NCBI GenBank assembly: GCA_000433755.1
Contig: FR891276.1
Coordinates: 2,544 to 66,543, forward strand
DNA from: Clostridium sp. CAG:465
GTDB taxonomy: Bacteria; Bacillota; Clostridia; TANB77; CAG-465
Direction: 5' to 3'
DNA length: 64,000 bases
The notes under the pieces were generated by a model. That model saw only the letters and a program-made list of their open reading frames with translations. It was not told the origin of the DNA and ran no database searches. Below, in pieces: positions 1 through 64,000 of this stretch. The stretch's first letter is position 1, and the number at the start of each line of letters is the position of its first letter. Both the position numbers and the translations under genes were made by a program.

Positions 1-987
1 AAAAGGCATTTTTTGAATTTCATTTTGATTTACACCTACAATATATCCATGTCTACCATCTGAAAGAAGATTAAATGCATAGTCTCCAAGTCTTGAACCA
101 AGTATTATATCTGATGCACAAGGATCTCCTCCTCTTTGCAGATGACCAAGAACCATTGGTCTTGATTCATATCCAGTTATTTCTTCAATTTGCGCTGAAA
201 GTTTAGCAGCAATTCCCCCAAATCTTTTTTGTTCAAAACTGTCTTTTATAACCTTAGAAATGGTTTCTTTTTTGCCTTTTTCTTTACATGCCTCAGATAC
301 AGCAATAATAACATATCTTTTATCTGTACTCATTATTTCTTTTACTCTATTACATACAATATTTAAATCGTAATCTCTCTCAGGTAATAGTATAATATCT
401 GCTCCAGCAGCAAATCCGCTGTATAAAGTTAAGTAACCAGATGTTCTTCCCATCATTTCTACTACCATTACTCTTCTATGTGAAGCTGCAGTTGTTTTTA
501 ATTTTCTGATTGCTTCAACAGCATTTTCTACACCAGTATCAAATCCTATAGTTGGATTACTAGCAACCATATCATTGTCAATCGTTTTTGGAATTCCAAT
601 TGTTGGCATACCAGCCTCATCAATGACTCTTGCAGAGTCAAGGGTACCATCGCCGCCAATTATAATCATAGCTTCAACGCCAATTTTTCTTAGAGCTTTT
701 ATTGAATCATCTACTCTATCTTCATATTCATCTTTTTTCTCTTTACTAGGATAATGAAAAGGACATTCTTTATTTGAAGAACCAAGTATAGTTCCTCCCT
801 GTCTTTCAATATTTTCAACAATTTTATTATCAAGTACCATATACTTTCTTTCTACAAATCCAATAAATCCATCAATAATTCCAACTACAACAATGTTATT
901 TTTAGATGCTGCCATAACCACTGATTTAATTGCAGCGTTAAGTCCTGCACAATCTCCACCTGCTGTCATAATAGCTATTTTTTTCAT
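1..987 (-). CDS. pfkA: 6-phosphofructokinase (ATP-PFK family), partial: C-terminus runs off the window start
   Basis: My own minus-strand translation from ATG at 987 gives MKKIAIMTAGGDCAGLNAAIKSVV..., with IIGGDGTLDSA, PKTIDNDM and VVEMMGRTSGY motifs. It is absent from the ORF track because there is no stop in the window. The start overlaps the mtnN stop by 4 nt. Confidence 0.9.
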   Translation of the reverse strand, partial: MKKIAIMTAGGDCAGLNAAIKSVVMAASKNNIVVVGIIDGFIGFVERKYMVLDNKIVENIERQGGTILGSSNKECPFHYPSKEKKDEYEDRVDDSIKALRKIGVEAMIIIGGDGTLDSARVIDEAGMPTIGIPKTIDNDMVASNPTIGFDTGVENAVEAIRKLKTTAASHRRVMVVEMMGRTSGYLTLYSGFAAGADIILLPERDYDLNIVCNRVKEIMSTDKRYVIIAVSEACKEKGKKETISKVIKDSFEQKRFGGIAAKLSAQIEEITGYESRPMVLGHLQRGGDPCASDIILGSRLGDYAFNLLSDGRHGYIVGVNQNEIQKMPF

Positions 988-1667
988 ATATTCTCCTCCT
1001 CTAAATATTCCTTTAATATTCTTGAAATATTTTCTGTTGCAATCTCTGCAAACTTTCTATATTCAATGTTATTGCCACTATCCGATATAATTCTTAATGT
1101 AACAAATTCTTTATTATTCAAATAAGCAACATGATTTATACTTGCACTTTCCATATCAATAGCAATACCATTAAATTTCTTCTTTAATGTTTCCTTTTCA
1201 TTTTTGTCAACAATAAATTTATCTGAAGATAAAATTGTACCAATCTCCGATTTTATAGATAATTTATCACATACACTTTGTATTTTAACTGATAACCTCT
1301 CACTTGCAGGAACTCTTACTTTATCTATTCCAAAAGTATGTCCTATCTCATATCCAAGAGCACTTACATCTTGATCAAATTCAACAGTATTATTTGAAAT
1401 TGCCACGTCAAATACATTTAAATTATCTGATATACTTCCAGCCACTCCAACATTTAGCACATATTGTATATCAAAATTTGATATTAATATCTGTGTTGCA
1501 ACTGCAGAATTTACTTTTCCTTCATTTGATTTTACAATTATAACATCTTTAGAATATAACTTACCTATATAAAAATCAAGAAAGGAAACATTCTTTTTTT
1601 CTACTACGTCCATATCAGAAATTAGTCTATCTAATTCCATGTCCATTGCACCAATTATTCCAATCAT
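984..1667 (-). CDS. mtnN: 5'-methylthioadenosine/S-adenosylhomocysteine nucleosidase
   Basis: 227 aa. MIGIIGAMDMELD N-terminus, VGVAGS, AIDMESASI and LRIISDS motifs are typical of Pfs/MtnN. Confidence 0.85.
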   Translation of the reverse strand: MIGIIGAMDMELDRLISDMDVVEKKNVSFLDFYIGKLYSKDVIIVKSNEGKVNSAVATQILISNFDIQYVLNVGVAGSISDNLNVFDVAISNNTVEFDQDVSALGYEIGHTFGIDKVRVPASERLSVKIQSVCDKLSIKSEIGTILSSDKFIVDKNEKETLKKKFNGIAIDMESASINHVAYLNNKEFVTLRIISDSGNNIEYRKFAEIATENISRILKEYLEEENI

Positions 1668-1669
1668 TT

Positions 1670-3121
1670 TTATTCTCCTATTTCGTTTCTAATCCTATCT
1701 TTCTCACTTTTTGTCATCTTTTCACATGCATATGAAAGCAAAATACTAGGTAATTTTTTTTCATGGTTCTTATCACACAAATATTCTACAATTACTTTTG
1801 GTTCCTTTTTATATAATTCTCTTAATACCCATCCTGTAGCCTTCTGATACAAATGAAATTCATCATATAACACATAATTACAAACCTGTAGTGGAAGTTC
1901 CAACAAACCATTTCTTACAAAATTAAGCTGTGAGACAATACCTATTCTTTTTACCCAAAAATTTTTATTATTTAAATACATAAATATTTTTTTTCTTCTT
2001 TGTTTTTCACTTAATGTGTACAGATTATATGCTAAAATATTTGGTCCTGATACATCAGTTAAATCCCAGTTGTTTATATATCCAATATTATCTTCAAAGA
2101 AGTTAAAAATATCCTTCAATTCCTTTAAAGACTTTTTATCTTTCTTATCTTTAATTACTTTTTTATATAGAATACTTATTTTATTAATCAGACAAAAAAT
2201 AGCAAATCTTCTATAGTCATGAAATTTAGAAGTTATAAAATAAAGTAAAATATTTAAATTTATATATTTATACCACATAAGAGCACATTTTCTTATATCA
2301 GGTACATTTATACCAAGTAAAATATCATTTTCACCATAACCACCTGGAACAACTTGAAGGGTGGTTGTGTCTAATTTCATATTTGCTCTTCTTGGTAATT
2401 TTTCAATAGTATGTATAACATTTACAAGTAAAAACTTTTCAAAAAGCAAATCCGTATTACTCTCTTTAGATAAATAACTTCCTATAACAATACTATTTAC
2501 CCCATTTCTTATAGATTTTGGTATTGTTTCTTCATTTAACCCTCCATCTACTTGTACATCTATTTTTGGAAAAATGTTTTTTGCAAAGATAATTTTATCA
2601 TAAGTTGATTTAATGTATTTTTGACCACCAAATCCAGGTTCAACACTCATTAGAAGTATTTTATTTATTTTTGATTTATATTTTTTTAAGATATCAACTT
2701 TTGTTTTAGGTTTTAATGCAACACCAATACTTAAATCTCTATTTTCTTTTTCCTTTAATTTTCTTTTTTTATCAATTAAATAATTTAAATTCTTTTCAAA
2801 ATTACGTATTTCATAATGAATAGTTATATTGTCTGCTCCAAGTTCTATTGCTCTATCAACATATTTTTCCTTAACAGGTTCCTCCACCATTAAATGAACA
2901 TCAATATAAAATCCTAATTTTTTTGCATAACAAATACTTTCAATATTTATGCCAGTATTTGGTACAAATTTAGAGTCCATTATATCAAAATGTATACAAA
3001 CATCAAATACTCCAGTTTTAATATTTAAGTCATTAATCTTTTCTTTTATGTTTTTTAAGTTATCAATATATCTTTCTTTATTGTTTACATCAAGTATTGA
3101 AACAGATATATTATCCTTCAT
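1670..3121 (-). CDS. rpe: Fusion protein: ribulose-phosphate 3-epimerase (N-terminal) plus DNA-alkylation-repair (AlkD-like HEAT repeat) domain (C-terminal)
   Basis: N-terminal half has the Rpe motifs HFDIMDSKFVPN, DVHLMVEEP, MSVEPGFGGQ and VDGGLN. C-terminal ~240 aa has NNWDLTD, FWVKRIGIV and YQKATGWVLRELYKKEP, as in the DNA_alkylation family. The ORF is open to 3160. The ATG at 3121 (MKDNISV) has GGGTGA 5-6 nt upstream and avoids overlap with rsgA. Confidence 0.8.
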   Translation of the reverse strand: MKDNISVSILDVNNKERYIDNLKNIKEKINDLNIKTGVFDVCIHFDIMDSKFVPNTGINIESICYAKKLGFYIDVHLMVEEPVKEKYVDRAIELGADNITIHYEIRNFEKNLNYLIDKKRKLKEKENRDLSIGVALKPKTKVDILKKYKSKINKILLMSVEPGFGGQKYIKSTYDKIIFAKNIFPKIDVQVDGGLNEETIPKSIRNGVNSIVIGSYLSKESNTDLLFEKFLLVNVIHTIEKLPRRANMKLDTTTLQVVPGGYGENDILLGINVPDIRKCALMWYKYINLNILLYFITSKFHDYRRFAIFCLINKISILYKKVIKDKKDKKSLKELKDIFNFFEDNIGYINNWDLTDVSGPNILAYNLYTLSEKQRRKKIFMYLNNKNFWVKRIGIVSQLNFVRNGLLELPLQVCNYVLYDEFHLYQKATGWVLRELYKKEPKVIVEYLCDKNHEKKLPSILLSYACEKMTKSEKDRIRNEIGE

Positions 3122-3134
3122 ATTATCACCCGCT

Positions 3135-4019
3135 CTATTTATATTTTCTATCATATTCATCTTTTAATTTTTTAAACAATTCCACATATCTGTCATATCT
3201 ATTTTTATCTATTCTGCCATCATTTATTGCCTTTTTTACACCACACACTTTTTCATTTTCAAACACATGACTACAATCTAAATAATCACATTTACATTCT
3301 AAAAAATCAGGATAATAATTTTTTAGCTCTTTGTATTCTATATCATATAGTTCATAACTTGAAAAACCAGGTGTATCTAAAACATACATATCTTCATTTT
3401 TATATATTTTCACATGTTTTGTAGTATGCCTTCCCCTATTTGTCTTTTTTGCCACTTCAAAGGTTAAAGAATTTGTGCCAAAAATCTTGTTTATAATACT
3501 AGATTTTCCTACACCTGAATTACCTGAAAATGCCGATATTTTATTATGTAATTTTTCCTTTAATACATCTATTCCAATATTATTTTTAGCACTTACTTCA
3601 ATAATTTGAAATCCTAAATTTCCATATACATTTTTTATATACGATAAATCTTTATTTGTAATATCTGATATATTTAAATCAATTTTGTTTATAACAATTA
3701 TGGGTAGAATATCTTTAAATTTTGCAAGTACTATTTGTTTATCTAATAGGAAGAAATCCGGACTTGGAGTTGATAGTGAAACCACTACTACAAGATTATC
3801 AATATTTGCAACTGGTGGTCGAATAAGACTATTTTTCCTTGGTAATATTTTTTTAATCATATACCTATCATAAGATACTTCAACTTCTACTAAATCACCA
3901 ACTAATATTCCATTTTTTCTTTTTATATTTCCCCTTAAACTTGCTTTAAATTCACTATTATCTTCAATATTCTCTAATATATATTCATTTAAAACTATTT
4001 CTTTAACTCTCGCTATCAA
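3135..4019 (-). CDS. rsgA: Ribosome small-subunit-dependent GTPase A
   Basis: 294 aa. GNSGVGKSSIINK P-loop, LDTPGF, and a C-terminal Cys/His zinc knuckle (CKCDYLDCSH). TTG start. Confidence 0.9.
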   Translation of the reverse strand: MIARVKEIVLNEYILENIEDNSEFKASLRGNIKRKNGILVGDLVEVEVSYDRYMIKKILPRKNSLIRPPVANIDNLVVVVSLSTPSPDFFLLDKQIVLAKFKDILPIIVINKIDLNISDITNKDLSYIKNVYGNLGFQIIEVSAKNNIGIDVLKEKLHNKISAFSGNSGVGKSSIINKIFGTNSLTFEVAKKTNRGRHTTKHVKIYKNEDMYVLDTPGFSSYELYDIEYKELKNYYPDFLECKCDYLDCSHVFENEKVCGVKKAINDGRIDKNRYDRYVELFKKLKDEYDRKYK

Positions 4020-4051
4020 ATTATCACTCTATCTTTCTTTTATATACTTAA

Positions 4052-4089
4052 AAGTACTCATACATTTTAATATATTAATATGAGTACTT
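4052..4089 (-). terminator. Intercistronic stem-loop between prkC and rsgA (possible attenuator or partial terminator)
   Basis: Perfect 11-bp arms AAGTACTCATA / TATGAGTACTT with a 16-nt loop. A short T run follows on the minus strand. Confidence 0.45.
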
Positions 4090-4096
4090 TATATTT

Positions 4097-6124
4097 TTAA
4101 TTAAAACTTACAGTAAATTCTTTTACTTGTTTTGAGTTAAGATATACCTTAAGAGTCGCATTGCTATATCCGTTAATTTCAACAGATACAGTTTTTGTAC
4201 TAGGATCAACTGATTGATTATATACTGTGTTATATGCTCCTCCATCTATACTTGCTGTTACCTTTACATTAATAGTATCAGCCGAACTTGCTGTTCCTCC
4301 TTGTAATTCTAACAAATCAAGTGTTACAGTTTTTGTAAGTAAAATTTTATTAACAGTTATTTCAACAAGTGTTCCTTGTTTAAGAGTTTGATTTTGAGGA
4401 TAACTTTGAGCAATTACTACACCATTAGATTTAGTTTTGTCCTCGGAATATTTTACACTTACAGTAAGACCTAAAGCCTCTAAAGCACTTTTAGCATCAG
4501 ACTCTGTTTTACCTAAAACATTAGGTACCACAACTGTTTCCTTTCCATCACCTTTACTTACTTGCAATTTTATAGTTGAACCATATGGTAATGTTTCACC
4601 TTTTTTAGCATCCTGTGAAATTATAATTCCAGAAGCTACTTTTTCACTTACAACATCCTCACGTTCAATTTTAAATCCAAGAGTATCTTCTAATTCATAT
4701 GTTGCAACCTTTATATCTTTACCAGTAACATCGGGAACTTCAACCATTTTTTGGCCTTTACTTACAACTACTTTAATCTTCTTATCTTTTGTTTTAGTTC
4801 CTTTTTCAGGAGTTTGAGAAATAACTGATCCCTCTGGTTGCTCTGAACTATATTCTACCTTATCTTTAATAATTTCTATACCTTGTTTAGAGTACTCCTC
4901 AACAACTTCATCATAAACTCTACCAACTAAATTTGGCACTTCAATTTCTTTATTTTCTTCAGCTTGTTTTTTAGAATTGTTATATACTAATATTCCAACT
5001 ATTGCACCTATCACTACAACAGCAGCAATTACTGAAATAATTATAATCTTCTTTTTCTTTGATTTTTTAGGATCTTTTTTCTTAGGTTCTTCAGGTATTT
5101 CTTCATCAGATTTTGAATCTTCTATAGGTAATTCCTCTTTCATTGCTTCCCTAGTTGATATTACATTTGCTCTTCTTGGTTCTCTTGTCCTTAGATTTGG
5201 AACAGCTTCTGGTACTTCATTATTTCCAAGTATAGGAATAACTTGTGTTGCACCAGCTTCAACAGAAGAAGCAGGTCTTAAAATCAAAGAATTTGGTCTT
5301 AATAGTGCTTGTGAAATATCTGAAATAACCTCAGTTGCATTTTGATATCTAAGTGCAGTACTTTTTTGTAAAGCTTTAAGAATTATTTGATTTAATGCAG
5401 GACTTACATTTGGGTTTACATCTATTGGAGGTACAGGATCTTCCTGTATTTGTTTTAGAGCAACTGATACTGGCGAATCCGCATCAAAAGGAAGCTTACC
5501 TGTAGCCATTTCATACATTACTACACCTAAAGAATATATGTCAGATTTTTCATCAGTATATCCACCTTTAGCATGCTCTGGTGAAAAATAATGTACTGAA
5601 CCCATTGTACTACCAAAACTTGTAATGGTAGCACTTGGTACATTTGTAATTTTTGCTATACCAAAATCTGTAACTTTAGCCACCATATTTTTATTTAAAA
5701 CTATATTTTGTGGCTTTATATCCCTATGAATAATATGCGCTTTATGAGCAGTTTCCAGTGCTGAAGCAATCTGAGCTGATATTTTTAAAACTAAGTCAGA
5801 GGGCATAGCGCCATGTTCTTCAATATAATCCTTTAATGTTTTAGACTCAAGTAATTCCATTACAATGTAATTTATATCTCCCTCAGCACCTACATCATAA
5901 ACAGAAACAATATTTGCATGTGTAAGAGATGCAGCAGATTGCGCTTCTCTTCTAAATCTTTTAACAAAAGTTTCATCTTTAGCATACTCAGGTTTTAATA
6001 TCTTAACTGCAACATAACGGTTTAAAAGATGGCATTTTGCTTTGTAAACTTCTGCCATTCCACCTTCGCCAATTTTTTCTATAATTTCATATCTACCACC
6101 AAGTATTTTACCAATCATATCCAT
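4097..6124 (-). CDS. prkC: Ser/Thr protein kinase with transmembrane segment and extracellular PASTA repeats
   Basis: 675 aa. Hanks kinase motifs (GEGGMAEVYKA, HRDIKPQN, DFGIA), a TM stretch IIIISVIAAVVVIGAIVGILV, then repeated PASTA-like units (VPNLVG.., VPDVTG.., VPNVLG..). Confidence 0.9.
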   Translation of the reverse strand: MDMIGKILGGRYEIIEKIGEGGMAEVYKAKCHLLNRYVAVKILKPEYAKDETFVKRFRREAQSAASLTHANIVSVYDVGAEGDINYIVMELLESKTLKDYIEEHGAMPSDLVLKISAQIASALETAHKAHIIHRDIKPQNIVLNKNMVAKVTDFGIAKITNVPSATITSFGSTMGSVHYFSPEHAKGGYTDEKSDIYSLGVVMYEMATGKLPFDADSPVSVALKQIQEDPVPPIDVNPNVSPALNQIILKALQKSTALRYQNATEVISDISQALLRPNSLILRPASSVEAGATQVIPILGNNEVPEAVPNLRTREPRRANVISTREAMKEELPIEDSKSDEEIPEEPKKKDPKKSKKKKIIIISVIAAVVVIGAIVGILVYNNSKKQAEENKEIEVPNLVGRVYDEVVEEYSKQGIEIIKDKVEYSSEQPEGSVISQTPEKGTKTKDKKIKVVVSKGQKMVEVPDVTGKDIKVATYELEDTLGFKIEREDVVSEKVASGIIISQDAKKGETLPYGSTIKLQVSKGDGKETVVVPNVLGKTESDAKSALEALGLTVSVKYSEDKTKSNGVVIAQSYPQNQTLKQGTLVEITVNKILLTKTVTLDLLELQGGTASSADTINVKVTASIDGGAYNTVYNQSVDPSTKTVSVEINGYSNATLKVYLNSKQVKEFTVSFN

Positions 6125-6141
6125 ATAAAATTTTCTCTCCT

Positions 6142-6876
6142 TTATAGTTTTATTACTACAACGGTTGTATTATCAACCCCACCATTTTCGTTGGCTTTTT
6201 TTATATATTCATCTGCAGTGTTTTCAAATTTTTTCATTTGTAACACTTGCAAAATAGCTTCATTATCTAACATATTTGTTAAGCCATCTGTACAAAGCAG
6301 AAGATATCCTGAGGTTTCATTTAAAACATGAAGCTCTGTTTTTATATCTTTAAAGACACCTATTGCTTTTGTTAGAACATGTTTTTGAGGATGATTTTCA
6401 ACGTCTTTTTGTTCAATAGCATTTGTTTTTAGCAGAGTATTTACATATGTATCATCCTCTGTTATTTGCTTTATAGAATTTCTATCATTACTGATATAAT
6501 ATAATCTACTATCTCCAACAGACAAATAATATACTTTATTATAAATAACAGCAACAAGAACAATAGTTGTTCCCATACCGTTATACTTAGGGCTAGATTT
6601 TTCCATCTTATATATTTCACCATTTATTTTGTCAAGTGCAGTTAACAAAATATCAGAGACAATACTTTCATCTTTTAAATCATCATTTAAATGTTCTTCA
6701 AAATATCTTGACATTTTTATAGTTAAAAGTCTACTTGCAATTTCTCCACCTTCATATCCACCAAGCCCATCAGCTACTACATATAAGGATATTTCATCAC
6801 TATATTTTTTTGCAAAGTAACTGTCTTCATTATTACTTCTTCTTAAACCAACATCAGTTTTTGCAACAAACTCCAT
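6142..6876 (-). CDS. prpC: PP2C-family Ser/Thr phosphatase
   Basis: 244 aa. RRSNNEDS, ADGLGG and TDGLTN motifs. Directly upstream of prkC, as in the conserved pair. Confidence 0.9.
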   Translation of the reverse strand: MEFVAKTDVGLRRSNNEDSYFAKKYSDEISLYVVADGLGGYEGGEIASRLLTIKMSRYFEEHLNDDLKDESIVSDILLTALDKINGEIYKMEKSSPKYNGMGTTIVLVAVIYNKVYYLSVGDSRLYYISNDRNSIKQITEDDTYVNTLLKTNAIEQKDVENHPQKHVLTKAIGVFKDIKTELHVLNETSGYLLLCTDGLTNMLDNEAILQVLQMKKFENTADEYIKKANENGGVDNTTVVVIKL

Positions 6877-6933
6877 ACTTCACCTCTATTTTAATATATT
6901 ATATCATTTTTTAAAAACTTTTTTCAATAGTTA

Positions 6934-7983
6934 TTATAATTTATTACTATTTTCTATATATTTCTTTCTTAATTGGCCACATGCAGCATCTATATCAGAA
7001 CCCAATTCTCTTCTTACTGTTGTAACTATTCCCATTGAATTTAATGTATTCATAAATTTTTCAACATTTTTTTCTTTTGCTTTTTTATAGTCCTTTTCTT
7101 TAATTTCATTTACAGGTATAAGGTTTACATGAGCAATCATACCACGAAGAAGTTTAGCAAGTGCTAATGCATCTTCATAACTATCATTTTTCCCACTTAT
7201 AAGAGCATATTCAAAACTTATCCTTCTACCAGTTTTTTTGATATAATCTTTGCAAGCATTAAGTAACTCATCTATGCTATACCTATTTGCTATAGGCATA
7301 ATATCACGCCTTTTTTCATCCGTAGTTGCATGAAGTGAAATAGAAAGTGTACATTGTATATTTTCATCTGCAAGTCTATATATATTTGGTACTAAACCAC
7401 ATGTTGATAAACTTATATGTCTTGCTCCTATATTTAAACCCTGAGGATTATTAATTATTCTAATTGACTTTACAGTATTATCATAATTATCTAATGGTTC
7501 CCCTATTCCCATATATACAACATTTGATATTTTTTCATTTGTGTATCTTTCTACAGTCAAAATTTGTCCTTCAATCTCAGATGCTCTAAGACTCCTTTCA
7601 AATCCCTCTTTAGTTGATGCACAAAATTTACATCCCATTTTACAGCCAACCTGGGTAGAAACACATAATGTATTTCCATGATTATATTTCATAAATACAG
7701 ACTCTATAGCACATCCATCATTAAGTCCTATTAAAAATTTCATTGTCCCATCTTTTTGTGAAATTTGGCACTTAATAACATTCATTGTTAATATATATGT
7801 ATTTTCTTTTAATTTTTCTCTTAATGATTTTGAGATATCTGTCATTTCATCAAAATCTATTACTTTAAGTTTGTGTATCCATTTAAAAATTTGCTTTGCA
7901 TGAAATTTTTTCTCTCCCAAAGATACAACATACTCCTCTAATTCTTCTAATGTAAAATTGTTTATATCTATCTTTTCCATCAT
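6934..7983 (-). CDS. rlmN: 23S rRNA/tRNA (adenine-C2)-methyltransferase, radical SAM
   Basis: CKMGCKFCAS radical-SAM cluster motif, GIGEPLDN and SLHA motifs. Start is probably ATG 7983/7980 (MMEKIDINNF), with AAGAGGA upstream. The track ORF extends to 8031. Confidence 0.9.
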   Translation of the reverse strand: MMEKIDINNFTLEELEEYVVSLGEKKFHAKQIFKWIHKLKVIDFDEMTDISKSLREKLKENTYILTMNVIKCQISQKDGTMKFLIGLNDGCAIESVFMKYNHGNTLCVSTQVGCKMGCKFCASTKEGFERSLRASEIEGQILTVERYTNEKISNVVYMGIGEPLDNYDNTVKSIRIINNPQGLNIGARHISLSTCGLVPNIYRLADENIQCTLSISLHATTDEKRRDIMPIANRYSIDELLNACKDYIKKTGRRISFEYALISGKNDSYEDALALAKLLRGMIAHVNLIPVNEIKEKDYKKAKEKNVEKFMNTLNSMGIVTTVRRELGSDIDAACGQLRKKYIENSNKL

Positions 7984-8158
7984 ATCCTCTTTTCTTTTAT
8001 ATATATTACTACAAACATGTAAAAATAGCAAGTTTTTTATGTCAAAATGTATCTTTTACTTGACTTTAAATATCTTCGCATTATATAATAGCAATAAGTT
8101 GAATTTGGGGTAAACTTGCAAATGAAGGTTTAAATAAATATGTAAAAGGAGGATTTTT

Positions 8159-8251
8159 ATGAATTTTGCCCTGTTTGCCACATTACTCATACTCGGAAAT
8201 TATATTATAGAACAAAATAAATTAATTACAAAAAAGGAGACTTACTCATGA
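8159..8251 (+). CDS. Small ORF (30 aa, hydrophobic N-terminus) translationally coupled to the downstream repeat protein
   Basis: AAGGAGG lies 7 nt before ATG 8159. Peptide is MNFALFATLLILGNYIIEQNKLITKKETYS. Its TGA (8249-8251) overlaps ATG 8248 of the next gene (ATGA). Too short for the ORF track. Confidence 0.35.
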   Translation: MNFALFATLLILGNYIIEQNKLITKKETYS

Positions 8252-9531
8252 AAAAGATTAAAAAGCACTTAGAAGGAATAACTAAAATCATGGATTATAA
8301 CGATAAATATTTTATCGTATATAATGAAAAAGACATGCTTTCTTTTGTAACAAAGGACACGTTAGAATTTGTACACGAAAACTGTTGGTTTAATTCATAT
8401 AAAAATTACGATGATTATTTCATTTTAGTTGAGAATATGAGTGGACTTTATACATTATTACGAAAAAATAATCTTGCATTTTTTAAAAAAGGAACATGGT
8501 ATAAAAGCTGGTTTAATTTTTCAGATAATCTATTTAGGGTTCAAAGGAGTGATGAACTTCTCACTCTAATTAAAAAAAATGATGGTAACTATTTGTTTGA
8601 AGATAAATGGTTTTCAGAAATAACAGACTTTAGCCCAGACTATTACAAAGGATATGATAAAGATAAAAATTGTTTCCTTATATCAAAGAAGTCAGGCGAA
8701 ATCATTACAGGAGTAAAAATTAAATATTCAGATATATTTTTTGACTCTGGAAATTATTTCTTAGATTCAAACGATCTAATATGTCCAGCAAGAATTTATA
8801 ATAAGGCTATAAAGCCTTTAAAAAATGATCTCTGGGCAAATGATTATACTCATATCGAGGATGATTTTTACCTTGCTTTTGATGGAGTAAAGTATGATGT
8901 AATAAATATAAAAACAGGTAAATTTGTTTTTAGCTCTTTGTACAAAAACAAGCAAATTAAAATTCATAAATTTGATGAAAATTACTGGCTATTATACTTT
9001 TTATATGGAAAATTCACACTTATAAACAAACCTAAATATGATGATGAAAATATTGAACTATCTTTTCCTATAATGATAAATGGCAAGCCTCTATTTTTTT
9101 ATGATTTCAAACCATTCAATGGTTCAGATGTTGTTATTTTAAAAGATATAAATTTTTATCACCTATTTAAAATACCTTCAATTGGTAAATTGCCCCTTGA
9201 AGAATTGAACAGTGATATAAACATAAAAAGTATATTTTACTCCAACAATGAAATTGCTATAATTTCTAATGAGAAAAACATGTATAATGTAATTAGAAAA
9301 TCTGATTGCAAATTGCTTTTTAATGAGTGGTTCAAAGGAGCAACCTTATATGAAAAGATTGAAATGGTAATTTTAAAAGATATAAACGATAAATCTACCA
9401 TAATATCTGGTTGTGGAAACATCTTATTAAAAAATATTGAAGTTTCAAATACTAATCAAATTATTATATCTAAAAATGATATCTTTATTTATGATAACAA
9501 TTCAAATTTAATTAAAATTAATTATAAGTAA
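8248..9531 (+). CDS. Hypothetical repeat protein with recurring W-[FYA]...aromatic...D-x-[FY] units, reminiscent of WG/KWG-type beta-propeller repeats
   Basis: 427 aa. Recurrent segments: ENCWFNSYKNYDDYFILV, GTWYKSWFNFSDNLFRV, EDKWFSEITDFSPDYYKGY, NDLWANDYTHIEDDFYLAF, ENYWLLYFLYGKFTLI, FNEWFKGATLYEKIEMVIL. No catalytic motif recognised. Confidence 0.6.
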   Translation: MKKIKKHLEGITKIMDYNDKYFIVYNEKDMLSFVTKDTLEFVHENCWFNSYKNYDDYFILVENMSGLYTLLRKNNLAFFKKGTWYKSWFNFSDNLFRVQRSDELLTLIKKNDGNYLFEDKWFSEITDFSPDYYKGYDKDKNCFLISKKSGEIITGVKIKYSDIFFDSGNYFLDSNDLICPARIYNKAIKPLKNDLWANDYTHIEDDFYLAFDGVKYDVINIKTGKFVFSSLYKNKQIKIHKFDENYWLLYFLYGKFTLINKPKYDDENIELSFPIMINGKPLFFYDFKPFNGSDVVILKDINFYHLFKIPSIGKLPLEELNSDINIKSIFYSNNEIAIISNEKNMYNVIRKSDCKLLFNEWFKGATLYEKIEMVILKDINDKSTIISGCGNILLKNIEVSNTNQIIISKNDIFIYDNNSNLIKINYK

Positions 9532-9551
9532 TTTTGATTATACCTAAAGCA

Positions 9552-9595
9552 AATCACCCGCGATATTTTTTATCGCAGGTGATTTATCTTTTTAT
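9552..9595. terminator. Bidirectional rho-independent terminator between convergent genes
   Basis: AATCACCCGCGATA / TATCGCAGGTGATT arms (one mismatch), flanked by A and T runs. Sits between the 8248..9531 stop and the fmt stop. Confidence 0.7.
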
Positions 9596-10545
9596 ATATT
9601 AAATGTTTCTCCTTCACATATTTTATTTCCATTTAAAAATGAAACAATATCCATTCTTTTAGAATTTGGGGGTTGAATTTCAAGTATACTTACTCCTCCA
9701 TCTTTAGTAGAAATAACTAATTCATTCTTGCTAACTTTTATAACAGTACCTGGTTTAGTTTCCTCTTTAATATCATTATTTACAATTTTTACATTAAATA
9801 CTTTATATTTATTTAAATTTTTATCTTCCATATATGTTCCAGGAAATGGACTAAGACCTCTTACAAAATTGAATATTTCTCTACTTGTTTTATTAAAATC
9901 TATCTTTGTCGTTTCTCTTTTTATCATAGGGGCAATAGAAAAATCATCAGATTGTTTTTTCCTTTTTATTGAACCATCTTCTATCTTTTCTAATGTCTTT
10001 ATTAAAAGATTTGCTCCTATTTGTTTTAATTTATCATGCATTGTTTCAAAATTATCTTCATCTGTAATTTCTACCTCTTCTTTTAAAAGCATATCCCCTG
10101 TATCCATTCCTTCATCCATATACATAGTGGTAATTCCTGTCTTTTCCTCACCATTTATTATAGCCCATTGCATTGGTGCTGCTCCTCTATATTTTGGGAG
10201 TAAAGAACCATGTACATTTATACACCCAAGTTTTGGAAATTCTAAAACTTCTTTTGGAAGTATTTTGCCATATGCAACAACACATATAACATCTGGTTGT
10301 AATCTATTTAATATTTCTATAACCTCAGGATTATTTCTTAGCTTTGCAGGTTGAAATACAGGTATACCTTTCCCATTTGCATAAACCTTTACATCAGATG
10401 GCTTTAACTTCATACCTCTTCCTGATGGTTTATCTGGATTTGTAAATACTCCTACAATGTTATATCCACTTTCAACTAATTTTTCTAAGGAACATTTAGC
10501 AAAATCAGGTGTCCCCATAAATACTACTTTTATATCTTTATTCAA
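9592..10545 (-). CDS. fmt: Methionyl-tRNA formyltransferase
   Basis: 317 aa. VVFMGTPDFA N-terminus, NVHGSLLPKYRGAAPMQWAI motif. Confidence 0.95.
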   Translation of the reverse strand: MNKDIKVVFMGTPDFAKCSLEKLVESGYNIVGVFTNPDKPSGRGMKLKPSDVKVYANGKGIPVFQPAKLRNNPEVIEILNRLQPDVICVVAYGKILPKEVLEFPKLGCINVHGSLLPKYRGAAPMQWAIINGEEKTGITTMYMDEGMDTGDMLLKEEVEITDEDNFETMHDKLKQIGANLLIKTLEKIEDGSIKRKKQSDDFSIAPMIKRETTKIDFNKTSREIFNFVRGLSPFPGTYMEDKNLNKYKVFNVKIVNNDIKEETKPGTVIKVSKNELVISTKDGGVSILEIQPPNSKRMDIVSFLNGNKICEGETFNI

Positions 10546-10668
10546 AAAATCTCATCCTCTCTTAAACATAGTCATATATTACTACAAAAGTATATATTTT
10601 TCAAGTATAATTCCAAAATTTAGCATAGGTCATTTTGAAATTTCATATTATTACATAGAGGTGTAACA

Positions 10669-11460
10669 ATGAAAGTTTTATTATTAAAAAGACATACATT
10701 AATCTATTTTATTATTATATTCTTATTATTAATCTTAGTACTAATAGTGTATAATAAAAATAAAAAAATTAATAACAATAAAGATGTTGAAAAAAATGTA
10801 ATTGCAACTCCTGAAGAATTAAATGAAAATGTAGAGATTAATATAAAAGAAAAAGACAAGTTTTTAGTCGAACAATTTAACAATAAAAAAATGGTAGCAA
10901 TTACCTTTGATGATGGTCCAAGTAAGCATACAACTAAACTTGTAGATGAACTTAAAAAAAGAGAAATACCTGCAACTTTTTTCGTACTTGGTAGTGAAAT
11001 AGAAAGATTTCCTGATGTTTTAAAATTCGAAAGCGATACTGGAAATGAAATAGGAATACATAGCTATGAACATAAATTGTTTACTAAACTTAGTGAAGAT
11101 GAAATTTTAAAGCAAGTAAGTAAAACTAAAAGTATAATTGAAGATTTAACTGGTATAACTCCTAATATAATTCGCGTACCCTATGGTTCCACAAACAAAA
11201 GTATAAAAAAAGTTTTAAATGATCATAATCTAACAAGTGTACTTTGGAGTGTAGACTCCCTTGATTGGAAATTCAAAAATACAGAAAAAACATATAACTA
11301 TGTCATGAAAAAATTTAAAGGAAACGACATTATACTAATGCATGATAGCTTTGATACAAGTGTAGAAGCTGCAATACAAATTGTAGATACTTTACAAAAT
11401 CAAGGATATACATTTGTTACAGTAAGTGAATTTTTAAGAATAAAAAACTTGTCTAAATGA
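10669..11460 (+). CDS. Membrane-anchored polysaccharide deacetylase (NodB homology domain)
   Basis: 263 aa. N-terminal TM helix, then VAITFDDGP, HSYEH, RVPYGS and LMHD motifs. Confidence 0.85.
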   Translation: MKVLLLKRHTLIYFIIIFLLLILVLIVYNKNKKINNNKDVEKNVIATPEELNENVEINIKEKDKFLVEQFNNKKMVAITFDDGPSKHTTKLVDELKKREIPATFFVLGSEIERFPDVLKFESDTGNEIGIHSYEHKLFTKLSEDEILKQVSKTKSIIEDLTGITPNIIRVPYGSTNKSIKKVLNDHNLTSVLWSVDSLDWKFKNTEKTYNYVMKKFKGNDIILMHDSFDTSVEAAIQIVDTLQNQGYTFVTVSEFLRIKNLSK

Positions 11461-11496
11461 TTTCATTGTAACTATTTGTAATATTTTGTATATTTC

Positions 11497-11525
11497 TTGA
11501 CATTTTTAAGTACAATATTTATACT
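11497..11525 (+). promoter_or_regulatory. Sigma-A type promoter for the 104-aa gene
   Basis: TTGACA (11497-11502), 17-nt spacer, TATACT (11520-11525). GAGGTG SD and a TTG start follow. Confidence 0.55.
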
Positions 11526-11542
11526 TGTTTTGAGGTGATAAG

Positions 11543-11857
11543 TTGAATATAGAAATTTCAGATAAAAACAACAATAAAATACTTTTTGACGTAAAGGATA
11601 TTTTAAATTCTATTTCTAAGTGCATAAATAGAGGTAATTACTATGTTGTAGATAGATTTGAGGAAAATTTCGCTGTATTAGAAAATTTAAAAAGCAAGAA
11701 AAACATAAACATACCAAAAGACGACATTTTGGTTAAAATATCTGAAGGGGATGTTCTAAAATTTCAAAATGGACATTTTGTTATTGATAATTCTCAGACA
11801 AAATTAAGAAAAGATGAAATATTAGATATAACAAAAGATATTTTTGAAAATGATTGA
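11543..11857 (+). CDS. DUF3006-like small protein
   Basis: 104 aa, TTG start after GAGGTG. YYVVDRFEENFAVLENL...EGDVL resembles the DUF3006 pattern (recalled, not searched). Confidence 0.55.
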   Translation: MNIEISDKNNNKILFDVKDILNSISKCINRGNYYVVDRFEENFAVLENLKSKKNINIPKDDILVKISEGDVLKFQNGHFVIDNSQTKLRKDEILDITKDIFEND

Positions 11858-12007
11858 AAGAATTTTTTTGATTTTATTAACTTTTCTATTTTAAGACTTT
11901 TTAAATAGAAAAAATGCAGGAATCAAATAAATTATTTTGTGAATTTCCTACATTTTCAAAATCAATATTAATAAAAGTTTTACCCATTTATTTAATAAAC
12001 AATAAGA

Positions 12008-12532
12008 TCATATATTATACAATTTTTTTATTGTTTTATATGGATTTTTCTTGGTAAAAACTTCATATGTAGCACATATTTTATCTACCAAGCATACTAT
12101 AAAGCTCTCTTTATATTTTGGTACTAAAAAAAATGTAAGCGGAAACATATGACATTTTATTATATCTTGTTCAACATCTGTTAAATTCCATTTTTTTAAT
12201 GCATTATTAAGAGCTACTTTAGGATGTCTAAATCCATGCCATTTGTGACTTTTATCTTTCTCATGCCAGTCATATAAAAAGTAGTCATGAAGCAGTGCAC
12301 CACATACTAACTTTTTATAATCAACTTTTATATGAAGTCTTGAGGCAAAAATTAAGCTATAGTGTGTAACTGCAATTGAATGCAAAACGCAATCTGTTGT
12401 ACCATGTTGAATATATTTTTTCATCCCTAGAAAATCCTCATCAAAAGATAATTCTTTTAACCTCTCTTTTATGCATTTTAGTATAACTAAATCACTTAAA
12501 TACATACTCTCATTTACTCTTAAATTATTCAT
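12008..12532 (-). CDS. HD-domain phosphohydrolase
   Basis: 174 aa. HSIAVTHYS ... GALLHDYFLYDWH metal-binding H..HD pattern. Confidence 0.7.
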   Translation of the reverse strand: MNNLRVNESMYLSDLVILKCIKERLKELSFDEDFLGMKKYIQHGTTDCVLHSIAVTHYSLIFASRLHIKVDYKKLVCGALLHDYFLYDWHEKDKSHKWHGFRHPKVALNNALKKWNLTDVEQDIIKCHMFPLTFFLVPKYKESFIVCLVDKICATYEVFTKKNPYKTIKKLYNI

Positions 12533-12574
12533 TAAACCTCCATTCTATCCCAAGATATATTCTTTGCTTCTTTT

Positions 12575-13351
12575 TTATCTTTTATTATTTTTTTCTACTT
12601 CTCCATTATCAAGTTCATACATAACAACGGACATTAGATTTATAGCAGCTGTTTCTGCTCTTAGTATTCTACTGCCAAGGCTAACACATTCACATTTATC
12701 ATTAGACTTAATATCCGATGCCTCATCCTGTGTAAATCCTCCTTCAGGGCCTATAATCATTGCTATTTTTTTATAATTTTTCTTTTTAGCAACTTCCATT
12801 ACTTCATGTAAACTATTTTTATTCTTTTCATTTTCATATGCAAAAATACATATATCAAACTCTGATAACATATCAAGAAGACTTAAATCTAGGTTTATTA
12901 TATCTAGAACATTTACCATATCAGTTCTACCACATTGTTTACAAGCTTCATTTGCAATTATTTGGTATTTATCTCTTTTTTTACATTTTCCCTTTTCATC
13001 GAGTCTTACTACAGTATTTTTTGAAATAAAAGGTACAATATTTTTAACTCCTAGCTCAACCGATTTTTGTATTACAAGATCCATTTTGTCTCCCTTTAAA
13101 ACAGAAACAAAAAATGTTAAATCAATACTAGGCTCACCTTGTTTCTTTGCATTACTTAGGACCTGTAATTCAATATATGCGTTATGCATACGTATAATTT
13201 TACACACATATTCATTTACAATTATAACATCTCCAACATCATGTCTTAGAACTTGAATATGTTTTACTTCTTTTCCTTTTATTTCAATTATATTTTCTTC
13301 TTTTGAAAAATATTTTATATCTTGATTATCCACAATAAATCTTCTTGCCAT
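12575..13351 (-). CDS. rsmE: 16S rRNA (uracil1498-N3)-methyltransferase
   Basis: 258 aa. MARRFIV N-terminus and IGPEGGFTQDE C-terminal SPOUT motif. Confidence 0.85.
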   Translation of the reverse strand: MARRFIVDNQDIKYFSKEENIIEIKGKEVKHIQVLRHDVGDVIIVNEYVCKIIRMHNAYIELQVLSNAKKQGEPSIDLTFFVSVLKGDKMDLVIQKSVELGVKNIVPFISKNTVVRLDEKGKCKKRDKYQIIANEACKQCGRTDMVNVLDIINLDLSLLDMLSEFDICIFAYENEKNKNSLHEVMEVAKKKNYKKIAMIIGPEGGFTQDEASDIKSNDKCECVSLGSRILRAETAAINLMSVVMYELDNGEVEKNNKR

Positions 13352-13374
13352 ATTTTACCTCCATATAACCTATG

Positions 13375-15102
13375 TTAAATACCTAAATATTCCTCAAGAC
13401 AAAGGCCGCTATTATGTACATCAGTTGCTAAAGGATTACCTAAATATCTTATATGCCATGGTTCATACTGATACCCTGTTATGTTTTGCTTTCCTTTTGG
13501 ATATCTTATTATAAATCCATATTTATAACAATTATTTGCAAGCCACTTACCTCCTGCTGTATTTCCATAATTATTATCTATTGAACCAACATCAAAAGCA
13601 AGACCAGTTTGATGTTCTGAGTGACCAGGTCTAGCTGAAAATGTATCAGCAGTTGCTTGTCCATATGCACTTACATATCTATTATATAGACCAACTTGAG
13701 TATTATATGATCTAAATCCAGATAATAAAGGCATGCTAAATCCTGCGCTGTTAGCATCTGCCTTTAAAGAATAATATGCATTAAGTGCCGTTTGATTAAC
13801 TCCGGGATTATATGATGATGGGACACCATATTTTTTATTTACAACAAGCACTCCATTTATATATGTAACCTCACCTTCATTTGATGTTTGGTTATTTCGG
13901 CCGACACTCTGTTCTTTATTTCTAACAGTAACAGGAATATTTACTTCTATTACAGGCTCTGCTTTAGTTTTTATCTTTATATCACATTTTCCAGAAGATT
14001 TTGCCGTTATATTCCCCTCATTATCAACTACTGCTACCTTTTCATCAGAAGTTAAATATTCTACTTCACTATTATATGAATTTTCTGGAAAAACTTTTGC
14101 ATTAATTTTTGTAGAATCGTTTACATACAATTTTACAGAATTTTTATCTACATCAATTTTTTGTGCAATTTCATTTACCTTTACATTAAATTTCTTTAAA
14201 ATATCTTCATTTTTTGCTTTAGCAGTTATCTCATAATCTCCTGCTATATTTGCTGTTAATATATTTTCTGATGAAATTATAACACCATCATTTGTTCCAT
14301 CAAAACTCAACTCCTTACTTGTAGCGTTCTCAGGAATAACTTTTAGATTTAAACCTACACTTTGACCTTTATTTAGTTCAAAATTATCTTTATCAATAGA
14401 AATTTCTTTTACAGGTACATATACAACTACATATTTATCATACATTGCTTGTCCGTTTTCATTACGAGAAATATCAAACTCTATTTTATCTTCAATATTT
14501 TCTATTTTTTTATACAACTGAAGTTTATTTTCTTTGTCAATTCCATACACATCTACGGTATTATATATAAATATGGATTTATCTCTATTAAATGAAATCT
14601 CATTTACACTATCTTTTTTATCAAAAATTTCAATACTCTCGCCACTTATATCTTCTATTTCCTCATATTTGATTTTCTCACATTTTAAAGATATTTTAGC
14701 TAGTTTATTACATTTTTTTATTTTATCTTTCTCATATATAACAGAATAATCCTTATTTGAAAAAGCAACTTGTTTATCAGAGTTTTCAATATATTTTAAA
14801 GTTTTATCCCATAAAATTATATACCCAAATTTATAGTCTATATTTAAATATTCATTATTACTTTTAATTATACTATTATATATCTTATAATTTATATAAT
14901 TATACACACCAATAGTTACACAAAAAATTACAAAAATAAAACACATTAATAGAAATAAAATTTTCTTTAGCTTTCTTTTCTTTTTTGGTTTGTTTTTTGG
15001 TTCCTTTTTTATATTTCTATCTAATTCATGATCTCTACTTAACTTTAGATCAGCTCTTCTTCTCCTCTTTCTACTAGCACTTTCACCTCTTATGTTTTCC
15101 AT
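13375..15102 (-). CDS. Membrane-anchored D-Ala-D-Ala carboxypeptidase (VanY/M15B) with Ig-like (Big_2-type) domains
   Basis: 575 aa. Basic N-terminus plus a TM segment. Two Ig-like segments (ATSKELSFDG.., NSEVEYLTSDEKVAVVDNEGNITA). C-terminal SGFRSY, SEHQTGLAFD and EPWHIRYLG. Confidence 0.8.
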   Translation of the reverse strand: MENIRGESASRKRRRRADLKLSRDHELDRNIKKEPKNKPKKKRKLKKILFLLMCFIFVIFCVTIGVYNYINYKIYNSIIKSNNEYLNIDYKFGYIILWDKTLKYIENSDKQVAFSNKDYSVIYEKDKIKKCNKLAKISLKCEKIKYEEIEDISGESIEIFDKKDSVNEISFNRDKSIFIYNTVDVYGIDKENKLQLYKKIENIEDKIEFDISRNENGQAMYDKYVVVYVPVKEISIDKDNFELNKGQSVGLNLKVIPENATSKELSFDGTNDGVIISSENILTANIAGDYEITAKAKNEDILKKFNVKVNEIAQKIDVDKNSVKLYVNDSTKINAKVFPENSYNSEVEYLTSDEKVAVVDNEGNITAKSSGKCDIKIKTKAEPVIEVNIPVTVRNKEQSVGRNNQTSNEGEVTYINGVLVVNKKYGVPSSYNPGVNQTALNAYYSLKADANSAGFSMPLLSGFRSYNTQVGLYNRYVSAYGQATADTFSARPGHSEHQTGLAFDVGSIDNNYGNTAGGKWLANNCYKYGFIIRYPKGKQNITGYQYEPWHIRYLGNPLATDVHNSGLCLEEYLGI

Positions 15103-15124
15103 AATATTTATCCTCTTTTCTACT

Positions 15125-15787
15125 CTATTGCTCAGTTATAACAGAATCTATTACTGCAAATCCCATAACACTATACTTTTCATTTTTTTTACTTATCATA
15201 TATTTTATATGTATAACATTTTCAAACTGCATTAGCTCCCTTTTATACTGTATATCTACAGTATATTCCATATCAGATTGTTTGTCAACATTAATAATTT
15301 TCTTTTCATCATATACAATACATTCCCCATAAATAGGCACAATTGCTATAAGTCCAGTTTTAGAGTCGTAAAAAACACTGTCTAATATATTAATATCTTT
15401 AATATCAAAAATTTCATCCATTATATCTAGAAAATCATTTTTATCCATATAAGAGATTTGATAATACTCTGTTTTATCTTGTATAATTACAAAATTTTGC
15501 TCCAAATCAATGAATTTTTCTTTATACTTTTGACTATTTTGTGCAATATACCTCATTGTTATTTTTATTTTATCTTCACTAGTTAAAGACTTACTACTCG
15601 TTATATCATAGCTATTTAATAAGACATCATCCAGGGATAGAATAAAAGTTAAAATCTTATCATCAGATTCATTACTTTTAGCAACAACTTGATTAGATTG
15701 CCTAATATTTTTTATACTAAAATAAACTATAACAGTTAATATTAAAATTAACAATAATATTAATAATTTTTTTAACATATTCTTCAA
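15125..15787 (-). CDS. Hypothetical membrane-anchored protein
   Basis: 220 aa. N-terminal hydrophobic anchor LLILLLILILTVIVYF. No recognisable motif. 22 nt downstream of the VanY-like gene. Confidence 0.55.
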   Translation of the reverse strand: MKNMLKKLLILLLILILTVIVYFSIKNIRQSNQVVAKSNESDDKILTFILSLDDVLLNSYDITSSKSLTSEDKIKITMRYIAQNSQKYKEKFIDLEQNFVIIQDKTEYYQISYMDKNDFLDIMDEIFDIKDINILDSVFYDSKTGLIAIVPIYGECIVYDEKKIINVDKQSDMEYTVDIQYKRELMQFENVIHIKYMISKKNEKYSVMGFAVIDSVITEQ

Positions 15788-16000
15788 TTAATAACCACCT
15801 ATACTATACTATATTTTATATATTAAAATTAATAAATATACATTACAGAATAGATAAATAAATAAATTCAAATATATACTATTTAATAAACTTGACTTAA
15901 ATATTCTAAAGCGTTATAATATTTATGTAAAGCATTTTATCTAGCTTTATATTAAAAGCTAAAATTTACTAATTATTTAAAATAATTTTGAGGTGATTTA

Positions 16001-16726
16001 TTGATGAATTTAGACTTTGAAACAATTTTATTCTTTTTTCAAACATATAAAAGGTGGCCAAACGAAATTGAAAAACATTATATTGAACATATGCTAAATT
16101 CTCCATATAATAGTGTTTCTCAAATATATGAACCATTGTTTGATAGAATAAAATACAAAAAAATGATCTTGAATTCTGCACAAGTATATGAACTTACTAA
16201 TTTATTAATTGATTTATATAATCAAAATAAACGTTTTCCATATGCAGATGAAGAATATAAAGGTTATAATTTATATAATTTCATGTACGCATTAAAATTT
16301 TATAAACTTCCAATAAGTACGTCAAATAAAGCAATTTTAAACAAATTACATTTCTTTAGAGGAAAAAATATTCATATTAGCGTACTAAACTTAATTAACT
16401 ATTTCTATATCAATAATAAATGGCCAAACAAAGAAGCTATATTCAATGATATTAAAATTGGTAATTTTGCAAAAAAAATAGCAAAAGATTCTTCCAATCT
16501 TTTTATTGGAGATTACAAAACTTTATCAGAACTTGGCTTTTTTAATCAAATTGATAAAAGAGTAGAAATAATTCTTGAGTTTTACAAAAATTTTAAAAGA
16601 AAACCTCATTCAAACGAAAGATATGGTGGTATATGCGTATATACAGCTTTAGCAAATATAAAAAATGGAAAAATTAATATTTCAGATAAAGAAAGATTAC
16701 TTTTATCCAAAGAGGGGTTGATTTAA
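16001..16726 (+). CDS. Hypothetical protein built of four helicase-associated (HA)-domain-like repeats
   Basis: 241 aa. Four ~55-60 aa units, each with [KN][KR][WFK]P (YKRWPNE, NKRFPYADEEYKGYNLYNF, NNKWPNKEA..IGNFAKKI, FKRKPHSNERYGGICVYTALANI) followed by L...G[FL]. Start is TTG 16001 or ATG 16004. Confidence 0.55.
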   Translation: MMNLDFETILFFFQTYKRWPNEIEKHYIEHMLNSPYNSVSQIYEPLFDRIKYKKMILNSAQVYELTNLLIDLYNQNKRFPYADEEYKGYNLYNFMYALKFYKLPISTSNKAILNKLHFFRGKNIHISVLNLINYFYINNKWPNKEAIFNDIKIGNFAKKIAKDSSNLFIGDYKTLSELGFFNQIDKRVEIILEFYKNFKRKPHSNERYGGICVYTALANIKNGKINISDKERLLLSKEGLI

Positions 16727-16741
16727 AATCATACGAAAAAA

Positions 16742-16775
16742 AATAACGACTCAATATTATGAGCCGTTATTTTTT
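16742..16775. terminator. Bidirectional terminator between the HA-repeat gene and dnaJ
   Basis: AATAACGACTCA / TGAGCCGTTATT arms (one mismatch), with an A run before and a T run after. Confidence 0.7.
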
Positions 16776-16802
16776 GTTTTTAAATTATATAGAAAATATT
16801 TA

Positions 16803-17978
16803 CTATTTACTCCAAAATCCCTTTTTCTTTGATTGAACTTCTTCACCCATAAGATCAGCAAACACTTTTAGTGTTTCTCTTTGTTTATCATTCAAACGTT
16901 TTGGAATATCTACTTGTACTGTATATTCAATATTTCCTCTACCTTTACCATGAATATTTGGTATTCCTTTGTCTTTTAATTTAAAAGTAGTACCTACCTG
17001 TGTCCCCTCAGGGATTACAATCTCATCATCGCTTTCTAATGTAGGGACTTTAATTTTTCCACCTAAAACAAGTTTTGTATATGGAACTTTAATATTTGCA
17101 TATATATTATATCCCTTTCTTGTAAATACAGGATGAGATAAAACATTTACAACTACAAATAAATCACCTGCAGGTCCTCCCTTTTTGCCAGCATCTCCTT
17201 CACCTCGTAAAGAAATAGCCTGACCATTGTCGATACCTGCTGGAATTTTAATATCAATTTTTCTTGTTTTACGAACAGTTCCCTTACCTGAACATGTATC
17301 ACATGGATTTGGAATAATTTTACCTGTACCACCACATTTATCACATGTTTTAACTGTAGAAAAAGTACCCATTATCGTATTTTGAGTTGCTTGAATTTTA
17401 CCTTTTCCGCCACATTTATCACATGTAACTGGGTTTGTTCCAGGCTTTGCACCACTTCCATTACAAGTAGAACATTTTTCATTTCTAGTAATATTAATCT
17501 GTTTTGTTGTTCCAAAAGCAGCCTCTTCAAAAGATATATTCATATTATATCTCAAATCAGCACCTTTAGTTGGCCCTTGCTTTTTAGCAGAATTAAATCC
17601 GCCTCCAAAGCCTCCACCAAATACACTTCCAAGAATATCATCAAGGTCTATATCTACTCCCATACCATTGCCAAATCCAGAAAAATCAAATCCGCCAAAT
17701 CCGTTAGAATAATAGCCTCCTTGACCGCCTCCAAATCCAGCTTGTTCAAAGTTAGATCCAAATCTATCATATTGTGCACGTTTTGTTTTATCTGAAAGCA
17801 CACTATACGCTTCATTTATTTCTTTAAATTTAACTTCAGCTTGTTTTTTTGCTGCCTCGTCTTGTTGCGCATCTGGGTGATTAGCTTTTGCAAGTTTTCT
17901 AAATGCCTTTTTTATTTCATCATCAGTAGCATCTTTTGAAACACCAAGTATTTTATAATAATCCTTTGACTCTGCCAC
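16803..17978 (-). CDS. dnaJ: Molecular chaperone DnaJ
   Basis: 391 aa. J domain (DYYKILGV...HPD), G/F region, four CxxCxGxG zinc motifs. Confidence 0.97.
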   Translation of the reverse strand: MAESKDYYKILGVSKDATDDEIKKAFRKLAKANHPDAQQDEAAKKQAEVKFKEINEAYSVLSDKTKRAQYDRFGSNFEQAGFGGGQGGYYSNGFGGFDFSGFGNGMGVDIDLDDILGSVFGGGFGGGFNSAKKQGPTKGADLRYNMNISFEEAAFGTTKQINITRNEKCSTCNGSGAKPGTNPVTCDKCGGKGKIQATQNTIMGTFSTVKTCDKCGGTGKIIPNPCDTCSGKGTVRKTRKIDIKIPAGIDNGQAISLRGEGDAGKKGGPAGDLFVVVNVLSHPVFTRKGYNIYANIKVPYTKLVLGGKIKVPTLESDDEIVIPEGTQVGTTFKLKDKGIPNIHGKGRGNIEYTVQVDIPKRLNDKQRETLKVFADLMGEEVQSKKKGFWSK

Positions 17979-18002
17979 TAAAACTTCCCCCTATTAAAAT
18001 CT

Positions 18003-18034
18003 AGGGTGTAAAGAGAAACTCTCTTTAGCACCCT
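18003..18034 (-). terminator. Stem-loop between dnaK and dnaJ (possible attenuator or processing site)
   Basis: AGGGTG...CACCCT outer arms with AAAGAGA/TCTCTTT inner arms. Only a weak T tract follows. Confidence 0.4.
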
Positions 18035-18053
18035 TTATATAATAATATTTAAA

Positions 18054-19928
<1,875 letters not shown>

Positions 19929-19985
19929 TTATTTATATTATACTTAAATTATGTACTATCATACACAATTTAAGCAATAACCAAT

Positions 19986-20528
19986 TTAATTTGCTACTTT
20001 AACCATAGAATGACGTATCACTCTATCATTTATCATATAGCCTTTTCTAAAAACTTCAACTACTTCCTTTTCACCTTTACTTTCATCTTCTTCATGCATT
20101 ACTGCCTCATGAAAATTAGGATCAAAAGTTTTGCCTAAAGCTTCTATTTCCTCAATTCCAAGTTTATCAAGTAAACCTGTAAGTTCAGAATAAATCATTT
20201 CCATTCCATTTTTATAGCTATCATCTTTACATTCAGCTCTAAGAGCTTTTTCAAAATTATCTATAATTGGAAGTAAGTTTGAAACTAAATCAGCTGTAAT
20301 AGTATAATACATACTATCTTTTTCTTTATTCATTCTTTTCTTAAAGTTATCAAATTCAGCCATATTGCGTTTCAAATGTTCAAAATATTCATCTGTTTTC
20401 TTTTTTTGTTCATTTAAGTCATCATTTAATTTAGCTATGTACTCATCTTTATCTAACATTTCATCTCCTACTAAATCATTTTTATCATCAAGTATTTCAT
20501 CTTGTTTAATTTCTTTATTTTTATTCAT
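19986..20528 (-). CDS. grpE: Nucleotide exchange factor GrpE
   Basis: 180 aa. AEFDNFKKR and C-terminal VIRHSMVKV are typical of GrpE. Positioned between hrcA and dnaK. Confidence 0.95.
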   Translation of the reverse strand: MNKNKEIKQDEILDDKNDLVGDEMLDKDEYIAKLNDDLNEQKKKTDEYFEHLKRNMAEFDNFKKRMNKEKDSMYYTITADLVSNLLPIIDNFEKALRAECKDDSYKNGMEMIYSELTGLLDKLGIEEIEALGKTFDPNFHEAVMHEEDESKGEKEVVEVFRKGYMINDRVIRHSMVKVAN

Positions 20529-20533
20529 ATACT

Positions 20534-21562
20534 TTAATCCTCACCTTCTTTTTTATTTTTATTAAATATACTTTTTAACTTATTGTCTATATACTTTAAT
20601 GTTGCAACCGTTTTTGAATAATCAATTCTTTTAGGGCCTACAACTGATATTTTACCAAGCTTTTTGTTATCTGTTTCAACATCGAGTGAGATTATACTAT
20701 AATCCCTTAACAACATTTCCTTACTCTCAGAACCTATTATAATGCCAAGTTCATTATTTTCAGCTTTTTTTAAAGCCATATCAATAATGTCTTTCGTTGA
20801 TAACATATTTACAAAGTTTTTGGCTTTTTCAACATCAGAAAACTCTGGTAAATCTAATATTGATGCAAAGTCTGCACTTAATTTTTTTGATTCTTTTGAC
20901 ATTTCATATTTTATACTTTCACATATTTTTCCAAGTACAAAAGAAAATGAACTAAGTTCTTTTGCAACTATATTAGTAAGCACAACATTTAATTTTTCAA
21001 GTGGAGTTCCTTTTAAATTTTTATTTAAAACATTAGATAACTCCTCTATAGTACTTTCCTCTAATTCATCAGTAAGTTTTACAATACAATCTTTTATTGT
21101 TCCATTATTTGACATTAGAACTATAAGGAGTACCTTATCAGATATTTTTACTATTTTAATATTTTCCAATAAGTCATCTGTTTTTACTGTAAGAAGCGTT
21201 GGTCTAAGCAATATTTTAGATACAACATCAGCTGCCTGCTCAAAAAGTTTCTCTGTATCTCCAAATCCGGTTATACTATTATCTATATAATTTATATCAA
21301 TCATAGAAAGTTTTTTTTCTTTCATTAGATTATCAACATAGTATCTATATCCTTTAGTAGAAGGAATTCTACCAGCAGATACGTGAGGCTGTTCTAAATA
21401 GCCTGCTTCTTCTAATAGCTTCATATCATTTCTAATTGTAGCCGAACTATATTCCAAATTATATTTTTCCATTATTGTCTTAGAACCCACAGGCTCTGCT
21501 GATACAATATAGTCTTCTACAACAGATGACAATATTTTTTTCTTTCTTTCATCTAAATTCAT
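20534..21562 (-). CDS. hrcA: Heat-inducible transcription repressor HrcA
   Basis: 342 aa. N-terminal winged helix (EPVGSKTI..SSATIRNDM..LEE.GYL.QPH.SAGRIP). First gene of the hrcA-grpE-dnaK-dnaJ operon. Confidence 0.95.
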   Translation of the reverse strand: MNLDERKKKILSSVVEDYIVSAEPVGSKTIMEKYNLEYSSATIRNDMKLLEEAGYLEQPHVSAGRIPSTKGYRYYVDNLMKEKKLSMIDINYIDNSITGFGDTEKLFEQAADVVSKILLRPTLLTVKTDDLLENIKIVKISDKVLLIVLMSNNGTIKDCIVKLTDELEESTIEELSNVLNKNLKGTPLEKLNVVLTNIVAKELSSFSFVLGKICESIKYEMSKESKKLSADFASILDLPEFSDVEKAKNFVNMLSTKDIIDMALKKAENNELGIIIGSESKEMLLRDYSIISLDVETDNKKLGKISVVGPKRIDYSKTVATLKYIDNKLKSIFNKNKKEGED

Positions 21563-21574
21563 ACCATCACCTGA

Positions 21575-21601
21575 TTAGCACTTTAAAGATGTGAGTGCTA
21601 A
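21575..21601 (-). promoter_or_regulatory. CIRCE operator (HrcA binding site)
   Basis: TTAGCACTT-N9-GAGTGCTAA versus consensus TTAGCACTC-N9-GAGTGCTAA. Located 13 nt upstream of the hrcA ATG. Confidence 0.9.
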
Positions 21602-21612
21602 CTTACGTATAT

Positions 21613-21641
21613 ATATTACATCTTTTATATTTAAATGTCAA
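21613..21641 (-). promoter_or_regulatory. Sigma-A promoter of the hrcA operon
   Basis: On the minus strand: TTGACA (21641-21636), 17-nt spacer, TAATAT (21618-21613). Immediately upstream of CIRCE. Confidence 0.7.
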
Positions 21642-21754
21642 GCATTTTCTTTTATTTTTTCAAACTTTTTACAAAGAAGAACAACAGGCATAAATTTCTA
21701 TATTACATAGATTTTTATACCCGTTTTTTATACAACAATTATTCTATATTTAGA

Positions 21755-22204
21755 TTACTTAAGTTTAAGAAGCGTATTAGAAGCAGCTTTTCGTACTAAA
21801 TCACTTTCATCTTCAAAAGCAATTTTTTCAAGTTTTACCCTATTAGTAAGTTTTTCAGTTGCTGTGACTCTTACTAAGTAATCTTGATCATTAAAAGCAA
21901 TTCTTTCCAAAATCTCCTGATTAGTTACTAGTTTAGTTGCATTACTTCTTACAAGACTACTTTTATCTTCTAATGCAATTTTAGCAATTACATATTGATA
22001 TTTTATTTTTTCTACTACAGCTGATTTTATTTTTTCATTTTCCTCTTCAAATATAATATTCAAAAGACATTTTTGACTCAATTTCTTCTCGCGAATTATA
22101 AATAGTTTAAGTGACAAATTAGTTTCATAATTAAAAATAACCATTAAATCTCTTTCATAATTCAATTTTTTTATGTATTCTTTCTTCATTGCTAAATTAT
22201 TCAC
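21755..22204 (-). CDS. Hypothetical protein with HEAT/LRV-like repeats
   Basis: 149 aa. C-terminal repeats IALEDKSSLVRSNATKL / IAFNDQDYLVRVTATEKL / IAFEDESDLVRKAASNTL. Confidence 0.55.
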   Translation of the reverse strand: MNNLAMKKEYIKKLNYERDLMVIFNYETNLSLKLFIIREKKLSQKCLLNIIFEEENEKIKSAVVEKIKYQYVIAKIALEDKSSLVRSNATKLVTNQEILERIAFNDQDYLVRVTATEKLTNRVKLEKIAFEDESDLVRKAASNTLLKLK

Positions 22205-22419
22205 AATATGAGCTCCTTTAAAATAATGATTTTAATTTTGAAAATTTTTACCAACAAAATTATACCATGCCATTTATACTATGTCAATTTTTACTTTTAT
22301 AAAATTGCAATTTAATATGAGTTAACGTTGTTTTAAAAATGCATTATTCTGATGTATCATAATTAGATTTACAACATTAATGCTCTGTACTTTTTATCAC
22401 AAATAACTTATACTATATA

Positions 22420-23835
22420 TCATAATTTTGCAATTAATCTTTTAAAATGGTTACCTCTTTCTTCAAAATTTTTATACATATCAAAAGATGCACTAGCAGG
22501 TGACATTACAACAATATCATCTTCTTTTGCAATTTTATTTGCATAATTTACACATTCTTCTAAAGTATTAAATTCAACAATATCTAAAATTTCATCAATA
22601 TTTATATTTTCTTTTTTTGCCTCTTTAATTACAGCATTACGTATCTTAGTTGCTGTTTTTCCTATTAATATTAAATGACTTACTTTATCAAGTATGTATG
22701 GGGCTAATGGCTCATATGGTATATTCTTGTCATATCCTCCTGCAATCAAAATCACCTTTTTATTAAATGATTTTAGTCCTGCAATTGTACGAGATGGACT
22801 TGTTCCTATAGAATCATTGTACCATTTAACATTATTTATAGTTCTTACAAGTTCCATTCTATGTTCAACGCCACCAAATGTTGTTACCACTTCTTTTATA
22901 TCATCCTTGTCTACTAAATCATATACTGCAGTTGCAGCAGCACATATATTAGCAACATTGTGCATTCCAACTAATTTTACTTCATCTAAATTACATATTT
23001 TTGTTTTTCTACCAGATATATTTGAATATATCTTATTATCACAAAAATATACACCTTTTACTACACTCTCATTAATACTAAAAGCTCTAATATTAGTTTT
23101 TATGTTTCTATCTTCAATAAGTTTTAAATACTTATTAGTCATATCAGAATCTTTATTTAACACTAAAATATCATCACTATTTTGATTTAAAAATACATTT
23201 GCCTTTGCCATTATATATTCGTTATAATCGGTATGGTAATCCAAATGATTTGGAGATACATTTGTAATTACAGATATATCTGGACTCTTAGATAATGTCA
23301 TAAGTTGAAAACTACTTAATTCCAAAACAACAATATCTTCTTTTTTCATTTCATCTAGTTTTGAAAATAATGGTGTTCCTATATTGCCTCCAACCCACAC
23401 TTTATATCCTGCTGTCTCTAAAAACTTAGATATTAATGTAGTAGTTGTTGTTTTACCATCACTTCCTGTAACACCAATAATTTTACATGGAGCAAGTTCA
23501 ATTACTTTCTCTATTTCTGATGTAAGCGTAGTTTTTCCAAGTTCAACAGCTTTTTCTATTTCATAAGTAAAAGGCTTTATACCTGGAGATCTAAATATAT
23601 AATCATAATTTTCAAGGCCATCTAAATATTTATCACCAAGAACAAATTTTACACCTATTTTTTCTAAAACCTTTATTTCATCTGATATATTTTCTTTTTT
23701 ATCTCTAGCACTTACGAATGCTCCTAATTTTACTAAACTTTTTATTACAGGTACATTGCTTATTCCTATTCCTAATACTGCAACCTTTTTACCTTTTATT
23801 TCTTTTTTAAATTTTTCTAATTTTTCATTAATCAC
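22420..23835 (-). CDS. murD: UDP-N-acetylmuramoylalanine--D-glutamate ligase
   Basis: 471 aa. GVTGSDGKTTTTTL P-loop and a Mur ligase central/C-terminal layout. Not embedded in a dcw cluster here. Confidence 0.88.
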   Translation of the reverse strand: MINEKLEKFKKEIKGKKVAVLGIGISNVPVIKSLVKLGAFVSARDKKENISDEIKVLEKIGVKFVLGDKYLDGLENYDYIFRSPGIKPFTYEIEKAVELGKTTLTSEIEKVIELAPCKIIGVTGSDGKTTTTTLISKFLETAGYKVWVGGNIGTPLFSKLDEMKKEDIVVLELSSFQLMTLSKSPDISVITNVSPNHLDYHTDYNEYIMAKANVFLNQNSDDILVLNKDSDMTNKYLKLIEDRNIKTNIRAFSINESVVKGVYFCDNKIYSNISGRKTKICNLDEVKLVGMHNVANICAAATAVYDLVDKDDIKEVVTTFGGVEHRMELVRTINNVKWYNDSIGTSPSRTIAGLKSFNKKVILIAGGYDKNIPYEPLAPYILDKVSHLILIGKTATKIRNAVIKEAKKENINIDEILDIVEFNTLEECVNYANKIAKEDDIVVMSPASASFDMYKNFEERGNHFKRLIAKL

Positions 23836-23910
23836 AAAATACCACCTTCTTAGTTTATTATATTACAATATATTATAAAATTCAACAAAATTCATCATTT
23901 AATTCTACAG

Positions 23911-23948
23911 AAAAAAAGCTAATATAAAAGTTAACTTTTATATTAAGC
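23911..23948 (-). terminator. Rho-independent terminator after the DUF1540 gene
   Basis: On the minus strand: GCTTAATATAAAAGT-TAA-CTTTTATATTAGC followed by TTTTTTT. Confidence 0.7.
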
Positions 23949-23956
23949 ATTCTTTT

Positions 23957-24181
23957 TTATCTTTGGTTACTTCCAGCTGGATCACCTCTTCCAAGTCTTT
24001 CAGCAATATTCATTTCTCCTACATAGAAATATGAATCACAATATGTTTCTGCATCTGAAGTTCTTGTAACATCACCTACACATGGCCTTACTTTAATTCT
24101 ATCTAGTCTACAAGTACAATCTTCTAAACAATTATGTGCACATGATGAAACATTACATTCAATTTTTTGATGATACGACAT
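23957..24181 (-). CDS. DUF1540-like Cys-rich small protein
   Basis: 74 aa. CNVSSCAHNCLEDCTCRLDRIKV pattern is typical of DUF1540 (recalled). Confidence 0.7.
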   Translation of the reverse strand: MSYHQKIECNVSSCAHNCLEDCTCRLDRIKVRPCVGDVTRTSDAETYCDSYFYVGEMNIAERLGRGDPAGSNQR

Positions 24182-24240
24182 AAAATCATCTCCTTGGTAT
24201 TATTATTTACTAGTTTTTAAATAATAATACACTAATATAA

Positions 24241-25851
24241 CTATTTTATGCTATCTCTTAGTTTTCTGTGATAAGTAATTGTAAACCTATGAACTTCGTC
24301 TTGCAAAAATGTAAGGAAATTAAGAATATTTTTGTTATTTGATAAGTCAACTTCGTTTCCATCTTTGTCTATAAGGCCTCTAGTTCTATGTTTATCATTT
24401 TTTACCATACCATATACAAGTACATCTTCTTCTCCTGCCTCTTTAAGTGCCTTTTTTACCATATTAATTTGTGTCTTTCCTCCATCAATAAAAAATGCAT
24501 CTGGAAGTGGCCAGTCCTGACTATGTTTTAGTCTACGCGTTATAACCTCATACATAGATTTTGGATCGTCTTGTGTATCTGTACTCCTTATTTTAAATTT
24601 TCTATACATTTTTTTATTTAATTTACCATCTTCATATCTTATCATACATCCAACTATATATTCATTTCTTAGATTAGATATATCAAAACTTTCAATAGAA
24701 TTTATTTCAAATGATAAAGACAAAATCTCTGATAAATCAGCAAGTACATTTTTCTTTCTGTCTTCAATGTTTATCTGTATATTATTTTCAACCATATTAA
24801 TTAATTTTGCCTTATCTCCTTTTTTAGGACATGTAACATCTAATTTTATTTGCTTCTTTTCAAAGAATTCATTTAACAATTCTATATTTTCATCATCAAG
24901 CTTTACATATACTTTCTTTGGTATATCTTTATTATCTAAATAATAATTAGATACAATTGATTCAATAGATTCTGTAACCTCGTCTTTTGATATATCATTT
25001 AATATAACATTATCATGAAGTACAACTTTATAATCTCTAATTTTAAAAACTTGAACATATAACTGATTTAGATGATGTACATAGCCAAAAATATCTGTAC
25101 TTGTTTCATTTAAATTTCCAACTTTTTGTTTTAGACTTATTTTTTCTATATCATCTAAACGTTTTTTTAATTTTGCTGCCTTTTCAAATTCCAATTTTTC
25201 TATTTCTTCATCCATTTGTTTTTTTATTTCATCTTTTATTTCGGAATTCTTACCTTGTAAAAACATTACTATTTGATTTATCATCTCTTTATACTCTTCT
25301 CTTGATACATCATTTATACAAGGTCCTAAGCATCTTCCTATATGATAGTATAGGCAAGGTCTTGTAAGTTTCTTTTTTTCTAAATTATACCTGCAACGTT
25401 TTACAGGGAATATCTCTTTTATAGATGCAAGGCTCTCTTTCATAGCTCCCACATTTGTATATGGTCCAAAATACATTGCTTTATCATTTATTTTTCTTCT
25501 GGTTACTGTAATTATAGGATACTTATCTTTTATATTTATTTTTATATATGGATAAGTTTTGTCATCTTTAAGCATTACATTAAACTTTGGTTTATTCTCT
25601 TTTATATAATTACACTCTAATACTAAAGCCTCTACTTCATTTTCAGTTACTATATATGATATATCTCGTATTAAAGATACCATTTTTTCTATTCTTGCAG
25701 ATTTATTATTTTTTTGGAAATATTGTCTTACTCTTTTTCTAAGAGATATGGCCTTTCCCACATATATAATTTTACCATTCTCATCTCTCATCATATATAT
25801 GCCAGGATTAAATGGCAAATTATCAACAATATGTTTTACATGTTCTGTCAT
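24241..25851 (-). CDS. uvrC: Excinuclease ABC subunit C, short form lacking the C-terminal (HhH)2 domain
   Basis: 536 aa. GIY-YIG (GIYMMRDENGKIIYVGKA), UvrBC-interaction helix (FEKAAKLKKRLDDIEKI), endonuclease domain ending HRFTITYHRKLRDSIK-stop. Confidence 0.88.
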   Translation of the reverse strand: MTEHVKHIVDNLPFNPGIYMMRDENGKIIYVGKAISLRKRVRQYFQKNNKSARIEKMVSLIRDISYIVTENEVEALVLECNYIKENKPKFNVMLKDDKTYPYIKINIKDKYPIITVTRRKINDKAMYFGPYTNVGAMKESLASIKEIFPVKRCRYNLEKKKLTRPCLYYHIGRCLGPCINDVSREEYKEMINQIVMFLQGKNSEIKDEIKKQMDEEIEKLEFEKAAKLKKRLDDIEKISLKQKVGNLNETSTDIFGYVHHLNQLYVQVFKIRDYKVVLHDNVILNDISKDEVTESIESIVSNYYLDNKDIPKKVYVKLDDENIELLNEFFEKKQIKLDVTCPKKGDKAKLINMVENNIQINIEDRKKNVLADLSEILSLSFEINSIESFDISNLRNEYIVGCMIRYEDGKLNKKMYRKFKIRSTDTQDDPKSMYEVITRRLKHSQDWPLPDAFFIDGGKTQINMVKKALKEAGEEDVLVYGMVKNDKHRTRGLIDKDGNEVDLSNNKNILNFLTFLQDEVHRFTITYHRKLRDSIK

Positions 25852-25872
25852 ATTGCCTCCTATATATATTAA

Positions 25873-25893
25873 AAGAGGGTTATTAACCCTCTT
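25873..25893 (-). terminator. Hairpin downstream of spoVG (weak terminator)
   Basis: AAGAGGGTT-ATT-AACCCTCTT perfect 9-bp stem. Only a short T tract follows on the minus strand, so uvrC read-through is likely. Confidence 0.45.
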
Positions 25894-25908
25894 ATTTACA
25901 CTTTTTAA

Positions 25909-26172
25909 TTATTCAGCATCATCAGTTTCATTGTATTTGTCAATGATTGCTTTTTGTAACATTTCTCTAGTTTCAGTTTTGATTGGATGAGCTATGTCTT
26001 TAAATTCACCATTTGGAGTTTTTTTACTAGGCATAGCGATAAATAATCCTTTATCACTTTCGATAACTTTGATATCATGTATTACAAATACATCATCAAT
26101 TGTTATTGAAGCGATAGCTTTCATTCTGTTTTGAGAAGCTACTTTTCTTACTCTTACGTCAGTAATTTGCAT
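25909..26172 (-). CDS. spoVG: Septation/regulatory protein SpoVG
   Basis: [11 protein letters not shown]...[18 protein letters not shown]...[24 protein letters not shown] 26172 is preceded by AGGAAGG. The track ORF begins at a GTG three codons upstream. Confidence 0.9.
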
Positions 26173-26305
26173 GTTGAACACCGCCTTCCTTATATGTAAT
26201 TATATTATTACACAAGATATTTTTAATGTCAATAGTTTTTTTACATAACTTTACATTTTTTTTAAAATTATTTTTTTACCAAAATATTCGACATTAAGCG
26301 ACATT

Positions 26306-26983
26306 TTATGCATACAAAATTCTAGTTCTTTTAACACTATAATTTAATTTTTCCGAAATATATTCAAAATATCCATCCATTAAATTTGAAATATCTAATT
26401 TTTTTCTAAGACCAGAACAAACAGTTATTTCTAAACTTCCATCAAGTAAAAAATCGAAATTTATTATATCTGATTTTATATCTATTCTTTCCATTCTACT
26501 TTTAGATTTTTTTACAATAGATATTTTATCTTGTTCTAAATATTTCTTTAAATTATTGATATAATTTCTTTTTATTTCTTCTATTTGTCTTGGCGTTTTA
26601 TCAATAAATTTATTATTATCATAAATTAAACTTACAAGATATGTTGATGCATACACTTTTTCCATTATATTAACGTTATCATCTTCATAATATTCAGCAT
26701 TTAGGACTGTAAGTCCTGATGGAAGTACACTATTAATTTGTTTAACAAAATATGGTATATCTAGTTTTTCTTCTAATTTTACCTCAACTATTTCTCCAAC
26801 ACTTTCAATTCCTTTTGGAAGAGGATCTGCAAAAATAATTATTGGCTTTGAATTTTTCTTTTCAGTATATTTTATCTTAATATCAGCTCTAATAAATGCT
26901 TGCTCAAATACATTAAACACATCTATATGAGTTAAAAATACAGCATTCTTTGATTTACTAAATACAATTCTCAAACTATTCAA
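26306..26983 (-). CDS. DUF2344 / radical-SAM-linked protein family (TIGR03936-like)
   Basis: 225 aa. LRIVFSKSKNAVFLTHIDVFNVFEQAFIRADIKIKYTE...ADPLPKGIES.GEIVEVKL resembles the family N-terminal pattern (recalled). Confidence 0.7.
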   Translation of the reverse strand: MNSLRIVFSKSKNAVFLTHIDVFNVFEQAFIRADIKIKYTEKKNSKPIIIFADPLPKGIESVGEIVEVKLEEKLDIPYFVKQINSVLPSGLTVLNAEYYEDDNVNIMEKVYASTYLVSLIYDNNKFIDKTPRQIEEIKRNYINNLKKYLEQDKISIVKKSKSRMERIDIKSDIINFDFLLDGSLEITVCSGLRKKLDISNLMDGYFEYISEKLNYSVKRTRILYA

Positions 26984-27003
26984 ATTTTTCTACCTTTCTA
27001 ACA

Positions 27004-27540
27004 TTAGAAATTAAATTTATCTAATATTTTTTTTGATTTTACTTCAATTTTTTCCATTCCCTCTTTTGTTATTCTATCCATTATATCTCTTGCTTCTCTA
27101 TATGCATTTTTATACTGTTCAGATGTTATCACAAAATTATTTAATGCACTATTTATTTTATCTTCGTTAATTAAAATCACATTTCTATTTTTAGTTATTA
27201 CAACATCTAAATATAAGTCATCATAAAATATTCTTTCATCTGAATCTATGCCATTCATGTTGGTAATATCTATATACCACTGAACTATCTGTTTGCTGTT
27301 ATCAAACATTATAGTTACTGTATATTTCTTCCCGGTTGGAATTAATTGTATCCAAGTATAGCCATCATCTAATATTAAGAAATTTTCAGTGCCATATGAT
27401 ACTTCAAACTTTTTATTTGCTTTTTCAACATAAATACCATATATATATCCATCAAAATTTTCATTTGTTATTTTTAATGTTTTATCTTTAAATTTTGTAA
27501 CTCTTATCCAATTACTTTTATCTACAAATTTTCTTATCAT
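27004..27540 (-). CDS. DUF402-like (putative nucleoside di/triphosphatase) protein
   Basis: Likely start is ATG 27540 (MIRKFVDK), with AGAGGAA upstream. WYIDITN...FYDDLYLDVV pattern. Confidence 0.6.
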   Translation of the reverse strand: MIRKFVDKSNWIRVTKFKDKTLKITNENFDGYIYGIYVEKANKKFEVSYGTENFLILDDGYTWIQLIPTGKKYTVTIMFDNSKQIVQWYIDITNMNGIDSDERIFYDDLYLDVVITKNRNVILINEDKINSALNNFVITSEQYKNAYREARDIMDRITKEGMEKIEVKSKKILDKFNF

Positions 27541-27668
27541 AAACGTTCCTCTACTAAACTCTATACTAGTATACCACACATTATTTTAATTTTCAAGTAA
27601 GCATCCCATATTATTTAATATTTTTCTCTGCTTTTTAAATATTTTTATAACTTTTTATTTACATAATA

Positions 27669-27697
27669 TTGATTTTTATATTTATTTATGTTATAAT
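27669..27697 (+). promoter_or_regulatory. Promoter with extended -10 for the 57-aa ORF
   Basis: TTGATT (27669-27674), 17-nt spacer, TGtTATAAT (27689-27697). Confidence 0.55.
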
Positions 27698-27758
27698 GTA
27701 GATAGATAGAAAACACACATTAATTTTTTAGAGCTACTGCTCAGAAAGGACCATATTC

Positions 27759-27932
27759 ATGAAAAGAAGAAAATTTGAAAACGCATTCACATTAACAACT
27801 GACTCAATATCATCCGAAAAAATAAGTGCTATTTACAATGACGTAAAAAATGGTACACTTACAAGGTATGAATTATACAAAAAATATCCAGGATGCGAAA
27901 AATACATTGATAAATTGTTAGAAAGAATGTGA
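27759..27932 (+). CDS. Small hypothetical protein (57 aa), stand-alone transcription unit
   Basis: AAAGGA SD, ATG 27759, MKRRKFENAFTLTTDSISSEKISAIYNDVKNGTLTRYELYKKYPGCEKYIDKLLERM, TGA at 27930. Has its own promoter and terminator. Below the ORF-track size cutoff. Confidence 0.5.
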   Translation: MKRRKFENAFTLTTDSISSEKISAIYNDVKNGTLTRYELYKKYPGCEKYIDKLLERM

Positions 27933-27936
27933 AATT

Positions 27937-27975
27937 AAAAGTCGGAAGTATATTTACTTCCGACTTTTAGTTTTA
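27937..27975. terminator. Bidirectional rho-independent terminator
   Basis: AAAAGTCGGAAGTA-TATT-TACTTCCGACTTTT followed by a T-rich tract. Sits between convergent genes. Confidence 0.75.
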
Positions 27976-28018
27976 AAAAAAAGAAAAAGGTAGCTAAAGA
28001 TTTAGCTACCTTGTCTAA

Positions 28019-28771
28019 TTAACCTATAAACTTAAATCTTTGAAGTTCAGCAAAGATAAACTTTGAATACTGTAACTTTGCTGTTATACAGAATAAATCA
28101 AAGTTATCATTAAATCTTTTCCAAGATTCTTTACCCATGCATTCTTCAAAATCATTTATAAGTAAACTCATAGAACCGGTTATTGCAGTATACAAAAGTA
28201 AATTGCTTACTTCTTTTTCTGTATACTCATCAAGCTTATCTGATGGTAATTTACCAAATGTTTCAATAATTTGACTTAACATTTGATAAATTGATAAATC
28301 CTTAACTTCATATTTGCCGTTATATACCATTTTAATTAGATCATATTTGGTATACTTTTCTTTATAAAGCTTACTTAAGATTTCCAATGATAGAAAATCA
28401 CAAAGCTTTTCTTCAAGAAATATTCCATACTCCTTTCCATCTTTTATTCTTCTGACGTTTGTTTCTGCAAAACTATCATCAGAGCTACAATAGTCTGATA
28501 TCATAACTTTGTTTATATTTCTAAACAAAAAATGAAATAGCTCATGTCCGATGATAAATTTTATGTATTCTTCCTTATCATTAGGATTTACAGTAAGTTT
28601 CATTTCATACTCCATGTCTGGCATTGATATGAGTTTACCATTTGTTTTTTCATCATCACTATATTCAATAGTTACTTGCATCATTTCAAACTTGGTTGAA
28701 AATAACAAACTATTGTTTAAGCTTTTGATGATTTGATTGCCAATTTCAATAATAAAATCAAAATATTTCAC
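28019..28771 (-). CDS. Hypothetical protein with HExxH zinc-metallopeptidase motif
   Basis: 250 aa. FIIGHELFHFLF (HELFH), with acidic candidates downstream (LEEKLCDF). No family recognised. Confidence 0.5.
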   Translation of the reverse strand: MKYFDFIIEIGNQIIKSLNNSLLFSTKFEMMQVTIEYSDDEKTNGKLISMPDMEYEMKLTVNPNDKEEYIKFIIGHELFHFLFRNINKVMISDYCSSDDSFAETNVRRIKDGKEYGIFLEEKLCDFLSLEILSKLYKEKYTKYDLIKMVYNGKYEVKDLSIYQMLSQIIETFGKLPSDKLDEYTEKEVSNLLLYTAITGSMSLLINDFEECMGKESWKRFNDNFDLFCITAKLQYSKFIFAELQRFKFIG

Positions 28772-28872
28772 TTTTTTCTACTCCTTAAAATATTAATTTT
28801 TAGGTTTATTTTTTCTACCTAGTATAGTATTATATCACATTTCTAAGTTTATGTCAACCAAAATATTAATTG

Positions 28873-30081
28873 CTACCTATTTATTTTAAACATGTTCATA
28901 TCTTTAGTATATAATCCTTTAACTGCATTTCTTAACATATCCGCTCCAATTGTTGCATACAATATTCCGTTCGAACCAAATGCAAGATTACAAAAACAAT
29001 TCGGCATATTTGGAATCTCGTCAATAATTGGCAATTCATCTTTAGTATTTGCTACTGTTGAATTAAAAGCAAATTCAATTGGAATTTCATCAATACTATA
29101 CAAAGTTTTTTGTAAATTATTAAATAAATTTCTATATTTTTCTGCTGAAATATTGTTTAAATATTTATTATCTAAAAACTTTTCAGTAAATTTTACATCT
29201 TCTCCACTATATATTACTCTATTATTTGGAGCAAATCTTAAAATATGCGATGGTTCCAATGTATCTCTTGCAGTAAAATTGGTATTAAAATTTTTTAACT
29301 TTTCAATCGGTTTTGATACTATTGAAAAAGTTTTGTATAACTCAGCAGGTGAATTTTCAAGATATTTCAATGTTTCGATTCCAGATGCCATTATTACTTT
29401 ATCTGATGTTATTCTAAAATTATTATGTGTTTTACATTCAACCTCATCTATCCTACATTTTATATCATCAATTTTTGTATTTTCAAATATTTTTACATTA
29501 TCCATTGTATCTAAATACTCAAAAAGCCCTTGCGTAAAAGAATATGGATTCATTATAGCGCTAGCATTCTTTGTTACAATACCACTATTTAAATTTACAA
29601 GAGAATGTGAATCAATATATACTGCATCAAATCCTGAATCTTTTCTTTTATCAAATTCCTTTGCAACAGCTCCTCTTTGCATAAATTTATTTGTAAAATA
29701 TATATTATCTTGCCTTAAAAATCCAGTTGGTGCTTTAAATTCTTTATTTATGTTTTCGATTTTTGAAATTGAATCTAAACAAAGTTTATATATCCTTGTT
29801 GCATCTTTTCTTCCAATACTCTTTTCAAGCTTTGACATTTCACTTTCAAGTTGATATTCAAGAGCTGCTGTATCTGCAATTGTATTTCCAAAACCAATAA
29901 TATTTTTTTCTACTGTAACAACATTTGCTCCCTCTTTTGCAAGAAAATATGTAGTAAGTGCTCCTGCTATTCCTCCGCCAATAACTAATACATCTGCTTT
30001 TATATCATGAGTTAAATATGGATATATCTTATTTATTTTTGATTTATTTTTCCAATATAAATTTCCATTATTTACTTGCAT
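28873..30081 (-). CDS. FAD-dependent oxidoreductase (DAO/glycine oxidase-like family)
   Basis: DVLVIGGGIAGALTTYFLAKEGANVVTVEK Rossmann dinucleotide motif. Likely start is ATG 30081 (MQVNNG), with AGAGGTG 6 nt upstream. Confidence 0.8.
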   Translation of the reverse strand: MQVNNGNLYWKNKSKINKIYPYLTHDIKADVLVIGGGIAGALTTYFLAKEGANVVTVEKNIIGFGNTIADTAALEYQLESEMSKLEKSIGRKDATRIYKLCLDSISKIENINKEFKAPTGFLRQDNIYFTNKFMQRGAVAKEFDKRKDSGFDAVYIDSHSLVNLNSGIVTKNASAIMNPYSFTQGLFEYLDTMDNVKIFENTKIDDIKCRIDEVECKTHNNFRITSDKVIMASGIETLKYLENSPAELYKTFSIVSKPIEKLKNFNTNFTARDTLEPSHILRFAPNNRVIYSGEDVKFTEKFLDNKYLNNISAEKYRNLFNNLQKTLYSIDEIPIEFAFNSTVANTKDELPIIDEIPNMPNCFCNLAFGSNGILYATIGADMLRNAVKGLYTKDMNMFKINR

Positions 30082-30213
30082 TAAAAACACCTCTGTTTAT
30101 ATCTTTTACTATATAATTTTTTTTATTCAGTTTATAACATTTTTTTCCATTTAAATTTTAACTGATTAATTGATTCTAAAATACAAACAATAATTATGAG
30201 GTGAAAAATATAA

Positions 30214-31143
30214 ATGAAAAAAAATAAATATATAATTATTTCACTTTTTGCATTTTTCTTTTTAATAGTTAAAAGTAAAGTTTTTGCATATAGCACATCA
30301 AATTTTAATCCTGAATATGGTATAACTACAAGCAATGTAAATTTAAGAAAACAAGCTCTAATAGAACCTCCAACTATTCTTTTTTCTCTTCCGAAAGATA
30401 CAAACATCAAAGTAGTTGGTACAATAAATGATTTTTACATTGTTATACTTAGTGATGGTAAAATTGGTCTTGTTTCAAAGGAATTTGTAAATATAAATGG
30501 AAATGAAGGTAATTTTCCTGAATATACTAATGTTGATAAATATTATGCCACTGCAAATTCTTCAGTTAATATAAGGGGCGGCGCTGGTACAAATTTTCAA
30601 ATTATTGGGAAACTAAAACAAGATGAAAAAGTTGAAGTAATTGGTAAAATTGATAATTTTTTATTAATAATAACAGAAAACAATTCTGTTGGTATGGTAA
30701 GGGATGACTTAGTTTCAAAAGTTTTTAATATTTCAGAGTCCCAAATAGATGATAAAGTTAATGAATTGCTTAACTTAATAAACAACGAAAGAGAAAAAAA
30801 TGGACTAATAAAACTTCAAATTCTACCAAGACTCCAAGAAATTGCTATGACTAAAGCTGAAGATATGGTAAAAAGCAACTATTTTTCACACGAATCGCCA
30901 AATTATGGCAATCCATTTGATATGATGAAAAATTTTGGAATTACATACAAAAGTGCAGGTGAAAACATTGCGGGAAACTCAAGTATTGAGGGTGCTTTTA
31001 ATTCATGGCTTTCATCTGAAAATCATAAGCAAAATATTTTATCTACAGCATATAACTACATAGGAATTGGTATAACTCCAAGTGAAAAGTACGGATACAT
31101 AATAGTAATAATGTTTATACGGAAAATAGCAAGCAGATATTAG
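30214..31143 (+). CDS. Secreted protein: two SH3b-like domains plus a CAP/SCP (YkwD-like) domain
   Basis: 309 aa. Signal peptide, then GITTSNVNLRKQA...DTNIKVVG and ATANSSVNIRGGAGTNFQIIGKL (SH3_3-like). C-terminal FSHESPNYG...GENIAG...WLSSENHKQNIL. Confidence 0.8.
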   Translation: MKKNKYIIISLFAFFFLIVKSKVFAYSTSNFNPEYGITTSNVNLRKQALIEPPTILFSLPKDTNIKVVGTINDFYIVILSDGKIGLVSKEFVNINGNEGNFPEYTNVDKYYATANSSVNIRGGAGTNFQIIGKLKQDEKVEVIGKIDNFLLIITENNSVGMVRDDLVSKVFNISESQIDDKVNELLNLINNEREKNGLIKLQILPRLQEIAMTKAEDMVKSNYFSHESPNYGNPFDMMKNFGITYKSAGENIAGNSSIEGAFNSWLSSENHKQNILSTAYNYIGIGITPSEKYGYIIVIMFIRKIASRY

Positions 31144-32025
31144 CTTGCTATTTCTTTTATTTTATCTATTACCTTCTTTGCTTCATTATATCCAAGCTTT
31201 ACTAAATAATTAGTTTTACTACAATCAAGTAAAGATATATTACCAGGAATTTGAGGTCTAATTATATAATCAGATTTGCTTAACTCTTCCTCATTTACCT
31301 GATGTGACATTATATCAAAAGCTTTAAGGGATATAGATATAACATTTAAACTATTATCTGTATATCTTTTATTTCTATCAAAGCTTACCGATATTACTTT
31401 TGTAGCTCCCATTTTTCTTAAGACTGTAACTGGAGTATTTACTCTAACGCCTCCATCTACTAAGATTCTTCCATCAAATATTTTAGGCTCAAATACACCT
31501 GGAAAGCTAGAACTAGCCCTTATTACAGAAGAAAGTTTACCATTATACTTATATGTTGGTATATCGTCATATAAACTTCTAGAAAAATTATTTGTTTCAT
31601 TAATACTTTTACTTAAAAAGTAAACAACTTCTCCTGAATTTATATCAACAGCAGGTATAGCAAGAGGAAATTTTACCTCTGAAATATCATTTATATTCTT
31701 TTTTTTACAGAAATTATTTATTATATATTCTAGTTTATCTCCCTTGGCTAGTCCTTTTATACCTATTTTACCTGTAAAAGCTGTACTTAGCACCTTAAAG
31801 CCAATCATTTTATCATAGTCTCCTATGCCATTACAATACATATTAAAAAATTTTATCAAATCTGTTGGTGAATAGCCACATGCATAAAGACCAGCTATTA
31901 TACTTCCGCTGCTTGTTCCTGAAATATATTCAATATTTATTCCTTCATCTTCAAATGCTTTTAATACTCCTATATGTGCAGCTCCTTTTGCTCCGCCACC
32001 GACTTAGTGCAAGTCCTAAAGACAT
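31140..32025 (-). pseudogene. Patatin-like phospholipase gene interrupted by a 1-nt insertion after codon 8
   Basis: AAGGAGGTG SD, ATG 32025, MSLGLALS, then an extra C (plus-strand G at 32001) gives a stop after 24 codons. Removing it restores GGGAKGAAHIGVLKAFEDEGINIEYISGTSSGSIIAGLYACGYSP..., joining the 239-aa track ORF. GGGxKG, GTSSG and DGG motifs are all present. Confidence 0.8.
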
Positions 32026-32080
32026 AAAACACCTCCTTGTATTTTAATACTTTATTATATGAAAATCTTCAAAAAAAGTG

Positions 32081-32113
32081 AAAAAAGGCCTGCCTTATTT
32101 AAAGACAGACCGC
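32081..32113 (-). terminator. Minus-strand terminator after the 74-aa gene
   Basis: On the minus strand: GGTCTGTC...GGCAGGCC, an 8-bp stem with two G-U pairs, followed by TTTTTT. It pairs poorly on the plus strand. Confidence 0.55.
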
Positions 32114-32118
32114 TTTTT

Positions 32119-32343
32119 TTATTCAATAGCTTTTTTAGTCATTGGAATAATCTTTATGATCATTCCGCCTCTTCCAACTATTGAATTTTCATCGTACCAC
32201 CTGTATCCAGGTGGTAATTTAATTGATTCCCTGGATATATTCCTATAAAATATCCATGAGTTTGTGCAATATTGCACAAATTCAAATTCTGCATTCACAT
32301 TTAAACTGTTTAATTTCTCAGTAATTTCTCTTACATTTAACAT
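32119..32343 (-). CDS. Small hypothetical protein (74 aa)
   Basis: ATG 32343 (MLNVREITEKL...), with AAGAGGT upstream. Bracketed by its own near-consensus promoter and a terminator. Confidence 0.5.
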   Translation of the reverse strand: MLNVREITEKLNSLNVNAEFEFVQYCTNSWIFYRNISRESIKLPPGYRWYDENSIVGRGGMIIKIIPMTKKAIE

Positions 32344-32393
32344 TTTGACTATACCTCTTTTATTAAAAATAAGCATCTAAACGACACATTTAT

Positions 32394-32422
32394 ATTATAT
32401 CACAGTTTTTACAAAATTGCAA
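32394..32422 (-). promoter_or_regulatory. Near-consensus promoter with extended -10
   Basis: On the minus strand: TTGCAA (32422-32417), 17-nt spacer, TGaTATAAT (TATAAT at 32399-32394). Confidence 0.6.
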
Positions 32423-32770
32423 TAATTATGTAATCTTTTTTTGTAAAATTTATCACCTTAAAATGTTACCATTCAAACTAGTATATCATAATTACTTCAT
32501 AAAAATTCAAAGAGTTTTCCTTGAATGTGATAATTATACTTTTTATATCTAGATATACTTTTAAAACATCCTGCTATTTTTTACTTTGATTTTGCTTCTG
32601 TATTTTATTTAAATCCATCACTTATTATTTCATCATATCTTGATGAATATGCTATTGCTAAATGATTTTTATTGGATTCGTTCTTTATTATATCTACACA
32701 GTACATAATTTTGTTACATAAATTTCATATTAAGATATTCTAAATAATAACTAAAATTAGTATATACATT

Positions 32771-33262
32771 TTATTTTTCAATAAAGCTATTAATTCTATA
32801 ACTATTTGTATGACATATAGCTATTGCAAGTGCATCTGTTGTATCATCAAGTTTTGGCATTTTTTCTAATTTAAGAAACTCTTTAACCATATTCTTTACC
32901 TGTAGCTTTTCAGCTCTACCATAGCCTACTATTGCAAGTTTTGCCTGAAGAGGAGTATATTCGTATATTGGAATATTTTCACTCTCAACAGTATTTAATA
33001 TAACACCTCTTGCTTCTGCCACCTTTATGGCTGTTTTTGAATTAGTATTAAAATATAAATCTTCAATTGAAACAGCATCAATTTTATATCTTGAAATTAT
33101 TCCTCTAAGCTCTAGTTCAATTTTATGAAGTCTTTTTGGAAGTGGAGTATTAGCTTCTGTTGTTATAGAACCATATTCAATTGCCTTATATTTATTTTTT
33201 GTATAGTCAATTACTCCATAACCCACTCTTCCATATCCAGGATCAATTCCTAGTACAACCAT
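32771..33262 (-). CDS. ruvC: Crossover junction endodeoxyribonuclease RuvC
   Basis: 163 aa. VLGIDPGYGRVGYGVI, AVSIEDLYF and DTTDALAIAICH motifs. Confidence 0.9.
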   Translation of the reverse strand: MVVLGIDPGYGRVGYGVIDYTKNKYKAIEYGSITTEANTPLPKRLHKIELELRGIISRYKIDAVSIEDLYFNTNSKTAIKVAEARGVILNTVESENIPIYEYTPLQAKLAIVGYGRAEKLQVKNMVKEFLKLEKMPKLDDTTDALAIAICHTNSYRINSFIEK

Positions 33263-33279
33263 TTAAAAATCATCCTTTC

Positions 33280-35103
33280 CTAAAGAAGCATATCATAAAG
33301 CCTTATTATCTCTGCATTAGTAAGCAAATCATAAGGTAATGTATCTATTTGATATCCCTTTTCGCTATATACCTTTTTTACACCGCAATTTAAATATTTG
33401 TTTATATCTAAAAATAAATCTTTTACTAAATTAAATGCAATTTTTCTAGAAGCTCGCGTTACACCATTTTGTCTTAAATTTGCCTTTACAAAATGTGCCA
33501 TATATTTTGGATAAATAAGTCCTGTATTACGTGAACTATTTTTTGAAAATTCTCTTAAGCCATATGGAGTATACAGCTCTTTAAAAACAGTATCTAATAG
33601 TCGAAATTGTATATCAGATACAATACATGGATATGACAGACTTATAGTATATAGCATTTCTATGTTTGCATATATTTCTTTTTCATCCAAATTCTTTTTT
33701 AATACTCTTTTTTCTTCATTCCAAAATTCATTATGAATTTTAGTCCTAAAGTACTCTTCTCTCACAAATATAGCATTTTCTTCCTTACCATCTTTCTTAA
33801 GCATATCTTCATATATCTTAAGTGCATTATACATAAGTGCAACGGCTTCTATATTTTTAAAATATTCATCAAATAATTTATCGCTAAATATAGAATTTAC
33901 AATATATTTTACAAAACTAAAGAAAACATTGTATAAGTCTTGCTTTTGTATTATTCTATTTATACTTTCAATCCACCATAATTTAAGTATCAAAATCTTA
34001 TATAATGTTTCATACTCAAATTCTTTTTCTTTTCTAATTTTATCAATTGCTTCTATATACTTTTTTATTTCAAGAGTTCTTCTAGTAGCCTCTTTAATTT
34101 TTCCAAAACTTAAATATTGCCCTTCTACAGCTTTTACACAATTTATTAATATATTTAAAGTTTTGTTTATATTATCAATATTTACCTTTTCCATACTAAG
34201 CATAGAACTACCATAATATGGTAAAGAATCTATCATAAAATTTTCTAGTTTTAATTTATCAATTCCATATGAGAGTTCTTTTAATTCTATGTACTCATGT
34301 TCAATACTATTTGAAATATTTTCCTTTATAAAGAAGTCTTTTTTAGAAAGTAACTCCGTATTTATTTTAGAAATATCTCTTTCTTTAGGAAGTACATATA
34401 TCACTGCTTTTACGTGTTCATCACTTTTAATACATATATCAAAATATCCAGGTACAAGTAAATCTTCAACATATTCTTTTAAATTTACATTATCTTCCCT
34501 AACATGATAAGTAATATTGTTTAAGAAATTTACGTCTTTATTCCATGCAAGTCTATCAGATTTTAATATTACATCCTCGCCATTTAGTATACTTAAATTT
34601 ATAACTACTTCATTATTTTCATCTCTTTGGTTGAACTTTAACATACTAGCATTTTTCATTATATATATATCCCTATATGTGATAGCTGGGAATACTTTAA
34701 ATGTCATATCATATTTACTTTTATTGTAAATCTCATATTCTATAGCTAGAATTCCTGTTTTTTCTTCTAAATACAATTTTTTTGAAAAATATGCTTCATC
34801 CATGTCATATTCTACAAAAAAATTTTCTAAATCTACACTTAAAATATATTCATCATTGCTTTTATCATAGCTCTTTACAGATGATATTATATTATTAATA
34901 CTGTATTTATTCTCCTTTGTTTCTATTTGTTCAAATAAATTAGATATTATTACTTTTCCATTTTTTATATATAATCCATTGAATGGTTTTCTTACAGTAA
35001 AATCACTATTTAGACATATAGTAGTATTTACTTTATCACTAGTTACAAACGATGATTTGTGTAAAGAATTAATTTCATTTATTTTTCTTTTGTATTTAAA
35101 CAT
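33280..35103 (-). CDS. Divergent amylo-alpha-1,6-glucosidase (GDE_C-like, six-hairpin) family protein
   Basis: 607 aa. IEAVALMYNALK, EFWNEEKRVL and LYTPYGLREF match conserved blocks of archaeal-type glycogen debranching enzymes as I recall them. The rest is highly diverged. Confidence 0.45.
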   Translation of the reverse strand: MFKYKRKINEINSLHKSSFVTSDKVNTTICLNSDFTVRKPFNGLYIKNGKVIISNLFEQIETKENKYSINNIISSVKSYDKSNDEYILSVDLENFFVEYDMDEAYFSKKLYLEEKTGILAIEYEIYNKSKYDMTFKVFPAITYRDIYIMKNASMLKFNQRDENNEVVINLSILNGEDVILKSDRLAWNKDVNFLNNITYHVREDNVNLKEYVEDLLVPGYFDICIKSDEHVKAVIYVLPKERDISKINTELLSKKDFFIKENISNSIEHEYIELKELSYGIDKLKLENFMIDSLPYYGSSMLSMEKVNIDNINKTLNILINCVKAVEGQYLSFGKIKEATRRTLEIKKYIEAIDKIRKEKEFEYETLYKILILKLWWIESINRIIQKQDLYNVFFSFVKYIVNSIFSDKLFDEYFKNIEAVALMYNALKIYEDMLKKDGKEENAIFVREEYFRTKIHNEFWNEEKRVLKKNLDEKEIYANIEMLYTISLSYPCIVSDIQFRLLDTVFKELYTPYGLREFSKNSSRNTGLIYPKYMAHFVKANLRQNGVTRASRKIAFNLVKDLFLDINKYLNCGVKKVYSEKGYQIDTLPYDLLTNAEIIRLYDMLL

Positions 35104-35110
35104 TTAAATG

Positions 35111-36577
35111 TTATCCTTTCTTCATTGTTTTCTTTATTTTTTCCATTGTAGCTTTTGTATGTGCTGCAATTTTTTCTTCTTTAATTTTTTCTTTCTTTTC
35201 ATTCTTAATATTTTTATGAGAATTACTAGAATTATGTTTCGTATTTAAATTAGTAGAGCTTTTCTTTAATTTCTTTTCGCTTTTCATATGTTTCTTCTTA
35301 ACTTTTACAATGTTTAAATCTCCTGTTCTTCTTGATTTTGCAAGACGGATTATTATTTCAGACAATCTTTTAGTATCATGAATAATTCCTGATTTAGTTG
35401 CAAGTACCAAATCTTCTCTAATAACAGAAATAGCTCTATTTTGAATATTTTCAAGATCAATTTTAACTGGTGTTGATTCCTCTTGGTTGAAGTCCTTAAT
35501 CATTTCTTCTGTTATTTCACCATTATTTACTATTGCATAATCAATTACATGTTTTCCAAGATATCTTTCAACTTCATTTATATATCTTGCTAATGTATAT
35601 CCATCAGTTTGACCTGGTTGATTCATAATATTAGATATGTATACTTTTTTAGCTTTTGATTTAACAATTGCCTTGGCAACGTCATCAATAAGGAAATTTG
35701 AAACAACTGATGTATAAAGAGCTCCTGGTCCTATTACAATAACATTTGCATCTTTTATTGCGTCTATAACTTCTGGTATAGGTGTTATACTTCCTTCTTT
35801 TAAGAAAATTTGCTTAATTGGAGATTTCATTTTGCTTACTCTTTCAATAATATTTTCTTTTCCAACAACAACTTCTCCATTTTCAAGTCCAGCACATAAA
35901 ACAATTTCATTTGTAGTTACAGGATAAATATTTCCTTGCATATCAAATATTTCAGATAATTTTTCTACTGCCTTTGGAAAACTTCCTGTTATTTTTATTA
36001 AAGATGAAATAATCATATTTCCAACAGATTGCCCTGATACTAAATCTTCTTTGTACGTAAGTAACTTGTCCATGTCAGATTCGTTAGTAGAAAGAGCAGC
36101 TAAGCATTTACGTATATCTCCTGGTGTTAATTTTTCTACGTCACTCATAGCTGTAGTAAGTGATGCATCATCATCTGATACATTTACAATAGCGGTTATA
36201 TTTGCTGTATATTCTTTCAATCCTTTAAGTAGTATAGGCAGCCCACTTCCACCACCTACTACTACAACTTTTGCACCTTTTTTTAATCTTGGATCTGAAT
36301 ATAGCAATTTCTTAACTCTTATACTTTTATTTTTTTTACCAATATTTTTAAGTGAAACATATAATATATTTTTTTGTGCAAGTATAAAAGAAAAAATTAT
36401 ACCAAATATAGAAAGTGTAATTAAAAATATATATGCAATTAAAGTCATCTTATTTAAATCTAAGATATTAGTTAAAGATATTACACAAAAAATTAATACA
36501 GCAATTGATAATATTTGAAGTCCTATATATCTTTTTACTCTTGTTCCTGGTTTAAACCATTCTAAAATTTCTTTCAT
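35111..36577 (-). CDS. yvcK: YvcK/CofD-family (gluconeogenesis factor-like) protein with an N-terminal double TM anchor and a Lys-rich tail
   Basis: 488 aa. VVVVGGGSGLPILLKGLK, TPGDIRKCLAAL, VIGPGALYTSVVSNFL, QPGQTDGY. Two N-terminal hydrophobic helices. C-terminal ~75 aa is K-rich. Confidence 0.75.
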   Translation of the reverse strand: MKEILEWFKPGTRVKRYIGLQILSIAVLIFCVISLTNILDLNKMTLIAYIFLITLSIFGIIFSFILAQKNILYVSLKNIGKKNKSIRVKKLLYSDPRLKKGAKVVVVGGGSGLPILLKGLKEYTANITAIVNVSDDDASLTTAMSDVEKLTPGDIRKCLAALSTNESDMDKLLTYKEDLVSGQSVGNMIISSLIKITGSFPKAVEKLSEIFDMQGNIYPVTTNEIVLCAGLENGEVVVGKENIIERVSKMKSPIKQIFLKEGSITPIPEVIDAIKDANVIVIGPGALYTSVVSNFLIDDVAKAIVKSKAKKVYISNIMNQPGQTDGYTLARYINEVERYLGKHVIDYAIVNNGEITEEMIKDFNQEESTPVKIDLENIQNRAISVIREDLVLATKSGIIHDTKRLSEIIIRLAKSRRTGDLNIVKVKKKHMKSEKKLKKSSTNLNTKHNSSNSHKNIKNEKKEKIKEEKIAAHTKATMEKIKKTMKKG

Positions 36578-37489
36578 TTATTTATCTCCTCCGATTATTA
36601 TTACCTCTGGTGTTAATTTTACATTAAATTTGTTGTACACCGTAGTTTGCACATATCCAATCAAATCCAAAACATCTTTACATGTTGCATTGTCTACATT
36701 TACAATAAAGCCTGTATGCTTTGTTGATACTTGTGCTCCTCCAATTTTATACCCTCTAAGTCCAGCATCATCTACAAGTTTTCCAACAAAGTATCCTTCT
36801 GGTCTTTTAAATACGCTTCCAAAGTTAGGATACTCAAGTGGCTGTTTGGCTTTCCTTGCAAGTGAATTTTCTTTCATTTTATTTTCGATTTCATCGATAT
36901 TTCCTCTTTCTAATTTAAATTTTGCACTTAAAATAACATAATTTGGATTTATGGTAAAAATACTTTTTCTATATCCAAATGAACAATCTTTGTTTTTTAT
37001 AGTTTTTATTTCTTCTTTTTCATCCATATATGTTACTTCATATAAAATGTCACTTATTTGCGAACCATAGGCTCCAGCATTCATTTTTACTCCTCCACCT
37101 ATAGTTCCTGGTATTCCACATGCAAATTCTAAACCTTTAAGACTATTTTTTTTAGCAAGTTGTGAAAGTGCTGGCATTGTTGCACCTGCATATGCTAAAA
37201 TATATTCCCCATCAAGCTCAATTTTACTAAATCTATGTCCAAGTTTTATAACTACTCCATGTATTCCTTCATCCTTTACAAGTAAGTTGCTCCCATTTCC
37301 AATTACAAAAAAAGTAATGTTTTCATTTTTACAAAAATCTATAACTTCTTTTATCTTTGAAATTTCATCAGGAAACACAATACAATCACATGGGCCTCCT
37401 ACTCTCATAGTTGTATATTTAGACATTTTTTCATTGTACTTTACCTTATCTTTTCCAACAATTTCTTCTAGTTTATCATATTTATTCAT
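36578..37489 (-). CDS. murB: UDP-N-acetylenolpyruvoylglucosamine reductase
   Basis: 303 aa. FAD-binding RVGGP...GNGSNLL, GIPGTIGGGVKMNAGAYG, GSVFKRP. Confidence 0.9.
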   Translation of the reverse strand: MNKYDKLEEIVGKDKVKYNEKMSKYTTMRVGGPCDCIVFPDEISKIKEVIDFCKNENITFFVIGNGSNLLVKDEGIHGVVIKLGHRFSKIELDGEYILAYAGATMPALSQLAKKNSLKGLEFACGIPGTIGGGVKMNAGAYGSQISDILYEVTYMDEKEEIKTIKNKDCSFGYRKSIFTINPNYVILSAKFKLERGNIDEIENKMKENSLARKAKQPLEYPNFGSVFKRPEGYFVGKLVDDAGLRGYKIGGAQVSTKHTGFIVNVDNATCKDVLDLIGYVQTTVYNKFNVKLTPEVIIIGGDK

Positions 37490-37526
37490 TTATTAATATC
37501 AACTCCTATAATTTACTATATGCAAA

Positions 37527-38429
37527 TTATATTATAGCTTCTACAAAATCTTCAATGTTAAATTTTTCTATATCATCAACAGTCTCTCCAGTTCCAACAT
37601 AAAGTATTGGAATGTTAAGTTCTGATACAATACTAAATACAACTCCACCTTTTGCTGTAGAATCTAATTTTGTAAGAATAATACCATTTACATTTGTACT
37701 CTTAAAGAAACTCTTAATTTGACTTACTCCATTTCCACCAGTTGTTGCATCTAATACCATTATAACATTTTTAGTTATATCAGGTAAGTTTTTAGTTAAT
37801 ACTCTATTCATTTTTTCAAGCTCGTCCATTAAATTTTTCTTGTTATGGAGCCTTCCAGCAGTATCACAAATTAAAATATCATAGTTTCCTTCTTTAAATT
37901 TCTTGGTTGCATCATATATAACTGAAGCAGGTTCTGCATTTTCCTCCCCCATATATATATCAATTCCTATTCGTTTTGCCCATACGTCTAATTGTTCGAC
38001 TGCTCCAGCTCTAAATGTATCAGCTGCAACAAGTAATACTTTTTTTCCTTCTTTTTTTAATAAATTAGAAAGCTTTGCAATCGATGTAGTTTTACCGACA
38101 CCGTTTACACCAACTACCATTATTACTTGTTTTTCATTATTATCCAAAATATTTGTATTATTAGATACAGCTAAAATATTTTTCATTTCTTGTTTTAATA
38201 ATTTCTTTATTGCATCTTCACTTTTATCTACCTGTTTTTTTAGATTATCTCTTACATTATTACAGATTTTCATACTAGTTTCTACCCCTATATCAGATAA
38301 AATAAGGGTTTCTTCTAAATCATCCATAATCTCATCTATATCTTTATTATTAGCAAATACATTACTAATTTTAATATCTATTGCATCTTTGGTTTTTTTT
38401 AGATTTTCTTTTAATTTTGAAAAAAACAT
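37527..38429 (-). CDS. ftsY: Signal recognition particle receptor FtsY
   Basis: 300 aa. VVGVNGVGKTTSIAKL, DTAGRLHNK, LTKLDSTAKGG. Confidence 0.92.
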   Translation of the reverse strand: MFFSKLKENLKKTKDAIDIKISNVFANNKDIDEIMDDLEETLILSDIGVETSMKICNNVRDNLKKQVDKSEDAIKKLLKQEMKNILAVSNNTNILDNNEKQVIMVVGVNGVGKTTSIAKLSNLLKKEGKKVLLVAADTFRAGAVEQLDVWAKRIGIDIYMGEENAEPASVIYDATKKFKEGNYDILICDTAGRLHNKKNLMDELEKMNRVLTKNLPDITKNVIMVLDATTGGNGVSQIKSFFKSTNVNGIILTKLDSTAKGGVVFSIVSELNIPILYVGTGETVDDIEKFNIEDFVEAII

Positions 38430-38489
38430 AGTGCCTCCTTTTATACATATAAATTATATCATATTTTGCTTTTTTTTCAACATTATTGC

Positions 38490-38529
38490 TTAAAAAGAAA
38501 AAATAACTTGTTTTAATTAAAACAAGTTA
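38490..38529 (-). terminator. Terminator-like palindrome with no annotated upstream gene
   Basis: 26-nt perfect palindrome TAACTTGTTTTAATTAAAACAAGTTA (38504-38529), followed on the minus strand by TTTTTTCTTTTT. Confidence 0.45.
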
Positions 38530-38648
38530 CTTTATATAAATTAAATTTCAATTACACCACCTATTTTGTATATACTAAATATGAAAAAAATAATTCCTAT
38601 TTTTGCATTTCTAATATTCATTTTATATATTTACATTTAAGCATAAAT

Positions 38649-38677
38649 TTGACATAATTTCAAAAATATGCTATACT
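38649..38677 (+). promoter_or_regulatory. Sigma-A type promoter ahead of a string of tiny ORFs
   Basis: TTGACA (38649-38654), 17-nt spacer, TATACT (38672-38677). Confidence 0.5.
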
Positions 38678-39024
38678 ATTTGAACAAATTTCTTTATATA
38701 AAAATATAATTATACTTTTTTAGGAGGATTAATTTTAATGGAAAACTCTAGAATTTTTTTGATTTAAATGATGATGGATTTTAAACAACATTCCACAATA
38801 AAATGGAAGGAAAAATAAGATTTATAATGAAAAAATGTATTGGTGAAATATTGCCTAAGCACTTAAAAAATATATATGATATTAATATATGGTATAACTT
38901 TAATATAAATTATGAAGTTCTATCTAAGGCACAGCTTACGCCTTTACAATATAACGTTTTAATTTTATTTTTTTAACATAAAAAACAATACAAAAATATC
39001 TTTATATCAAAGGAGTCAAAAACT

Positions 39025-39537
39025 ATGGATAACATTACTACAAAACCAAAACTTAACATCACAATATCAAATACTCATATTCTTACTGGTGTTACAAAAG
39101 AAAACTTCGATAAATTTTATGAATCAGTTGCAAATAATTTGGACAAAGAAGGACTAAGAACTTTTCATATTATTATTGAAGGTAAAACAAATATTGCTAA
39201 GATGCTCCATATCAGGAACTATGAAATTGTGAGAAAGGCTATTAACGATGTATTGCAAAGTGATTTCTTGGTCACTGATACTAAGCCAGAAAATGAAGTT
39301 GTTAAGCTGCCTGAACAGCTCCCACAGACTGAGGTTGAAAAAAATGGTACAACTCTTGAAGAGTCAAAAGACTTAACGCCAAAATTTCTCTATATTTTAA
39401 CTCATAAAGTTAAAATAAAAAAGAAAACGCTCTCAGCTCTTTGTGAGTACTACGATTCTGGCGACATTTATATAGTTGACAAAATACTTGATAAGATAAT
39501 TTCCAAGCACCAAAATAAAAATGTAAGTAAAAAATAA
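39025..39537 (+). CDS. Hypothetical protein (170 aa), possible HTH segment
   Basis: AAAGGAG upstream. KTNIAKMLHIRNYEIVRKAINDV could be a helix-turn-helix. No family recognised. Confidence 0.5.
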   Translation: MDNITTKPKLNITISNTHILTGVTKENFDKFYESVANNLDKEGLRTFHIIIEGKTNIAKMLHIRNYEIVRKAINDVLQSDFLVTDTKPENEVVKLPEQLPQTEVEKNGTTLEESKDLTPKFLYILTHKVKIKKKTLSALCEYYDSGDIYIVDKILDKIISKHQNKNVSKK

Positions 39538-39547
39538 TATTTAACTT

Positions 39548-39584
39548 AAAAACCCCTATTCAAAATTTGATAGGGGTTTTATTT
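39548..39584. terminator. Rho-independent terminator
   Basis: AAAACCCCTAT-N11-ATAGGGGTTTT followed by ATTT. Sits between convergent genes. Confidence 0.8.
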
Positions 39585-39681
39585 ATCATTTGATAAAGGA
39601 AAAAATTACATTAGAATAAATGCATCTATAAATAAATTGATTTTACTTTTGTTCCACTCTAAGCAATGTACTAATCATCCT

Positions 39682-40515
39682 TTATTCCTCTTCACTATAT
39701 TTTATAGTATTTGAAAACGCAAGTATTGAATCAAATATAACTGGAAGTAGCCAAAGACCAAATCCAAATGCTGTTTTCTTTCCAAAGTTCTTAGATAATT
39801 CAAATCTTGATACAATTTTTATTACAGCAAGTATTATCCATCCTATTATTGGTAGCAAAACAAAAAGAATAACCCATGGACTTATACTACATATCTTAAA
39901 ATATACTACATCCCTATATATTGGAATAATTGCTGCAAATCCATGTTTTCCTGCTTTTGTAAATATAATCCACCTTAAAATTATAGAATATACTAATAAA
40001 ATTCCTAATATAGCAACTGTAGTCTTAAAAATTTTATTAGCAAGCAAAAGTTTAATACCAATAGAAATTTTTTCTTCTGTACTTAAACTTTTTGCTACAT
40101 CTGATACAACTTCACTTGTGGTATATCCCTCATCTAATTTTTTCTTTACATCGTCAATTTTTATATCTTCTTTTAAAATTTTAGTAACTTTCTCTGGTTC
40201 CATATTTCTTAACACTTCTGTTCCAGCAGATATAGCTTCGCTACTTATTCCTTTTTTCTCTAAAACATCTTTATTTTCTTCTATCATATCTGCAATTTCA
40301 TCATTTGAATATTCTTTAGTTAATTCCTCATACTCTGTTACTAATTTTGTAACATCAATATCTCCATTCTCATCGCCTAACATTTCCTTTGCTTTTTTAG
40401 TTATCTCTGATGAATTCATATTTTGACTTGCATATATACCATTAAAATTAAAACAAATTCCTATGCAAAAAATAAATAATAACACCAAACCATATGTCTT
40501 CATTTTAGTTTTCAT
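39682..40515 (-). CDS. Secreted/membrane protein with a C-terminal DUF5684-like membrane domain
   Basis: 277 aa. Signal peptide, acidic helical region, then FTKAGKHGFAAIIPIYRDV...FGKKTAFGFGLWLLPVIF..ILAF, typical of DUF5684 (recalled). Confidence 0.65.
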   Translation of the reverse strand: MKTKMKTYGLVLLFIFCIGICFNFNGIYASQNMNSSEITKKAKEMLGDENGDIDVTKLVTEYEELTKEYSNDEIADMIEENKDVLEKKGISSEAISAGTEVLRNMEPEKVTKILKEDIKIDDVKKKLDEGYTTSEVVSDVAKSLSTEEKISIGIKLLLANKIFKTTVAILGILLVYSIILRWIIFTKAGKHGFAAIIPIYRDVVYFKICSISPWVILFVLLPIIGWIILAVIKIVSRFELSKNFGKKTAFGFGLWLLPVIFDSILAFSNTIKYSEEE

Positions 40516-40637
40516 ATGTCATCTCTCCTTCTCATATTATTTATATTATATACTAACTATATTATTAAATCAATCATTCTGTATAATTTCACAAAAATTA
40601 TTATTTTACATAGACTATCATAGGATGGTGAAAATCT

Positions 40638-41666
40638 ATGAATATTATTGTTCAAAAATATGGTGGCACCTCTGTAGAAAACAAAGAAAAATTGAAAAGA
40701 ATATGTAACAGAATAATTCAATATAAAGAAAAAAATAACAAAATGGTAATAGTTGTATCTGCAATGGGAAAAGAGACAGATCATTTAATACAAAAAGCTA
40801 AAAATTATTCTAAAGAACCTAGTAAAAGAGAACTTGATTTATTACTTTCAACAGGTGAATTACAAACAGTAGCATTGCTTTCAATGATGTTAAATGAAAG
40901 AGGTCATAAATGCGTTGGCCTTACTGGCGCTCAAGCAGGAATATTATCTGATTCTACATATGGTAATGCAACAATAAAATCAGTATATACTAATAACATA
41001 CTAAACTATTTAAATGAAGACTATATTGTTGTAGTTGCAGGATTTCAGGCTTCAGATAGATTTGGAAATGTGACAACTCTAGGACGTGGTGGAAGTGACC
41101 TTAGTGCCGTAGCTATTGCCTCTGCCTTAAATGCAAAAAAATGTGAAATATATAGCGATATAGATGGTGTATTTTCTGCAGATCCAAAAATAATTACAAG
41201 AGCAAAACTACTAAAAAAAATATCATATAACGAAATGCTTGAAGCTGCTTCAGCAGGTGCAAAAGTATTACATAATCGTTCTGTACATATGGGAAAGAAA
41301 AACTCTATGCCTATATATGTAAAAAATTCTGGAAATAACTCTAAAGGAACAATCGTAACAAATACTAGCTCTCATAAAAGTAGAGACTCATTTTCAAAGG
41401 AAGAAGATTTCGAAAATTATAAAGTAAAATTTATCACAAAAAAAGATGACATATCTAAAATATCAATAATTGGCGATATGGTTATGACAAATAAGGATAC
41501 TGTACATAAAATATTTGATCTAGCTTCAAAAGAAAATATCACAATCTATATGATAACATTTAGCGAATTATCTTTAAACCTTATAGTTGATAAAAAAGTA
41601 GCTGAAAATTTTATAAAAAAGCTGCATTACGAACTAATAGAAAAAGAAAATGATAATATAAAATAA
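40638..41666 (+). CDS. Aspartate kinase, short form with a single ACT-like region
   Basis: 342 aa. VQKYGGTSV, VVVSAMGKETD, LGRGGSDLSAVAIA. Only ~100 aa follow the kinase domain (ISIIGDMV...ITFSELSLNLIV). Confidence 0.85.
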   Translation: MNIIVQKYGGTSVENKEKLKRICNRIIQYKEKNNKMVIVVSAMGKETDHLIQKAKNYSKEPSKRELDLLLSTGELQTVALLSMMLNERGHKCVGLTGAQAGILSDSTYGNATIKSVYTNNILNYLNEDYIVVVAGFQASDRFGNVTTLGRGGSDLSAVAIASALNAKKCEIYSDIDGVFSADPKIITRAKLLKKISYNEMLEAASAGAKVLHNRSVHMGKKNSMPIYVKNSGNNSKGTIVTNTSSHKSRDSFSKEEDFENYKVKFITKKDDISKISIIGDMVMTNKDTVHKIFDLASKENITIYMITFSELSLNLIVDKKVAENFIKKLHYELIEKENDNIK

Positions 41667-41670
41667 CAAA

Positions 41671-41707
41671 AATAGTGAAAAGGAATATCATTTTCCAATT
41701 CACTATT
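41671..41707. terminator. Terminator between the aspartate kinase gene and the AI-2E transporter gene
   Basis: AATAGTGAA ... TTCACTATT 9-bp arms with an inner AAGGAA/TTTCC pairing, flanked by A/T runs. Confidence 0.6.
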
Positions 41708-41751
41708 TTAAAATTATATAAAAATTTTTATTATATATATATTTAATAAAT

Positions 41752-42912
41752 TTAGTTACTTTGGCTCTCTGCTTTTCTTTTTTTCTTAATATTATTACTA
41801 GATCTTTTCTTATCTGTCTTATGCTCGATTTTATCATCTTCATCATCATCCAAATTAAACTTGTATCTTAAATATACTTTTAATCCTGCAAGTACTGGCA
41901 TTGCTATTAGCATTCCTACTACACCAAACATTAATTGAAATACAATTAAGCCTCCTATAACAACAACAGGATGAAGATCAACTGATTTTGCAATAATATT
42001 AGGCTGTAAAACGTTTGCATCAACTATTTGAATTATAAGTAATGATACAAGTGTAATAAGTGCAAAAACAGGTCCACCTGTTACTAGTGCATAAAGCGAT
42101 ACTACAAGATATGATAAAATAGCTCCTATATATGGTATAAAATTAAATATCATAATTAAGATTCCAAAAACAACAGCATAATCAATTTTTAATATCATAC
42201 ATACAATTGTTGTAAGGATACCCACTATTAAACTATCTATTGCATATCCTTTAATATAGCTCATACATGTTGCATCTATATCCATTATCATCTTATATCT
42301 TCTTCCATCTTTACTATTTCTTGATAAAAAAGCTATAACACTTTCTTTAAATTTATCAATATCTTTAGCCATAAAAAATGATACAATTATTGCTGTAAAA
42401 AATGAAATTATAAAACTTGTTATACTTTGAACTGTATTTATTGAATAATTAATTGCATTAGCTACAGTACTTTGAACAAAATCAAGGCTTTTTAAGCTAC
42501 TAGTTATATCAATTCCATTTGGCATATCTAAATTCTTGGCTAAAAAATCATTAATAAATCCTATAACACTTGCATAAATACCTGGTAGTTCTTTAATTAA
42601 GTGAGATAATTGCTCAACAAATATAGGTACTATAAAACCAATAGCTACTCCAACTATACCAAATATAATTATCAACGAAAGAAATGCTGCTAAATTTTTA
42701 CTAAGCCCTATTTTTCTTAATCTTCTTACAAGTGGCATAGAAATCCAACATATTATTATTCCTGCAAAAACTGGTGCTAAGGCTGCAATTCCACTTAAAA
42801 TTTTATCCATAATTCCTATATTTTTTAAAAAGAAATATAGCCCTATAAAAGCTGCTCCATATATTGTTATGTTTATAAATTTAAAATCTAGTCCATTTTC
42901 TTTTATTTTCAT
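41752..42912 (-). CDS. AI-2E family transporter (PerM/UPF0118)
   Basis: Multi-TM protein with the FIPYIGA and QP...A...L.P motifs of the family. Likely start is ATG 42912 (MKIKENGL), with GAGGAGG 5 nt upstream. Confidence 0.85.
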   Translation of the reverse strand: MKIKENGLDFKFINITIYGAAFIGLYFFLKNIGIMDKILSGIAALAPVFAGIIICWISMPLVRRLRKIGLSKNLAAFLSLIIIFGIVGVAIGFIVPIFVEQLSHLIKELPGIYASVIGFINDFLAKNLDMPNGIDITSSLKSLDFVQSTVANAINYSINTVQSITSFIISFFTAIIVSFFMAKDIDKFKESVIAFLSRNSKDGRRYKMIMDIDATCMSYIKGYAIDSLIVGILTTIVCMILKIDYAVVFGILIMIFNFIPYIGAILSYLVVSLYALVTGGPVFALITLVSLLIIQIVDANVLQPNIIAKSVDLHPVVVIGGLIVFQLMFGVVGMLIAMPVLAGLKVYLRYKFNLDDDEDDKIEHKTDKKRSSNNIKKKRKAESQSN

Positions 42913-42928
42913 AAAAGCCTCCTCATAT

Positions 42929-43366
42929 TTATATTTCAAAAAGTTCCTTTAAATAAGTATCAATCTTAATATCTGTTTCGTAAATTTCATTATTAATCAT
43001 TATTTCTGAATCATTTATATTAACAAAAATTTGTGCGTCAGATGTATAAATATATATTGTATAATCTATTTTTTGTTCTTTATCAATTAGTTTTAATTTA
43101 CTTTCTCTTACTCTTATTTTATTAAAAAATTCCTTTAATTTCTGTTTATCTTCATCGCTATTAAGTTCTATCACTTTTTCATTATCTATATTTTTAATAC
43201 AAATATAATTAGAATTATCAATTTTATCTGAAAATTCATATAATTCATTTATATTTTGAAATTTATTATTAAAGTTATATATAAGCAATATATTACCAAA
43301 TATAACAACTAAGCAGAATATAACAAGAGTAACTTTTTCTAATATCTTTTTTAGCAATATTTTCAT
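42929..43366 (-). CDS. Hypothetical membrane-anchored protein
   Basis: Likely start is ATG 43366 (MKILLKKILEKVTLVIFCLVVIF), after GGGAGG. No motif recognised. Confidence 0.5.
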   Translation of the reverse strand: MKILLKKILEKVTLVIFCLVVIFGNILLIYNFNNKFQNINELYEFSDKIDNSNYICIKNIDNEKVIELNSDEDKQKLKEFFNKIRVRESKLKLIDKEQKIDYTIYIYTSDAQIFVNINDSEIMINNEIYETDIKIDTYLKELFEI

Positions 43367-43490
43367 AGATACCTCCCTACAGGTATATTTTATCATACAA
43401 AATTATATATGTAAATATCTCATATAATTATTATATGCAAAAAATTATTATATTTATATCATCAAAATCAAATTATATGTTTAATATAAC

Positions 43491-43541
43491 ATAGAAAAAA
43501 ATTATAGTACGTTAACCTATTACATAAATTAACGTACTATA
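43491..43541 (-). terminator. Rho-independent terminator of the marR-ABC operon
   Basis: Perfect 13-bp arms TATAGTACGTTAA / TTAACGTACTATA, followed on the minus strand by TTTTTT. Confidence 0.8.
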
Positions 43542-43593
43542 TAATAAAATATTTATATTTATCATGACCAAGAATAAGTTATTAAATTACTTT

Positions 43594-45438
43594 TTATTCC
43601 TCAACTTCTTCAAATTGTGAATTATATAATCCTGCGTAAAAGCCATCTTTTTTTAGAAGTTCGTCATGAGTTCCTTGTTCAACAATATCACCATGGTTCA
43701 TTACAAGTATTAAATCAGCATTTTTTATAGTTGATAATCTATGTGCAATTATAAAACTTGTTCTACCCTTCATTAAGTTATCCATTGCAGATTGTATTTG
43801 TTGTTCAGTCCTTGTATCTATAGAACTTGTTGCTTCATCTAATATTAGTATTTTAGGATCAGTAAGTATTACACGAGCAATTGTTAAAAGTTGCTTTTGT
43901 CCTGCTGATACATTACTAGACTCCTCATTTAATACTGCGTTATATCCATTTGATAATGTTTTTATAAAATGATGAACATGAGCTGCCTTGGCTGCTTCAA
44001 CAATTTCACTATCTGTAGCATCTTCTCTTCCATATTTTATATTTTCATTTACAGTTCCATTAAATAACCATGTATCTTGAAGAACCATACCAAACATTTT
44101 TCTAAGTTCTCCTCTATCAAAGTCTTTTATATTATGACCATCTACAAGAATAGCTCCACTATTTACATCATAAAATCTCATAAGTAATTTTACCATAGTA
44201 GTTTTACCAGCTCCTGTAGGTCCAACAATTGCAATCTTTTGCCCTTCTTTTACATCAGCATTAAAATCATTTATAATTGTTTTATTAGGATCATATCCAA
44301 AATTAACGTGGTCAAATTTTACATTTCCTTTTAATTTAGCTACATCTATTTTACCTTTAGCTGTATTTATTTCCTCTTCTTGTTCTAAGAATTCAAATAC
44401 TCTTTCAGCTGCGGCTACCATTGACTGCAACATACTAGATACTTGTGCAATTTGATTTATAGGCTGTGTAAATTGCTTGTTATATTGTATAAAACTTTGA
44501 ATATTACCAACTGTAATTTTTCCATTTACAGCAAGATATCCACCTAAAATTGCAACTGCAACATATCCTATATTTCCAATAAAATTCATAACTGGAAACA
44601 TAAGTCCAGATAAAAATTGTGACTTCCATGCAGAGCGGTATAACTCATCATTTGCTTTATCAAATTCTTGCATTACTGCATTTTCTGAGTTAAATGCTTT
44701 TATTATTAAGTGTCCACCATATACCTCTTCTACTTGACCATTTACATGACCTAAAAAATCCTGTTGCTTTTTAAAGTGCTTTTGTGATTTTTTTACGATC
44801 TTAGATACGATAAATGCAGATATTGGAAGTATTACTAAAGATACAACTGTCATAGAAACACTTATTGAAAACATCATTATAAGTATACCAATAATTGTAC
44901 ATATAGAAGTAATTATTTGTGTTATACTCTGGTTTAAATTCTGTGATAAAGTGTCTATATCATTTGTTACTATTGATAAAACTTCACCATTTGTTTTTTT
45001 GTCAAAGTATTTCATAGGTAATCTATTTATTTTCATTGCTAAGTCATTACGTAATTTATATGTTAATTTTTGTGATACAGATGTCATTGTAAATCCTTGT
45101 ATAAATGAAAACAGTGCACTAATAATATATAATATTAAAAGTGTAAGTATTATTCCTGCAATTTTAGAAAAATTAATTCCGTCTCCACCTGATACTTTAC
45201 CAACTAATCCATTAAAAATTTCAGTTGTAGCATTTCCTAGTATTTTAGGTCCAACTATTGCAAATATTGTACTTCCTATTGCAAATATTATTACAATTGC
45301 AAGTTGAAATTTATACTTTGATAAATAATCATTTATTAATTTTTTTGTCGTTCCTTTAAAGTCTTTTGCTTTTTCCACAGCACCTCTTCCACCTGGTCCG
45401 TGTCCTCCCATTGGAGGTCTTTTTTCATTATTTGCCAT
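43594..45438 (-). CDS. ABC exporter, fused permease/ATPase (heterodimer partner B)
   Basis: Likely start is ATG 45438 (MANNEKRPPMGGHGPGG). Six TM helices, Walker A GPTGAGKTT, signature VSAGQKQ, Walker B ILILDEATS. Confidence 0.9.
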   Translation of the reverse strand: MANNEKRPPMGGHGPGGRGAVEKAKDFKGTTKKLINDYLSKYKFQLAIVIIFAIGSTIFAIVGPKILGNATTEIFNGLVGKVSGGDGINFSKIAGIILTLLILYIISALFSFIQGFTMTSVSQKLTYKLRNDLAMKINRLPMKYFDKKTNGEVLSIVTNDIDTLSQNLNQSITQIITSICTIIGILIMMFSISVSMTVVSLVILPISAFIVSKIVKKSQKHFKKQQDFLGHVNGQVEEVYGGHLIIKAFNSENAVMQEFDKANDELYRSAWKSQFLSGLMFPVMNFIGNIGYVAVAILGGYLAVNGKITVGNIQSFIQYNKQFTQPINQIAQVSSMLQSMVAAAERVFEFLEQEEEINTAKGKIDVAKLKGNVKFDHVNFGYDPNKTIINDFNADVKEGQKIAIVGPTGAGKTTMVKLLMRFYDVNSGAILVDGHNIKDFDRGELRKMFGMVLQDTWLFNGTVNENIKYGREDATDSEIVEAAKAAHVHHFIKTLSNGYNAVLNEESSNVSAGQKQLLTIARVILTDPKILILDEATSSIDTRTEQQIQSAMDNLMKGRTSFIIAHRLSTIKNADLILVMNHGDIVEQGTHDELLKKDGFYAGLYNSQFEEVEE

Positions 45439-47683
45439 TTTCAAGTTCCTCCTTTGAAAGTTGAGATAATGCAATTTGTTTGTATATCTCACAATTTTTC
45501 ATTAATTCTTCGTGTTTGCCAATTCCTGCTATTTTTCCTTCTTCAAGTACGATTATTTTATCAGCATCAAGAATTGTACTAATTCTTTGAGCAATTATTA
45601 TAACTGTTTTATTTTCTGTTTTTTCTTTTAAAGCAGCTCTAAGTTTGCTATCCGTTTTTAAGTCAAGCGCTGAAAAACTATCATCAAATACAAATATTTC
45701 TGGATCTGTAGCAATAGCTCTAGCTATAGATAAACGTTGTCTTTGACCACCAGATACATTTGTACCACCTTGTGATATTTCTTCATCATATTTTTTAGGT
45801 TTACTTTCTATAAATTCTGTAGCTTGTGCAATTGTAGCCGCTTTAATCATGTCTTCATCACTCATAGATGGATTTCCATATTTTATATTTGATCTAATTG
45901 TACCTGTAAATAGCATTCCTTTTTGTGGTACAAATCCAATTTTACTTCTTAATTCTTTTTGTGAAACATCTTTAATATTAACACCATCTATTAAAAGTTC
46001 CCCACCTGTAACATCATAAAAACGAGGTATTAAATTTACTACTGTTGATTTACCACTTCCCGTACTACCAATTATTGCAGTAGTTTTACCAGGTTCTGCA
46101 GTAAATGATATATCCTCTAATATTTCACTGTCAGCATCAGGATATTTAAACGAAACATCCTTGAATTCAACAAGCCCTTTTTTATCATCATCAAAATCTT
46201 TAGTTTTATCTTTATCTTTAATACTTGGTGTTGTATCAATTACTTCATTAATACGTTTTGCAGATACAGCAGCACGTGGTAACATTATTGATATCATAGA
46301 AATCATTAGGAAGCTCATAACTATTTGCATAGTATATTGAATGAATGCCATCATATCTCCTACTTGCATTATTCCACTATCAACATTATGTCCTCCTACC
46401 CAAACAATAAGAAGAGTAATTGAATTCATTATAAACATTAGAAGTGGCATCATCATACTCATTGATCTGTTTACAAAAATACTTGCTTTCATTAAATTTT
46501 TGTTAGCACCGTCAAATCTTTTTTCTTCTTTCTTTTCAGTATTAAAAGCTCTTATTACTGGGAGACCAGTTAAAATTTCACGAGATACCAAATTTAACTT
46601 ATCAACTAAATCTTGTAATTTTTTAAATTTAGGCATTGTAAGTAAAAATAATGTTCCAACAATTCCAATAATACACAAAATTGCAAGTCCAATTATCCAT
46701 GCCATTGATGTATCACTATTTGTAAGTACTCTAATAAATCCTCCAATACCTATTATTGGAGCATAAACTACTACCCTAAATAACATTGTAATTAACATTT
46801 GAATTTGTTGAATATCATTTGTACTACGAGTAATTAAAGATGCTGTAGAGAATTCGTTAAATTCTTTTGTTGAAAAACTAAGAACTTTCTTGAATACCTT
46901 ATCTCTTAGAGTATTTCCAAGTTTAGCAGCAACTCTTGCAGAAAGTAACATAATTGTAATTGCTGAAGCCATACTTATAAAAGCAATTCCAAGCATTTGA
47001 AGTCCTGCAAATACAATGTATTTATTTTGTATTTTATCGATATCCATGTTTAATTTTTTATATTCTTCTTTTACAGATGATATAGCTGCTTGATCAACTA
47101 TTGTTCCTTGCATGTTATCTATTTGCTCATTTATATTACTAGTAATTTTTTCTAAATTTTCCTCAGGCATAGTTTTTAATATGTCCATTAATTCCATATC
47201 TTTCATAGCTTCTTTTTGAGGTTCTGGTACATTTGCAAATAAACTTTCTTTTATTTTTTCTTGCATTTGATCATTTTGCATTAGGTATACTTGAACTAAT
47301 GGTTTCTTTAACATTTCTTCTAAATTATTTTTTTGATCCTTATTTAATTTATTTAGAACATAAACTTCTTCTTTTTCTAATGCAGGATACTCTTTCAAAT
47401 AATTGTTATATTCATCATTACTTACAGTATCTTTTGAAACTAGTTTGTAACAATCCAATATTTTACTATCATCATTTGTAAACATTAAAAGATTATCCAT
47501 TTCATCTTTAGATATAGCCTCAGGTATAGCTGCATCAATTCCACCTTGTTGAATTCCAACATTTACAATTTTTGATGTATAATCTGGAAGTGCAAGGTCA
47601 GCAGCCGCTTGAACACATAAAAGTGCAACAATAACTATAACTGAAATCCATGTCTTTTTTAAATATTTTAGTACTTTTAACAT
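45428..47683 (-). CDS. ABC exporter, fused permease/ATPase (partner A) with a ~180-aa insertion after TM1
   Basis: 751 aa. GSTGSGKST, VSGGQRQRL, IFVFDDSFSALD. A long hydrophilic segment lies between the first and second TM helices. Confidence 0.9.
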   Translation of the reverse strand: MLKVLKYLKKTWISVIVIVALLCVQAAADLALPDYTSKIVNVGIQQGGIDAAIPEAISKDEMDNLLMFTNDDSKILDCYKLVSKDTVSNDEYNNYLKEYPALEKEEVYVLNKLNKDQKNNLEEMLKKPLVQVYLMQNDQMQEKIKESLFANVPEPQKEAMKDMELMDILKTMPEENLEKITSNINEQIDNMQGTIVDQAAISSVKEEYKKLNMDIDKIQNKYIVFAGLQMLGIAFISMASAITIMLLSARVAAKLGNTLRDKVFKKVLSFSTKEFNEFSTASLITRSTNDIQQIQMLITMLFRVVVYAPIIGIGGFIRVLTNSDTSMAWIIGLAILCIIGIVGTLFLLTMPKFKKLQDLVDKLNLVSREILTGLPVIRAFNTEKKEEKRFDGANKNLMKASIFVNRSMSMMMPLLMFIMNSITLLIVWVGGHNVDSGIMQVGDMMAFIQYTMQIVMSFLMISMISIMLPRAAVSAKRINEVIDTTPSIKDKDKTKDFDDDKKGLVEFKDVSFKYPDADSEILEDISFTAEPGKTTAIIGSTGSGKSTVVNLIPRFYDVTGGELLIDGVNIKDVSQKELRSKIGFVPQKGMLFTGTIRSNIKYGNPSMSDEDMIKAATIAQATEFIESKPKKYDEEISQGGTNVSGGQRQRLSIARAIATDPEIFVFDDSFSALDLKTDSKLRAALKEKTENKTVIIIAQRISTILDADKIIVLEEGKIAGIGKHEELMKNCEIYKQIALSQLSKEELENGK

Positions 47684-48132
47684 TTTTTACTTTCTCCTTT
47701 CATATAATTTATATATTCTTTTGTTTGATTTATAAGCCTAATAATTTCCAAGGCATCTTTTTCACCAATATAATCAATGTATCCTTTAAGTGAATTTCTC
47801 CATCTATCATTTACATTTTCTGTAAACTTCTCACCTTTTTCTGATAAATAAATATAAATATTTCTTCTATCTTTTTTATCTATTTTTCTCTCAATAAGAC
47901 CCTTTTCCTCAAGAGACGTGATAATAGGAGTCACCGTGGATGGTGCAAGTTTTATTTTATTACGAACCTTGCTTAATAAAATTCCGTTATCATTTCCAAT
48001 GTTTTTTATAATAAATAAAACCATTTTCTCATTTCCTGAAAGATTATCATTAATACAAATACTATGAGATTTTACCTTTTTTAATTCCAACATTGATTCT
48101 ATTAATTCATATACTAAATCATCATTTTTCAC
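47677..48132 (-). CDS. MarR-family transcriptional regulator
   Basis: 151 aa. Winged-helix core LAPSTVTPIITSLEEKGLIERKIDKKDRR. Overlaps the ABC gene start by 7 nt. Confidence 0.85.
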   Translation of the reverse strand: MKNDDLVYELIESMLELKKVKSHSICINDNLSGNEKMVLFIIKNIGNDNGILLSKVRNKIKLAPSTVTPIITSLEEKGLIERKIDKKDRRNIYIYLSEKGEKFTENVNDRWRNSLKGYIDYIGEKDALEIIRLINQTKEYINYMKGESKKC

Positions 48133-48252
48133 ATTAGCACCTCAATACTTTGTATACCGAAATATTTTAACATAGAATTTTTTAAATGTAAAGTTCAATT
48201 ATGTGAAATTTCAGTGAAAATAACAATTATTAAATTAATAAATAAAACATTA

Positions 48253-48310
48253 TCAAAAAAAATACAAGATTATTGAATATGTTATGTATCTTTATATTCA
48301 AAATCTTGTA
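48253..48310 (-). terminator. Strong terminator after nrdR (also usable on the plus strand)
   Basis: 17-bp stem TACAAGATT(A)TTGAATAT / ATATTCAAAATCTTGTA with one bulge. TTTTTTTT follows on the minus strand. Confidence 0.8.
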
Positions 48311-48315
48311 CCTTT

Positions 48316-48765
48316 TTATTTTAATAATTTATTAATTTCCTTTTTAAATTCATTTATATCCTTAAACTGTCTATATACTGATGCAAATCTAACGTATGCA
48401 ATTTCATCTAAAGCTTTAAGTTTTTCGATAACCATATCCCCAATTTTTGTTGAATCTATTTCTTTTATCATCATATTGTTAAGTTCAGCTTCAATTTCAT
48501 CTGCAGCTTTCTCAATTGTTTGTGTTGAAACTGGTCTTTTTTCACATGATCTAAGCATACCACTGATAATTTTTGCTCTATCAAACTGTTGTCTTACACC
48601 ATTTTTCTTTATAACCATAATAGGTGTATACTCAATTCTTTCATAAGTTGTAAATCTATTTTTACATTCTAGACATTCGCGTCTTCTTCTTATTGAATTT
48701 GACTCTTCAACCATTCTTGAGTCTACTACCTTACTTTCCTCACAACCACATTTTAGACAATGCAT
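48316..48765 (-). CDS. nrdR: Transcriptional repressor NrdR
   Basis: 149 aa. [17 protein letters not shown] zinc ribbon plus an ATP-cone. Confidence 0.95.
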
Positions 48766-48780
48766 AAAGTTTCTTCCTTT

Positions 48781-49302
48781 CTAAAATTCATGGAGTATTA
48801 TTCTATTTTCCTTTAAGCTACTTTTTACATCTATTGCCCTTTGATTAGTACTCCCTCTAAATTTTGCACTACTACTTTTTAAGTCTTTCATAAATTTTCC
48901 ATCAATTAAAACGTCAGTTAATTTCAATAATTCTAGATATCCGTTATCATCATTTGCATTACTAATTAAATACTCATATTTAAAACCTGTATATGTCATC
49001 ACGCTATATCTTTTAAGATCAATAAGTGACAATAACTTTGCTAACTTTTTAGCTTGCATAAATGGTTCTCCACCACTTAATGTAATTCCTTTTAAAAGTG
49101 GATTTTTTGTTATATCTTCTGCAAGAGTTGTAATACTTTCTAATTTTCCACCATTCATATCATGTGTTCCTGGATTATGACATCCTTCACAATGATGAGG
49201 ACAACCCTGGGTAAAGATTACATATCTAAACCCCGGGCCGTCAACTGTAGATTCTTTTATAACTCCAGCAATTCTTATCTTATCATCATCTACTACGCTC
49301 AT
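48781..49302 (-). CDS. nrdG: Anaerobic ribonucleoside-triphosphate reductase activating protein (radical SAM)
   Basis: 173 aa. DGPGFRYVIFTQGCPHHCEGCHNP. Its SD overlaps the stop of the upstream 89-aa ORF. Confidence 0.9.
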   Translation of the reverse strand: MSVVDDDKIRIAGVIKESTVDGPGFRYVIFTQGCPHHCEGCHNPGTHDMNGGKLESITTLAEDITKNPLLKGITLSGGEPFMQAKKLAKLLSLIDLKRYSVMTYTGFKYEYLISNANDDNGYLELLKLTDVLIDGKFMKDLKSSSAKFRGSTNQRAIDVKSSLKENRIILHEF

Positions 49303-49314
49303 GTTTACTTACTC

Positions 49315-49584
49315 CTAACAACAAACACTATGTTTTACTCTATCGTGTTCTTCTGCTCTTTTTGCATTGTTAAATCTTTCAACTGTTCCAACTAGATATC
49401 CTGTTATTCTTCTTATTCTTTCAAAAGGAACACTTTCGAAAGTATAATCCATATCTACGTAATCCCCATCAATTTTTAAATTTAATGTATCAATTTGTTT
49501 TGTAGGAAATTTTTCATTTAAATAATCCACATAAGAATCAATTTCCTTTTGTTCCATTTTTCCACCAATAACATTTATTTTCAT
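49315..49584 (-). CDS. Stand-alone glycyl-radical module homologous to the extreme C-terminus of NrdD
   Basis: 89 aa. Residues 57-85, RIRRITGYLVGTVERFNNAKRAEEHDRVKH, match the NrdD glycyl loop (R-[IV]-x-G-Y ... FN.[AG]K..E...R.KH). Own SD GAAGGAGAGG lies 8 nt before the ATG. Confidence 0.75.
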   Translation of the reverse strand: MKINVIGGKMEQKEIDSYVDYLNEKFPTKQIDTLNLKIDGDYVDMDYTFESVPFERIRRITGYLVGTVERFNNAKRAEEHDRVKHSVCC

Positions 49585-49623
49585 ATCAATTACCTCTCCT
49601 TCTATCTAACTAAAACATTTTTA

Positions 49624-52104
49624 TTAAAAACTTTCTAAAGATGCACACTCACCATGAGTCACAAATCTTTTTAATCTTTCAGAACATTTAATATCACTTT
49701 CATGTTCTTTTCTTCCACAATGTGGACATTCATCTTTTATAATTCCTGTATATCCACAAATTGGATCTCTATCTACTGGATGGTTTATAGCTCCATAACC
49801 AATTCCATTTTCTTTCATACATCTTACAACCGCCTCAAAAGCTTCTAAATTTTGTGTAGGATCACCATCAAGTTCAATGTAGCTTATATGTCCACCATTT
49901 GTTAAATTATGATATGGTGCTTCAATCTCTATTTTCTTAAATGCAGGTATTTTGTAATATACAGGTACATGGAAAGAGTTTGTATAATAATCTCTATCTG
50001 TAACGCCTTCTATTACTCCATATTTTTCTCTATCCATTCTTACAAATCTACCAGATAAACCTTCTGCAGGTGTTGCAATAAGTGAGAAATTAAGTCCTCT
50101 TTTCTCAGATTCTCTATCCATTCTTTCTCTCATATGAGATACAATAGAAAGACCTAGTTCTTGTGCTTCTGCAGATTCACCATGATGTTTTCCAATTAAA
50201 GCTTTTAATGTTTCTGCAAGTCCAATAAATCCTGCTGTAAGTGTACCATGTTTTAATACTTCTCTTACTTCATCTTCTGGATTTAATTTTTCAGAATCAA
50301 GCCATACACCTTGTTGCATTAAGAATGGGTAATTCTTTGCTCTTTTTTTAGATTGAATTTCAAGTCTATCTAGTAATTGTTCAACAACTAAATCAAGTTT
50401 TTCATCTAACATATCAAAGAATTTATCAACATCTCCATTAGCTTTTATTGCAAGTCTTGGTAGATTTATTGATGTAAAGCTTAAATTTCCTCTACCACAT
50501 GTAATCTCACGAGTTTTGTCATAAACATTTGCCATAACTCTAGTTCTACATCCCATATATGATACTTCAGAATTATAATCTCCTTTTTTATAATATTGAA
50601 GATTAAATGGAGCGTCCATAAATGAAAAGTTAGGAAATAATCTTTTTGCAGAAACTTTGCAAGCAAGTTTAAACAAATCATAGTTTGGATCTCCTTCGTT
50701 ATAATTTATTCCCTCTTTAACTTTTAAAATTTGAACTGGGAATATTGGAGTCTCACCACGACCAAGTCCTGCATCAGTTGCTAAAAGTACATTTTTAATA
50801 GCAAGTCTTCCTTCAGGTGTAGTATCAAGTCCATAATTAATTGAAGAGAATGGAACCTGAGCTCCAGCACGAGAATGCATTGTATTTAAATTATGTATAA
50901 ATCCTTCCATTGCTTGGTATGTTTCTCTATCTATTTCAATATCTGCATATTTTTTTGCAAAGTTTTGGATTTTTTTAGCTCTTGTATCTCCAAATCTTCT
51001 TCTTAATTCTACTCTTTCATATTCCATATATCCACTTGTATTTTCAAGAGTAGGGACAACACCTTTTTCATTTTTTATCTTTTCCATTATTTCTTTTGCT
51101 ATTTCTTCAGAGCTTTCTAGACTAGAAAGAAGTTCAATAGTTCTTTTTAAAGATGGAATAATTTTATTTTCACTCTTTATTTTTAATATTATATCATTTG
51201 CAACTTCTTTTGAGTATTTTACATCTTTTAACATATTTAAAGCAGATTCAAGAGCTGGAACTAAATCTTCTTCTTCATTTATTTTAGCTATTACCATATT
51301 TTTAACTTCATCTGCATTTTCAACATCTGTTAAAAGTTCAATTGCTTTTTGTAAATTCTTAGCATATAACTTTTTGTATGATTTTCTAATTCCTTGTGCC
51401 ATAGCATATTCAAAGTTTGGTATACTTTGACCACCATGTTGATCATTTTGATTTGACTGAATTGCGATTGCTGCAAGTGCTGCATAACTTCCAATACTTT
51501 GTGGTTCTCTTAAATGACCTTCACCTGTACTAAATCCATCATGAAATAGTTTTATTAAATCTATTTGACAACATGTTGTAGTAAGTGTTAAGAAATCTAA
51601 ATCATGTATGTGAATATCACCATTTATATGAGCTTGTGCATGATCTTTTTTTAACACAAACATTTGATAGAATTTTTTTGCGCCTTCTGAACCATATTTT
51701 AACATTGTTCCCATTGCTGTATCAGCATTTATATTTGCATTTTCTCTTTTTACATCACTATCTTTAGCATCTTGAAATGTTAACTGTTCATATGTTTTCA
51801 TAATATCAGAATTCATTTCTCTTTGTTTTGTTCTTTCAGATCTATACAAAATGTATGCTTTAGCAGTTGCGGCATGTCCTTCTTCTATTAAAACATGTTC
51901 TACAGCATCTTGAATTTTTTCAACTGTAGGGCATTCTTCATTTTGTGTTTTTTCAACATACTTACATACCTTAGTTGCAAGTTCCTCTGCTTCTTCGTAA
52001 TCTTTTCCACCAACAGCTACTGCTGCTTTATAAATAGCCTTAGCTATTTTTTCGACATTAAAAGGAACTTTTCTTCCATCTCTTTTAATAATCATTGTAA
52101 TCAT
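49624..52104 (-). CDS. nrdD: Anaerobic ribonucleoside-triphosphate reductase large body (ATP-cone plus catalytic barrel plus Zn site), lacking the glycyl-radical C-terminus
   Basis: Likely start is ATG 52104 (MITMIIKRDGRKVPF, ATP-cone). Motifs include NANINADT, HIHDLD, QNDQHGGQS, MGCRTR, NSFHVPV and HPVDRDPICGYTG...CPHCG. Ends ...ASLESF TAA TAA with no RxxGY loop. Confidence 0.9.
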   Translation of the reverse strand: MITMIIKRDGRKVPFNVEKIAKAIYKAAVAVGGKDYEEAEELATKVCKYVEKTQNEECPTVEKIQDAVEHVLIEEGHAATAKAYILYRSERTKQREMNSDIMKTYEQLTFQDAKDSDVKRENANINADTAMGTMLKYGSEGAKKFYQMFVLKKDHAQAHINGDIHIHDLDFLTLTTTCCQIDLIKLFHDGFSTGEGHLREPQSIGSYAALAAIAIQSNQNDQHGGQSIPNFEYAMAQGIRKSYKKLYAKNLQKAIELLTDVENADEVKNMVIAKINEEEDLVPALESALNMLKDVKYSKEVANDIILKIKSENKIIPSLKRTIELLSSLESSEEIAKEIMEKIKNEKGVVPTLENTSGYMEYERVELRRRFGDTRAKKIQNFAKKYADIEIDRETYQAMEGFIHNLNTMHSRAGAQVPFSSINYGLDTTPEGRLAIKNVLLATDAGLGRGETPIFPVQILKVKEGINYNEGDPNYDLFKLACKVSAKRLFPNFSFMDAPFNLQYYKKGDYNSEVSYMGCRTRVMANVYDKTREITCGRGNLSFTSINLPRLAIKANGDVDKFFDMLDEKLDLVVEQLLDRLEIQSKKRAKNYPFLMQQGVWLDSEKLNPEDEVREVLKHGTLTAGFIGLAETLKALIGKHHGESAEAQELGLSIVSHMRERMDRESEKRGLNFSLIATPAEGLSGRFVRMDREKYGVIEGVTDRDYYTNSFHVPVYYKIPAFKKIEIEAPYHNLTNGGHISYIELDGDPTQNLEAFEAVVRCMKENGIGYGAINHPVDRDPICGYTGIIKDECPHCGRKEHESDIKCSERLKRFVTHGECASLESF
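51049..51354 (-). repeat. Three tandem 34-aa (102-nt) coding repeats inside nrdD
   Basis: Three tandem units of exactly 34 residues each: LQKAIELLTDVENADEVKNMVIAKINEEEDLVPA / LESALNMLKDVKYSKEVANDIILKIKSENKIIPS / LKRTIELLSSLESSEEIAKEIMEKIKNEKGVVPT. Confidence 0.7.
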
Positions 52105-52140
52105 ATATACACCATCCCTTGTATCTTTTATCAGCAACAT

Positions 52141-52156
52141 ATACAATATATTGTGA
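52141..52156 (-). promoter_or_regulatory. NrdR box (proximal), just downstream of the nrdD promoter -10
   Basis: The minus strand reads TCACAATATATTGTAT, versus the recalled consensus acaCwAtATaTwGtgt. Confidence 0.7.
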
Positions 52157-52169
52157 TTTTCTGACTATG

Positions 52170-52198
52170 ATTATAGCACTAAGAAAAATGTCTGTCAA
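52170..52198 (-). promoter_or_regulatory. Consensus sigma-A promoter of the nrdD operon
   Basis: On the minus strand: TTGACA (52198-52193), 17-nt spacer, TATAAT (52175-52170). Confidence 0.75.
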
Positions 52199-52344
52199 CG
52201 ATTTTTTGAAAATAAAAATAAAAAATTTAAGCCATTTTTTTCCAATTTTTATGACATTTTTTTACAAATATTTATATACTCAAACAAGAGATATTTTTAT
52301 TCTACATAACGATTTTACATTAATGAAATATTAAAGAAAAAAAT

Positions 52345-52391
52345 ACACATTATATTGTATACATAATTTTTATAAATACAATATAATGTAT
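52345..52391 (-). promoter_or_regulatory. Tandem pair of NrdR-box-like palindromes, 31 bp centre to centre
   Basis: Minus strand: ATACATTATATTGTAT (52391-52376) and ATACAATATAATGTGT (52360-52345). The pair abuts and overlaps the stop of the DUF2752 gene. Confidence 0.6.
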
Positions 52392-52804
52392 TAATTAGAT
52401 AAAATATATATAATTTCATACGCAATAAATAACAAAAAGCACAAAGAATGTATTACTACATCAAATATAACTATTCCTTTTATTTTATTTGAAGTTCTTA
52501 GATAAATAAACAAGAAAATTCTAAATATAATTTCAAAAATAACAAACATAATCATATATCCAAACGGGCAGTTATAATACGATAAATTAAAAAGGTTATC
52601 TTTAATACCTGATATAAACCTTGTACCACCACATAACGGGCATGGTCTTCCTGTTACATTTTGATATACACATGTTGTAAGTATTGGTGAGATACGATAT
52701 ATAATCCTAGCAAATAAAGGAAAAAAAACTATATATATTGAAAGACAAAGCATAGTCACACTCAAAAATATATAGTTTTTCTTTTTAAAATTAAAATGTA
52801 TCAT
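52391..52804 (-). CDS. DUF2752-like membrane protein
   Basis: 137 aa. CPLCGGTR motif plus several TM helices. Confidence 0.7.
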   Translation of the reverse strand: MIHFNFKKKNYIFLSVTMLCLSIYIVFFPLFARIIYRISPILTTCVYQNVTGRPCPLCGGTRFISGIKDNLFNLSYYNCPFGYMIMFVIFEIIFRIFLFIYLRTSNKIKGIVIFDVVIHSLCFLLFIAYEIIYILSN

Positions 52805-53126
52805 TTGATGTTATACCATTTTGTTCATTATCAATTTCTTGTTGTATCTCATCATTAAAATTTTTAAATTCCCTTTGTAAATCATCTGAATTTAAAGCCA
52901 TTCCAAAAACAAAGAACCAAAATACCATTATAACAATTGCAATTGAAGATAAAATTACACCAGCAATAGATGTTCCTTTATTTTGATTTTGTTTGTTTTT
53001 TATTACTAAATCAATAATTCCTAATATAAGCCCAACAAGTGCAGGTAAAAAAGCTATTATTCCACAAAATGGAACAAATGCAATTATTATAGATACAATT
53101 CCAAGTACTAATGCGGCAATTCCCAT
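52791..53126 (-). CDS. DUF4190-like small membrane protein
   Basis: 111 aa. GIAALVLGIVSIIIAFVPFCGIIAFLPALVGLILGII pattern. Overlaps the downstream DUF2752 gene by 14 nt. Confidence 0.65.
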   Translation of the reverse strand: MGIAALVLGIVSIIIAFVPFCGIIAFLPALVGLILGIIDLVIKNKQNQNKGTSIAGVILSSIAIVIMVFWFFVFGMALNSDDLQREFKNFNDEIQQEIDNEQNGITSNDTF

Positions 53127-53182
53127 AAAAATTCCTCCTTAAACTATTATATACTAAATTATATTTACAATCAATAAAATAA

Positions 53183-54103
53183 TTATGCGTTCTGTGTTAA
53201 AACTGGTATAATTTGTTTTTTACGCGATACTATTCCTGGTAAAAAAGCTGTATTTTCTTCAAGTGTTACGTTATATGACTTTTCAACAAGTTTAGCCTCT
53301 TTACCTAAAGCAATTACTTGAGAATTACTATTTATTATATCAGTAATTGCAAGGAAGAATAAATCTAATCCTTTTTCATCTATCTTTTTATTTATTGATA
53401 TCTCAAGTTCTTCTTTTCTTTTTAACATATCAGGAATACTTGCTGTATTTACTTGTGCAATAATTGTTTTATAATTTCCAATTGTAACTTCTTTTGCATC
53501 AAGACCTATTAGTTCGTCAGCACTAAGGTCTGATACGTCAGTCCCTGCTTTTAGCATATCAAGTCCATATTCTTGAATATTAATATTTGCAATTTTATTT
53601 AACTCTTCAGCCACTTTTATATCTTCTTTTGTACATGTTGGTGATTTAAATAAAAGTGTATCAGAAATTATTGCAGAAAGCATAAGAATTGCAATATTTT
53701 TTTCTATTTCTACGTTATTTTCCTTATACATTTTGTATAATACTGTCGCAGTACATCCAACTGGTTCAGCTCTATAATATAATGGTTCAGCTGTTTTTAA
53801 GCCACATATTCTATGATGGTCAACAACTTTTTTTATTTTTGCGTTTTCAATTCCATCTACACTTTGTGCAAATTCATTATGATCAACAAGTATAACGGCT
53901 TGTCCCTCTTCCACACTTTGTATAAATTCTGGTTCATCTATTTTTAAATAATCAAATACATACTTTGTTTCTTTATTTAATTTTCCAAGAACACATGCTT
54001 TTGCGTCTACTCCTAATTTATTTTCTAAATTTGCCATTACAACTGCAGATGTCACTGTATCTGTATCAGGACTTTTATGTCCAAAAACTAAAACTTTATT
54101 CAT
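53183..54103 (-). CDS. ppaC: Manganese-dependent inorganic pyrophosphatase (family II, DHH)
   Basis: 306 aa. VFGHKSPDTDTV, VDHHR, DHH/DHHA2 layout. Confidence 0.92.
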   Translation of the reverse strand: MNKVLVFGHKSPDTDTVTSAVVMANLENKLGVDAKACVLGKLNKETKYVFDYLKIDEPEFIQSVEEGQAVILVDHNEFAQSVDGIENAKIKKVVDHHRICGLKTAEPLYYRAEPVGCTATVLYKMYKENNVEIEKNIAILMLSAIISDTLLFKSPTCTKEDIKVAEELNKIANINIQEYGLDMLKAGTDVSDLSADELIGLDAKEVTIGNYKTIIAQVNTASIPDMLKRKEELEISINKKIDEKGLDLFFLAITDIINSNSQVIALGKEAKLVEKSYNVTLEENTAFLPGIVSRKKQIIPVLTQNA

Positions 54104-54124
54104 TTAACTTCCCCCTTATATTTA

Positions 54125-54403
54125 CTATTTAGTTAAACTAAATAGTATTAAACTTACAAATAAAAATAAATTAAATACTATAGATATTATAGAAATTATT
54201 ATTGCAAATATATATTTGTCTCTCTTTGCCTTATATTTCTTTTTATTACTAAGACTAAGTAATAAAGCTATAAGGGATATTATAAACCCACCAAAGGAAA
54301 TAGCTATCAAAATACTATTTTCAAGAGATTTCATAATATCACAAAACACAACTACAAACCCTAAAAAAAGCGAAAAAATTGCCATATTACTTTCTTTTAC
54401 CAT
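54125..54403 (-). CDS. Small hypothetical membrane protein
   Basis: 92 aa, three predicted hydrophobic helices. No motif recognised. Confidence 0.45.
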   Translation of the reverse strand: MVKESNMAIFSLFLGFVVVFCDIMKSLENSILIAISFGGFIISLIALLLSLSNKKKYKAKRDKYIFAIIISIISIVFNLFLFVSLILFSLTK

Positions 54404-54422
54404 TTACTTTTTCTCCTTACGT

Positions 54423-55022
54423 TTACCAAATTTTTTCTTCTTGCCTTGTTAATATCCTCTTTATATTTGCTCTATGTTTAAACATTATTATTGAACATGC
54501 AATTATAACAGGAATAACACACTCTTTTACAGAAAAAATTGTTATTACAACATATACAATTGTTCCAATTAATGTACCCATTGCAACTGTCCTTGTAATT
54601 AGTATAACAATTACTCCAACTATCATACATATAAGTGCTGTTTTTGCATCTAATATAAAAGCTGTTGTCATTCCAACAATAACACCCTTACCACCTCTAA
54701 ATTTATAATATATTGGATAACAGTGCCCTATTACAGCAGCAAGTATAAATACAGATTTTAACATAACTGAAATATCCTGTTTAAATATTTTCCCTATAAC
54801 ATATACAATAGCAAGAGATATAAATACTTTCAAAATATCACATATTATTACTACTGTTCCAAGAGGTTTTCCAAGAACTCTCATAGCATTTGCAGTTCCT
54901 GCATTTCCACTACCAAGTTTTCTAATATCTTCTCCTGTTTTTAATTTACAGATTTCAATTGCAGGATTAACACTACAAATTAAATATGTAATAATGAAAG
55001 CTACTACCATATATACAGTCAT
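54423..55022 (-). CDS. plsY: Glycerol-3-phosphate acyltransferase PlsY
   Basis: GSGNAGTANAMRVLG and KFRGGKG motifs. Likely start is ATG 55022 (MTVYMVVAF), after a GGGGGGA SD-like run. Confidence 0.9.
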   Translation of the reverse strand: MTVYMVVAFIITYLICSVNPAIEICKLKTGEDIRKLGSGNAGTANAMRVLGKPLGTVVIICDILKVFISLAIVYVIGKIFKQDISVMLKSVFILAAVIGHCYPIYYKFRGGKGVIVGMTTAFILDAKTALICMIVGVIVILITRTVAMGTLIGTIVYVVITIFSVKECVIPVIIACSIIMFKHRANIKRILTRQEEKIW

Positions 55023-55052
55023 AAAGTATCCCCCCAATGTTACCTCATAGTT

Positions 55053-56375
55053 TTATTTTTTACCTTTTTCTCTTATTATCATATGTATTGGCGTTCCTTT
55101 AAATTCAAAGTATTTCCTTATTTGATTTTCTAAGTATCTAACATAAGAAAAATGCATTAAAGGCTTTGAATTTACAAATATAACAAAAGTAGGTGGCCTT
55201 ATTGATACTTGAGTTGCATAGTACACTTTAAGTCTTCTACCTTTATCAGAAGGTGGTTGAGTAATTGCAATAGCTTCAGCAATTACATCATTTAAAAGAC
55301 CTGTAGGTACTCTTAAGCTATTATTTTTATCTACTTCATTTATAATTTCAAATATATTATTTACTCTTTTTCCAGTAAGAACTGACATAAAGATTATAGG
55401 CGCATACTTAAGATATGCAAGTTTTGAATATACTTGTTTTTTGTAACTATCAAAAGTATAATTATCTTTTTCAATAAGATCCCATTTATTTATGACAATA
55501 ATTACACCTTTACCAGCTTCATGAGCAAGTCCTGCTATTTTTTCATCTTGTTCAGTTACTCCCTCTTTTGCATCTATTAATATCATACATACATTTGCTC
55601 TATCTATTGCATTTTTTGCCTTTACAACTGAATACTCTTCTATATCTTCATATATTTTATTCTTTCTTCTAATTCCTGCAGTATCTATAAAAGTATACTT
55701 ACCATATTTATTATTAAGTTCAGTATCTATAGCATCTCTTGTTGTACCAGCTATATTTGATACAATTAATCTTTCTTCTCCAAGAATTTTGTTTATTAAA
55801 GATGATTTACCAACATTAGGTTTCCCTATGATTGCAACCTTTATTCTATCATCTTCTTCACTATCTTCAGAAATATCTCCTAAATTCTCATATATTTCAT
55901 CCAACATTTCACCAATTCCAAGTTTCTTTCCTGCAGAAATTCCAAGAGGATCACCTAAACCTAAATCATAAAATTCATATATGTCGGCTGGTACTTCTCC
56001 TACCCTATCACATTTATTACAAACAAGTATAACAGGCTTTTTAGTATGTCTTAACATAAGTGCTATTTCCTTATCAGAAGGTGTAACTCCTGCTTTTACA
56101 TCCGTAATAAGCACAATAACGTCAGCTATATCCATAGCAAGTTCAGCTTGTCTTCTCATTTGCTTTAGTATTATATCTTCAGATTCTGGTTCAATTCCCC
56201 CAGTATCAATTATTCTAAATTTTGTATTTCTCCACTCGCAGTCAGCATATATTCTATCTCTTGTAACTCCTGGTGTATCTTTTATAATAGCTATTTTTTC
56301 ACCTGCAAGTACATTAAAAAGAGTAGATTTACCAACATTTGGGCGACCAACTATCGCAACTGTTTTCTTAGCCAT
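55053..56375 (-). CDS. der: Ribosome-associated GTPase Der/EngA
   Basis: Two GTPase domains (GRPNVGKST, GKPNVGKSS) plus a KH-like C-terminus. ATG 56375 (MAKKTVAIVG) follows AAAGGAGGG. Confidence 0.95.
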   Translation of the reverse strand: MAKKTVAIVGRPNVGKSTLFNVLAGEKIAIIKDTPGVTRDRIYADCEWRNTKFRIIDTGGIEPESEDIILKQMRRQAELAMDIADVIVLITDVKAGVTPSDKEIALMLRHTKKPVILVCNKCDRVGEVPADIYEFYDLGLGDPLGISAGKKLGIGEMLDEIYENLGDISEDSEEDDRIKVAIIGKPNVGKSSLINKILGEERLIVSNIAGTTRDAIDTELNNKYGKYTFIDTAGIRRKNKIYEDIEEYSVVKAKNAIDRANVCMILIDAKEGVTEQDEKIAGLAHEAGKGVIIVINKWDLIEKDNYTFDSYKKQVYSKLAYLKYAPIIFMSVLTGKRVNNIFEIINEVDKNNSLRVPTGLLNDVIAEAIAITQPPSDKGRRLKVYYATQVSIRPPTFVIFVNSKPLMHFSYVRYLENQIRKYFEFKGTPIHMIIREKGKK

Positions 56376-56436
56376 AAGCCCTCCTTTTTTTATCAATATA
56401 TATATTTTAACATTTTTATGTCAAAATGTCAAAAAA

Positions 56437-56619
56437 TTATAATTTCTTTTTTCTATAATTAGAATAAAAATTAAGTATTAAAGCTATAACAATAAATATC
56501 AAACTAAATATTCTTAAAAGTGTAACATTATCATTATATAAACACGATGAAATGCCAAATACAATTGCTAGTAAAGCTAGAACTATAACAATTATTTCTA
56601 ATATTTTTTGTTTTAACAT
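56437..56619 (-). CDS. Small hypothetical membrane protein (60 aa)
   Basis: ATG 56619 (MLKQKILEIIVIVLALLAIVFG...) after AGGTGA. Two hydrophobic helices. Confidence 0.4.
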   Translation of the reverse strand: MLKQKILEIIVIVLALLAIVFGISSCLYNDNVTLLRIFSLIFIVIALILNFYSNYRKKKL

Positions 56620-56734
56620 TATATCACCTACACTAATTTTACTACTAAATTTTAAATAAAGCAATAAAAATAACCCCACTTAGCAAAATGTTAAATGAGA
56701 TTATTTTAAATATTATTTTTCAATACAAATATAT

Positions 56735-57886
56735 TTAAAGTGTTATTACACCATCTGTGCATGTTATTGTTTTTAAAGTTGAGTCACACCAATCAACTTT
56801 GCCACTTGTCATACTTTTGTCTATTTTATTCCATTGCTCTTTTGTTCCCTTATACGTTATATTAGTTAAACTACTGCAATTATGAAAAGCATTTTGTCCT
56901 ATACTTGTTACACTTTCTGGTATTGTTATACTTGCCAAACTGCTACAATTATAAAAAGCTTCGTGTCCAATTTCTATTGAACCATTTTTAATATTTACAT
57001 TTTCTAAACTTTTACAATCACCAAAAGCAATATTATCTATTTTTTCTACATTTTCTGGTATTGTTATACTTTTCAAACTAATACATCCGTCAAAAGCTGA
57101 ATTTCCTATTTTTATTACTGATTCAGGTATTGTTACATCTCTTAAGTTTTCACAACCAACAAAAGTACTATTATTTATATAAATTAAACTATTTGGAAAT
57201 TCCACAACTTCTAAAGCACTACACAAACCAAAAGTGCCTCTACCTCCACCACCACTTCCTGTATCTGTAACTCCTTCTTTTATAACAGCCTTTTTTAAAG
57301 TATCTTTTTTATCAGACATTGGAGAACTTATAGTCCATACCGCAAATTCTTGTATAATTCCATCACTTTCTTCACCATTTTTTGTAATGACTACTTCTGT
57401 ATAATCGTTATTAAATTTTGCAACAACATATTCCGGTTTAGTCTTACCTATTGCATATAAATATTCACTACTTTCAATCTCTTCAGATGTATAATTGGTT
57501 TCTTCTGGTTCAACACTATTTAAATTTAGATCTTCAATCCATAATTTTTCATTTTCAGTAACCTTATCAGTAGCTACTAAATTATCATCTACTATAGCAA
57601 ATTTATTTACATACTTATCTTTAAAACTTTGAATATACTTCTTTACATCTTTTCCTGTTGCATTTATCTTTGTGTCCCTTTTACCTTGCTTATCTATATA
57701 TTCTTTTGCTACTGTAAGTGCTAAATCATCTTGAAATATTCTTACATCTTCTTTAAATGCTGCTTCTTTTGCACTTGATACTGGATTATTTTTTGTTATT
57801 GTAAGTATTACTACTGCTGCTAGTATTATTATAACTATAATTGTTATTATTAACACTATAAGTGATATACCTTTTTTCTTTTTCAT
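56735..57886 (-). CDS. Surface protein: pilin-like hydrophobic N-terminus plus BspA-type leucine-rich repeats (LRR_5)
   Basis: 383 aa. MKKKKGISLIVLIITIIVIIILA N-terminus, Gly run GSGGGGRG, then ~23-aa repeats (IPESVIKIGNSAFDGCISLKSITIPENVEKIDNIAFGDCKSLENV...). Confidence 0.7.
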   Translation of the reverse strand: MKKKKGISLIVLIITIIVIIILAAVVILTITKNNPVSSAKEAAFKEDVRIFQDDLALTVAKEYIDKQGKRDTKINATGKDVKKYIQSFKDKYVNKFAIVDDNLVATDKVTENEKLWIEDLNLNSVEPEETNYTSEEIESSEYLYAIGKTKPEYVVAKFNNDYTEVVITKNGEESDGIIQEFAVWTISSPMSDKKDTLKKAVIKEGVTDTGSGGGGRGTFGLCSALEVVEFPNSLIYINNSTFVGCENLRDVTIPESVIKIGNSAFDGCISLKSITIPENVEKIDNIAFGDCKSLENVNIKNGSIEIGHEAFYNCSSLASITIPESVTSIGQNAFHNCSSLTNITYKGTKEQWNKIDKSMTSGKVDWCDSTLKTITCTDGVITL

Positions 57887-58007
57887 GTATTATCTCATCC
57901 CTTCTTTTGTTTTTTAACATATATAGTATATATTAAATTTAAATAATTTACAATAAAATTACATTTATTTTAAATATCATTTATGCTACAAAAAAGCTGC
58001 ATTTGTG

Positions 58008-59096
58008 TTACAGCTGTAAAATGTTGTTTTTTAGATTATCAAAATATGCTTTGTTATATAAATATTTTTGATCGTCTGGTCTTATTTTACCTACTAATTC
58101 GTTATATTCCATTGCCTTTTTATAATTTCCTATTTTATCATAACACAAACATAATCCAAGATAAGGTATATAATCATAACATTCCAAATTTTCAAATCTA
58201 CCACTATTTATATCTTGTTTTAAATTAATAGCCATATTATACCAATATATTGCTATATCGTATTTTTCCTTTTGTATAAAATAATTTGCTACTTCACAAC
58301 AAATATTGGCTCTAGGTGCGTCATATTCTAGACTTTTTAATAGAAATCTAATTTGATTTTTATAATCGTTTATGTTATAAAAACAACGACTAATTTCAAT
58401 ACATGCATCTATTTTATTTTCAACCCATGCCTCATCCATATTTAAAAAATCCCTATATTCTTTAATAGAGTCTTCATACATTCCATGATAATATAATTCT
58501 CTAGCATAATAATATTGCTGTCTTGCATCAAGCTTAATTCCATTATTTATCATTTTTTTAAATATATTTAAATTTCTTTTACTATACTCTTTCTTTACAC
58601 TTTTATGTGATATTGCAATATTTGAGTATAGTATATTTCCTGTAGGAACAATAACTTCATGAACAGGGCTTACCCATTTGTATTTATTGTTATTTTTAAC
58701 TAATCTTTCTCTATTATATGAAAAAGTAGGATTTCCATTTTTATCATAGACTGTGTTATATTTCATCATTACAATATCTATATTCTTGTCTAAAGTCTTC
58801 TTTAGTGAAATAAACATTTCTCTATCTTTTTTTAATATAACATCATCTGCATCAAGCCATAATATATATTCTTTTGTTGCCTTTGAAAAAGAAAAATTCC
58901 TTGCTTTTGAGAAATCATCACACCATTTAAAGTCATACACATTATTTGTATATCTTTGTACTATTTCTTTTGTTTTATCTTTAGAACCAGTATCTACAAT
59001 AATTATTTCATCTACTAAATTTTTAACACTTCTTAAACATCTCTCAATTACTTTTTCTTCATTTTTTACTATCATACATAAACTTATACTAATCAT
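58008..59096 (-). CDS. Family 2 glycosyltransferase fused to TPR repeats
   Basis: 362 aa. ISLCMIVKNEE...IIIVDTGSKDKT...WLDADD GT2 core. TPR-like C-terminal half (YYYARELYYHGMYEDSI.., AIYWYNMAINL..). Confidence 0.8.
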   Translation of the reverse strand: MISISLCMIVKNEEKVIERCLRSVKNLVDEIIIVDTGSKDKTKEIVQRYTNNVYDFKWCDDFSKARNFSFSKATKEYILWLDADDVILKKDREMFISLKKTLDKNIDIVMMKYNTVYDKNGNPTFSYNRERLVKNNNKYKWVSPVHEVIVPTGNILYSNIAISHKSVKKEYSKRNLNIFKKMINNGIKLDARQQYYYARELYYHGMYEDSIKEYRDFLNMDEAWVENKIDACIEISRCFYNINDYKNQIRFLLKSLEYDAPRANICCEVANYFIQKEKYDIAIYWYNMAINLKQDINSGRFENLECYDYIPYLGLCLCYDKIGNYKKAMEYNELVGKIRPDDQKYLYNKAYFDNLKNNILQL

Positions 59097-59097
59097 A

Positions 59098-59134
59098 AAA
59101 AGCCTCCTTAATACTATGGTATTAAAAAGGCTTT
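59098..59134 (-). terminator. Terminator-like hairpin whose 3' arm contains the SD of the GT2-TPR gene
   Basis: On the minus strand: AAAGCCTTTTTAATAC-CATA-GTATTAAGGAGGCTTT, 16 bp including two G-U pairs, then TTTTT and ATG 59096. Confidence 0.55.
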
Positions 59135-59147
59135 TATTTAGAATGAA

Positions 59148-59471
59148 TTATATATAATTTTTAATTTCTTCATATATACAATAATTAATTATTTTTGTAA
59201 TAGAAATATTGTATTTTTTAGTAAAATCAGAAATAGGGTCATATAAACTTTTATATATTCGTATTTTAACTTGCTCCCCTTCTTCCCTTTTGTATATATT
59301 TATTTTATTTAAGTTTTCTTTAAAATTATTTTTTATTGCCTGATTTATAAATTCATTAAAACTTATTTCTTTGTTTTTTATTATTCTTTCAATCTCTTCT
59401 TTACATGTTATAGAAATTTCCATAGTCATATATACTCTTTTTTCGTTAAATTCTTTCATAGTTTCCCCCAT
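59148..59471 (-). CDS. Putative tandem ribbon-helix-helix (CopG-like) DNA-binding protein
   Basis: 107 aa. Two RHH-like modules: KRVYMTMEISITCKEEIERIIKNKEISFNEFINQAIKNNF and VKIRIYKSLYDPISDFTKKYNISITKIINYCIYEEI. The start may be ATG 59459. Confidence 0.45.
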   Translation of the reverse strand: MGETMKEFNEKRVYMTMEISITCKEEIERIIKNKEISFNEFINQAIKNNFKENLNKINIYKREEGEQVKIRIYKSLYDPISDFTKKYNISITKIINYCIYEEIKNYI

Positions 59472-59712
59472 TTTTGAAAAATATAAATATATTATACATT
59501 CTTTAATAGTTTTTAAATAGTGTCAAAAAAACGCTTTTTATTGCCTAAATGTGTTGATTTTATTTCTATAAAGAATTATAATTATTCTATACATATAGAT
59601 AAAATTAATATTTTATAAATATTTTATAATTTTTAATAAAAATATATAAATATGCATATAAATTAATATATTTTTTACAAATATGTAAATAAATGGTAAA
59701 GGAGGTTTTGTT

Positions 59713-60249
59713 CTGAAAATAAATGAAGACTTAAGGAATTATCTTGATAGTATAACATTAAATTACTCTATTACTATTACAGATACAAATAATATGATAT
59801 ATTCAAATAGCTTAAATAGTAACGAAGAAATTTCAAATAAGCTAAAAGAGCAGTTATATAAAATATATAATGATAAAAAAATAATGAAGTACTTCAAAGA
59901 AATAGATAAACTAGAAAAGAATAATATTGAATACTCACAAAATGTTATATTAAAAAAAGATCTTACAAAAAGCAAAATCATAGATTATGACTATCTAATA
60001 CAAAAATTGGTATATACTCAGAATACAAATATACCAATTCTAAATTCAAAAAACTTAGAGGGATATTCTTTAAAATGCATAATTCCAATTAATAACGATT
60101 TTTTTAAAGGCTCTTTAATAATTCAGACAAATGAATATAAAATGTCATCAGAGATAAAGGAATCATTTTTCAGATTCTGTTATGGTTTGTTTTTTATAGT
60201 TCAAAACTATATTTTATATGGTAGTTATGAGCAATATAGATTATTTTAA
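59713..60249 (+). CDS. Hypothetical protein; probable non-ATG (CTG) start
   Basis: The track ORF starts at ATG 59794 with no SD. The frame is open from 59689, and AAAGGAGG (59698-59705) sits 7 nt before an in-frame CTG at 59713 (LKINEDLRNYLDSITL...). Confidence 0.5.
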   Translation: MKINEDLRNYLDSITLNYSITITDTNNMIYSNSLNSNEEISNKLKEQLYKIYNDKKIMKYFKEIDKLEKNNIEYSQNVILKKDLTKSKIIDYDYLIQKLVYTQNTNIPILNSKNLEGYSLKCIIPINNDFFKGSLIIQTNEYKMSSEIKESFFRFCYGLFFIVQNYILYGSYEQYRLF

Positions 60250-60314
60250 AAAAGAGTAGCAAAGTCAATTTTATTTCATTAAATATACTATAAGGAGTTA
60301 TATTTAATGAAAGG

Positions 60315-60908
60315 ATGATACTTTTGTTTGAATTACTATCCGGAGCTCTTTTTAGTATATCAGCAAATATTGACAATATACCAATTGGGCTTTCTTATGG
60401 AGTTAAAAAAGTTCATATTTCTATATTAAAAAATATAATAATATGTATTTTTACTTCATGTGCAACTTTTTTATCTATGATTATTGGACAAAATATAGCT
60501 AATCTATTTGATATTAAAATCACAAATATGATAGGCTCTATTTTATTAATATTTTTAGGGATATTTCCTCTTTTTAAAAAATTTTACAAAATATGTAGAA
60601 ATAATAAAAGATGCATTAAAGAAATAAAACAAAAAGAAGAGCAAAATAACAGTTACATAACTTTAAAAGAATTAATAGCTATAATACTTACACTATCATT
60701 AAATAATATTGCTGCTGGTATTGCTGCAAGCATCACAGGAGTTAATGTAATTTCTACAACTATTTGTACTTTTATATTTGGTTCAATATTCCTTTTTATT
60801 GGAAATAATCTAGGGAAAAAAATTAACAATAAATTAGTTGAGAAATATTCTGAAATAATTTCTTCCATTATTCTGATATTAATAGGAATTATGGAGTTAT
60901 TCATATAA
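60315..60908 (+). CDS. MntP/YtaF-family (DUF204) membrane protein
   Basis: 197 aa. Two halves, each with an N[IN]..G pattern (SANIDNIPIGLSYG; SLNNIAAGIAASITG), as in DUF204 proteins. Confidence 0.7.
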   Translation: MILLFELLSGALFSISANIDNIPIGLSYGVKKVHISILKNIIICIFTSCATFLSMIIGQNIANLFDIKITNMIGSILLIFLGIFPLFKKFYKICRNNKRCIKEIKQKEEQNNSYITLKELIAIILTLSLNNIAAGIAASITGVNVISTTICTFIFGSIFLFIGNNLGKKINNKLVEKYSEIISSIILILIGIMELFI

Positions 60909-60910
60909 AT

Positions 60911-60949
60911 AAGTGAACTTTTATTTTCTAAGTTCACTTATATTTTTAT
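60911..60949 (+). terminator. Rho-independent terminator after the MntP/YtaF-like gene
   Basis: AAGTGAACTT-N9-AAGTTCACTT followed by a T-rich tract. Confidence 0.8.
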
Positions 60950-60969
60950 ATTTAAATAATCTATCTAGA

Positions 60970-61013
60970 AGAAAATAAACTTCAAAGCACTTTATATATA
61001 GTACTCTGAAGTT
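60970..61013. terminator. Hairpin downstream of tRNA-Trp
   Basis: AACTTCAAAG ... CTCTGAAGTT (one mismatch), with T-rich tracts on both strands. Confidence 0.5.
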
Positions 61014-61025
61014 TTAAATTTTTAT

Positions 61026-61099
61026 TGGCAGGGGTGGAAGGAATCGAACCCTCCTCTGGAGTTTTGGAGACTCTTATTCTACCGATGAACTACACCCCT
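61026..61099 (-). tRNA. tRNA-Trp (anticodon CCA), CCA end encoded
   Basis: Hand-folded cloverleaf: acceptor AGGGGTG/CACCCCT, D arm GTTC/GAAT, anticodon loop CTCCAAA (CCA at 61067-61065), T arm GAGGG-TTCGATT-CCTTC, discriminator G plus CCA. Confidence 0.9.
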
Positions 61100-61155
61100 A
61101 TATATATGTTACAACAAATATTGTAACATTATTTTTTTCTTTTTGCAATACTTTT

Positions 61156-61975
61156 TTATAATTTTATTAATTTAAATCCAGTATAATCACAACCAACCAT
61201 TACATACTGCACTCCATCAATCATACCTTCTTTAATCAGCGAATGTGCAAAGCCATGTAAATGCCCATAAATACATTTTTTAACTCCGTATTCTTCTAGT
61301 ATATTTTTAAAATTACCTGTAAAGGGTGGAAAATGCATAGCTACAAGAATATCTTTATCTATTCCTTTTTCTAAATAACTTGTTTTTATTTCCATTCCTT
61401 TATCAAGCGATATTCTAAGTCTTCCTTCTTCTCTTCTAATTATTTTTTTTTCAAGTTCTTTATCTTTACTTTCACATTCCTTTTTCTAAATAACTTCTTT
61501 TTATTTCCATACCTTTATCAAGTGATATTCTAAGCCTTCCTTCTTCTCTTCTAATTATTTTTTTTTCAAGTTCTTTATCTTTACTTTCAGTTTTTCCCCA
61601 ACCTCTGGTACCACAAATAATATACTTTTCTGTATCAATTGCATCATTATACAGAACTTTTATTGTATTAAATCCATTTTCATTTAAAAAATTATTTACT
61701 TTAGTCTTTGTAGAAAAATAGTAATCATGATTGCCCTTTAATATAATTTTATTACCTTTTAATTTATTTATGAATTCGAAATCTTTAACTGTTTCCTTAA
61801 AAGTCATCCCCCATGAAATATCTCCAGGAATAATAATAACATCACCATCTAGAGCCACACTATTCCAATTTTCCTTAACCTTTTCTTCATAATTTTTCCA
61901 TTTACTACCAAAGATATCCATTGGTTTATTTACTCCAAATGATAAATGTAAATCCGATATTCCATACACATTCAT
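61156..61975 (-). pseudogene. Calcineurin-like metallophosphoesterase gene split by a 115-bp-period tandem duplication
   Basis: The N-terminal ORF (167 aa) carries GISDLHL, PGDISW and KGNHDYY. The C-terminal ORF (79 aa) carries MHFPPF and GHLHG. Both ORFs encode the duplicated ESKDKELEKKIIRREEGRLRISLDKGMEIK[RT]SYLEKG segment. Confidence 0.75.
61361..61589. repeat. Tandem direct duplication: two 114-bp copies separated by one base
   Basis: Copy 61361-61474 versus copy 61476-61589, 110/114 identical. Mismatches are at 61382/61497, 61396/61511, 61408/61523 and 61420/61535. The period of 115 is not a multiple of 3. Confidence 0.9.
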
Positions 61976-61990
61976 GTAACACTGTCCCCT

Positions 61991-62509
61991 TTATTTAAAA
62001 AAACTCTCTTCACTTACTTTATATGTAAGCCTATCCCAGTTTAAAACATATTCATCATATTTTTCTTTCATCTTTTTATCTTCTAAAATTTCAATATCCA
62101 AACTTTCTAAAAAATTACCTAATTCAATTTTTATAAGATCATGTTCTACATTTTCATCTATATCTTTGCTTAATTCAATTAAATATCCATATCCTACAAC
62201 ATAATCTAAATTAATAAAAATATCATAATCTAATTTAGCTTTACTTCTTGTTCTGTACCATTTCACACTAGTTTCATAACCAATAGATTTTAAAATATTT
62301 TCCATACTTTTTGAGTACTTACTTTCTATTTTAACATAATTTTCACCTGAGTCCAAACTGCAATATCTTTTGGTTTTCATAAATCTAAAATTATTATCGT
62401 TAAAAATGTAAATAATCTGTTTTTCTGTATGTAAAACATCATTATACTTCTCAATAAGTTCTTTATACTTATCTGCTTTTAAAAAAGTTCTAAGTGTAAC
62501 TTTAGCCAT
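61991..62509 (-). CDS. CYTH-like (CyaB/triphosphate tunnel) domain protein, N-terminal motif degenerate
   Basis: 172 aa. VKWYRTRSKAKLDYDIFINLDYVVGYGYLIELSK resembles the CYTH K.R...lD.v.glG.f.EiE block. No ExExK at the N-terminus. Confidence 0.4.
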   Translation of the reverse strand: MAKVTLRTFLKADKYKELIEKYNDVLHTEKQIIYIFNDNNFRFMKTKRYCSLDSGENYVKIESKYSKSMENILKSIGYETSVKWYRTRSKAKLDYDIFINLDYVVGYGYLIELSKDIDENVEHDLIKIELGNFLESLDIEILEDKKMKEKYDEYVLNWDRLTYKVSEESFFK

Positions 62510-62526
62510 TTTGTCTCCTCCATTAA

Positions 62527-63528
62527 TTACATATCAATTTTTAGGTTTGCAACAGCGTTTAAATCCATTTTATCTTTTATATTGTAATATTTTCCAGCTT
62601 CATAATTATAACTTGCTGCCACCCCAACCATTGCTGCATTATCAGTACAATATTTAAGTCCTGGCATATATACTTTAAAGTTATTTTCATCTGCTTTCTG
62701 TTTAAGAAGTTCTCTAAGATAGCTATTTGCAGATACTCCACCTGCAAGTACAACTTCTTTTAAGTTCATATCTTTCATTACAGTAATAGTTGTGTCTACA
62801 AGTTCCTCACATACTGTTGTTTCAAAAGAACAAGCTAAATCTTCTTTTCTCAAATTTTCTCCTTCTTTATGTGCAAGGTTTATAACCGCAGTCTTTATTC
62901 CACTAAAACTAAAATCATAGTTATCAAATTTAGTTTTTGGAAGTTTATATGTATTTTTTCCACTACTTGCAAGTTTTGACACCTCTGGTCCACCAGGATA
63001 TGGAAGGCCAAGAACTCTTGCAACTTTATCAAAAGCTTCACCAACAGCATCATCACGAGTTTTAGCTATCATTTTAAATTTAGTATAGTCCTCAACATAT
63101 ACTAAGCTTGTATGTCCACCTGAAACAACTAAAGATAAAAATGGTGGTTTTAATTCTGGATATGAAATATAATTTGCTGCAATATGTCCATGCATATGAT
63201 TAGTTGGAACAATAGGTATATTAAGTGCATATGCAAGAGATTTTGCATATGCCACACCAACAAGTAACGCTCCAACAAGACCTGGTCCATATGTAACTCC
63301 AATATAATCAATATCTGAGAATGTTATATTAGCTGTATTAAGAGCTTCTTCTACAACAAATGGTATATTTGATATATGCTCTCTTGAAGCTATCTCAGGA
63401 ACTACTCCACCATATTTTTTGTGTATATCTATTTGTGTCGATACTATATTAGCTAAAACTTCTCTTTTATCCTTAATAATAGCAACAGCTGTTTCATCAC
63501 AGCTACTTTCTATACTTAAACAAATCAT
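62527..63528 (-). CDS. tsaD: tRNA N6-adenosine threonylcarbamoyltransferase
   Basis: ATG 63528 (MICLSIESSCDETAVAII) after GGAGA. HMHGHI, GGHT and GGVSAN motifs. Confidence 0.93.
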   Translation of the reverse strand: MICLSIESSCDETAVAIIKDKREVLANIVSTQIDIHKKYGGVVPEIASREHISNIPFVVEEALNTANITFSDIDYIGVTYGPGLVGALLVGVAYAKSLAYALNIPIVPTNHMHGHIAANYISYPELKPPFLSLVVSGGHTSLVYVEDYTKFKMIAKTRDDAVGEAFDKVARVLGLPYPGGPEVSKLASSGKNTYKLPKTKFDNYDFSFSGIKTAVINLAHKEGENLRKEDLACSFETTVCEELVDTTITVMKDMNLKEVVLAGGVSANSYLRELLKQKADENNFKVYMPGLKYCTDNAAMVGVAASYNYEAGKYYNIKDKMDLNAVANLKIDM

Positions 63529-63544
63529 CTGATTATCTCCTTTA

Positions 63545-64000
63545 TTACAACATAATAAATTTTGATAGAAGTCCAAGTACGAAACTTACAATTGGGCTTA
63601 CTAATTTACTTCCTATCCCTGTAACTAAAATTACAAGTACAATTACAAAAGAATATTGTTCTATTTTATACATATACTCTCTTCCTTTTGCTGGTAAGAA
63701 AAAATACAATATTCTAGATCCATCAAATGGAGGAATTGGTATTAAATTAAATATTGCAAAAACAACATTAAATTGAATAGTAAGAATAAACATATTTAAT
63801 ATAATTGATCCTACCACAGAATTCATTGTTGGTAATATTACACCTGTTATAAGCAAAATTTTAAGTATTATAGTAAATAAAATAGCCATTATAATATTAG
63901 AAAAAGGACCTGCAAAAGCTGTTAATGCATTACCAGCTGCTTTATTTTTAAAGTTCCTATCATCAATCATTACAGGTTTTCCCCAACCAAATCCAAATAA
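63545..64000 (-). CDS. Site-2 protease family (M50) membrane metalloprotease, partial: N-terminus beyond the window end
   Basis: The frame stays open to the window edge (..FGFGWGKPVMIDDRNFKN..). FNLIPIPPFDGSRIL motif. The HExxH part would lie outside the window. Confidence 0.8.
   Translation of the reverse strand, partial: LFGFGWGKPVMIDDRNFKNKAAGNALTAFAGPFSNIIMAILFTIILKILLITGVILPTMNSVVGSIILNMFILTIQFNVVFAIFNLIPIPPFDGSRILYFFLPAKGREYMYKIEQYSFVIVLVILVTGIGSKLVSPIVSFVLGLLSKFIML

Follow-up and report, generated by a model that had tools for sequence, protein, structure and literature searches.

A candidate glycyl-radical module acting in trans on class III ribonucleotide reductase in Clostridia

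Closest described systems and the locus

Oxygen cleaves glycyl-radical enzymes at the radical glycine. In pyruvate formate-lyase (PFL) the lost part is replaced by YfiD (GrcA) of E. coli or by Y06I of phage T4, small free-standing proteins with a copy of the large enzyme's glycyl-radical loop in their C-terminal part. According to a study of YfiD from 2021 and a review of June 2026, such spare-part proteins are known only for formate lyases (pyruvate formate-lyase), and both ask if other glycyl-radical enzymes possess them. No description of a split NrdD or of a spare part for a ribonucleotide reductase (RNR) was found in literature searches, in agreement with a preliminary description of this DNA, in which the arrangement was regarded as undescribed for NrdD.

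The locus resembles the GrcA/YfiD type in that a small protein of 89 aa carries the loop, which within its family is identical or nearly identical to the NrdD loop of the same genome. By analogy, activation by the enzyme's own activase and replacement of the loop in trans would be expected. Phage-encoded versions of the module parallel Y06I of T4, and a link to oxygen-stress genes in some genomes is also shared with GrcA/YfiD. In contrast, the loop is of the NrdD type instead of the PFL type, and the N-terminal half is predicted to be folded, whereas that of YfiD is disordered. Unlike GrcA/YfiD, the module is controlled by predicted NrdR operators. Furthermore, several lineages have a partner enzyme whose own loop is missing from the gene itself, so that the module would be obligatory; this is not known for PFL.

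With canonical class III RNRs (NrdD/NrdG of E. coli, phage T4, Prevotella copri 8p23 and Streptococcus thermophilus 9d3x) the locus has in common the ATP-cone, the barrel, the MGCR motif, the Zn-ribbon region, NrdG, the glycine, tyrosine and arginine of the loop and an operon under (here predicted) NrdR control. The glycyl-radical domain of NrdD is highly mobile and flips out of the barrel for activation. Different from the canonical enzymes, the radical loop is located here on a second polypeptide, the first cysteine of CxxC...CxxC is an aspartate, and about 70 aa are inserted in the body. For class II, an RNR chain encoded by two adjacent genes, whose products have to associate, was reported from Pseudomonas aeruginosa (NrdJa/NrdJb; Crona et al. 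2015, as cited in PMC9669993). As far as the citing paper describes it, this is a split B12 enzyme in which the radical site is not separated as a small module, and a free-standing family of the small piece is not known there. With NrdB of class I RNR there is a conceptual likeness only: one polypeptide makes and stores the radical that the barrel of another uses. In class I a ferritin-like protein passes on a tyrosyl or metal radical through long-range proton-coupled electron transfer; here a backbone glycyl radical would be used, on a loop that would have to enter the barrel physically.

The following features were assigned in the window, i.e. the whole analysed stretch of 64 kb, which comes from a gut bacterium of the Clostridia.

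52346-52390, unstranded: predicted tandem pair of NrdR boxes upstream of the operon (sequence reading and pattern search)
52170-52198, minus strand: predicted sigma-70-type promoter, TTGACA-17-TATAAT with TG before the -10 hexamer (12 of 12 consensus matches)
52142-52155, unstranded: NrdR-box-like site just downstream of the -10 hexamer, one mismatch to CACWATATATWGTG (pattern search)
49624-52104, minus strand: nrdD, class III RNR catalytic body without glycyl-radical loop, 826 aa from ATG 52104
49624-49683, minus strand: relic of the NrdD loop, SERLKRFVTHGECASLESF and stop, from comparison with the full-length relatives L081, L006, P0276, P0311, P0312 and P0322
49585-49623, minus strand: spacer of 39 nt between nrdD and the small ORF, with TAA, TAG and the Shine-Dalgarno sequence GAAGGAGAGG
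49315-49584, minus strand: small ORF, 89 aa, NrdD-type glycyl-radical module, predicted to act in trans
49435-49584, minus strand: N-terminal domain of the small ORF, aa 1-50
49330-49428, minus strand: loop of the small ORF, PFERIRRITGYLVGTVERFNNAKRAEEHDRVKH, aa 53-85
49399-49401, minus strand: codon GGA of Gly62, the predicted radical glycine
48781-49302, minus strand: nrdG, radical-SAM activase, 173 aa (TIGR02491, 144.7 bits, cut-off 126.1)
48316-48765, minus strand: nrdR, repressor of RNR genes with ATP-cone and Zn-ribbon, 149 aa (TIGR00244, 204.1 bits, cut-off 124.65)

The gene order is nrdD, small ORF, nrdG and nrdR, and nrdR closes the operon. The product of nrdG also matched the Fer4_12 and Radical_SAM domains in profile searches. 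Upstream of the operon, the minus strand reads TACATTATATTGTA at the NrdR-box core 52377-52390, with 3 mismatches and 5 of 6 core positions; the core at 52346-52359 has 2 mismatches. The two start 31 bp apart, and this spacing of the predicted sites fits the canonical NrdR operator of two 16-bp boxes with a linker of 15-16 bp (PMC13584703). In total, the window contains four NrdR-box-like sites, a number that taken alone does not exceed chance; the site at 52142-52155 is notable by its position.

Division of NrdD between two ORFs

The large ORF scored 1099.5 bits on NF005497 (cut-off 764) and 646 bits on PF13597 (cut-off 26.2), the matches ending at profile positions 711 of 746 and 538 of 562, respectively. 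Residues 50-86 of the small ORF matched positions 708-744 of NF005497 (E 4.8e-12); positions 585-617 of 618 in NF011292 (E 2.9e-12) and 533-562 of PF13597 (30 bits, cut-off 26.2) were matched as well. Since the match of the large ORF ends where that of the small ORF begins, the NrdD profile is divided at one point. No match at E<=1 was obtained for the small ORF with Pfam Gly_radical (PF01228) or the NCBIfam models of GrcA; only the C-termini of NrdD models matched.

Thus, the claim of the preliminary description that the NrdD loop is encoded on a separate polypeptide was confirmed, including the absence of an R-[IV]-x-G-Y motif from the large ORF and its tail. Its reading of the translation signals was also correct. 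The small ORF has its own Shine-Dalgarno sequence 8 nt before ATG 49584, and that of nrdG, which follows next, overlaps the TAG stop of the small ORF. The two ORFs share one reading frame in the window, and the nrdD stop TAA is followed by two more in-frame stops (TAA, TAG) inside the spacer. With three in-frame stops and a split that is kept with varying frames in relatives, a single frameshift error does not explain the division, as had been stated.

The preliminary description gave NrdD 827 aa, an ATP-cone, a barrel and a Zn site. The ATP-cone (aa 4-92, 51829-52095), the finger-loop motif MGCR (aa 517-520, 50545-50556) and the profile score agree with this; the length is 826 aa, and the Zn-ribbon remnant PICGY...CPHCG (aa 781-797, 49714-49764) retains three cysteines. 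The finger loop with the radical-relay cysteine is known with MGCR or MCCR motif (PMC9669993). In alignment with CLDC...CPKC of P. copri the window has DPIC...CPHC, with aspartate at the first position, and this exchange is common to full-length relatives. The body insertion consists of three repeats of about 34 aa.

The approximately 85 residues between Zn site and glycine loop had been considered unrelated. This holds for the N-terminal 50 residues of the small ORF, for which no NrdD similarity was detected; BLASTP and profile-profile comparison aligned only the loop. In contrast, the 29-residue tail of the large ORF is a relic of the loop region. It retains the lead-in strand ER[LI][KR]R[FI] (ERLKRF, compared to ERIRRI) and the extreme C-terminal motif (C)xSLESF (CASLESF, compared to CCSLESFDD at the end of full-length relatives). 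The approximately 27 residues between strand and tail motif, comprising the glycine and the following helix, are replaced by 5. Point decay, with TAA TAA as former Asn-Asn codons, was considered and dropped: as the full-length relatives end with ...CCSLESFDD, an internal replacement of loop and helix fits better. As a side observation, tails of the window type conserve a glycine (RF-x3-GEC).

Residues 54-85 of the small ORF align to residues 707-738 of P. copri NrdD (8p23). G62, Y63 and R70, which do not vary in the family alignment, are the counterparts of its functional residues Gly711, Tyr712 and Arg719. Hence, residue 62 remains the putative radical glycine, as proposed before. The N-terminal residues 2-49 were modelled by AlphaFold2 as beta-alpha-beta-beta with moderate confidence (pLDDT 71-78). 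A Foldseek search of the PDB with the small-ORF model gave nothing significant, the best hits being HPF/YfiA-type folds (E 7e-3, TM 0.38). The loop of the small ORF modelled alone showed a pLDDT below 50, and was at one stage taken as disordered without a partner. This was dropped, since the own loop of the full-length relative P0292 is also below 50; the model confidence of the loop is therefore uninformative either way.

Both split genes are under purifying selection (dN/dS 0.07-0.2). For nrdD without the radical glycine, dN/dS was 0.073, 0.14 and 0.21 in comparison with three other such lineages at a dS of about 0.8, so that this body is under strong purifying selection. For the small ORF the values were 0.07-0.18.

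Recurrence of the split and the free-standing family

At least six lineages show the same split, and their junctions and reading frames differ. A junction identical to that of the window is present on the metagenome-assembled contig L001; the cluster of proteins identical to the NrdD of the window counts 254 member sequences, and nearly identical small ORFs occur on 60-178 contigs. Relatives at 75-90% identity retain the split with spacers of 41, 71, 60 and 30 nt and thus in different frames, and other relatives have a spacer of 9 nt or an overlapping TAATG. RITGY is absent from about 30 of the 120 closest NrdD clusters. These show about ten different tails, all with the stub ER[IL][KR]R. At the glycine position T, I, V, K, C or S is found, or the protein ends before it, and several of these lineages have no glycine whatever after the stub. 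In a group of NrdDs without ATP-cone, located on phage-like contigs, the protein ends with ...RRIK*, one residue short of the glycine position; the stop overlaps the ATG of the small ORF (TAATG), whose Shine-Dalgarno sequence is provided by the RRI codons. All of the approximately 20 loci with Gly-less NrdD and available downstream sequence have the small ORF directly next, followed by nrdG. One copy of the small ORF (L176) contains an in-frame stop, on a contig of 3x coverage.

Beyond the preliminary description, the small ORF is not merely a fragment of NrdD, but belongs to a large family of free-standing proteins. The search yielded at least 612 clusters at 50% identity (E<=1e-10), and the family is present in at least 560 species genomes of Clostridia. 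The best 150 clusters all have 52-236 aa and match most or all of the 89-aa query. The members combine an N-terminal domain of about 50 residues, which thousands of free-standing genes conserve at the protein level, with a loop of the NrdD type that hardly varies. The small protein received no name from cluster look-up, and in a cultured-phage collection and PHROGs no specific family and no annotated record were found. The family is thus large, unannotated and independent of the split.

In most genomes the member is free-standing; its coexistence with an intact NrdD is for most of these copies assumed from the taxon. Where an intact NrdD lies beside the small ORF, the two loops differ at 4 of 96 (L006), 2 of 105 (L081-84) and 5 of 57 nt (L178). 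NrdR-box-like sites were detected within 250 nt upstream of 47 of 79 free-standing copies and of 2 of 395 other genes (Fisher p 6e-41), with 0.47 sites expected from shuffled upstream regions. A second box lies most often at +/-30-33 bp, as is canonical for tandem boxes. These predicted operators show that the regulation ties the free-standing family to RNR. Family members also occur in phages, where NrdR boxes were present upstream of only 1 of 68 free-standing copies on phage contigs.

In Christensenellaceae-type loci the small gene is located 35-40 nt upstream of a flavodiiron protein (oxygen reductase) and divergent from a regulator of the Crp/Fnr family. Clustering of the neighbours of free-standing copies gave mostly unrelated housekeeping genes. 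Hence, only the nrd, Crp/Fnr-flavodiiron and phage groups offer an informative context. The largest neighbour cluster was an artefact of antisense ORFs and was discarded.

Proposed function and rival explanations

We propose, with a probability of about 0.75, that the 89-aa protein acts in trans as a glycyl-radical module of class III RNR, in the manner of GrcA/YfiD, forming a two-polypeptide enzyme in the window and likely a spare part in relatives. The preliminary description had suggested a radical module in trans of the GrcA/YfiD kind. The comparative evidence (conserved split, purifying selection, the small ORF directly downstream at every Gly-less locus with available sequence) supports this. 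Its second analogy, to phage RNR genes split in two, fits less well, as no intron, intein or homing-endonuclease remnant was found.

The 826-aa NrdD, having lost the segment of the radical glycine, would supply ATP-cone, barrel, MGCR finger loop and Zn-ribbon region. NrdG would act on the small protein by abstracting hydrogen at Gly62. Once activated, the loop would move in trans into the barrel of NrdD, to the place beside the finger-loop cysteine that the enzyme's own loop usually occupies, and start each turnover. A probable task of the N-terminal domain is to dock the module on NrdD or to present it to NrdG. In relatives with intact NrdD, the module would stand in for a loop lost when oxygen cleaves NrdD at the glycyl radical; by analogy to PFL, a role of the coexisting module as spare part like GrcA/YfiD is most likely. 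As the family normally coexists with an intact NrdD, the loop-less state of the window appears derived. The NrdD loop was lost in several lineages, including this one, probably because a copy in trans was already present, leaving the spare part as the only radical carrier. An obligatory module in the lineage of the window is the best reading of these sequences.

It is unlikely that the small protein serves as a decoy substrate or radical buffer titrating NrdG, or as an oxygen-sensing regulator of RNR, and not as catalytic partner. Such a role would agree with a protein carrying exactly the sequence recognised by NrdG, co-regulated with RNR genes and in some genomes co-located with oxygen-defence genes. 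But in the window and at least five other lineages the Gly-less NrdDs would then have no radical source, although their bodies are still under strong purifying selection and kept in nrdG operons, and the TAATG coupling of the phage-type modules suggests co-ordinated synthesis as for subunits. Quite unlikely, too, is a truncated nrdD that decays as an inactive relic while another RNR, encoded elsewhere, is used and served by the small ORF. Only 64 kb of the genome are visible, and no second nrdD was found within them. Against decay speak the dN/dS of 0.07-0.21 over 826 codons at a dS of about 0.8 across loop-less lineages, the intact catalytic motifs (MGCR, ATP-cone), the retained operon with nrdG and nrdR, promoter and NrdR boxes, and the 254 members of the identical-protein cluster.

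Aminoacyl-radical enzymes, homologues of glycyl-radical enzymes, replace the glycine by alanine, serine or threonine (PMC11528403). The radical could accordingly be sought on the NrdD relic itself, at the old glycine position (threonine in the window) or at the glycine of RF-x3-GEC, which is conserved in window-type tails. We consider this very unlikely: the residue at the glycine position varies or is absent, several lineages lack any glycine past the stub, and the tyrosine after the glycine and the C-terminal helix, which both contact flap and substrate site in P. copri NrdD, are gone. That the shared frame of the two ORFs in the window reflects one continuous NrdD, interrupted by a sequencing or assembly error or restored by programmed read-through or translational bypassing, is hardly credible in view of the three in-frame stops, the identical junction in independent assemblies, the other frames resulting from the spacers and overlaps of relatives, and the N-terminal domain conserved as protein in its own right.

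For the trans-acting module we lean towards a wider reading, in which gut and rumen Clostridia and their phages have a widespread NrdR-controlled spare-part system for class III RNR and several lineages encode the radical glycine only on a separate polypeptide. Locus and family provide a concrete candidate spare part for the anaerobic ribonucleotide reductase, the most essential glycyl-radical enzyme. If correct, this would be the first autonomous glycyl-radical cofactor outside PFL and the first glycyl-radical enzyme to have its radical glycine solely on a second chain. The Gly-less NrdDs, which stop at the oxygen-cleavage site or close to it, would be natural 'pre-cleaved' enzymes, ideal for studies of delivery in trans. 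In such two-piece enzymes radical module, barrel and activase could be studied separately, which bears on the access of the activase to the buried glycine. The system may also help to explain the synthesis of DNA precursors by strict gut anaerobes after transient exposure to oxygen. For annotation, thousands of unnamed or hypothetical genes of about 90 aa would become functional radical modules, and about a quarter of the closest NrdD clusters, seemingly truncated, functional bodies. The copies carried by phages suggest a use of the same trick by viruses.

Division of the NrdD profile between two adjacent genes

In the window, four tightly packed genes are located on the minus strand:

49624-52104, minus strand: nrdD, 826 aa from ATG 52104
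49315-49584, minus strand: small ORF, 89 aa
49399-49401, minus strand: codon GGA of Gly62 in the small ORF, predicted radical glycine
48781-49302, minus strand: nrdG
48316-48765, minus strand: nrdR

The TAA of nrdD is followed by an in-frame TAA and TAG inside the 39-nt spacer before the small ORF, and the same spacer contains GAAGGAGAGG, 8 nt 5' of the small-ORF ATG. Stops, spacer, Shine-Dalgarno sequence and Gly62 codon had been reported like this in the preliminary description, and reading of the sequence confirmed them. The operon is preceded by a perfect consensus promoter (TTGACA-17-TATAAT). An NrdR-box-like site lies directly 3' of the -10 hexamer, and a box pair at 31-bp spacing was detected farther upstream.

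In profile searches the large ORF reached 1099.5 bits on NF005497 (cut-off 764), with the match stopping at profile position 711 of 746. Residues 50-86 of the small ORF correspond to positions 708-744 of the same profile (E 4.8e-12); the final 30-33 positions of PF13597 and NF011292 were matched as well. One NrdD profile is thus shared out between the two ORFs, and the earlier claim of a glycyl loop on a separate 89-aa chain was borne out. The cysteine of the MGCR motif in the large ORF is Cys519. Comparison with solved structures aligned small-ORF residues 54-85 with Prevotella copri NrdD (residues 707-738). In this enzyme the radical resides on Gly711, Tyr712 forms a bridge to the substrate site, and Arg719 touches the flap; G62, Y63 and R70, their counterparts in the small ORF, show no variation across the alignment of its family.

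The junction is identical in the independent MAG contig L001. The NrdD cluster of the window has 254 member sequences, and small ORFs near-identical to that of the window were found on up to 178 contigs; those with the near-identical P0005 reach lengths of 1.4 Mb. As had been proposed, related genomes were searched for the same split: it is kept in relatives whose NrdD is 75-90% identical, and the spacers there (41, 71, 60 and 30 nt) put the two ORFs in different frames, which excludes read-through. Between Gly-less lineages, i.e. those whose NrdD carries no radical glycine loop of its own, dN/dS was 0.07-0.21 for nrdD at dS of about 0.8 and 0.07-0.18 for the small ORF. Judged from these sequences, the split is no error and neither gene is decaying. 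The statement that a frameshift error could not explain it holds, given the three stops, the same junction in L001 and the varying frames of relatives.

Two further features of the large ORF were observed. In the zinc-ribbon region (49714-49764, NrdD aa 781-797) Asp replaces the first Cys of CxxC...CxxC, giving DPIC...CPHC compared to CLDC...CPKC in Prevotella copri; T4 NrdD also has the first Cys. This Asp is common to full-length relatives, hence the change of the zinc site is unrelated to the split. At 51028-51321 (aa 262-359) a helical repeat unit of about 34 aa occurs three times in tandem (...EVKNMVIAKINEEEDLVPALESALNMLKDV / KYSKEVANDIILKIKSENKIIPSLKRTIELLSSL / ESSEEIAKEIMEKIKNEKGVVPTLENTSGY). 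The unit is present once in L006, a full-length relative at greater distance; the insertion of about 70 aa formed by the extra repeats is common to the window clade and the lineages L094 and L081.

The small-protein family and the tails of NrdD

A word-indexed search with the small ORF yielded at least 8000 matches, the best 120 all having 73-97 aa. Exhaustive search of 50%-identity representatives gave 2022 clusters with E ≤ 1e-3, of which 612 reached E ≤ 1e-10. The best 150 clusters, with lengths of 52-236 aa, all cover the 89-aa query largely or completely, including the N-terminal domain. The loop alone scored 30-46 bits in profile searches. This is estimated to be too low for E ≤ 1e-10, therefore the 612 clusters are probably family members instead of NrdD C-termini. 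The family occurs in at least 560 species-level genomes, labelled Ruminococcus, Oscillospiraceae, Christensenellaceae, Acutalibacteraceae and other Clostridia. P53-H85 are nearly invariant, and the N-terminal 50 residues vary about a conserved pattern. The N-terminal domain is covered by no Pfam, NCBIfam or PHROG model, and no similarity to NrdD was found by sequence and profile comparison. AlphaFold2 predicted a beta-alpha-beta-beta fold (pLDDT 71-78), for which a structure search returned no significant neighbour; its confidence for the radical loop was uninformative. By these searches, the small ORF is a member of a large autonomous family.

Full-length relatives of the large ORF end in ...CPHCGR-x(9-12)-FERIRRITGYLVGTVDRFNNGKRAEEHDRVKH-tail, some of them finishing with CCSLESFDD. 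The window NrdD ends in ...CPHCGRKEHESDIKC-SERLKRF-VTHGE-CASLESF before its stop. It keeps the lead-in strand and the extreme tail; between them, five residues stand in place of about 27 that include the Gly and the helix. On this comparison, the large ORF ends in a relic of NrdD's own loop region. About 30 of the 120 closest NrdD clusters are without RITGY and show about ten kinds of tail, for example ...FERIRRISCASCKTVYDV, ...HERIKRIK and ...SERIKRPNVNNYECCY; in all of them an ER[IL][KR]R stub is retained and divergence sets in at the position of T-G-Y. In a distance tree of the NrdD body only, the window clade, the Gly-less L094 lineage and the full-length L081 lineage form a near-trichotomy, so that the loop was likely lost at least twice independently.

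A third design was found in more distant NrdDs without ATP cone (607-634 aa) on IMG/VR contigs (L135, L137, L138, L140-L142, L147, L148, L150, L156). Most finish with ...E-K-V-R-R-I-K, one residue short of the Gly position, and this end would be about the point of oxygen cleavage of the activated enzyme. The stop of these genes overlaps the small-ORF start (TAATG), and the Arg-Arg-Ile codons AGGAGGAT double as Shine-Dalgarno sequence of the small ORF. Exceptions are L137 and L138 with another NrdD tail and an 11-nt overlap. At every Gly-less locus having downstream sequence (n about 20), the small ORF and then nrdG follow.

The sole damaged copy seen, at L176 4310-4600 behind a Gly-less NrdD (...HERIKRIK), is interrupted after codon 10 by a TAA in frame. 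Coverage of this contig is only 3x, so the stop may be a sequencing error or mark a true pseudogene. Cys-rich extreme C-termini recur: HSVCC in the small ORF (49315-49329), GECASLESF in the window NrdD (49624-49650) and HSTCCSLESFDD or similar in the full-length relatives P0276, P0311, P0312 and P0322. The truncated NrdD kept this tail yet lost the loop, which suggests a role of its own for the tail, perhaps in metal binding or redox reactions.

Proposed supply of the radical in trans

The glycyl-radical domain of NrdD is highly mobile and exits the barrel for activation by NrdG. Glycyl-radical enzymes are cleaved by oxygen at the radical glycine, and in pyruvate formate-lyase the part thus lost is replaced by YfiD or T4 Y06I. 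We propose that NrdG activates Gly62 on the small protein, whose loop would then fill the barrel of an NrdD without functional loop, which oxygen would have cleaved off in relatives and which the truncated gene of the window no longer encodes. The N-terminal domain may assist docking or activation. NrdD's own loop would have been lost repeatedly because the copy in trans made it dispensable. Supply in trans, already suggested in the preliminary description, is supported by the partition of the profile, selection on both chains and adjacency of the small ORF to every Gly-less NrdD with downstream sequence. The window would represent the obligatory, genetically fixed form.

A decoy or regulator could not supply the radical and would leave the conserved Gly-less enzymes with no radical source. 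That the Gly-less nrdD is a decaying pseudogene is contradicted by dN/dS and the retained operon; no second nrdD lies in the 64 kb viewed, and another RNR may be encoded elsewhere in the genome. Because the frames vary and the small gene also exists independently, an artefact, read-through or bypassing is excluded. Aminoacyl-radical enzymes (PMC11528403) offer a precedent for a radical on the NrdD relic itself, and window-type tails do have a conserved Gly in RF-x3-GEC. Such a location is unlikely, because the residue at the Gly position varies among Gly-less lineages and the helix downstream of it is gone.

With the radical supplied in trans, the small protein would resemble GrcA/YfiD in mode of action, yet it is outside that family: profile search gave no match to PF01228 and GrcA models, the loop is of a different type, the protein has its own N-terminal domain predicted to fold, and regulation differs. 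According to a 2021 paper and a June 2026 review, spare parts are validated solely for formate lyases, and their existence for other glycyl-radical enzymes is called unknown. Our literature search, with incomplete journal coverage, found no split NrdD or RNR spare part, in agreement with the earlier remark that the arrangement is not known to have been described for NrdD. A known spare-part principle would here serve a different enzyme through a distinct protein family.

Genomic settings of the small gene

Besides the operon with Gly-less NrdD as in the window, the order nrdD, small gene, nrdG, nrdR occurs with intact NrdD in L006, L081-84 and L178; coexistence of the small gene with intact NrdD was seen in operon-type loci only. 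In these loci the NrdD loop and the small-ORF loop of one genome differ by only 4/96, 2/105 and 5/57 nt and share lineage-specific substitutions. The loop-coding segments constitute a direct repeat about 100 nt long, with 95-98% identity inside each genome:

L006, 4492-4599 and 4810-4905: loop direct repeat
L081, 5800-5905 and 6150-6260 (approximate): loop direct repeat
L178: loop direct repeat also present

The paired loops indicate concerted evolution or a very strong common constraint, and the repeat fits gene conversion. As a recombination substrate, it could allow either loop copy to be deleted or rebuilt. In L178 (Clostridium sp. CAG:1219-like) an unannotated 217-aa protein with N-terminal hydrophobic segment is encoded between intact nrdD and small ORF (4833-5486).

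Free-standing small genes have variable neighbours. Within 250 nt upstream, 47 of 79 copies carry a site with at most two mismatches to CACWATATATWGTG, compared to 2 of 395 such regions in front of other ORFs of these loci (Fisher p 6e-41; shuffle expectation 0.47 sites). Second, weaker boxes cluster at +/-30-33 bp. In the canonical NrdR operator, a 15-16-bp linker separates two boxes of 16 bp in which C4, A6, A8, T9, T11 and G13 are conserved (PMC13584703). Enrichment and canonical spacing of the boxes therefore show NrdR operator architecture, and these genes carry predicted operators of the RNR-specific repressor.

In Christensenellaceae-type loci (L002-L005, L085-L088; e.g. L085 5238-7506) the small gene lies 35-40 nt upstream of a flavodiiron protein gene (domains Lactamase_B, ODP, Flavodoxin) and is divergent from a regulator of the Crp/Fnr family. 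The 115-nt intergenic region between small gene and regulator holds a conserved TGTTGC-N4-GCAACA palindrome and the conserved block GGTTAAAAGTAAAGC. Furthermore, in about ten IMG/VR loci a free-standing copy is found 0.5-2.5 kb from phage structural genes for head-tail adaptor, head-closure, tail-terminator and major-tail proteins (L101-L115 group; e.g. L106 2729-5211, L108, L109, L115), a phage-borne version that recalls T4 Y06I. Among 68 free-standing IMG/VR copies, a single one has an NrdR box upstream. Genes for MazG-like pyrophosphatases were repeatedly found near other copies.

A 77-aa ORF at 49162-49395 (plus strand), antisense to the junction of small ORF and nrdG, was rejected as an artefact due to the high AT content (26.9% GC in the window); equivalent frames in relatives form the largest spurious neighbour cluster. 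In L019 (3518-4702) and four more loci, a free-standing copy is followed at a distance of about 280 nt by an S-adenosylmethionine synthetase gene, recognized by eye as metK-like. S-adenosylmethionine is the co-substrate of NrdG; this proximity may be coincidence.
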